DNA of 64,000 nt from Eledone cirrhosa (lineage: Eukaryota), in the NCBI GenBank assembly GCA_964016885.1, contig OZ024753.1:7130001-7194000 (forward strand), given 5' to 3'. Position 1 is the first letter of the stretch. Every line of letters begins with the position of its first letter. The position numbers and the translations under genes are program-made. Positions 1 to 64,000 of this stretch are shown here, piece by piece. The notes below the pieces were generated by a model. The model was not told the DNA's origin and searched no databases. It saw only the letters and a list, made by a program, of their open reading frames with translations.

Positions 1-51
1 TATATATATATATATATATACACAAACAAACACAAACACACATACACACAT

Positions 52-126
<75 letters not shown>

Positions 127-416
127 TATACACACACACATATATATATACACACACAAACACATCCAGACTCCCTCGTGCTCAAACATGGATGTATGTA
201 CGTGTCGCACTATAGGTAAACAATTTTCTATTTTGTTTATTATAGTGATAGATCACCTAACTACTCTTGGGTGACTCGTCCAGTTATGTTAGCATCAATC
301 TCAATATCATACAGAATATATTTGTCGCCATTTTAGCATGCGATCTACAATCTGTCATGGCTTTATCTATATTTATTTCCTACCATTGCACATATCTGTA
401 TTGTCTCTATTGTCCT

Positions 417-484
<68 letters not shown>

Positions 485-586
485 CTAGTTGTATTATTAG
501 TAGTAGTAGTACTAGTAGTAGCAGTAGCAGTAGTAGTAGAAGTAGTAGTAGTAGTCGTAGAAGTAGTAGTAGTAGTAGTGATATTG

Positions 587-656
<70 letters not shown>

Positions 657-779
657 AAAGTAATAGTAGTAGTGGTAACAGTAGTAGTGGAAGTACTAGT
701 AGTGGTAGTAGTAGGAACAGTGGTAGTAGTAGCAGTAGTAACATCATTAGTAATAGTAGTAGTACTAATAGTAGTAATC

Positions 780-830
<51 letters not shown>
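417..830. repeat. (TAG)n/(AGT)n microsatellite, degenerate
   Basis: Direct trinucleotide run; explains the poly-V/S/T ORFs. Confidence 0.98.
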
Positions 831-831
831 A

Positions 832-1035
832 TATGAAATCATATCCGCTCTCTTGCTCTGGAACCCTGACTCCAGCCTGACTAGGAGTAGGAAGCTGTCA
901 TTCCCTGACGTTATCTCTAGGGATACGGGAATCAGTAGACAGGACCTGGGGGCAGCGATGGGGGACAGGGTATTCTGGGGCATGAGAGTGAGATCCATCA
1001 TCTCGACAGTAGTCGACGAGTGATGATGAGTAGTA
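832..1035 (+). mobile_element. RTE-clade LINE 3' fragment (ORF C-terminus), 5'-truncated
   Basis: Frame YEIISALLLWNPDSSLTRSRKLSFPDVISRDTGISRQDLGAAMGDRVFWGMRV..DE* (stop 1021-1023) matches the RTE C-terminal pattern LLW.P....R......D....DTG....L..AM.DR..W; short TGA/TAG tail. Confidence 0.75.
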
Positions 1036-1114
1036 ATATTTAATATTTTCCACACCATCATTACTAATATCTCCCTTTTCATTATATCCTTCATATTCCC
1101 AACTATCTATACAA

Positions 1115-1271
1115 AGGTAAATTCCGTTATAACGAAATTTACCGGGTATAAAAAAAATTCGTTGTACTGAAAAATTCTTTATAACGAGATCGACTTAACA
1201 CATCGAGCGTGTGGCCGAGCAATGAAAGAAATTTCGTTATAATGGTATTTGCTATAACCGAATTTTACCTG
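1115..1271. mobile_element. Tc1/mariner-pogo-type MITE family M1 (~165 bp)
   Basis: TIR (c)aggtaaattccgttataac / ctataaccgaattttacctg; homologues at 5515, 6520, 9061 and 32230. Confidence 0.75.
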
Positions 1272-1333
1272 CATTACTATTATTACTACTATTACTCTTC
1301 TTACTATTATTATTATTATTATTATTGAGCTGG

Positions 1334-1915
1334 ACTTTGCCTTTCATCCTTACGGGGTCGATAAAATAAAGTACCAGTAATACACTGGGTATCTGCAGCA
1401 TCGGTAGAGGGTCGGACGCCATGCTTTGACGTATAGAGTTACGGCCCTTGCCAATCTGAGTTCAAATCCCGCCGAGGTTAACTTTGCCTTTCATCCTTCC
1501 GGGATCGATAAAATAAAGTACCAGTAATGCACTGGTGTCGATTTAATCAACTTGCCGCTCCTCCAAAATTGCTGGCCTTGTGCCTATAGCAGTAATCATT
1601 ATTATTTTATATTATTAAAGTACCATAATAGGGCGGTGGATTGGCAGTATCGGTAGAGGGTTGGACGCCATGCTTTGCAGCATAGAGTTACGGTCCTTTA
1701 TGATCTGAGTTCAAATCCCGCCGAGGTTAACTTTGCCTTTCATCCTTACGGGGTCGATAAAATAAAGTATCAGTCACGCACTGGGGTCGATTTTATCGAC
1801 TTTGCCCTCCCCCTAAAATTGCTGGCTTTGTGCCTATAAAAAAAAAATATTATTAAAGTACCATAATGCACTGGAATAATTGCTGGCCTTGAGCAAAAGT
1901 AGAAACAATTATTAT
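1334..1915 (+). mobile_element. Cluster of tRNA-derived Nin/Deu-domain SINEs (family S1): partial 1334-1389, 1394-1600, full 1631-1838, 3' part 1856-1915
   Basis: Head ggcggtggattggcagtatcggtagag (A box), B box gagttcaaatcc, core gcctttcatccttacggggtcgataaaataaagtaccag, (ATT)n tail. Confidence 0.9.
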
Positions 1916-2570
1916 TTCATATTATATATTGTTTCATGTTTATTATCCTGTATTCACCAGTTTTATGCGTCTATCTACTGTATGACACGGACCCAGTGCA
2001 ACTTAACGTTTCCTAAGATGTGAAAATACATGTCTCTTGACGATGTAGAATTGTGTTCATATGCCACATCACTTTAGCATTGTTTGGGGAATTCGGTTCC
2101 ATTGTGTCGACTTTTATTTTATTTTAGTGTTTGTCTTGGCGTCTTAGTTTGTTTTACATAACATATGTTGAATGTATGATTCGTATTTTATGATGTATAA
2201 TGTTTTCTTTTTTTTATATTGTACGTATTATATGGTTGTGTTATACAAATGGTGGCAGGTGAGTCGAAAAGGATTTGGTGTTATAACTTCAGGTATTAAA
2301 GATATGATAGCTTTTATGTCTGAATTCATTCTGCGCTCGTTGTTTAAAGTATGGTATGTTATCTCTTTTTCGTGGCCATTGATCCGATGCATGTGTTCTT
2401 TTATGCAATAAATACTGCATAAGGTTATTTCAACTCAAACATCAGCTGCGAAATATCAAATGAGATCCTCATGTACTTATCACCAAATAAAACATAAAAT
2501 AGAATAAAAGGAGTATTTTCAGATTTGTGTAAATGTTTACACCATGGCACAGAAACTGTACTTAGAGGTG

Positions 2571-2664
<94 letters not shown>

Positions 2665-2669
2665 TATAT

Positions 2670-2850
2670 ACTATAAAGTATATCCATGGAATCATTTGAT
2701 AAAATATATACACCATTTCTTCTCCCAATTAGCATAATTAACCACACAAAAAATCAATTAGACCAGGCTATAAGATTAAAAGGCACCTATGAAGAAATAG
2801 TAAATACATAAACGATAGCAATCTCTTCGCGGCCAGCCACCATAGAGTTT
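2670..2850 (+). mobile_element. TA-flanked repeat fragment with an inverted homologue at 3760-3925 (probable PLE end)
   Basis: aaatcaattagaccaggctataaga..cctatgaagaaata has its reverse complement at ~3805-3865; both copies abut (TA)n. Confidence 0.55.
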
Positions 2851-3499
2851 TTACCCAACATTTCAACAGCATGTGGAAATGTATTAAATATACGGTCAAC
2901 CATACACAATTAGGTATAAAATTAAAGTTATAAATGCTTATATACATACCAGGAATATGTCCCTACGCTTGGGTTTCGTTCGCATTTTGATATATCCTAT
3001 TAAGGATAAAATCTTGAGCTTCGAACTCGTCAGGAAACAAACTCGTTAGGACAGATTATTTTCTAAAGTGGTCCCCGTCAAAGACAAATTCAAAATGGCT
3101 AAGAATCGTGACGTGGCAATGGTCAAGTCAGAAAGAATTTGATCGGTTGCTTACGGCACTGGGTTGGTTGCTAGAAAGCGCAGCCCAATATTGCCCAAAT
3201 TGCATCTCAACCTTATGGGAGATTATTAAATATAAAGATTTACATATACAAACTAAACAAAGTTACAGATAAATATGTGTTTTAGCAACCATTCACGATG
3301 TGGCTCAATGAAGAATTAATAAATTAAATAATCAGAGCAATATACTATAAAGTATGTCCATATAATCATATGTGTATGTATATGTGTATGTGTGTGTGTG
3401 TGTATGTGTGTGTGTGTGGGGGGGGTCTGATGGTAGCTAAGATGCTTCCATAGGTGGTATGCCGGTTGAGCACTCTATGCTCTTACAGAGCAGAGTATG

Positions 3500-3757
3500 A
3501 TAGAATAGAAAATGAAAAATAAATGATGCATCTGAACTCAATTTATTGTGTTACAATTGTTTCCCCGGCGGACAGGTCGATACGCGATCATTGTGTGGAT
3601 CTGTCTGATTCTGGACCCGCAGGTTCGACGGACACGTCTAGTGATTTCGGAGCATATTCTCTCAGAACATGCTCCGAAATCAGTCAGATCCACACAATGA
3701 TCCAGAAACAATAAATTGAGTTCAGATGCATCACTGATTTTTCGTTTTCTATTCTAT
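3500..3757. mobile_element. Nested fold-back element containing a degenerate hammerhead (minus strand 3548-3635)
   Basis: Three nested inverted-repeat pairs. Minus strand reads gtgt-ccgtcga-acctgcgg..ccgccggg-gaaa-caattg-ta-acac-aataaa. Confidence 0.65.
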
Positions 3758-3932
3758 ATATCTATTGGGGTGAACCGCGAAGAGGCCGCTTTCGGTTATT
3801 TATCAAATATTTCTTCATAGGAGCCTTTATTCTTATAGCCTGGTCTAATTGATTTTTTATATGGTTAATTGTGCTAATTGGGAGAGGAAATGGTATATAT
3901 TTTATCTAATAATTCTAAGGACATGATTTATG

Positions 3933-3998
<66 letters not shown>

Positions 3999-4000
<2 letters not shown>

Positions 4001-4183
4001 AACCAGTAAGACCCCGACAGCTGAGCTCAAGCCGTTTCGACGGCTAATTCTGAATTAGCCGTCGAAACGGCTTGAGCTCAGCTGTCGGGGTCTTACTGGT
4101 TCCTATTACCCACTCTACTACCTCAAGTATTGAGTACTTTGGTGCGTTATGGTCCACCTGGTTCCTTACCACTTTTCCTTCGT
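3999..4183 (+). mobile_element. Fold-back family A (PLE-end derived): perfect 105-bp palindrome plus 80-nt tail, in (TA)n
   Basis: 3999-4103 palindromic about T4051; carries HHR 3' half gaaa-cggc-ttgagctca-gctg-tc-gggg; (TA)n on both sides. Confidence 0.85.
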
Positions 4184-4215
<32 letters not shown>

Positions 4216-4313
4216 TATATACATTTTGAATTCATTTCTGGCTGCGATCACTGTAGAAATTTTAGTCCAAAATTGGGTATATTTTATTTTATCTAACTAT
4301 TCTTCAAACTTCC

Positions 4314-4383
<70 letters not shown>

Positions 4384-4417
4384 TATATAAAACATATATA
4401 ATATAATATATATATAA

Positions 4418-4486
4418 AACAAAGGAATTGTGGCAAGGAACCAAATGGACTATAACGCAGCTCTGCCGTCGGTGTCATACTTTTTC

Positions 4487-4490
<4 letters not shown>
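4418..4490. mobile_element. Family A, internally deleted inverted form
   Basis: Antisense tail end (aacaaaggaattgtgg..aacgca) joined to sense gctctgccgtcgg..ttcc; TA-flanked. Confidence 0.75.
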
Positions 4491-4572
<82 letters not shown>

Positions 4573-4645
4573 GTATATATATGTATATATATGTATATAT
4601 ATATATATATGTATGCATATATGTGTATATATATATATATATATA

Positions 4646-4847
4646 GTAATAATAATAAATTTGAAGACTAAAATCCAAAGAGAGCTCGATAAGGATAAAT
4701 ATATATCAAATATATAAGAACCGTAGAGCAAATATTTATTAAAATAACAGATTAAAGTTTAAGCAAAGAATCGCCGCTTTCACCCTTAACGGGATCTTTA
4801 AGGGTGAAAGCAGCGATTCTTTGCTTAAACTTTAATCTGTTATTTTA

Positions 4848-4853
<6 letters not shown>
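4646..4853 (-). mobile_element. Fold-back family B (palindrome 4734-4853 plus ~88-nt tail), in (TA)n
   Basis: Arms atttattaaaataacag..cacccttaa / ttaagggtg..ttttaataaat with an 8-nt loop; HHR 3' half gaaa-gca..tgc-tt-aaac. Confidence 0.8.
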
Positions 4854-4916
<63 letters not shown>

Positions 4917-5269
4917 GGTCACAGAATGTGTGACGAAAGAACTTTGACAATATATGAACAACCGCCCGGTTGTGGAACCAACCAACCAACCGGAAATTTA
5001 TAAATTCTTAAATTTATAAATTTAACTTATAATAAATTGGAGTGAAAGTGACTGGTGCGTGTGTTTCTATTGGCAACATGGGCCTCCCAAAGCATAACAA
5101 TATATAGATATATATAGATATATATAAATCAATTGACAAACAAAATGGTACATGCTTGTCAGTTCATTAAGAGCGTCTAAATATAATTTTAAAAAAAGAG
5201 GGAGCATCCATCTTGTGCGAAAGGGCATCCAATTATATATATTATAATTAATAATTTAGCGTTAAAAAA

Positions 5270-5393
5270 GTCAGAAAAAATCGCGGAAGATATGTACGAT
5301 TCCGCGAATATGCGGTGGTTTCCACGAACAATTATTAGTTTGGTTCTAAAGAAAATGACGTGAATAACCGGGACCGCGAATGCCGGCAGTACA

Positions 5394-5398
<5 letters not shown>
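5270..5398. mobile_element. Possible Tc1/pogo MITE end
   Basis: Ends ..ccgcgaatgccggcagtacaatg-ta with an internal ccgcgaat repeat; only one terminus seen. Confidence 0.35.
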
Positions 5399-5430
<32 letters not shown>

Positions 5431-5432
<2 letters not shown>

Positions 5433-5488
5433 AACGAGTAGGACCCCGACGGCTGAGCTCAAGCCGTTTCGACGGCTAATTCTGGACT
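5431..5488 (-). mobile_element. Family A, short arm only
   Basis: ggaacgagtaggaccccgacggctgagctcaagccgtttcgacggctaattctggact immediately after (TA)n. Confidence 0.8.
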
Positions 5489-5514
5489 AAAAAAAAATTA
5501 TATATATATATATA

Positions 5515-5686
5515 CAGGTAAAATTCCGTTATAACGAATACTATTATAACGAATTTTTCCGTATAACGAAATTTGTTTCAATCTCGGCCACATGCTTAAT
5601 GCATTAAGTCGATATCGTTATAAAGTTTTTTCGTTACAACGAATTTTTTTAACCCCCGTGAATTTCGTTATAACGGAATTTTAATG
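5515..5686. mobile_element. MITE family M1 (opposite orientation)
   Basis: ta-caggtaaaattccgttataacg ... cgttataacggaattttaatg. Confidence 0.8.
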
Positions 5687-6117
5687 TCGATACATATGTA
5701 TATATGAAACTACATTGTGTTTAACTGCAGAGGAAACTACATTGTTACCACATTCACAATCGCCTGTTGCCTCGGTTTCAAATATGTTTACAATTACGAG
5801 CTTGTATGACTAAAAAATTACGCTTACATCCTCTCGTTTAATAACATCTACAGAGCACAATTTATTATAATCTCTTCAAATTATTTGAACGCTAATATGT
5901 TGATAATGTCGGCTAACTAAGCATTAACGCATCTACTGAGTGTTACAGACAGGTTTATGTATGTGTGTATAGACAGAATATTTGAACGAAACAGACTATT
6001 TTAAATGCTTATAGTCTCAGTTTAACTCTCATAAAACATTTTGCACTTTACGATCAAAAAAGTCCCAGAACCGTGTTTTTACTACGCACAGTTTATCTTG
6101 CACTACATCATCTAAAG

Positions 6118-6436
6118 CAGGGGTGTGCAACATATTCCATTGGCAGGCCATTTTTGAACATTGGAACAATTATTAGGGCCAACAATATTTATTATGCACT
6201 ATTCCAAAGATTCACCACAGCTTCTTTCCATAACATGGAACTGGGAAATTATAACACGCATAACCCTATCAGTGAAGCCCTTTAGTATAGGTCTACTAAC
6301 AGAAAATTGTATTACATTTACAGATAAAATAGTAAATAAGCATACAAGGTAAAAATTAAAAATGGTCATCGCGGGCCACTCTGACTGGTCTAGCGGGCCT
6401 GATTCTCGCCCGTGGGCCGCCTGTTGCACGCCCCTG
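6118..6436. mobile_element. hAT (Charlie-like) MITE family M2
   Basis: TIR caggggtgtgcaac / gttgcacgcccctg; imperfect 8-bp TSD atctaaag/gtctaaac; second copy at 45003. Confidence 0.85.
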
Positions 6437-6574
6437 GTCTAAACCGTTTCTGTTTTTTTTTTTTGTTTTCTTTTGAGGGGTGAGAGTCATGAACAGTATA
6501 AAGTTAAAAATTGTGTTATACTGAAAAATTCGTTATAATGGTATTCGTCATAACGGAATATTACCTGTATTCAG

Positions 6575-7075
6575 CTGTACAGGTCAGGCCACTCTTAAGT
6601 GCTACTGGTAGCATGTAACCCAGTACAACCTGTCGCATTGTCGGGTCGTCGGCGACTAAACCGGCAACCCCACCAAGTTTACTTGGTGAGGAGGGTGATT
6701 TTGGACACCCTGCAGGACAAAAAGCAAAACCTGACAAAGGGCGAAAGAACTCATAAGAGTCAACAACCATCTAAAAAAAAAGAAAAAACAATCCTGCCAA
6801 ATCAATGGGTGGCAGTAGTTCAAGCTGCACACATTGAAAGACTGGTGTAGTGGTTCTGAGAACAATGAGGCACACACCAAAAGACTGGTGTAGTGGTTCT
6901 GAAAACAATGAGGCTTTGCAGATGATCAATGCAAATTGATAATGGAATGGCATTGCCGCTCGAGTTAGAAGAGAACTATTGACCTTCAGGAGAAGCAGTG
7001 ACCCCTGATTGTATTCAGCAACTGAAACAAATATGAAGTACACCAAATCCAATGCTCCTAGGGGTGGCCCTGGTT
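6575..7075 (+). mobile_element. 5' region of an RTE-related element
   Basis: 6713-6770 matches 52977-53037 (caggac.aaaa.caaaacctg.caaagggc...taagagtcaac); internal 42-bp duplication at 6836-6914. Confidence 0.5.
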
Positions 7076-7177
7076 CTTCTTATTTGTGAGTGTAAACTTG
7101 GCTAGATTAGATTAGATTAGATTAGATTAGATATATAATGGTGTATACATAATAATGTGTATATAATGGTGTATATA

Positions 7178-7275
7178 TAATTGTTTCTACTTTTGGCACA
7201 AGGCCGGCTATTAGCCCAGTGTATTACTGGTACTTTACTTTATCGACCCGGTAAGGATGAAAGGCAAAGTTAACC
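7178..7275 (-). mobile_element. SINE S1 3' fragment
   Basis: Reverse S1 core and tail; flanked by duplicated gagtgtaaacttggc.agattaga. Confidence 0.85.
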
Positions 7276-8009
7276 GAGTGTAAACTTGGCCAGATTAGAG
7301 ATTAGATCTGCGATACATTACCTGTATCCTTATTTAGTAAGGAAGGTTCTTTTCGTTTTACTGTTAACTTCTATTTAATAAATAGACAATAGAGATCATG
7401 ATTAATCTAGGCACATTTTAGTAGTGATTAAAATCACAATTATACACAGCTGGTGATTTTTTAAAGAATGTTTTCTATTAAAAACACCAATTGTATAAAA
7501 TCGCACATATTTCGTTATCGTGTGAAACATGCTGAGAGTGTCTGAAGTACTCCTTGCCTTACTTTCGTATGTATGCATATCAGATAATATGCAGCGTTTA
7601 TGTGCGTATATAGAATTATTCCTATATATACTGATCTGCATTCTGCAGCTTAACCTTTTCCAGAATATGTTATAATGCTAGTGGGTATTTGCACAGATCC
7701 AAATAGCAATCTGTCATAAACTGTTGCTATGTATATATATATAAGTATCCTTATATGAACACAACTATCAAGGTATGAATGCTTGTATTTATACATATTT
7801 AGACAACCATTGTTGCACGAATACTAATATTGTTTGTAACTTCTATGACGTAAGTTACTCTCAAGCTAGCAATTCCACTATAGAAGTTAAGAAACACATT
7901 TTTATCTTTTGCCGTTTAACCTTTTGTGCTTTTATTCGGAAAGAGATGTATGATTAATTATCAATTTTAATTTACAACATGGGAACAATCACACACACAC
8001 ACTCACACA

Positions 8010-8059
<50 letters not shown>

Positions 8060-8063
8060 AACA

Positions 8064-8119
<56 letters not shown>

Positions 8120-8247
8120 TACACACACAACGGCGGAAACATTTTTTCAGTCTTTGACGGTTTACACCCTGTTTTATAAGCTATCTTATAGCATCTTCCC
8201 GAGTGAGCATACCTGTCTGTATATCAGATAAATACAATATATATCAG

Positions 8248-8716
<469 letters not shown>

Positions 8717-8883
8717 GTGTGTGTGTGTGGCAAGTGAGAAGTAGCAATCTGTAAAACTAAAATCAAGATAAAACACAACAGCGCAATAAGTGCAAAATGA
8801 AAGTACTAATGAACAAATAAATAAATAAACAGACAACGACACGTTATATACACCGCAGCAGAAAAAAATTAACTTCCTCCCAT

Positions 8884-8974
<91 letters not shown>

Positions 8975-8988
8975 ATGTGTGTGCGTGC

Positions 8989-9053
<65 letters not shown>

Positions 9054-9060
9054 ATATATA

Positions 9061-9230
9061 CAGTGAAATTCCGTTATAACGAAATGCACCGAGCATAAAA
9101 AAAATTCGTTGTAATGAAAACATCTTTATAACGAGATCGACTTAACACATCGAGCGTATGGCCGGGGATTGAAAACAATTTCGTTATACTGATAAATTCG
9201 TTATAATCGTATTTGTTATATCGGAATTAT
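9061..9230. mobile_element. MITE family M1
   Basis: ta-cagtgaaattccgttataacg; body colinear with 1115-1271. Confidence 0.8.
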
Positions 9231-9265
9231 ATATATATACATACATACACACACACACACACATT

Positions 9266-9329
<64 letters not shown>

Positions 9330-9581
9330 TATATAGTTTTATATATATATTTCTAGCTTTCTTTCTCTCTCTCTCTCTTTATATATATATATATATATAT
9401 ATATTTACATAGAGCACTCTTCATTTCTATGACCTTTTCTGTTTCCAACTGAAATGTCAATACTTATAAAGCTCCCAAAGGAATGATCGTAGCATATTCT
9501 ACATAGTTATGAGATTGGCACCTTCCAGCCCTTTTTAAGTCGAGCACTCTTCAGTCATAGGATTTTAAACCAATACCAAAT

Positions 9582-9660
9582 ATGGACAAATACCCTTTGG
9601 ACTACTCTGTAAAGAATATCCCAACACCTTCTAACACTCTCTACACGAAAATACTATTTC
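9582..9660 (+). pseudogene. N-terminal fragment of a Penelope-like (Neptune-type) ORF
   Basis: MDKYPLDYSVKNIPTPSNTLYTKIL resembles the YS.KNIP.P....Y N-terminus recalled for Neptune-group PLEs; HHR lies ~75 bp downstream. Confidence 0.6.
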
Positions 9661-9735
9661 ATTTATCTATATATTTTTTTTTTTTTTTTTAAATTTTCTT
9701 GATGTGTTTTTCTAAGTATTTGCCCATGTTTTATA

Positions 9736-9811
9736 TTGCCTCGTCTGACGAACGAATGAAGTCGTTTATTTCGTATTCGCCTCATTCGGGAAACCTCTGG
9801 TAATGAGGTAA
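9736..9811 (+). ncRNA. Type I hammerhead ribozyme
   Basis: ttgcctcgt-CTGACGA-acgaatga..tcattcgg-GAAA-cctctg-GTA-atgaggtaa; all three stems pair. Confidence 0.85.
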
Positions 9812-10355
9812 TTATATTGTATTGATTTTATACATTATATATATATATATATACAGAAAGAGAGAGAGAGTGAGTGAGAGAGAGAGATAGAGAGAGAGAG
9901 AGAAAAAGAAAGACAGAAAGAAAGATAGAAAGAAAGAGAGAAAGAAAGAGAGAGAGAAAGAAAGAAAGAAAGAAAGAGAGCGTTACATAGATAGATAAAA
10001 AGTCATTTAGTTGAAAGTAAGAAATATGATGACAATTTAGCAAAAAGGACTGAACTCTTCTCATCTGTCAGATTTAATTACACCTCTTATTGTTAAGATA
10101 AAAACAACTAAGAATGACTGTTGGTGTTAGTGACAAGGGGATAACTCTTTCGCTCTTCGCTCCCCGCCATTTTTTTTTCCATTATTCTTTACTTCTTTCG
10201 TATTTTATGATTATTTTTTATTATAATTTCTTTGTTCGACAACTTTTTTCTCTCGTTTATATCATATATACTTTAGGCGAATATGTTTCTGTCATATTAT
10301 ATATATATATATATACGTCGTGTAGACGCGTTCGTGAGACTAGTAAAATGAGGTA

Positions 10356-10443
10356 TCCTCTTGATAAGTTGGCAGACCTCGCAAGGACTCTATATCTTTG
10401 ATATATTGTTTTTGTTTATGCCACGAAACTACGTAGTCGAGGA
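10356..10443 (+). ncRNA. Degenerate type I hammerhead
   Basis: tcctc-TTGATAA-gttggca..tgccac-GAAA-ctacgta-GTC-gagga; core U3/A8; palindromic stem III. Confidence 0.7.
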
Positions 10444-10674
10444 ATTTAGGAGCAGTTTGGGTATGATACATTTTATTACTAATTATATCTAAATGTTTCT
10501 TCTCTCTTCATAATGTATTTTTAACTCTGATACTGGTTCAGTCTGGTTCAAACTGAATTGGTCTGTCCCAGTCATTCATTGAGCAACATCGGTGAAGTTG
10601 GCACCCTTAACTCACAGTTGGGTGCGGATGCATTCATGTATATATGTGTGTGTCCGCATGTATCTGTGTGTTTC

Positions 10675-10726
<52 letters not shown>

Positions 10727-11016
10727 GTGTGTGTGTTGTTGTTTTATTTTTATTTTCGTTGTTGTTATTTTTTTTGTTGTTATTGTTTCATCGTGGTCTA
10801 TTAAACAGAGACATCGAATGTATGGTTGCTCGTTTTTCCTCTCATCATTTTATGGTTTCAACACTCATCAATATTTCTTAGAAACTTTATATTGTAATAA
10901 TGTAATATATTATAAACACATATGCATACACAGATACACGTATGTACATACATGCACACGCACACACACATACAAGCGCATACATATATACCTATCGCCA
11001 CTCTCTCTCTCTCTAA

Positions 11017-11094
<78 letters not shown>

Positions 11095-11098
<4 letters not shown>

Positions 11099-11513
11099 AA
11101 ATGTGTGTAATCCTTGGTACAGTTAGGTATATTAAGACAGCGGGGAAGAAAAAATGGCTTCACTTGTGCTTTCAACAAATTTATTTTCTTCACAAAATCC
11201 AAAAAGAATTTTTCTTAAAAAAAATTATTTTATAAATTAAGTTGTTGGTTGTTGGTTAGGTCTTAGGAGTTCTTGGTTAACGTAGGAGGTAACACACCAC
11301 ATACACATCAGTTTGACAAGCGCACCTCAGCGTGAAAGGTCTTTCTAAAAACGAAACAATACCTCCTACGTTAACCAAGAACTCCTAAGACCTAACCAAC
11401 AACTAACAACTTAATTTATAAAATAATTTTTTTTAAGAAAAATTATTTTTGGATTTTGTGAAGAAAATAAATTTGTTGAAAGCACAAGTGAAGCCATTTT
11501 TTCTTCCCCCTGT

Positions 11514-11517
<4 letters not shown>
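11095..11517. mobile_element. Fold-back family D: ~155-bp inverted arms (11137-11291 / 11361-11517), ~70-bp spacer, tail on the left, in (TA)n
   Basis: Near-perfect reverse complement; TA on both sides. Confidence 0.75.
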
Positions 11518-11580
<63 letters not shown>

Positions 11581-11586
<6 letters not shown>

Positions 11587-11780
11587 AAGAAAGTATGGTA
11601 AGAAACCAAGTGGACCACGACGCACCAGAGTACTCGATACTTAGGGTAGTAGAGTGGGTGATAGGAAAAGAGTCAGGACCCCAACGGCTGAGCTCCGGCC
11701 GTTTCGACAGCTAGACAGGAACAGTTTGGATCTAGCTATCAAAAGGGCCGGAGCTCAGCCGTCGGAGTTCTGACACTTTT

Positions 11781-11782
<2 letters not shown>
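11581..11782 (-). mobile_element. Family A, diverged subfamily fold-back
   Basis: Same tail, arm and ttcc|tata end; longer loop. Confidence 0.8.
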
Positions 11783-11841
<59 letters not shown>

Positions 11842-11854
11842 ATACTTTGGGAAG

Positions 11855-11900
<46 letters not shown>

Positions 11901-11909
11901 AAACTCATC

Positions 11910-12600
11910 CCTAGAACAGAACAGTCGTTAAAACAGCTAATGCCGTCCAAGACATCGGTGGACAAAAATGCCTCAGAAGACAGAGACCAGTGTCCAGTGG
12001 TCAACGGAGAGATAATCTACAAGGTGGGGGGGGAGGGAGGCAGATGAAATATAGAAAACATTGAAAGAGGAGGAGGCCAGGCGAAGTGTACTGGCGCACA
12101 GAAGTGACAGGAAGAAGGAAATAAAAAAGGCAATGTACAAGGCAACTTTACACACACACACATCTTCACCTACATCAGCTCTCAAACCAGCGAAATGGTT
12201 TCGCACGATTTAATTCATAGTACCATTTTAAAATGCTGGATCGTGAAACAGAAAAGAAAATCAATCTTTCTGCTGGTATGATGTGTGTGAGATAAAACAA
12301 ACACCGCAAACATAAAGACAAAATAAAACAAACAAAACAAAATAATGGGATAGTGTACATCAATATGTGGTGTCTGTCTGAAATAGAAAGCTAATCATAG
12401 CTATGGTAAAGTATAAACAGTGTTGTCTCTGACTGAAACGAATCGAGAGTGTATTTGAATACGTAGAAAAATAAGAAAACTTATCGCTAGAAAAGCCATT
12501 AAAACAGCTAAATGCTGTCAAAGACAGCGATGGATAAAATACCTCAGAGGACAAAGACCAGCAGAGAGTGGTCAACAGTGAGACAATCCACAAGGTTGGT
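11910..12600. repeat. Diverged ~120-bp direct repeats (11910-12026 / 12486-12599) in a TA-flanked island
   Basis: ttaaaacagcta..cctcaga..agaccag..agtggtcaac..acaaggt occurs twice, ~575 bp apart. Confidence 0.6.
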
Positions 12601-12719
12601 GACAGGCGACGTACAAGATAAGTTTACACAAAGAGACAACATTGTTTTATATATATAAATATATATATATAAATAAAAAGGATCGATCGTCTTTCGTCAA
12701 ATCGGACCGAGGAAACAAT

Positions 12720-12885
12720 CTTTCCAGTTGCTAATACTACCTATCGGTCGCAACTCCAGCTAGAAGGGTCAACGTGAAATAAAGTGTCTTGCTCAAGGAC
12801 ATAACGCATCGCCCGATCCAGGAATCGAACTCACAACCTCAAGATTGTGAATCCAATTCTCTAACCACTTAGCCACACGCCTTCA
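12720..12885 (-). mobile_element. Second tRNA-derived SINE family (S2, CORE/V-like centre)
   Basis: Minus strand tgaaggcgtgtggctaagtggttagag..gagttcgattcc..tgtccttgagcaagacact. Confidence 0.8.
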
Positions 12886-12905
12886 ATACATACATACATA
12901 CATAC

Positions 12906-31793: not shown

Positions 31794-32190
31794 CAATAGA
31801 CCTGACCTGGTGGTTGTGGACAAAGAAAAAAAATCGTGTCTGATTGTGGATGTGGCCTGCCCATTCGACACGAGAGTGCAAGAGAAGGAGAGGGAGAAAA
31901 TTTACCGATACCAGGACTTAAAGTGGGAGGTGAAAAGGATTTGGAACTGCCATCAAGTCAAAGTGATCCCGATTGTCATAGGCGCACTGGGGACTATCTC
32001 CAAAAGTTTCCAGGGATGGTTAAAGAAAATCGGCCCCTTCACGCTTTTTGGAACGCTTCAAAAGGCATGCTTGCTGGGAACAGCAATAACCCTCCGATAC
32101 GTCCTGAATATCTGAGGCTGCAGGTAGTGGCTTGATATTCATTCCAACGGACTTTCCAGTTAACCAACATCAATGACTGAGATTCAAGGA
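31790..32190 (+). mobile_element. R4/Dong-clade LINE, 5'-truncated
   Basis: Near-identical to 29476-29878; (TAA)n on both sides. Confidence 0.92.
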
Positions 32191-32295
32191 ATAATAATAA
32201 TAATAATGTAATAATAAAGTACTATAGTTATGTTAGGTCGATCTCGTTATGAAGAATTTTTCGTATCCCATGAATGTCGTTAGAACGGAATTATA

Positions 32296-32342
<47 letters not shown>

Positions 32343-32385
32343 TTCAAAATATTAATACAAATAGACATTCGTGTGACCAAGTATA

Positions 32386-32448
32386 TTTTATTATACATAT
32401 TTCAGAGGTACTGAGCTATCTTCAACAGTACGTCCTCATCAGATAAAA
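32386..32448 (-). ncRNA. Type I hammerhead (family J-like)
   Basis: ttttat-CTGATGA-ggacgtactg..cagtacctct-GAAA-tatgt-ATA-ataaaa. Confidence 0.82.
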
Positions 32449-32569
32449 CAAGATGATGCATGACATACCCTGACTAAGTAGATGGTTAAAATTCAGTCAT
32501 GGCAGTGAATATATATATATATACATATATATACATATATATATGCAATATATACTAATCTGTAATATA

Positions 32570-32827
32570 ATCGTTTCTACTTTAAGCACAAGGCCAATAA
32601 TTACCCAGTGTATTACTGGTACTTTGAATAAATAATTGTTTCTACTTTAGGCATAAGGCCAGTAATTACCCAGTACATTAGTGGTACTTTATTTTATCGA
32701 CCCCGTACCGTAAGGATGAAAAGCAAAGTTAACCTTGACGGGATTTGAACTCAGACTGTAAAGGGACGTAACTATGCAAGAAAGCATGGCGTCCAACCCT
32801 CTACCGATACTGCCAATTCACCGCCCT
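32570..32827 (-). mobile_element. SINE S1 (3' fragment plus full short form)
   Basis: S1 motifs. Confidence 0.9.
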
Positions 32828-33207
32828 AAAATCTGTAATATAATTTGTTTAATGTTGAGATGTTTGGTGTCGTTAAGTATCTGAAACATACTGCTGTTTT
32901 TAATATGGAACAATATAGTTTGAAGTGAATTGGAATGGTACAGGATGCAAAATAGTTGAACATTGTTCAAAGGTTAGTTTTCTTCATGTTGATAACCTAT
33001 TAGCTATTATACAAAACAAAAAATATTCCCATATTTGCATTGATTTGTCCTTTTCATGAATGGTTACCACAATATTTGGCACCGTTTAGATCTAAGGCGT
33101 TTCGCAAATTATTTCATTGGACTTCATCCAATTCATTTTGTATGTTTTTCTAAAAGTACCATTGCTTTTGTTTTTCTTTAAATGTCGACGGTCTTTAATA
33201 AAAAAGG

Positions 33208-33239
<32 letters not shown>

Positions 33240-33689
33240 TATAATATCCAATTAAATTACTACTACGTCCATTTGTAAACTACAAACGTTCACAGATAAA
33301 GTCTCCATTACCAGACAACAACAACAATAACGACACTATAAAATGAATTAATGTTATTGATAACAACAACAACAACAACGACGACGATGATGATGATGAT
33401 GATAATGTTGATACTAATAATAATAATAAGGATGATGATGACGGTTTGAAATCTAAAGACATACTCAAGGAGAGTCACAGGTGTTCTTGTTAATAAGGAA
33501 CCTTTTAAAGAAAGAAAAAAAGAAAAATCCAAAGAAAAAGATAACGAGAAAGCTGGCAATATGAATAGTCATAATGATTTACGCTGTAACCAAATATACC
33601 AGAGAAGTTCAAGTAGAGGACTGTAGAATATTCAAATAAATAGTGACTGATACTCATTATATCAATGTCTAAACTATATATGGCTTCTG

Positions 33690-33810
33690 ATTCAGGCACA
33701 AGGCAAACAATTTCGCTGAGCCGAAAGTCAATTAAATCAACCTAAGTGCATTGCTGGTATTTTACTTTATTTATCGATCTCCCATAAGGAAGAAAGGCGA
33801 ATCTGACCCA
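33690..33810 (-). mobile_element. Diverged SINE S1 fragment
   Basis: ggcacaaggc..ctggtattttactttatttatcga..aaggaagaaaggc. Confidence 0.65.
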
Positions 33811-33967
33811 CATGTACATTATTAAATACGGAACTATCCACTTTATAAATAAATAAATGTTTTGATATTACACTGAAAGAATCTCTTCAACCTTTTCTAC
33901 TGAGAACATATTTTTCCTTTCTACTATTTGTTTATACATATCACTTCATGTGTTACCTTACTACATC

Positions 33968-34033
<66 letters not shown>

Positions 34034-34140
34034 ATGAGTTAAACAAAATTCAATGAGTATATCAAAGAATGAGTTTTAGAGTAGATTGGAAGCACTCTAC
34101 GGGAAACCATTTAACATCTCAAGGTATGTCATGTATCATT

Positions 34141-34197
34141 ATATTTTGTCTGATGAGGACGTACTGTTGTACATCCGAAATATGTATAATAAAATGT
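34141..34197 (+). ncRNA. Type I hammerhead (family J-like)
   Basis: atattttgt-CTGATGA-ggacgtactgttgtacatcc-GAAA-tatgt-ATA-ataaaatgt. Confidence 0.85.
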
Positions 34198-34337
34198 AAT
34201 TGATCAAAAGAACATCTATTTTATTAATATTTATATTCTAATATATTAGAATATAAATATTAATAAAATAGATGTTCTTTATATATTTATATATTTATAT
34301 ATTTATATATATATTTATATATTTATATATTTATATA

Positions 34338-34373
<36 letters not shown>

Positions 34374-34377
34374 AAAA

Positions 34378-34766
34378 AATAGAGGTGTAACACACGAGTT
34401 GTGATATATTAGTAAAAGGAAAAGAAAATGCTGACACATTTTTCCCAGTGAAAATTAGTTTAATTAGGAATAAGTATAAATTAATAAAAAGTATTGGTTA
34501 GTTTTAAGTTTTTACCGGTTGCGCATTTCTAATGCTTTTCAAAAATAATTTTTAGATAGAGTGCCCGTGATGTTTGCTCTAATTAGAGCAAACATCACGA
34601 GCACTCTATCTCAAAATTATTTTTGAAAAGCATTAGAAATGCGCAACCGGTAAAAACTTAAAATTAAAACTGAATACTAACCAATACTTTTTACTAATAT
34701 ATACTTATTCCTAATTAAATTATTTTTCAATGGGAAAAATTTGTCAGCATTTTCTTTCCCTTTTAC

Positions 34767-34767
<1 letters not shown>
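34378..34767. mobile_element. Fold-back family F (palindrome ~34411-34767, loopless centre ctctaattagag) with a degenerate HHR in each arm
   Basis: ttt-TTGAAAA-gcattagaaatgc-GCAA-ccg-GTA-aaaa is present in both arms; TA-flanked. Confidence 0.75.
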
Positions 34768-34859
<92 letters not shown>

Positions 34860-34904
34860 ATAGGAAAAATGAGGAAGTTTCGTTTACATATAAAAAATAT
34901 TTAT

Positions 34905-34995
34905 TGTGTATCGACCTGTTTCGCAGAGGATTGGCTCAATGTGACCCATAAGAGGTATGGACCCGACTCCAGTATCGATCTGCTCCTCAGACTGG
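34905..34995 (-). ncRNA. Probable hammerhead with weak stem I
   Basis: CTGAGGA-gcaga..tctgc-GAAA-cag-GTC-gatacacaataaa; island is TA-flanked. Confidence 0.65.
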
Positions 34996-35038
34996 TGATG
35001 CGACAAATATATATATAGTAATAATATATATATAGTAA

Positions 35039-35230
35039 TAATTGTTTCTACTTGTGGCACAAGGCCAGCAATTACCCAGTGTGTTACTGGTACTTTATTT
35101 TATCGACCACGTAAGGATGAAAGGCAAAGCTAACCTTGGCAGGATTTGAACTCAGAATGGCAAGGGCCGTAACTCTATGCGTCAAAGCATGGCGTCCGAC
35201 CCTCTACCGATACTGCCAATCCCCCGCCCT
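35039..35230 (-). mobile_element. SINE S1 (short form)
   Basis: Full length. Confidence 0.9.
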
Positions 35231-35303
35231 TATATATATAGTAATAATAATAATAGAATAATATAGTAATAATATTTATATATTAGTATATATATATATA
35301 TAT

Positions 35304-35414
<111 letters not shown>

Positions 35415-35426
35415 CACACAGAGAGA

Positions 35427-35541
35427 GAGAGAAAGAGAGCTGTTTTTTTCCCTTACTTTGATTTGTCAAAGTGACATTATTGAAAAAATGAGAGGGACAA
35501 TTATTTTAAAAAAGATTTTTATAATGTATATAAAGTATAGT

Positions 35542-35584
<43 letters not shown>

Positions 35585-35691
35585 TTTATATACATTATAA
35601 AACTCTTTTTTTAAATAATTGTCCCTCTCATTTTTTCAATAATGTCACTTTGACAAATCAAAGTAAGGGAAAAAAACAGCTCTCTTTCTCT
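35427..35691. repeat. Inverted duplication (~110-bp arms) centred on (TA)n
   Basis: 35427-35538 is the reverse complement of 35581-35691. Confidence 0.9.
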
Positions 35692-36544
35692 ATGTATGTG
35701 TATATATATTTATATATATATATATATATATACACATACATACATACATATATATACATACATACATATATATATACGCACGTATGTGTCTCTGTATATA
35801 TATATATATATATACGTATGTGTGTGTGTATAGATTATAGATGCTAGAATATAGGAATCAGACTGCCCGATCTATTCGTTGTAGAACAGTATTAAAAGAA
35901 AGACTAACTTCCATTTTATGTTTTGGTAGCACGTGGAAATGAATCCAATATATGTTGGCTGGGCAGGCTTTTTTTCCGCTGTCAATTGTGATATCAGGTA
36001 ATATAATATAAAAATTTAATCACGGAGATAGCTATAAGGAAACTTTTCTAATATACACCCTGCGGGAAGGGGTAAAATTAAAATAAAAATTTCAATGCTT
36101 GACAGAATACGAACACAGAAGGGGGAGGTTGCGATTGATCCCAAAAGATTCAAACAAAGGTCAACGGAAAGTAGCATGTCTTCAGGGAATTTTAGGATCA
36201 TTATTAAAAGAAAACTTAATGAAGTAAACAAATACACATAAAAGCAAATTAAATATTAGAAAATACTGTAAAAGCAACAGTAAAACAGATAATCTTCCTA
36301 CACAGCACCCATAACTGCGCAATCTTTATCGGAAAATCTAATCACTATCGAGTAAGCATTGTATAATCAATACACAGGTTTTTGTATGTAGAATATTCCC
36401 GTTCATGTTAATTTAAATTACATTGCATGTGCAAGATGAACAGCCAAAGTGCATAATTTTCTGACCAACGGTGCGTATTGCTTTCTATAATCTCTATTCT
36501 AGCGTTACCTCATCAAACTTCAACACGATCTACTGGGAAAAAAG

Positions 36545-36598
36545 TGGATACACTGTGGTACACACACCGACAAAAACAGGCAAACACACATATGCATA

Positions 36599-36637
<39 letters not shown>

Positions 36638-36669
36638 TATATATATGTGTGTGTATGTATATATGTATG

Positions 36670-36728
<59 letters not shown>

Positions 36729-36794
36729 AATATATATGCATATGCATATGTGTGTTTGCCTGTTTTTGTCGGTGTGTGTACGACAGTGTATCCA
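36545..36794. repeat. Inverted duplication (~60-bp arms) centred on (TA)n
   Basis: tggatacactgt..gcatatgcat / atgcatatgc..acagtgtatcca. Confidence 0.9.
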
Positions 36795-36798
36795 TTTG

Positions 36799-36829
<31 letters not shown>

Positions 36830-36876
36830 TATTTCGACTTATTTTCTTTTCGCTATTTTTTCTGTGCCATCAGCCA

Positions 36877-36933
<57 letters not shown>

Positions 36934-37144
36934 TATAAATATATATGTGTGTGTGTGTGTGCGTGCGTGTGTGCGTGTGTCTGTGCTCGTTGTTTTTTGG
37001 GGGGAATTTCTTTTTTTTCTTCACAGTGTTTGCTTCTATCTTTTATGTTAACCTTATTACAGTTACCTCGAACAAAGGGTGTTGTTTAGATTCGGTAGAG
37101 GAAATTAGTCGGTTGTGTTTGCTTTCTTTTGCCTAGTCTTGGAT

Positions 37145-37189
<45 letters not shown>

Positions 37190-37271
37190 GCAACAACAAC
37201 AACAACAACAACAACGATAACAAGAAGAAGAAGGAGAAGAAGAAAAGAAGAAGAAGGTCAACAACGAAAAT

Positions 37272-37491
37272 AATGGTTTCTTATATAGGTACTAGGTCAG
37301 CAATTTTGTGGGGAGGGGAAAGTTGATTAAATCGACGCCAGTGCATTACTGGTACTTTATTTTATCGACCCCCGTAAGGATGAAAGGCAAAGTTAACATC
37401 GGCGGAATTTGAACTCAGAATGTAAAGAGCCATAACTCTATGCTGCAAAGCATGTTGCCCGACGCTCTACCGACACTGCCAATCCACCGCC
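37272..37491 (-). mobile_element. SINE S1 (long form)
   Basis: Full length. Confidence 0.9.
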
Positions 37492-38300
37492 ATTTAAATA
37501 AGAAATAATAGAAAGGAGTCTATGCTGCAAAGCATGGTGCCTGACGCTCTACCGACACTGCCAATCCACCGCCATTTAAATAAGAAATAATAGAAAGGAG
37601 TCTATGCTGCAAAGCATGTTGCCTGACGCTCTACCGACACTGCCAATCCACCGCCATTTAAATAAGAAATAATAGAAAGGAGTCTATGCTGCAAAGCATG
37701 TTGCCTGACGCTCTACCGACACTGCCAATCCACCGCCATTTAAATAAGAAATAATAGAAAGGAGTCTATGCTGCAAAGCATGTTGCCTGACGCTCTACCG
37801 ACACTGCCAATCCACCGCCATTTAAATAAGTAATAATAGAAAGGAATCTATGCTGCAAAGCATGTTGCCTGACGCTCTACCGATACTGCCAATCCACCGC
37901 CATTTAAATAAGTAATAATAGAAAGGAATCTATGCTGCAAAGCATGTTGCCTGACGCTCTACCGATACTGCCAATCCACCGCCATTTAAATAAGTAATAA
38001 TAGAAAGGAATCTATGCTGCAAAGCATGTTGCCTGACGCTCTACCGATACTGCCAATCCACCGCCATTTAAATAAGTAATAATAGAAAGGAATCTATGCT
38101 GCAAAGCATGTTGCCTGACGCTCTACCGATACTGCCATTCCACCGCCATTTAAATAAGTAATAATAGAAAGGAATCTATGCTGCAAAGCATGTTGCCTGA
38201 CGCTCTACAGATACTGCCAATCCACCGCCATTTAAATAAGTAATAATAGAAAGGAATCTATGCTGCAAAGCATGTTGCCTGACGATCTACCAATACTGCC
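37437..38300. repeat. 82-bp tandem array (~10.5 copies) built from the SINE S1 head plus 5' flank
   Basis: Unit starts every 82 bp from 37437 to 38257. Confidence 0.97.
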
Positions 38301-38780
38301 TTCCGCCAACAGTAATATTAAGATAAAGACACATACACAATTCAATGGAAATCTGCAGTTAAAAGAAACGAAAGCATTGATTAGAAATCATATTTACTTC
38401 ATCTGCTGTTATAATTTCCATGGAGTTGTAGTAATTCTACTACTTAGATTTTATTATAGAGATTTCTAGCGGAAAAAAATATTCCATCTGCTGAGTTAAG
38501 AATTTCGGGTCATGCACAATTTTGCTGCATATTATTTTCCATTCAATGCATTATACTTCAAATACCACTGTAGATTTAACATTTTACCGAACAGCTAATA
38601 CTGTAATTACACTGTAATAGGAAATTACACCCCGACCCGAGAAGCAGGAATTTAATGGGTTAAATATATCAGATCTAACAGAGATGTTTCGGTACCACTG
38701 AACCGGAAATGTGCAATAGTCATTTATTCGGGGCTGTGTATTGGCTGTATCGGTAGAGGATCAGGCACTTTTCCTTATAC

Positions 38781-39230
38781 AGGGCCATAACTCTATGCTG
38801 AAAAGCATGGTATCTGACGCTCTACCTATACTGCCAAACAACTGCCCTTAGTAATAATGGTTTCTTACATAAACACAAAGCCAGCAATTTGGGGAGAGAG
38901 GAAAGTCGATTAAATCGACCCCAGTCCGTTACTGGTACTTTATTTTATCGACCCCGAAAGGATGAAAGGCAAGGTTAACCTCAGCGGGACTTGAACTCAG
39001 ATCGTAAAGGGACGTAACTACGCTGGAAAGCATGTCTGAAGTAATAATAATTGTTTCTACTTTTGGCACAAGGCCAGCAATTACCAAGTGCATTACTGGT
39101 ACTTTATTTTATCGACCCCGTAAGGATGAAAGGCAAAGTTAACCTCGGCGGGATTTGAACTCAGACCGTAAAGGGACGTAACTCTATGCTTCAAAGCATG
39201 GTTTTCGACACTCTACCGATACTGCCAATC
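38781..39230 (-). mobile_element. SINE S1 cluster (head 38781-38848, long 38855-39036, short 39048-39230)
   Basis: S1 motifs. Confidence 0.9.
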
Positions 39231-39464
39231 GTAATAATAATAATAAGTTAAAAAGAAAAGAAAATTTACAGAAAGAAGGAAAATGTTTTTAAAATATAAC
39301 ATATCACCAGTTAACATCGTTTAGAAACACAACAGAATACACCACCACCAAAAAGAACATCAATATTTATAACAATATGAAGACATCACACAGTATAACC
39401 AGCAATAATTTCTGAAAGGAGAGAAAAACAAGAGAGACGGAGAGAGAGGAGGGGGGGGGGGGAA

Positions 39465-39513
39465 TATCGAAGGAGGGAAAAAGAGATAAAGGCTCATAGA
39501 AAGCGCGCGTGCG

Positions 39514-39594
<81 letters not shown>

Positions 39595-39630
39595 GAAGGA
39601 GGGAAAACGAGATAAAGGCTGATAGAAAGC

Positions 39631-39680
<50 letters not shown>

Positions 39681-39717
39681 GAAGGAGGGAAAACGAGATA
39701 AAGGCTGATAGAAAGCG

Positions 39718-39792
<75 letters not shown>

Positions 39793-39800
39793 GTGAGTGA
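39465..39800. repeat. Compound repeat: 3 x (~50-bp unit plus (GA)n)
   Basis: cgaaggagggaaaa.gagataaaggct.atagaaagcg occurs three times. Confidence 0.9.
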
Positions 39801-40320
39801 GATTGAAAGAGAGCGGGAAACGAAACAACTACTCTAACAGTAACACAGCATCTCAGTTCCATTTCAAATCGCCTAAACAACGGCAGAGATATTTATCTCG
39901 TAAACGACAAAAATTGATCAGAAATATCACGATATTCCTATATCAAAATTTCGAGGCTACGAAGAATTCGAATGAAAAGACTTAATAAGAGACGAGGAAG
40001 GTTTTATGATCGATGAATAAATAATGTGATTCTCTACTGTTGCTCATCTCGAACAATTACAACTAGACCTTCACTATATCAGCCTTGATGGGTATCTTTT
40101 AGTTTTAGGTGTACTTACGTTTCTGGGTGTTTTTGTTTGTTTATATATATATATATTTATATATATATATATTTATATATATGTTTTTTACATTTTTTTT
40201 TTAAATATTTTTTATATATATATTTTTTATTCATATATATTTTTATATAAATATTTTTATTTATTTATATATATTTTTTATTTACATATATTTTTATTTA
40301 TATTTTTATATATACTTAAA

Positions 40321-40361
<41 letters not shown>

Positions 40362-40383
40362 ATATGCATATATATATATTTAT

Positions 40384-40439
<56 letters not shown>

Positions 40440-40939
40440 TGTACTTCCGATTTATTTTGCCTTATTTGGTGTTGTTGGTGGTGGAGGAGGTTGGGCGGTG
40501 ATGGTGGTGGCTGCAATTGATTGATTGCACCATGCCGTGTTCATCATTTGTATCAAAGACATCCCGCCGGATGTTTTTTTTATCGCAGCTTCCAATGATA
40601 TTCCAATATCAAGGACAAGACATACATAAGATTGCCGCCGCTGACATCGTCGTCGTCGTCGTCACCACCACCACCACCGACGTCGTCGTCACCACCACCA
40701 GTACCGCTACCACCACGACCGCCATCGCCGCCACCACCACCACCACCACCAGCAGCAGTACCACCACCACCAAAAACAACACTATTATTTTATTCACAAC
40801 CACCGCCAGCGTCACCGCCACCACCAGCACCACTGAGGACAACAACAACAGCAGCAACAACACCACCATTTTATTTACAACCATCATTGACATCGCCACC
40901 ACCACCGCAACCGCAACCGCCACCACCACAACCACCCCC

Positions 40940-40970
<31 letters not shown>

Positions 40971-41187
40971 CCACCATTTAATTTTCAACCATCATTGACA
41001 CCGCCACCACCACCGCAACCCCCCCCCCCCAACCATTATATTTACAGCGATCATCGACACCGCACCAAATCTGGATGTCGGTGAGCATGTCCAGCTAACC
41101 TCGCTCTCCTCAGTGCCACTCTCGTGAGGCTCCCGTAGCTGCTCTGAGTTCTTCATCCTCAGTATACATTAATCAGTATACACTGAT

Positions 41188-42135
41188 GTCGTTATGTAGC
41201 TGTAATATCTACCAAAATGGTGGTGTATCTATGTTGCTCTATTATCTACCAGCAATGGTGGTGACTCTGTGTAGCTATATCTACCAAATACCGGTGGTGT
41301 ATCTATGTAGCTGTAATATCTACCAAATGGTGGTGTATTTATGTTGCTCTATTATCTACCAGCAATGGCGGTGACTGTGTAGCTATATCTGCCAATACCG
41401 GTGGTGTATCTATGTAGCTGTAATGTCTACCAAAATGGTGGTGTATTTATGTTGCTCTATTATCTACCAGCAATGGCGGTGACTGAGTAGCTATATCTAC
41501 CAATACCGGTGGTGTATCTATGTAGCTGTAACATCTACCAACATGGTGGTGTATTTATGTTGCTCTATTATCTACCAGCAATGGCGGTGGCTGTGTAGCT
41601 ATATCTGCCAATACCGGTGGTGTATCTATGTAGCTGTAATGTCTACGAAAATGGTGGTGTATTTATGTTGCTCTATTATCTACCAGCAATGGCGGTGACT
41701 CTGTGTAGCTATATCTACCAAATACCGGTGGTGTATCTATGTAGCTGTAATATCTACCAAATGGTGGTGTATCTATGTTGCTCTATTATCTACCAGCAAT
41801 GGCGGTGACTCTGTGTATCTATGTAGCTGTAATATCTACCAAAAATGGTGTCTTTATATAGCTGTAATATCTACCAATAACTTGTGATGTCTTTATATAG
41901 CTGTAATATCTACCAATAACTGGTAATGTCTTTATATAGCTGTAATATCTACCAATAACTTGTGATGTCTTTATATAGCTGTAATATCTACCAATAACTG
42001 GTGATGTCTTTATATAGCTGTAATATCTACCAATAACTGGTAATGTCTTTATATAGCTGTAATATCTACCAATAACTGGTAATGTCTTTATATAGCTGTA
42101 ATATCAACCTCTAATCGTGTCTCTATATAGCTGTA
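41188..42135. repeat. Minisatellite: 6 x 108-110-bp trimeric higher-order unit, then ~7 x related 39-bp monomer
   Basis: ttgctctatt at 41234, 41344, 41452, 41560, 41668, 41778; gtctttatatagctg every 39 bp from 41850. Confidence 0.95.
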
Positions 42136-42799
42136 AGACTTACAAATAATGATGTCTCATTGTTGCCTGTTTAACTCAGGTTTTACTTCATCTGTTTACA
42201 GAATATTGGAGAATGATGCTTAAAATATCAACAAATGAAACACAATTCGAAACATAGACCTTGTATCTCCAAGTTTCTTCAACCAATTAAGACATCATCC
42301 GCATATACTTTTGTCAACTAAGCATATACATTTTAGAAAATGGCAGCCAGTAGAGAAAAATAGATATATTATGAAGGGAATGACTTTATTTTTTACTCAA
42401 AGAGCCCGTATTTTAATTGGCATTATTCAAACGGCGGAACCAGCTTTCTGATTAAACTCACCTTCGGGCATAGAGCTTCCTTACTTTACAATCCTCACCA
42501 TAAAACATGTTGAATTATTGACCTGACTACAACTACTACGTACTGTAATACTTCGAATATATCAACCGGAAGCAATATGGTGGAATAAATTCTAGATTGA
42601 TTTTATATGTAAATAGATTCTGCCTGAAGTCATACTCAGTCCAAACATGGTACTAAATGCCAGACACTAATGGGATTTTTCAAATATGTTTGTTTGCAGC
42701 CTGGTATTTTCTATCTAACTCCATACAAATAACAATATATAACTAGAATTTTAAATGGTCATATATCGCAAAATGTATGTATGTGTGTGTGTGTGTATA

Positions 42800-42844
<45 letters not shown>

Positions 42845-43000
42845 GGCGAGAGAGAGAGGGGAGATAGAGGGGGGAGTGGGAGAGATACATATATACACGC
42901 ATATATATATAGATAGATAGATACATAGATAGATATATAGATAAATAGACAGATAGATATATGTATATATATATGTATGTATATATATGTGTATATATAC

Positions 43001-43058
<58 letters not shown>

Positions 43059-43288
43059 GAATATATATACATATATATATATATATGAATATATACATAA
43101 ATATATGTAAATATGTATAGGTGTGTTTTATATAAAAATATGGACTAACATTGAGGTACAAATAACGATATGGTATAGTTTTATAGATGTAGTAGTACCT
43201 TATATATGTATATATATATATGCATATGTATATGTATATGTGTGCGTGTGTGTGTGCGTGTGTGTGCGTGTGTGTGCGTGTGCGTGTG

Positions 43289-43320
<32 letters not shown>

Positions 43321-43719
43321 AATGTTTACTGTTTTGAAGTCTAAAAATATAAATGTTTTCCATATTTTATCAGTATATGTATAATAAGTAGAATATTTTT
43401 TCTATTAAAATCCAAAAGATTGAGTTGATAAAATTATCCGAATCTGAAGGAGTAATTACAAACTTTAACAATGACATTTTTTTTTTTATCTAAACCAACA
43501 GAAAACTTAAAATAAAACTCTATGTTTATGAGTATAAGCATGGGTAAAGTGTTCGCTTCGCAAAAACAAAAAAATTGGTTTCTGCCGTTATATGTCTTCT
43601 AGTAGAGACTCGGAAGATGAATAGGCGGAATTTAGTTGATGGGCACTGCACACGCCCGTCTTATATTCACACGTACACATTTAACCACATATATACAAAC
43701 ACACACACGTACGCATTTT

Positions 43720-43757
<38 letters not shown>

Positions 43758-43867
43758 CTAGAGAGTGTAACGTGGAGTTACTGTAGGTTCACCCAGGTGA
43801 GAACTCGATGTTTAGGTCCACGTTAGTGGCGAGGTGTAGAGTTAAACAGAGTGTAATATGATAATAC

Positions 43868-44118
43868 AATGAGGATTTGTTAAGCCTTCATTACGTTTAT
43901 TGATTGGTAACGCGCGTTTCACTATTGATCAACTCAAGGTTCGATCTGGCCCGACTCAGGAATCGAAAGCTCATCGGACCTCTGTCATTACAACAGCAAG
44001 AGGTCCTACGAGCTTTTGATCTCAGAGTCAGGCCAGACCGATACAGATCTAACCGTGAGCTGATGAATAGCGAAACACGCGTCACAAATCAATAAAGGTA
44101 ATGATGGCTTAACAAACC
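43868..44118. other. ~250-bp imperfect rod-like inverted repeat with hammerhead-like motifs on both strands
   Basis: Arms pair with isolated mismatches; + strand CTGATGA-atagc-GAAA-cacgc-GTC..aataaa, - strand TTGATCA-atagt-GAAA-cgcgc-GTT..aataaa. Confidence 0.7.
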
Positions 44119-44230
44119 ATCATCATCATCACCTTCACCATCACCACCACCATCATCATTATTATTATTATTAAGACACCCTAAGACACCCTAAAGACAC
44201 CCTAAATTTGACAACCAAAAATTAGAAAAA

Positions 44231-44438
44231 AATTGTTTCTTATATAGGCACAATGCCAGCAATTCGGAGGAGGGGGAATTGGATTAAATCGATCCCAGTG
44301 CGTGACTGGTACTTTATTTTATCGACCCCGTAAGGATGAAAGGCAAAGTTAACCTCTGCGGGATTTGAACTCAGATCATAAAGGGCCGTAACTCTATGAT
44401 GCAAAGCATGGTATCCGACTCACTACTGATACTGCCAA
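44231..44438 (-). mobile_element. SINE S1 (long form)
   Basis: S1 motifs. Confidence 0.9.
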
Positions 44439-44494
44439 ACAAAGTCATTAAAATATAGTTAGCTTTAAAATTTAATTTTTTCCTTTTTTTTGGT

Positions 44495-44630
44495 ACCGTA
44501 TTTCCCGGCGCCGAAGATGCTTCGTCCTCGAAGACGCACCCTAATTTTGACAACCAAAAATTTGAAAAAGATTAATAACAACCTTCAGGACGCATGGTGG
44601 ATTTTTGAGACTTATTTTATGAAAAAATTT
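44495..44630. mobile_element. Tc1/pogo MITE family M3, partial
   Basis: Reverse complement of most of 52115-52286. Confidence 0.75.
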
Positions 44631-45002
44631 GATTAGCATGAAACTTTCAATGTTTGCCAAACTATATGCAAACGGAAAGAATTCTGGTTCTATAGTTCAT
44701 TATAATATGCCCAAGATTTATTTAAATTGGCATAAAGAATGTTGAAACGTATTGAAACCTAGAGAAGAAGGCACGTATTGTAGTGACCTGAATAGTCGGT
44801 GTCAGCTACTCTCAGATATGACCATAAAGCAGAAACAGAATCCTATCTGAAATAACGGAACGGATTTAGTCTAACTGAATCTTATAAGTAAAGACATAAC
44901 TATTAATGTTTGGAGTTTGTATTTGTCTTGCATTGATATTTACGAGTTTATTTATTGCTAAATGGGCCCTATCATTTAAGTGGATTATATTATACCTTAA
45001 AT

Positions 45003-45407
45003 CAGGGGTGTGCAACATATTCCATTGGCGGGGCACTTCAACATTGGAACAACTATTAGGGTCATTAATAATTATTAAGCACTATTCCAAATATTCACCA
45101 CAACTTCTTTCCATAACATGGAACTGGGAAATTATAACACACATAACCCTATCAGTGAAGCCCTTTAGTATATGTCAAAACCATAACTTCTTTCCATAAC
45201 ATGGAACTGGGAAATTATAACACGAGTAACCCTATCAGTGAAACCCTTTAGTAATAGGTCAACTAACAGAAAATTGCATTACGGTTACGAAAAGAATTCT
45301 AAATAAGCCTACAAGGTAAAAATTTAAAAAAACATTCATCGCGGGCCACTCTGACTGGTCACGACGGGTCAGATTGTGGCCCGCGGGCCGCCTGTTACAT
45401 GCCCCTG
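45003..45407. mobile_element. hAT MITE family M2 with an internal ~80-bp tandem duplication
   Basis: TIRs cagggg../..cccctg; perfect 8-bp TSD ccttaaat. Confidence 0.9.
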
Positions 45408-46240
45408 CCTTAAATGATAAGGCTTGATTATACATATTAGGCAAAGAACACGGGAATTACTGTATGGTCGAATATAAACTTCCGACCCATCAGTGTGCAT
45501 TCTGGCAACATAACAACATATCTAACATACATTTCTACGTACAGTTAATTACTGGCGTTCACCAGATGTAATTGAATTGGAAGAGAGAATTGCTGTAAAT
45601 CAGATTTAAGAATCTCTGGAAAGAATTCCTTTTTTATCTCTTCTCACCTGCAGGTATTTACAGGTAAACAAATGATGCACTGGAAAATCTACACATAATT
45701 CAAAACGAAATTCTTAATTATCGCTTTGTTTACGATATATTTCCACATGTAAAACATGAATGCATTAGAACAGTAGAGGAGGCTACAACAACGACATATA
45801 ACTAGTGTTGAAGAGATATAACAAGAGTAGCATAACAATAGACAACACCACCACCACCACCAACAACAGCAATAACAATTACATCAACATTATTAACATT
45901 AATAATGACAACAGCGTCATCGGGAAGAAACTGTACGGTGAAAGCAACATCAACAAAGACAGAAGCAACATAGAACAAAGGCGCCAACAACAACAACATC
46001 AAAGACACACAACAACAACAACAACAACAATACAAAGGCGCCAACAACAACATCAAATACACACAACAACAACAACAACAACAACAATACAAAGGCGCCA
46101 ACAACAACATCAAAGACAACAGCAAAAACATTACGAAGACAACAGCAACAACAACATCACAAAGACAACAGCAACAATATCAGAGGATTGCAAGCATCAT
46201 GACGTGGACGTCGTGGACGACGACGACGACGACCACCACC

Positions 46241-46270
<30 letters not shown>

Positions 46271-46271
<1 letters not shown>

Positions 46272-46392
46272 GGCAGTATCGGTGGAGGGTCGGACGCCAT
46301 GCTTTCCAGCATAGTTACGTCCCTTTACAGTCTGAGTTCAAATCCCGTCCAGGTTAACTTTGCCTTCCATCCTTACGGGATCGATAAAATAA
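46271..46392 (+). mobile_element. SINE S1, 3'-truncated
   Basis: Head and core. Confidence 0.85.
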
Positions 46393-46621
46393 ATATATTT
46401 GTATATATATTTTGTTGATTTTTTTTCGGAATGTTTTGACTGCTGTTTCTTGTAAACAGTCACTCGTCTTATTCTGACGTCACTAGCCCTGTTCTCCATG
46501 TGTGTTTATTATCTTAATTCCACACGAGGTGTAACTAGCCTGCGTTTAAATTCCCTTTTGGCATATTTTAGCTGTGATTGTTATTATTAAATAAAGAAAA
46601 CATTGTTAGTTATCGTGTTGA

Positions 46622-46702
46622 GTTCTACTGATGAACGACTCCAACCGTGACTAACCCCACTGAAAAGTTTCGTGAAATAGTCTTTTAAAAACTATATAGA
46701 GC
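46622..46702 (+). ncRNA. Type I hammerhead within a ~1-kb PLE-like island (46400-47445)
   Basis: gttcta-CTGATGA-acga..tcgt-GAAA-tagtcttttaaaaact-ATA-tagagc; the downstream 46740-46890 has a reverse homologue at 60640-60800. Confidence 0.85.
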
Positions 46703-47490
46703 ATTTGTAGATTTTTCCAAATTGAAGGATAAGTATTTACCTTTAATTTTATTCTGAGTTAAGACTCTATTGGTTTTTTCCCTGAATTAAACAAAATCTG
46801 TGGATAAAATTGACTTTTTTTGAATTGAGATTGAATTATTTTCACGTTAAATATATTCCATCTTGACGTAATAGTCATTTATATGTATGATTAATTTTCT
46901 TGATTTTTTAGTTGATTCTATTGACTGATGAATAGCTTATGTTAACTTTAACACCTCTGTTGAGAACTATATTCGATTTGTGATGTTTTGTATTCTTGCA
47001 ATAATATACATAACTGAATTCATTCGCCTGATATAGGGGTTGCCTCCCTTGCCGATCCCCACGTGGGCTCAGCAATAGTCAGTCCTTGTATTAAAATTGA
47101 AAGGGGCTTCCTTGTTCAATCATCTTACCAGAAGCCTAACATTATTTATGTAAGCGGACAGTACGTGATTTAGGAGTCGCAGAAACCTAAATGCTGGATT
47201 TTACCAACCTTCCAGGGGTCCGGGTAAATTTTTCAATCACATATACTTTTATTTGTTTGACCCGAATGACTTGATCGTTTTTTTTTTGCTATGCGGATGA
47301 TTGTTTAACCATCGTCTCAGTGTGTTTGGCCTTTAACGTTTGTTATAGCTCTGGTTCATCTGAATCATTGAGCACTAGCCTCACATCTCGGAGGTTGTTT
47401 TTCGTTATTTCGTGGGCCGAAGTACGATTCTCGATAATTTATTTGTATTTATATATATATATATATATATAATTAAATCATAATATATAC

Positions 47491-47882
<392 letters not shown>

Positions 47883-47976
47883 TACATATAAACATATATA
47901 TAAATGCATATATATTATAAAATATAATACAATATACATATAATATAACATATTAAAGAAAAACAAACATTCTTTT

Positions 47977-48020
<44 letters not shown>

Positions 48021-48027
48021 TATATTA

Positions 48028-48058
<31 letters not shown>

Positions 48059-48619
48059 TACACATATATATATATACACACATATGCTTATGTTATCTAA
48101 TGTATAAATATATATATACATATATATACACAGACACACACAACACAAACACAAACAGACACACACACGCACGCACATATATATATATATACATATATAC
48201 ATACACATACATATATATATATACATATACACATACACACACATATATATATATATATACATACATACACTTGATTTTATTTTGTTTTTGTTTATGCAAT
48301 ATTTCCGAATTCATAATCTATTGTTAAATAACACTTTCTTCAACTTCACAAAGAAACACCATTCGGCGCGCAGCCGCCATTATTCACTCTTTGTTTACCG
48401 ATGTTGCTCGCTTTCGGTAAATCTGTTTGAATGTATTGTATGTTTGGCTGATATTGTCTTGTATTTTGGCTGATATTGTCTTGTATTTTCTAAAATTGTG
48501 TACAGTAGCAAATGTGAGTACAAAACAGGGTAGGAAAACAATACAAACACAAAAACACCAACCAACACAACACCATGTACTAAGCTGTTCTACAGCATAT
48601 TATTGTATTGTGTTGTGTT

Positions 48620-49040
48620 GTGTTGTTGATGTTGATGATGGTGATGGTGGTTGTGGTGGTGGTGGTGGTGGTGTTGATGATGATGGTCGTGGTGATGGTG
48701 GTGATGGTGATGGTGGTGGTGGTGGTGTTGATGGTGGTGATAGTGATGTTGGTGATGGTGGTGGTGATGATGATGATGGTGGTGGTGATGGTGGTGATGA
48801 TGGTGGTGGTGATGGTGGTGGTGATGACGATGACGATGACGATGATGATGATGATTGATGATGACGATGGTGATAATGATAATGGTGATGATGATGATGA
48901 TGGTGGTGGAGGTGATGAAAATGATGATGATGATGAAGATGATGATGACGATGATGGTGATAAGGATGATGACAGTGATGATGATGATGATGATTATGGC
49001 GATGACAGAGATGATGATGATGATGATGATGATTATGATG
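48620..49040. repeat. (GGT/GAT)n microsatellite
   Basis: Direct inspection. Confidence 0.95.
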
Positions 49041-49746
49041 TTACGGTTTACAAGTGCCTAGGTTATTCCGTCCTCGCTTAGAGGTTTCCTCCCATAGCAG
49101 GTTTGGTAGGTGGCATGAAGAAGGATTTGAACTCAGAACGCACCAACCAAACCTGAACAGATATTACAAGACAACTTGAGCGATACCATAAGAGGTTTCG
49201 GAAATCAGTCAGCCGAAGAGTGGTCTTTGATTTATTGACCCTCGGAAGGATGAAGATCAGAGATGACTTGGGTTACATTTGAAATCAAATTGCAGGAAAA
49301 TGAATAAACACCGCAACAAATTCTTGATATAACTTCCTCTACACCTGACTAGATTTCTTAATATATTTGTATAAAGAGTTCGTGAAACGATGTTCTTATC
49401 AATATTCATTTGAAAGCTTAAATATTATTGAAAAAAAAAATAGCCTGGAGCTCTTTTGGTACTTACAAGAATCGGCTGAAAACTTCATAGTCTTGAAAGT
49501 TCATAGGTTGACCAAGATACGCTCATGGAATGACCAAATGAGGTCTATTTTTCAATATAGTCTCTGAAAATGAACAATGCATTTATTAATAAGAGTTATC
49601 ACAGTTCAACCATCAAGCAAGATATCACAGTTCAACTATCAATCCTTCATAGTCAGCCCGTGGTCAATTCAGCTGACCCTCACAATTTATTACCTACCTC
49701 TTGTGCTATGAATTCTGTTATATATATAAGATTCTGTTATATATAT

Positions 49747-49935
49747 AATTGTTTCTACTTTTGGCACAAGGCCAGCAATTATCCCAGTCTATTACTGGTA
49801 CTTTATTTTATCGACCCTGTAAGGGTAAAAGGCAAAGTTAACCTCGGCGGGATTTGAACTCAGAACATAAAGGGAGGTAACTCTATGCTTCACAGCATGG
49901 CGTCCGACCCTCTACCGATACTGCCAATCCATCGC
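49747..49935 (-). mobile_element. SINE S1 (short form)
   Basis: Full length. Confidence 0.9.
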
Positions 49936-50105
49936 ATATAATACTCTGCAGTAATGTATGGGAAATACAGCGTGAGTCATAACTAACAGGACAGAACTAT
50001 TTAAAATATAATTGTTGGACTGTCGACTTACGTATGACTCAAACTGTATCGGCAAAATTGGGAAAGACAATTCACTGGCGACCATATTATTTCTATCATA
50101 TATGC

Positions 50106-50440
50106 GAACCTTTAAGACTAAGTCTTACTTTATAAAGAAGACCTTTGATAAAATATCTTGGAACTTTAATACTAGGTTTTACTTTATAAAGAAGACCTTT
50201 GATAAAATATCTTGGAACTTTAATACTAGGTTTTTAACTTATAAAGAAGGGCTTTGAGAAAACATCTTGGATCTTTAATACTAGGTCTTAACTTATAAAG
50301 AAGACCTATGATAAAATATCTTGGATCTTTAAGACTAGGTCTTAACTTATAAAGAAGACCTTTGATAACACATCTTTGAACCTTTAAGTCTAGGACTTAC
50401 TTTATAAAGAAGACCTTTTTATAAAATTTCTTCGAACCAT
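50106..50440. repeat. 54-55-bp minisatellite, 6 copies
   Basis: ataaagaag at 50132, 50186, 50241, 50295, 50349, 50404. Confidence 0.95.
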
Positions 50441-50994
50441 GACTCTATGGTGCAAAGCATGTTGTCCGACGCTCTGCCGGTACTGCCATATATATAATAT
50501 ATTTATTCGAAGAGAATTTCGATCTGTTAGTGTCAATCAAGGAATCCTCCTGAAATCGTAGACAAACGATATTCAATTTATGACAGTCAACATACTTAAT
50601 AAGAATCTAGTTTAACGTATTCATGTTACCACTCACACAGTCATAACATAACATACACACACAGATATACATATTTTCGCATGTGGTCACATGTAGTGAC
50701 CGTACAGTGGCCATGCTGGAGCGTCTATTACAATTGCTTGTAATTAATCATATCGACATCAGTTCTAATTTGATAGATTTCTATTTGACAAATTGCTAGC
50801 TTACAGATCGGGTCATTAACAATCACGGACCATTCATACAGTGCACACACACACACACACACACACATACATATGTATATACACATATATATATATAGTT
50901 ACATATGAACAAACACACACGCGCACACACCCATACATAGAGATGGATAGATATAGCATTGTTTGTGTCAATCAAATTCCAATATATATATATA

Positions 50995-51079
<85 letters not shown>

Positions 51080-51081
<2 letters not shown>

Positions 51082-51481
51082 AAAGTTCTATTTAAATTGT
51101 TGGGATACAACAAGCAAATATTTTTATAACTGATATAAAGCACTCGACAAGTATTTGGAGTAAATATACGATATTAACAAATGGAAACTATATTTATAAA
51201 ACCATATTTATTTTATTATACATATTTCAAGGATACCATGTTAAATTATGGTATGCTTTCATCAGACAAAATACAATATATACCAGTTTTATAAATAAAC
51301 ATTGACGTACCCTTTCAAAATCCAACCGTTAGTTTTGGAAGACATCAATGTTTATTTATAAAACTGGTATATATTGTATTTTGTCTGATGAAAGCATACC
51401 ATAATTTAACATGGTATCCTTGAAATATGTATAATAAAATAAATATGGTTTTATAAATATAGTTTCCATTTGTTAATATCG

Positions 51482-51484
<3 letters not shown>
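51080..51484. mobile_element. Fold-back family J: palindrome 51164-51484 plus ~85-nt tail, with two intact divergent hammerheads (51207-51272 -, 51378-51440 +)
   Basis: attttgt-CTGATGA-aagcatacca..tggtatcctt-GAAA-tatgt-ATA-ataaaat is identical in both arms; (TA)n flanks. Confidence 0.88.
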
Positions 51485-51512
<28 letters not shown>

Positions 51513-51567
51513 GTGTATCCTTAATAAGATGAATATTAAAACTCTATTTTGTATGTCTCTCTCTCGT

Positions 51568-51599
<32 letters not shown>

Positions 51600-51600
51600 A

Positions 51601-51825
51601 TATATTAACAAATGGAAACTATATTTATAAAACCATATTTATTTCATTATACATATTTCAAGGGCCACCAAGGCAAACTATGGTGCGCTTTTATCAGATA
51701 AAATATAATATAGGTTAGTTTTATAAATAAATATTGACATACCCTGAACAAATGCAACCATTCTGGTTGGAATCTCCTTGATATTTTGCTTGTTGTATCC
51801 CAACAAATTAAATATAACCTCTACC
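51601..51825. mobile_element. Diverged family J deleted inverted form
   Basis: Short arm with HHR (CTGATAA, minus strand) joined to the opposite-orientation tail atattttgcttgttgtatcccaacaa. Confidence 0.8.
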
Positions 51826-52114
51826 TATATATATATATATATATTATATGCGTTAATTTGTATATATATATATATATATATATATTTATCTTATGTGGTA
51901 GTTTGTATGCATATGTATGTATTTAAGTTCCACTACGACATGATGATGCTGAAGACGTTGTTGAAGAGTTTGTTAAGAGTTGGGTGTAACTGGTTAGATG
52001 GATCATAACACAGAAATAGTATCTTAGCGGGTGACAGCAGAGCGGAGGATATAGTTGGAAGAGTACAGTCACGCGATTCTCACAATGTCATCCGAAGAAA
52101 TATGAGCCTTCTTA

Positions 52115-52286
52115 CCGTATTTCCCGTCGTCGAAGTCGCTACTTTTCCCCTAAAATAAGTCTCAAAAATTTACCATACATCCTGGAGGCCGAAGGTTGTT
52201 TACTATTCTTTTTTTTTCAAATTTTTGGTCGTCAAAATTAGGGTGCGTCCTCGAGAACGAAGCGTCTTCGGCACCGGGAAATACGG
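52115..52286. mobile_element. Tc1/pogo MITE family M3, complete
   Basis: TA-ccgtatttcccg ... cgggaaatacgg-TA. Confidence 0.88.
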
Positions 52287-52449
52287 TAGCTAACCTATAC
52301 TAACTGTGTCTCTATTGAGACATCATATTACGTTAGTGTATATTATTGTAGTTCTAAACCTCCATTTTTATATGATTATTCTCCCTTTAAACTAATTCAT
52401 TAAACGTGTTAGTTTAAATCGCTATTATCATATGTTTCATTTTTCTGTC

Positions 52450-52765
<316 letters not shown>

Positions 52766-52926
52766 CATAAATATATATAAATATACATATATATAATTAC
52801 TTACAAACAGTTCCGGCTGCCGAGGCCGCGATTTGATCTCCCGACACATAGAACGGCCAACCCATACATAAGTAGGCGATGAGGTCATACACACACACAT
52901 ATATGTATGTTATGTATTTATGTATG

Positions 52927-52972
<46 letters not shown>

Positions 52973-52974
52973 AT

Positions 52975-53456
52975 GACAGGACTAAAAACAAAACCTGTCA
53001 AAGGGCAAAGGAGCTCTTAAGAGTCAACGGCCATCCCAAACCACCGGGAGAAATGACCCCTTAGCCTTTGTCAAGGCAGAATTCTAGGAGAAGGAAAACT
53101 CTGATATAACACCTGCAACTCTGATGGTATCCAATGATGTTGACTTGTTCTTCTTTTTGGTAAATATCATCTTGGTTAAGAGAGTGGGACTGGCTTTGTG
53201 CAGTGCCTTTGCTCACTATAAAATTTTCACGGCACAGGCATTGCTTTATATCTGGAGATCTCTCTGCACTTGTCATCACATGGTACCATGGGCCCAGCAC
53301 TATGTGTCAATAATTGTCACAAGTGTAGTGTTTGTACCAGAGTTTTCAAGTCGCTGGCTGGACTAAAAAGTCACACTCGTTCAGCGCATCGGTAGGGGTT
53401 CTCCTACATGGATATAAAGTAGTGGCCGTACTCGAAAACGAATTGGCAACAACCAT
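52975..53456 (+). mobile_element. RTE-related non-autonomous element
   Basis: Links the head at 6713-6770 with the body at 13171-13580. Confidence 0.65.
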
Positions 53457-53465
53457 ATATATATA

Positions 53466-53508
<43 letters not shown>

Positions 53509-53520
53509 CATTATATATAT

Positions 53521-53585
53521 AGCCTGTCCGGAAATAGCAGTCGAAACGACAAGAGCTAAGCCGTCGGGTCCAGACGCTTTATAAT
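53521..53585 (+). mobile_element. Distant family A relative (hammerhead 3' half)
   Basis: gtccggaaatagcagtc-GAAA-cgacaagagctaagcc-GTC-gggtc. Confidence 0.65.
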
Positions 53586-53637
53586 ATAATATACACACGC
53601 ACATTATATATATATATATATATATAACGTTTTATTT

Positions 53638-53722
53638 GGCAATGGTCGACTGGTATTTCTATTCATTGAAATAGATGGTACATATGACAGACAGGAAACC
53701 ATAACGGATCTGGTATTGTTTA
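53638..53722 (+). ncRNA. Degenerate hammerhead in a TA-flanked island
   Basis: ggcaa-tggtcga-ctg..cag-GAAA-cca..tg-GTA-ttgtt; 5' core is mutated. Confidence 0.45.
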
Positions 53723-54024
53723 TTGGTCGCTGTAAATATCCATAATTCGCCTTTGTCGTCTCTATTTGATTTTCATCGTTGCCGCGATGACTTTCATAAT
53801 TACTCAAAGATATAGCAATTATTTTCGAAATATTACCAACGAACACATCCTGGGAATATATATATATATGTTATATGATAGACGTAAACAAACAAATCAC
53901 ATAAACGCCATTTTGTATGTGTATGCATGCGTCCGTTTATGTACACGCCGGAGGGTGTATAAGAGTGTTGATGGGCGGCTGTGTTCGTTTATTGTTTATA
54001 TATACATGTGTGAGCGTGCGTGTC

Positions 54025-54180
<156 letters not shown>

Positions 54181-54303
54181 CATAAATATATATATATATA
54201 TATACATACATAAATAAATATATAGATATATATATATACATACATAAATATATATATATATATATATATATACATAAATATATATATATACATACATAAA
54301 TAA

Positions 54304-54384
<81 letters not shown>

Positions 54385-54389
54385 CATAA

Positions 54390-54428
<39 letters not shown>

Positions 54429-54485
54429 AATACATACATACATATATGTATATTTATATATATGCATATATATATGCATAGATAT

Positions 54486-54566
<81 letters not shown>

Positions 54567-54639
54567 TATATATTATATATATATATGTGTGTATGTGTGT
54601 GTGTATGAGTGTGTGTATATACTCTTTTTACTCTTTTAC

Positions 54640-54713
<74 letters not shown>

Positions 54714-54770
54714 AATATATACATATATATATGTATATTATATATATCCAAATATATACATATATATATG

Positions 54771-54818
<48 letters not shown>

Positions 54819-54850
54819 TATATATATCCAAATATATACATATATATATG

Positions 54851-54919
<69 letters not shown>

Positions 54920-55429
54920 CATATACATATATATGTATGTATGTAAATGGTGGGGGTTTCAAAAGTTTAGTGTTTTAATAGTAACCTGTAGGCTTACAAA
55001 TCGTTGCTGAAGGAACTCATTTGTATGAAGGAAAACTTTCACATCATTAATTCCTTTGCTGATTATCAGTACCACAGAGCACAATGCTGCTGTGGCTTTG
55101 TTAATCAATTCAACAATGATTCCTATTGTGCTAAACAAACAGTATTTCACATATTTGTCTACCTCTCTTCAGTTCAACAACTTATAGAACAAATAGTGTT
55201 GGTGATTTCATGTCGTTAAGTAAAGCGAAAACACAGTTTCTATTCAACAACTTTGAAGAACAGTTCTCAACACATAATTATGCATATAAATATGAAATCA
55301 AAATAAAAAAGAGACCTGCAAAAAGCATAAACAGTTTTGGAAACATAGTTATGCATATAACTATGAAATCAGAATGTTAACCCTAACCCTAACCCTACAA
55401 AAAGGATAAACAGGTTTTGAAACATATCT

Positions 55430-55670
55430 ATCTAGGGTGGGTAAAATTCCCGAGATGGTTCTTTTCAGTGGCTCATAATACCCTACCGGTGCCACTCGAA
55501 TAAGGTAATTATTTAATCCATAAATGGGGCCCTGGCAGGTACTACTGCTCCGGGCCAGTGCAGGCCTGGGAGTGAAAACAACTATGTGGTAACTCCACAT
55601 TCCCCACAGCTCCTGAACGCCCTAACGGGAGCCTTGCGACTGGATGTAGTTTATTGTCATACGCAGGACA
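55430..55670 (-). mobile_element. SINE-like fragment interrupting a degenerate ~70-bp tandem repeat (55250-55800)
   Basis: caggtactactgctccgggccag..ctccacattcccc..tgtcatacgcaggaca is recalled from mollusc SINEs; ttatgcatataactatgaaatca units on both sides. Confidence 0.5.
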
Positions 55671-56483
55671 TTTCGAAACAAAGTTATGCATATAACTATG
55701 AAATCAAAATAGAGAGGAGCCCTACAAAAAGCATAAACAGTTTTCGAAACATAATGATGCATATAACTATAAAATCAGAATTAAAAAGCATTCCACAAAA
55801 ATCATAAATTAGTGACACTCTACCGAGTTCCCCAATCTACTGTGCTCTTCATGGAAACGGTCAAACTCACTGTAAATTAGAAGTATGCACTGATTTATGG
55901 TAGGTAATTTATTGATCATTGGAGACGAGAGATAAAACCAACCATATTATTAGACCAGCGCATCTCCCTTACAATCCTCCGGGGAAACGCCTTCTCCATT
56001 CTGTCCCCCGGGGCTATGGGGCGGCCAGCACGTTGGACCCCATGTGCTCACTATATAGAGAGATGGGGGAGGACGGTGGGAGTTCAGCTCTTCCGTGTTC
56101 GGACACATTGCACCTGTTAAGAGTGTATTTTGATGTACTTATAGTTTTTGTGAATCCTGCCATTGTAACTATGAAGTACTTGATAAGACCACGATACCAA
56201 AGATTCTCCATTTCCAAACGAAATCGTTACGAGTTATATTAAATGTCTTCTTTGAACAGTCACATATCAGTTTATCTGGAAAATATAATGCAGTTATAAA
56301 TAGGAAGAGTTGTGAAATTTCACAGCTCTAGCATAATTCCTTCGTAGTCAAACTAGGAACGTTTCAGTCAACAAACTTTGAAGGCCGTAATGAGCTGGGA
56401 AGAAGCACTGCAATGCATTTTGATGGAGGGTCAGCAGATTTTAACAGGTTTATATTTCCCTAAACCATCGTCTTCTATATATA

Positions 56484-56673
56484 ATTGTTTCTATTATTGG
56501 CACAAGGCCAGCAATTACCCAGTGCATTACTGGTACTTTATTTTATCGACCCCCGTAAGGATGAAAGGCAAAGTTAACTTCGGCGGGATTTGAACTCAGA
56601 ATGTCAAGGGCCGTAACTCTATGCGTCAAAGCATGGCGTCCGACCATCTACGGATACTGTCAATTCACCGCCC
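56484..56673 (-). mobile_element. SINE S1 (short form)
   Basis: Full length. Confidence 0.9.
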
Positions 56674-56868
56674 TTCTATGATAATGACAACGATAACAGG
56701 CCAATCCGTCTCTGCAATATATATACCTATCTATATAAAGACCAGACTCTCCCTGCGCTTCATACTGGCAAAGCAAATGTAGAAAATATTTGCTGAGTAT
56801 ATATTGTTATGTAAGATCACCAAAACTACTAGAAGGCCTTCTGGTGACTATATCATTATATTACGCGT

Positions 56869-57012
<144 letters not shown>

Positions 57013-57112
57013 TATTATCATATATATATATATATATGTATATGTATATGTATATGTATATATATATATAATATAATTAGAATTTAGCTTCGAACAGAGC
57101 TGAATACAGATA

Positions 57113-57426
57113 TGTATTTGAATTTCGTATTTCTACAGAAATACGGTATGTTTATAAATGAATATATGCGGCTGAGAATAATCACCTCATTTACACACGC
57201 CAAAAAAACATATTTTCGCCCCTTTTCAAAGACTGGCAGTTTCAAGTGCGGGAGGCATCGTCCTGACGAGGACCAGTTGAATTCGAAATGCATCGTCAAT
57301 TGTCCCCCTTTCTTCTACCGGACACCGCTGGGTAACGTTAGATGCCAGTGTCATTCAAAGCTATGGTTTTATAAATGTTTATTTATAAACATATCGTATT
57401 TTTTTAGAAATACGAAATTCAAATAC
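57113..57426. mobile_element. Element with ~52-bp inverted arms and an internal hammerhead (57257-57300 +)
   Basis: gtatttgaatttcgtattt../..aaatacgaaattcaaatac; CTGACGA-gga..ttc-GAAA-tgc-ATC; extra tail at 57075-57112. Confidence 0.75.
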
Positions 57427-57428
57427 AT

Positions 57429-57496
<68 letters not shown>

Positions 57497-58346
57497 GGAT
57501 ATATACATATGGATATTGACAGCTAGATAGATAGATAGATAGATACATAGATAGATGGATGGATCGATACATAGACAGATCGATTTATTGATTGATTGAG
57601 AGTGATTAAAATAAATAAAGTAGAAAACCTGAAGCTAGAAATTGACATACATATATAGCCATAGAAGCAGATGTTTTCATAGATAACACACAAACCATTT
57701 GCACTTTATTTTCCTACCATCTTCCTACAACATAGCGCTGGAATCTTCCACTACTTCACGTTGTAAGGAGAGATAAGAGAAGGAATCGTTGGAAAGGTTT
57801 GGTCGTAATTTTCTCATACTTGACGCGACCTTAACCTCTCTCTACTGTACTTTGAACAACAGTGTTCTATATTCGGTAGAGATCTATAACAATAGAAGAG
57901 ATACATCTGCCGGAAATTGGATATTTTGTTTTATTATAAGTTAGTCTATGACCGAATGAGTATGTAGCCAAGTGATCTTGGTTGACCGATATAATATAAT
58001 TAACGAATAGATTAACATATTTAAAGACGTTGCAGAATATATGCTTGAACGTTTGAGATGAGATTAGTACATTAGGTAACAGGGATGGAAAGAAGGAGAA
58101 TGGGAAATGTTGAACTAAATGCACTCTGCTATTCTTTACCTTCTATTATATATTTTACTTTCAAACATTACCAGTGCACTCGTTCTACTTTGAAGGGGGT
58201 TTTTTTTTGTCTATACAGTGTAAAGTAACGATGGAGGAGAGAGGTACTGGGACCAATTAAATACAATGTACACGATTGCCAAACAGAAAGGTTTACTGCC
58301 AAACAGAAAATTCATTATTAGTGCTAAAGAAAGAAGGACAGAGGAA

Positions 58347-59163
58347 TGGTAGTATCGCTACAGAGTCGGATACCGTGCTTTGCAGCATAGAGTTACGGTC
58401 CTTTACGGTCTGAGTTCAGATCTTGCCGAGGTTAACTTTGCCTTTCATCCTTCCAGGATCGATAAAATAAAGTACCAGTCACGCACTAGGGTCGATTTAA
58501 TTTGACTTTCCCCTCCCACAAAATTGTTGGTCTTGTGCCTATATAAGAAACCATTATTATATAACACAGGGCGGTGGATTGGCAGTATAGGTAGAGGGTC
58601 GGACGCCATGCTTTCCAGCATAGTTACGTCCCTTTACGATCTGAGTTCAAATCCCGCCGAGGTTGACTTTGCCTTTCATCCTTACGGGTCGATAAAATAA
58701 AGTACCAGTAATGCACTGGGTGATTTGCTGGCCTTGTGCCAAAAAGTAGAAACAATTATTATATATGGCAGTATCGGTTGAGGGTCGGATGCCATGCTTT
58801 GCAGCATAGAGTTACGGTCCTTTACGGTCTGAGTTCAAATCCCGCCGAGATATATATTTGCCTTTCGCCCTTCCAGGGTCGACAAAATAAAGTACCAGTC
58901 ACGCACTGGGGTCGATTTAATCGAGTTTCCCCTCCCATAAAACTGTTGGCTTGTGCCTATATAAGAAGCCATTATATGTGGATTGGCAGTATCGGTAGAG
59001 GGTCGGACGCCATGCTTTCCAGCATATAGTTACGTCCCTTTACGATCTGAGTTCAAATCCTGCCGAGGTTGACTTTGCCTTTCATCCTTACGGGGTCGAT
59101 AAAATAAAGTACCAGTAATGCACTGGATAATTGCTGGCCTTGTGCCTAAAGTAGAAACGATTA
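58347..59163 (+). mobile_element. Four head-to-tail SINE S1 copies (long-short-long-short)
   Basis: 58347-58560, 58569-58761, 58767-58975, 58978-59163. Confidence 0.92.
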
Positions 59164-60059
59164 TATATTTTACTTTCAAATATTATTAATGCACTCATTC
59201 TATTTGATGGGGGGTTTTTTTCAGTGTATAGTAATGATGGAGCAGAGATGAGCTGGGATCAATTAAATACAATGTACATGATTGCCAAACAGAAAGGTCT
59301 ACTGCCAAACAGAAAATTCATTATTAGTGCTAAAGAAGAAAAGTTATTTGATGATAAAATCACTAGACGATATATTAGTCATGTTTAATTTACTGAAATT
59401 ACAATATAACTTCTATAGACAATATACTTTCATTGGAATTCAGGCAACATCAACTAGGTAAAGCAATAGTCATTATCAACAATCTACACGACAGGTTCAA
59501 TCTGTCCGAACACTGAAGAGCCGAACTATCGCCTCCATCTCTCTCGCCCTCCACAACTCTCTGCATTGTACCCATATTAGTTATTCCCTCTCGCCCTCCC
59601 CATCTCTCTGTATTGTCAGCAAATGGGGTCCAACACGCTGGCGGCCCCACAGCCTCGGCGAACAGAATAGAGAAGGTGTTTGCCAGAATAAAATGACATC
59701 TTGTGCAGATGTGGTAAATTGGATTTCATATTTCAAATCATATTGACAACTAGTTTCACTTTCATACGTTCTAGAACCCTTAAAAGAAGAACTGGGGATC
59801 ATTGCACCTATATAAGAAATCCTGACGAGTATTCCTGATCCAGGAATGTTTAATGAAAATATAGCGATGATTCGTTCTCAACAGTTTGTTCGTTTTGCCA
59901 TGGATTCCCAGTTCAAATTCCGCATAAGCACTTACACAAACTGACATACATACACGCATTTATATATGCTATATATATGTACATATATATATATATGAAC
60001 ATATATATACATATACATATATATACATATATATGTACATATATATACATATATATATA

Positions 60060-60119
<60 letters not shown>

Positions 60120-60131
60120 TATATATATATG

Positions 60132-60204
<73 letters not shown>

Positions 60205-60212
60205 ATGTATAT

Positions 60213-60435
60213 ATTTATTAAAATATCAGATTAAAGTTTTAAGCAAAGAATCGGTGCTTTAACCCTTAACGGGATCTTCTGAAACTAAAAAGTTAATCTG
60301 TGTACGCAGGAGTAAATATTTCAAAAAACCTATGTTCTTTGTAAAAATATTCAGGTGTTTTATTCTGCATGATGAATATAAGTCAATAGAGTGCTCAATA
60401 CATACTGTAGTAAACGTTTGGTAGAAAAATCCAAG

Positions 60436-60437
<2 letters not shown>
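60213..60437 (-). mobile_element. Family B copy with upstream body, lacking the tail
   Basis: Minus strand agttt-CAGAAGA-tcccgttaagggt-taaa-gca..tgc-tt-aaaact; ends at the same aataaat|ata point. Confidence 0.75.
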
Positions 60438-60489
<52 letters not shown>

Positions 60490-60539
60490 CACACACACAC
60501 AACCCACAAGCGCTTGGCGCCGGAATCGGGATATTACAT

Positions 60540-60589
<50 letters not shown>

Positions 60590-60906
60590 GAAAAGTATAG
60601 AAATTATTGTGAGCGTGAAGCCAACAGTATTTCATAATATATAAGTGACTATAACGTCAAAATGGAAAAATAGTTAACGTAACAAGATGTGGGGAAATAA
60701 TTCAAACTCAATAATAAAAAAAATCAAGACATAGATTAATCCATAGAATTTTGTGAAGTCCAGGGAAAAATCAATAGAGCCTTAACTCAGAATAAAATAA
60801 AGCTTCAATACTCATCCTTAAATCAAAGGTATATGTTGTGTTGGAAACACGAAATAGTCTCTTACAATTGAATAGCTCAAAGAAGGAGGTTTTTCTGAGC
60901 CGTGCA

Positions 60907-61403
60907 ATATAATTGAATATAAAAGAGAGATAAACACAAATATAAACATACATGTGCTCAGATTGTAAGGGACCAAGTTCGCTAGGGTGAAATAATACTA
61001 ACTATTAACAATATGGTTTGCCAGACTCAATTTAAAATAATAAATCAAGAAAAAGAATAACAAACCTAGTTGGGCAACTGCCTGAACACCCAGGCAGCTT
61101 TGGTTGGCTGTTTCGTAATTTTAGCGAAGGAAATTACCAATTCTTTGCTCATCAGTCGATGTAAAATTAGTAATCCCTTCATTTTAAATATCTCAAAAGA
61201 CTGAATAGTGTGCTAATATAAAATAACGCACATGGCATCAGAACCTAGCGTGTCTCATAAACGTACGCTACTAAAAATAGCAGCCAAGTTTACACGATAT
61301 TCAAATCAGCTCGACAAACTTTGAAGGAGTCGAATATGACTTGGTCACTTACGATTTGAACACATGTATTTTTATATCTGTGTTTATCTCTATTTTATAT
61401 TCC

Positions 61404-61410
<7 letters not shown>
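60907..61410. mobile_element. Element with ~55-bp diverged inverted termini and a weak internal HHR-like motif (minus strand ~61080-61160)
   Basis: atataat.gaatataaaa.agagataaacaca..acatgtg.tca and its reverse complement; CTGATGA..GAAA-cagc..gctg. Confidence 0.6.
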
Positions 61411-61435
<25 letters not shown>

Positions 61436-61437
<2 letters not shown>

Positions 61438-61620
61438 AACCAGTAAGACCCCGACAGCTGAGCTCAAGCCGTTTCGACGGCTAATTCAGAATTAGCCGTC
61501 GAAACGGCTTGAGCTCAGCTGTCGGGGTCTTACTGGTTCCTATTACCCACTCTACTACCTCAAGTATTGAGTACTTTGGTGCGTTATGGTCCACCTGGTT
61601 CCTTACCACATTTCCTTCGT
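61436..61620 (+). mobile_element. Family A fold-back, near-identical to 3999-4183
   Basis: Differs only at the centre base and one tail base. Confidence 0.88.
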
Positions 61621-61653
<33 letters not shown>

Positions 61654-61891
61654 ACATAATTTAGAGTTTACACGCAATGGGGTCATTTACAATTATTTTA
61701 GCTCTAAGAATCATTTCTGAGCAGTATAAATTAATATATGATAAACACTTACGTGTTTTTGTTGTAATTGACAATAAAATAGCTAGAATGAAATATATTA
61801 ATTCAAATACATATAGTCTGCCTGTGTCGATCTAAAAAATAATAAATCAATACTCACAATATATATATATATATATGAATATATATATATA

Positions 61892-61993
61892 AGCTTAAGC
61901 TCTGCCGTCGGGGTTTTGAACAGTCTCCTACCTTAATTATTGAGTACTGTGGTGCGTTATGGTCCTTCTGGTTGCTTACCACACTACCTTCGT
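61892..61993 (+). mobile_element. Family A diverged linear fragment
   Basis: gctctgccgtcgggg..ggtgcgttatggtcc..ccttcgt-(TA). Confidence 0.75.
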
Positions 61994-62169
61994 TATATGT
62001 ATATATAAAGATAAAACTATATCCATCACGGGTAAACAATACGCTCTCTCTTCGACAGATTTGATTTGGCTCTTTATTTAACCTCATACTTGAGCACGAT
62101 AAAAATATTTACGACCATCACTGACGGTGCGAATACACAGATAGATATGTGTGTTTGTTTGAATATAAC

Positions 62170-62257
<88 letters not shown>

Positions 62258-62312
62258 GATGTGTATATGTATATATATATATTTATATTTGTACGTATAT
62301 ATATATATAATG

Positions 62313-62347
<35 letters not shown>

Positions 62348-62373
62348 CATATATATATGAGTGTGTGTGTGTG

Positions 62374-62435
<62 letters not shown>

Positions 62436-62524
62436 GGCGGGTGTATCCGTATGAGTATGGGTATACGCCTGTGCGTTTGTAAGTATTTCTGTATATATAA
62501 TACATTGTTTGCTTGTTTATGTGC

Positions 62525-62598
<74 letters not shown>

Positions 62599-62726
62599 AT
62601 ATATATATACATATATACATATATACATATATATACATATATATATACATATATACATATATATATACACACATATATATACATACATATATATACATAT
62701 ATACATATATATACACACATATATAT

Positions 62727-62790
<64 letters not shown>

Positions 62791-63239
62791 TAATATACAT
62801 ATATATATATATAGATATATTTGTATCAAAAAGACATGGTGGTGGTGGGGGGGGGGGGGCACTTGATTTCCACAAAGTCGGGAACTGCAAAGGCGCAGTT
62901 ATCTAGAACACATTTTACGAATAAGCTTTGAAGTTTAAACAATATAAGCGATGATATATATTGGATGAAGGAACCGAATCAAAGAAAATGGACAGCTTTA
63001 TCTGATATTTGGATATTAAAGAAATGGATATTGAACAAAAGAAAATCTGGTGGAATAGAAACGGAGATATTGTATGGTATGCTTGGCTGAGAGGATTCTG
63101 AGCTGAACCATATTTAAGCGCACAGCTAATAAAAAGGATACAGAGCACTTGAAAGAAGAGTAAAAATGGTTATAAATATATGCATGCACACAAGAACCTG
63201 CACAAGACCGCGTGCACACGATGTAGTCTCATGTACATG

Positions 63240-63270
<31 letters not shown>

Positions 63271-63324
63271 GTATGTAGGTGTATATATATATATGTAGGT
63301 ATATATATATATATATGTATATGT

Positions 63325-63460
<136 letters not shown>

Positions 63461-63541
63461 ATATATACATGTGTGCGTAAATGTTGTTTGCGTTTATGGA
63501 TATATGGAAGCAGCTTTTCTTTTGAATATATAAGTACACAT

Positions 63542-63598
<57 letters not shown>

Positions 63599-64000
63599 CT
63601 CTCCCCCTCTCTCTCACCCTCTCGCTCCCCCCCTCTCTCTCTCTTTGTGTGTAGGTGGGTGTCTTTAAATACTTATTGGTATTAAAACGCGAGAGAACAC
63701 TTCTCAATACATATTTTAGGCTTCATAAATAAGCATAAAGTATTGCATTTGCACCTGTGTTCAGATTTCACACACACACACACACACACACACAGGTAAA
63801 ACATATTATAGTCTACTCATGGATGTTTGGCTTGTATCACTACTCCACACTGGTACAAATCTCCCTAAACTTGTATAAAAGTTTACGTTGCTTTTAGATT
63901 TTGTTTTATTTAGTTATTTACTCACTTTTAACACACATACGTACAACGTTTAGATATACCTGTATGTTTCATCACCTCACATCGATGTTCATTTATGTCT

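Follow-up and report, generated by a model that had tools for sequence, protein, structure and literature searches.

Penelope-like retroelements (PLEs) of the Hydra clade, which is defined by motifs of the open reading frame (ORF) in section 11 of PMC8557442, encode a reverse transcriptase (RT) followed by a C-terminal GIY-YIG endonuclease, with RW(K/R), DKT, CxCx5C, CxxC and CxH motifs and no CCHH motif. As exemplified by Hydra-1_Obim, they insert into (TA)n targets and carry a type I hammerhead ribozyme near the 3' end. An inverted truncated copy and a tail are described in the same source as general PLE traits, and an internal pLTR promoter of PLEs has already been published. The hammerheads described in PMC4209133 are of type I, lie in the pLTR, combine a long helix II with a short helix I, a G10.1-C11.1 pair and a palindromic loop III, and mostly occur in single truncated elements; a U3-A8 core is reported there as a variant in Schistosoma.

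In the case of Poseidon PAc of Anolis, PMC11167929 describes in vitro a PLE protein that cuts and extends both strands of AT-rich targets from two internal RT start sites bounding the tail, 5' truncation of the RNA giving a shorter product. The 3-8 pair was needed in a PLE hammerhead in that study, no RNA reads ending at the ribozyme site were found, cleavage was unneeded in vitro and the inverted arm is left unexplained in the available text. Head-to-head pLTRs have been proposed to arise by self-priming on an antisense template (PMC3846280). In twin priming of L1 elements, as presented in PMC11702581, a second primer is provided by the other target strand, the parts are joined by microhomology, and full-length 5' junctions bear an extra G, considered a copied mark of the cap.

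Here we analysed a repeat family, named family A, found in 10 copies in a 64-kb stretch of Eledone cirrhosa DNA (the window), with genome-wide counts obtained on the genome of 3.0 Gb. Family A almost certainly consists of 3' stubs that a PLE of the Hydra clade has left in (TA)n. Its copies are likely to be 5'-truncated head-to-head insertions, in which two RTs starting from two priming sites would run off a probably capped RNA 5' end located in loop II of the hammerhead, a reading drawn from sequence. The identity of the parent, the in silico fold of the whole hammerhead, the build from a site-A arm and a tail arm, the stop positions and the junction bases are directly supported by the data described below.

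Structure of the copies in the window

Positions in hammerheads and arms were counted from the G of GAAA (G12 = 0). The copy at 3999-4183 comprises, between two (TA)n runs, an inverted arm, a forward arm (4052-4103) overlapping it by 1 nt, and an 80-nt tail. The features of this copy and of the nine others are as follows.

3935..3998, no strand: left (TA)n target
3999..4052, minus strand: inverted arm, from the element 3' end (site A, GGTTCC/TA) to 14 nt upstream of GAAA
4052..4063, plus strand: 5' limit of the forward arm (-12), with the last 4 nt of loop II and the whole 3' strand of stem II
4064..4091, plus strand: 3' half of a type I hammerhead (GAAA 4064-4067, C17 4086, stem I 3' strand 4087-4091)
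4092..4103, plus strand: end of the element unit, with site A at 4103; TAT comes next in the parent RNA
4104..4183, plus strand: 80-nt PLE tail, equal to the first 80 nt of the next unit's 5' UTR
4184..4221, no strand: right (TA)n target
4418..4487: older copy, inverted half tail and a site-A arm starting after GAAA; arms without overlap
5431..5500, minus strand: lone site-A arm, ending at -21; an A run comes next on the cDNA strand
11582..11781: old, diverged two-arm copy with tail
26526..26620: inverted tail and a very short site-A arm, without GAAA and without GUC
47615..47812: two-arm copy of the older subfamily, tail arm to -18, then G
52551..52653: inverted 50-nt tail piece and a site-A arm to about -18
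53522..53570, plus strand: old, diverged single arm
61436..61620: young two-arm copy with tail, almost identical to 3999-4183 with a different junction
61892..61993, plus strand: old arm with shortened tail, beginning after GAAA

The inverted arm at 3999..4052 would correspond to a cDNA whose synthesis started at site A. The sequence of the forward arm is TAGCCGTC-GAAA-CGGCTTGAGCTCAGCTG-TC-GGGGTC, with GAAA at 4064 and C17 at 4086; its stem III is closed by the palindromic loop TGAGCTCA and the predicted hammerhead cut falls at 4086/4087. The tail ends at site B (CCTTCGT/TA), which is again followed by TAT in the parent. The bases confirmed the original prediction that the arm consists of GAAA, stem III, a GUC site and the 3' strand of stem I, that is, the 3' half of a hammerhead. 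The accompanying statement that all ten copies miss a CUGANGA half held for the absence of the 5' half, with up to 5 mismatches allowed, but not for its sequence, as the missing core is UUGAGAA. The turn, which had been placed inside stem II, sits in loop II instead, and the 3' strand of stem II is retained whole. Three of the ten copies (4418, 26526 and 61892) also end before GAAA. At 52551..52653 the arms have only a 3-nt microhomology in common and therefore did not arise by fold-back.

Other repeats were observed in the same stretch. A TA-flanked asymmetric hairpin family with one long and one short arm, present at 4690-4850 and at four loci elsewhere (L004, L029, L177 and L181), may represent another family of PLEs, likewise built from two arms. 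Further long hairpins occur at 3570-3760, 5519-5685, 8356-8451 and 34533-34632, and tandem repeats at 14375-14824 (78 nt), 37437-38300 (82 nt), 41184-42109 (108 nt) and 50110-50437 (54 nt).

The parent element

Five of 30 exact arm matches extended upstream, and one of them, locus L031, proved to be a complete element with the order partial upstream repeat, tail, 5' UTR, 724-aa ORF, 3' UTR of about 1.15 kb and the end GGTTCC/TA. The parent unit is 3.55 kb long (3,549 nt), and the first 80 nt of the unit that follows make up its tail. The single ORF encodes an RT (YRDD at 348) followed by a C-terminal GIY-YIG domain (VIY...YIG at 591, recognized by motif only). It shares with the Hydra clade of PMC8557442 the motif RLRWR at 35, with R in place of the K of RWK, DKT instead of DKG at 117, the linker CxCx5C (CNCPDRSIC, 572), CxxC (CNLC, 670) and CxH (CKH, 698) in the C-terminal part, and the absence of CCHH, a single C being located between VIY and YIG. 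Pfam and PDB searches with the parent ORF or its alignment returned no match; the top homolog of the ORF has a Pfam GIY-YIG match, and 2,051 relatives at about 40% identity were found among 7,996 candidates scored. The placement in the Hydra clade rests on motifs, and the likeness to the published Hydra proteins, including the octopus element, was judged by motifs and by eye.

The (TA)n target and the type I hammerhead near the 3' end also agree with the Hydra clade, as do the pLTR, the partial tandems, the inverted 5' copy and the tail, all of which are present in the family. With the exception of L013, all 30 exact-match loci terminate in TA runs, and exact junctions of the element end with TATATA number 7,247 and 9,048, the latter figure referring to an older subfamily. 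At least 62 ORF copies are 98-100% identical and arrays contain 3-4 whole units, indicating that the family is young. Unit identity within arrays (0-1 substitutions in one, 2-7 in another) did not tell circular from concatemer templates apart.

Several features differ from those given for Hydra families in PMC8557442. The listed families are shorter than 3.1 kb and their tails usually measure 30-40 nt; the Hydra rows of its File S2 show CUGANGA cores and loops of 3-10 nt, whereas UUGAGAA and a 37-nt loop II occur here together with more than 50,000 stub arms. A canonical CUGANGA and a short length (<3 kb), neither of which is found in this element, are typical Hydra traits rather than defining ones.

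Three other assignments were ruled out. The endonuclease is C-terminal in the parent ORF, which excludes the Naiad clade. MITEs have symmetric TIRs and a fixed internal length, whereas the ends here are asymmetric (site A versus tail) and each junction is different. Inverted pairing and the retention of only the 3' half in the stubs exclude non-LTR retrozymes, made of tandem units with whole ribozymes; according to the consulted part of bioRxiv 10.64898/2026.07.22.740005 these are likewise short non-coding PLE derivatives linked to pLTR hammerheads.

Two observations concern the surroundings of the element. Four whole units in an array at L312-L313 (G000:C1:91.47-91.49 Mb) are followed, at its end, by a 55-nt segment of the ORF repeated at least 15 times, and broken frames labelled by eye as LINE-type endonuclease and reverse transcriptase adjoin the element at L031:834-3940 and L022:1-1500.

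The parental hammerhead

The parent hammerhead reads ACCCC UUGAGAA GAUCGGCUA, a 37-nt loop, UAGCCGUC GAAA CGGC UUGAGCUCA GCUG UC GGGGU. Longer copies had been expected to carry a cccc-CTGANGA-gac segment upstream of the arm; the complementary strands of stems I and II (ACCCC ... GATCGGCTA) were found as anticipated, while the core turned out to be the variant UUGAGAA, with U3-A8 replacing C3-G8. The type I core is present, with U4 G5 A6, A9, G12 A13 A14, A15.1-U16.1, H17 and a 3-8 pair. The minimum free energy structure is predicted in silico to be a type I three-way junction with helix pair probabilities of 0.62-0.99; the motif was no more stable than its shuffles (z -0.77). An Rfam scan of the parent motif and the window detected no hammerhead and returned only sub-threshold hairpin matches.

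Among 65 distinct motifs, retrieved with a search pattern that already included core positions 4-6 and 12-15, position 7 was variable (14/65), and positions 8, 9, 16.1 and 17 were conserved in 61-64. The 3-8 pair was U3-A8 in 43 of these motifs and in 74 of 75 young-subfamily copies, while the C3-A8 mismatch occurred in 18 of the 65. Helix changes were one-sided only (G-U/G-C in stem III), with no two-sided covariation, the subfamilies being too close. C3-A8 in particular presumably represents a weak core. In the older subfamily with 9,048 end junctions (L046-L048, L050, L052, L053, L055, L057-L059 and others) more than half of the sampled cores are C3-A8, and an intact core therefore seems unnecessary for spread.

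The general architecture matches the PLE hammerheads of PMC4209133, including the predominance of single truncated elements. Unlike those described there, the motif has a helix III of 6 bp, which allows it to fold as a monomer, and a long loop II that apparently holds the RNA start.

The 5' limit in loop II and the end at -18

The 5' limit about 10-25 nt upstream of GAAA, originally noted in the window copies, was found to be real throughout the genome. In a pool of 312 arms, of which 55 came from a set preselected to reach -11, 242 had their limit between -9 and -23, no arm ended between -24 and -58, 26 continued through and 44 were shorter, the last class including point mutations. Young arms selected by their 3' end only ended at -11 to -21 in 66 of 91 cases, with 15 shorter and 10 reaching -52 or beyond; for older-subfamily arms, 20 of 30 ended at -9 to -23, 6 were shorter and 4 went through. 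One exact 22-mer from the 3' half occurs 53,708 times in the genome and one from the 5' half 3,817 times, a count too low for subfamilies with different 5' halves, and the reversed controls gave 0. Depth in four contig sets of unrecorded kind drops about 13- to 20-fold at this wall and was not counted as evidence. The half ribozyme is a by-product of the position at which the template ends. Junctions vary from copy to copy, and each hairpin is therefore made anew.

The far limit most often fell at -18, on the A of TTAGTC (one subfamily has TCAGTC here), and TTAGTC at this site resembles the arthropod initiator consensus. The untemplated base following -18, a position chosen post hoc after data inspection, was G in 14 of 19 cases compared with 26 of 76 at other limits (p = 0.003). 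Among the first 100 of 5,633 matches ending at -18, 8 were subfamily read-throughs and the other 92 continued with G (40), C (45) or A (7). Hand counts on these 100 matches assigned 25 of the 45 C to the other arm's own base, and showed a G:C pair in 8 of 9 junctions in which the two arms end at -18 and are separated by a single base pair. G was frequent also after -12 (9/21) and -13 (5/6), and 5 of the 19 bases after -18 were not G. About 36 of the 312 arms extend to -19 to -23, and a single start site therefore does not account for all of them; T runs are frequent on these arms and may correspond to A added on the cDNA or to weaker upstream starts. No clear downstream promoter element was seen by eye.

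The extra G at complete 5' ends, the microhomology joins and a second primer from the other target strand are shared with L1 twin priming as presented in PMC11702581. The L1 arms are consecutive parts of the RNA, whereas those of family A overlap, both ending at the RNA 5' end. Unlike the expectation for a simple start-to-end mRNA, none of 30 full-ORF loci starts at the wall or at -18. A capped start needs an extra step, namely monomer RNAs primed only near their 5' end, and the absence of full-length units starting at -18 could be due to downstream ribozyme cleavage, which would remove the downstream priming sites.

The loop II end of the RNA might instead originate from processing, by a nuclease or by the endonuclease resolving an intermediate, or the stubs might be transcribed and spread as a non-autonomous family of their own. 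Co-termination demonstrates a template end only, the limits extend to -23, and PMC2377424 and PMC4209133, combined as far as their consulted parts go, place the D. virilis start upstream of the ribozyme. On the other side, the extra base is G at -18 and mostly an A of the cDNA at +23, indicating two kinds of end, the site has an initiator-like sequence, and the variation of the junctions among copies shows that each hairpin is made anew. We regard both versions of this explanation as unlikely.

Stall or template end

The original suggestion that reverse transcription stalls at the ribozyme was not supported by the long copies or by the behaviour of the paired arms. In 28 of 68 clusters (among the first 100 listed matches to the 5' half) both arms read through, compared with the 4-8% expected if each enzyme stopped independently with a chance of about 90% (p<1e-12). 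Moreover, 21 of the 30 top-scoring full-ORF loci reach the upstream hammerhead and none of these 21, which derive in part from the same arrays and are not all independent, stops in loop II; the remaining 9 end in the tail, in the 5' UTR or at +20. The joint read-through and the absence of loop II stops indicate that the stop is a property of the RNA molecule.

A stall caused by the ribozyme fold, or by a protein sitting on loop II, would agree with a limit that falls inside the motif and is spread across 15 nt, and a minor class of arms does stop at the stem III palindrome. Besides the correlated arm stops and the lack of loop II stops in long copies, this explanation has to face arrays that traverse 3-4 hammerheads in succession, stronger stems that the enzyme has already crossed and the extra G at -18. 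The evidence is less than complete against a variant in which the stall depends on the state of the whole RNA molecule. We judge a stall to be unlikely in the same measure as processing.

Two loci, L307:451-1174 and L306:3335-4493, contain mini-tandems, whose unit begins at the loop II wall, continues to 23 or about 730 nt inside the ORF and is repeated head to tail, followed by the tail. Such repeats would be expected if ORF transcription began at the wall and the enzyme jumped on reaching the 5' end of this RNA; they resemble the products of template jumps or of small circles, through which retrozyme-like repeats might arise.

Two arms and two proposed primers

In 97 of 100 arm pairs one site-A arm is combined with one tail arm, and the longer arm can be either one. 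Sites A and B each precede TAT in the element, and this TAT (UAU in the RNA) could base-pair with (TA)n once it is cut. Arms without any common sequence occur in about 14 of 111 insertions (15 were flagged, at least L269 wrongly), among them the window copies 4418, 26526 and 52551. Fifty-six of 100 arm pairs were identical across 40 nt and 90 agreed at polymorphic sites, and the arms therefore usually derive from the same RNA or source; the comparison of arm with arm did not separate one template from two. The arms of L270 differ by a 3-nt subfamily block. In L232, L236 and L270 the same private variants appear on the site-A arm of one insertion and on the tail arm of another, which suggests that some insertions use two RNA molecules. 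The layout is comparable to that of Poseidon PAc (PMC11167929), where likewise both target strands are cut and extended and two internal RT starts bound the tail; here both start sites precede UAU.

Alternatively, a single cDNA, or an antisense RNA as in PMC3846280, might fold back and self-prime the inverted arm. The identity of 56 pairs and the agreement of 90 at polymorphic sites would be natural outcomes of such a step, the recurrent junction AATTC/AGTCC resembles a hairpin with a 6-nt loop, and the A runs at some ends could be the poly(A) of an antisense RNA. This mechanism, self-priming at the ribozyme structure having also been suggested for the window copies, fits poorly with the combination of site-A and tail arms in 97 of 100 pairs and with the insertions whose arms lack common sequence. 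Furthermore, the tail cannot be templated by a site-A cDNA, either arm may be the longer, the L270 arms differ from each other and the ends coincide with the cleavage site of the sense strand. Fold-back is improbable.

Ends at the predicted cleavage site

Stops exactly at +23 were observed in 5 of 91 young site-A arms, at the edge of the search pattern, and in 0 of 30 older arms. Because of this edge position the ends were retested with a pattern allowing stops up to +25, which returned 295 short two-arm insertions in the young set. Among the first 49 of these, 20 had one arm that ended at +23 and carried untemplated bases, the other arm ending no more than two bases away, 11 were blunt joins, 13 lay at the stem III palindrome and 5 were other; most of the untemplated bases at +23 were A when read on the cDNA. 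Of the 279 insertions of the older subfamily, in which 8 of 14 sampled cores were C3-A8, the first 50 comprised 10 at +23 with untemplated bases, 1 blunt join, 33 at the palindrome and 6 other. The difference in +23 ends between young and older sets was significant (Fisher p = 4e-5), corresponding to 2.6% versus 0.7% per site-A arm, in subfamilies that differ also in stem II, stem III and age. Both arms end at the predicted cleavage site in about 2% of insertions, four-fold fewer in the C3-A8-rich subfamily. The 11 blunt joins are explicable by CG microhomology as well, and a single base separates +23 from the foot of stem III; pausing at that stem fits poorly with the smaller number of +23 ends in the older subfamily, because stem III is stronger there. 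The ends at +23 would be an indirect sign of self-cleavage after H17, and it is from insertion ends, unlike in PMC4209133, that in vivo cleavage would here be deduced.

Cleavage in trans, with the 5' half of another transcript acting on the half-ribozyme with which the RNA begins, is highly improbable and not required: +23 ends do exist and an RNA starting at -18 is predicted to keep stem III folded (four inner pairs 0.83-0.85) and carries both binding strands, but cis cleavage of read-through RNA explains the same ends and the 5' half normally pairs with its own 3' half.

Proposed mechanism and significance

In the mechanism we favour, with two primers on RNA ending in loop II, the endonuclease would cut both (TA)n strands and each 3' end would prime on the UAU following site A or site B. 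About 85-90% of the templates would be linear capped RNAs starting from the A of TTAGTC at -18, with weaker starts up to -23, and the cDNAs would therefore be only about 58 and 138 nt long. Trimming of the cDNA 3' ends and joining by microhomology would then spread the limits over -9 to -23. About 2% of the templates would be the 3' product of ribozyme cleavage, giving the +23 ends, and about 10% would lack a nearby 5' end, because of tandem read-through or circular RNA, and would give rise to long copies and arrays.

On balance, we lean towards considering the stubs, which number in the tens of thousands, a base-precise record of three RNA forms: a capped start within the ribozyme, a germ-line self-cleaved product that is rarer when the 3-8 pair is broken, and an end-less, possibly circular RNA leading to arrays. 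With a capped start inside its own ribozyme, the main transcript could not cut its 5' end.

Hydra PLEs, (TA)n targeting, inverted truncated copies, tails, U3-A8 cores and the internal pLTR promoter are already in print; the novelty lies in the family itself, which brings to a known clade an unusual ribozyme and ends that are informative about mechanism. No report of cap- or cleavage-limited PLE insertions was found in the literature searched, subscription papers, Repbase notes and bioRxiv supplements aside, nor are such insertions reported in the consulted part of the octopus repeat annotation (PMC13282606).

The family offers thousands of young insertions with single-base end counts, a subfamily serving as a natural core-mismatch control and intact ORFs, and the same end counting is applicable to any high-copy PLE. 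These data bear on whether PLE hammerheads cut in vivo, a point touched upon in the consulted parts of PMC4209133, PMC11167929 and PMC8557442, and on the origin of head-to-head inverted pLTRs (PMC3846280) and the regeneration of tandems (PMC2377424). If the proposed reading is true, the stubs would be genomic evidence of in vivo cleavage by a PLE hammerhead, and head-to-head pLTRs would arise from two primers on sense RNA.
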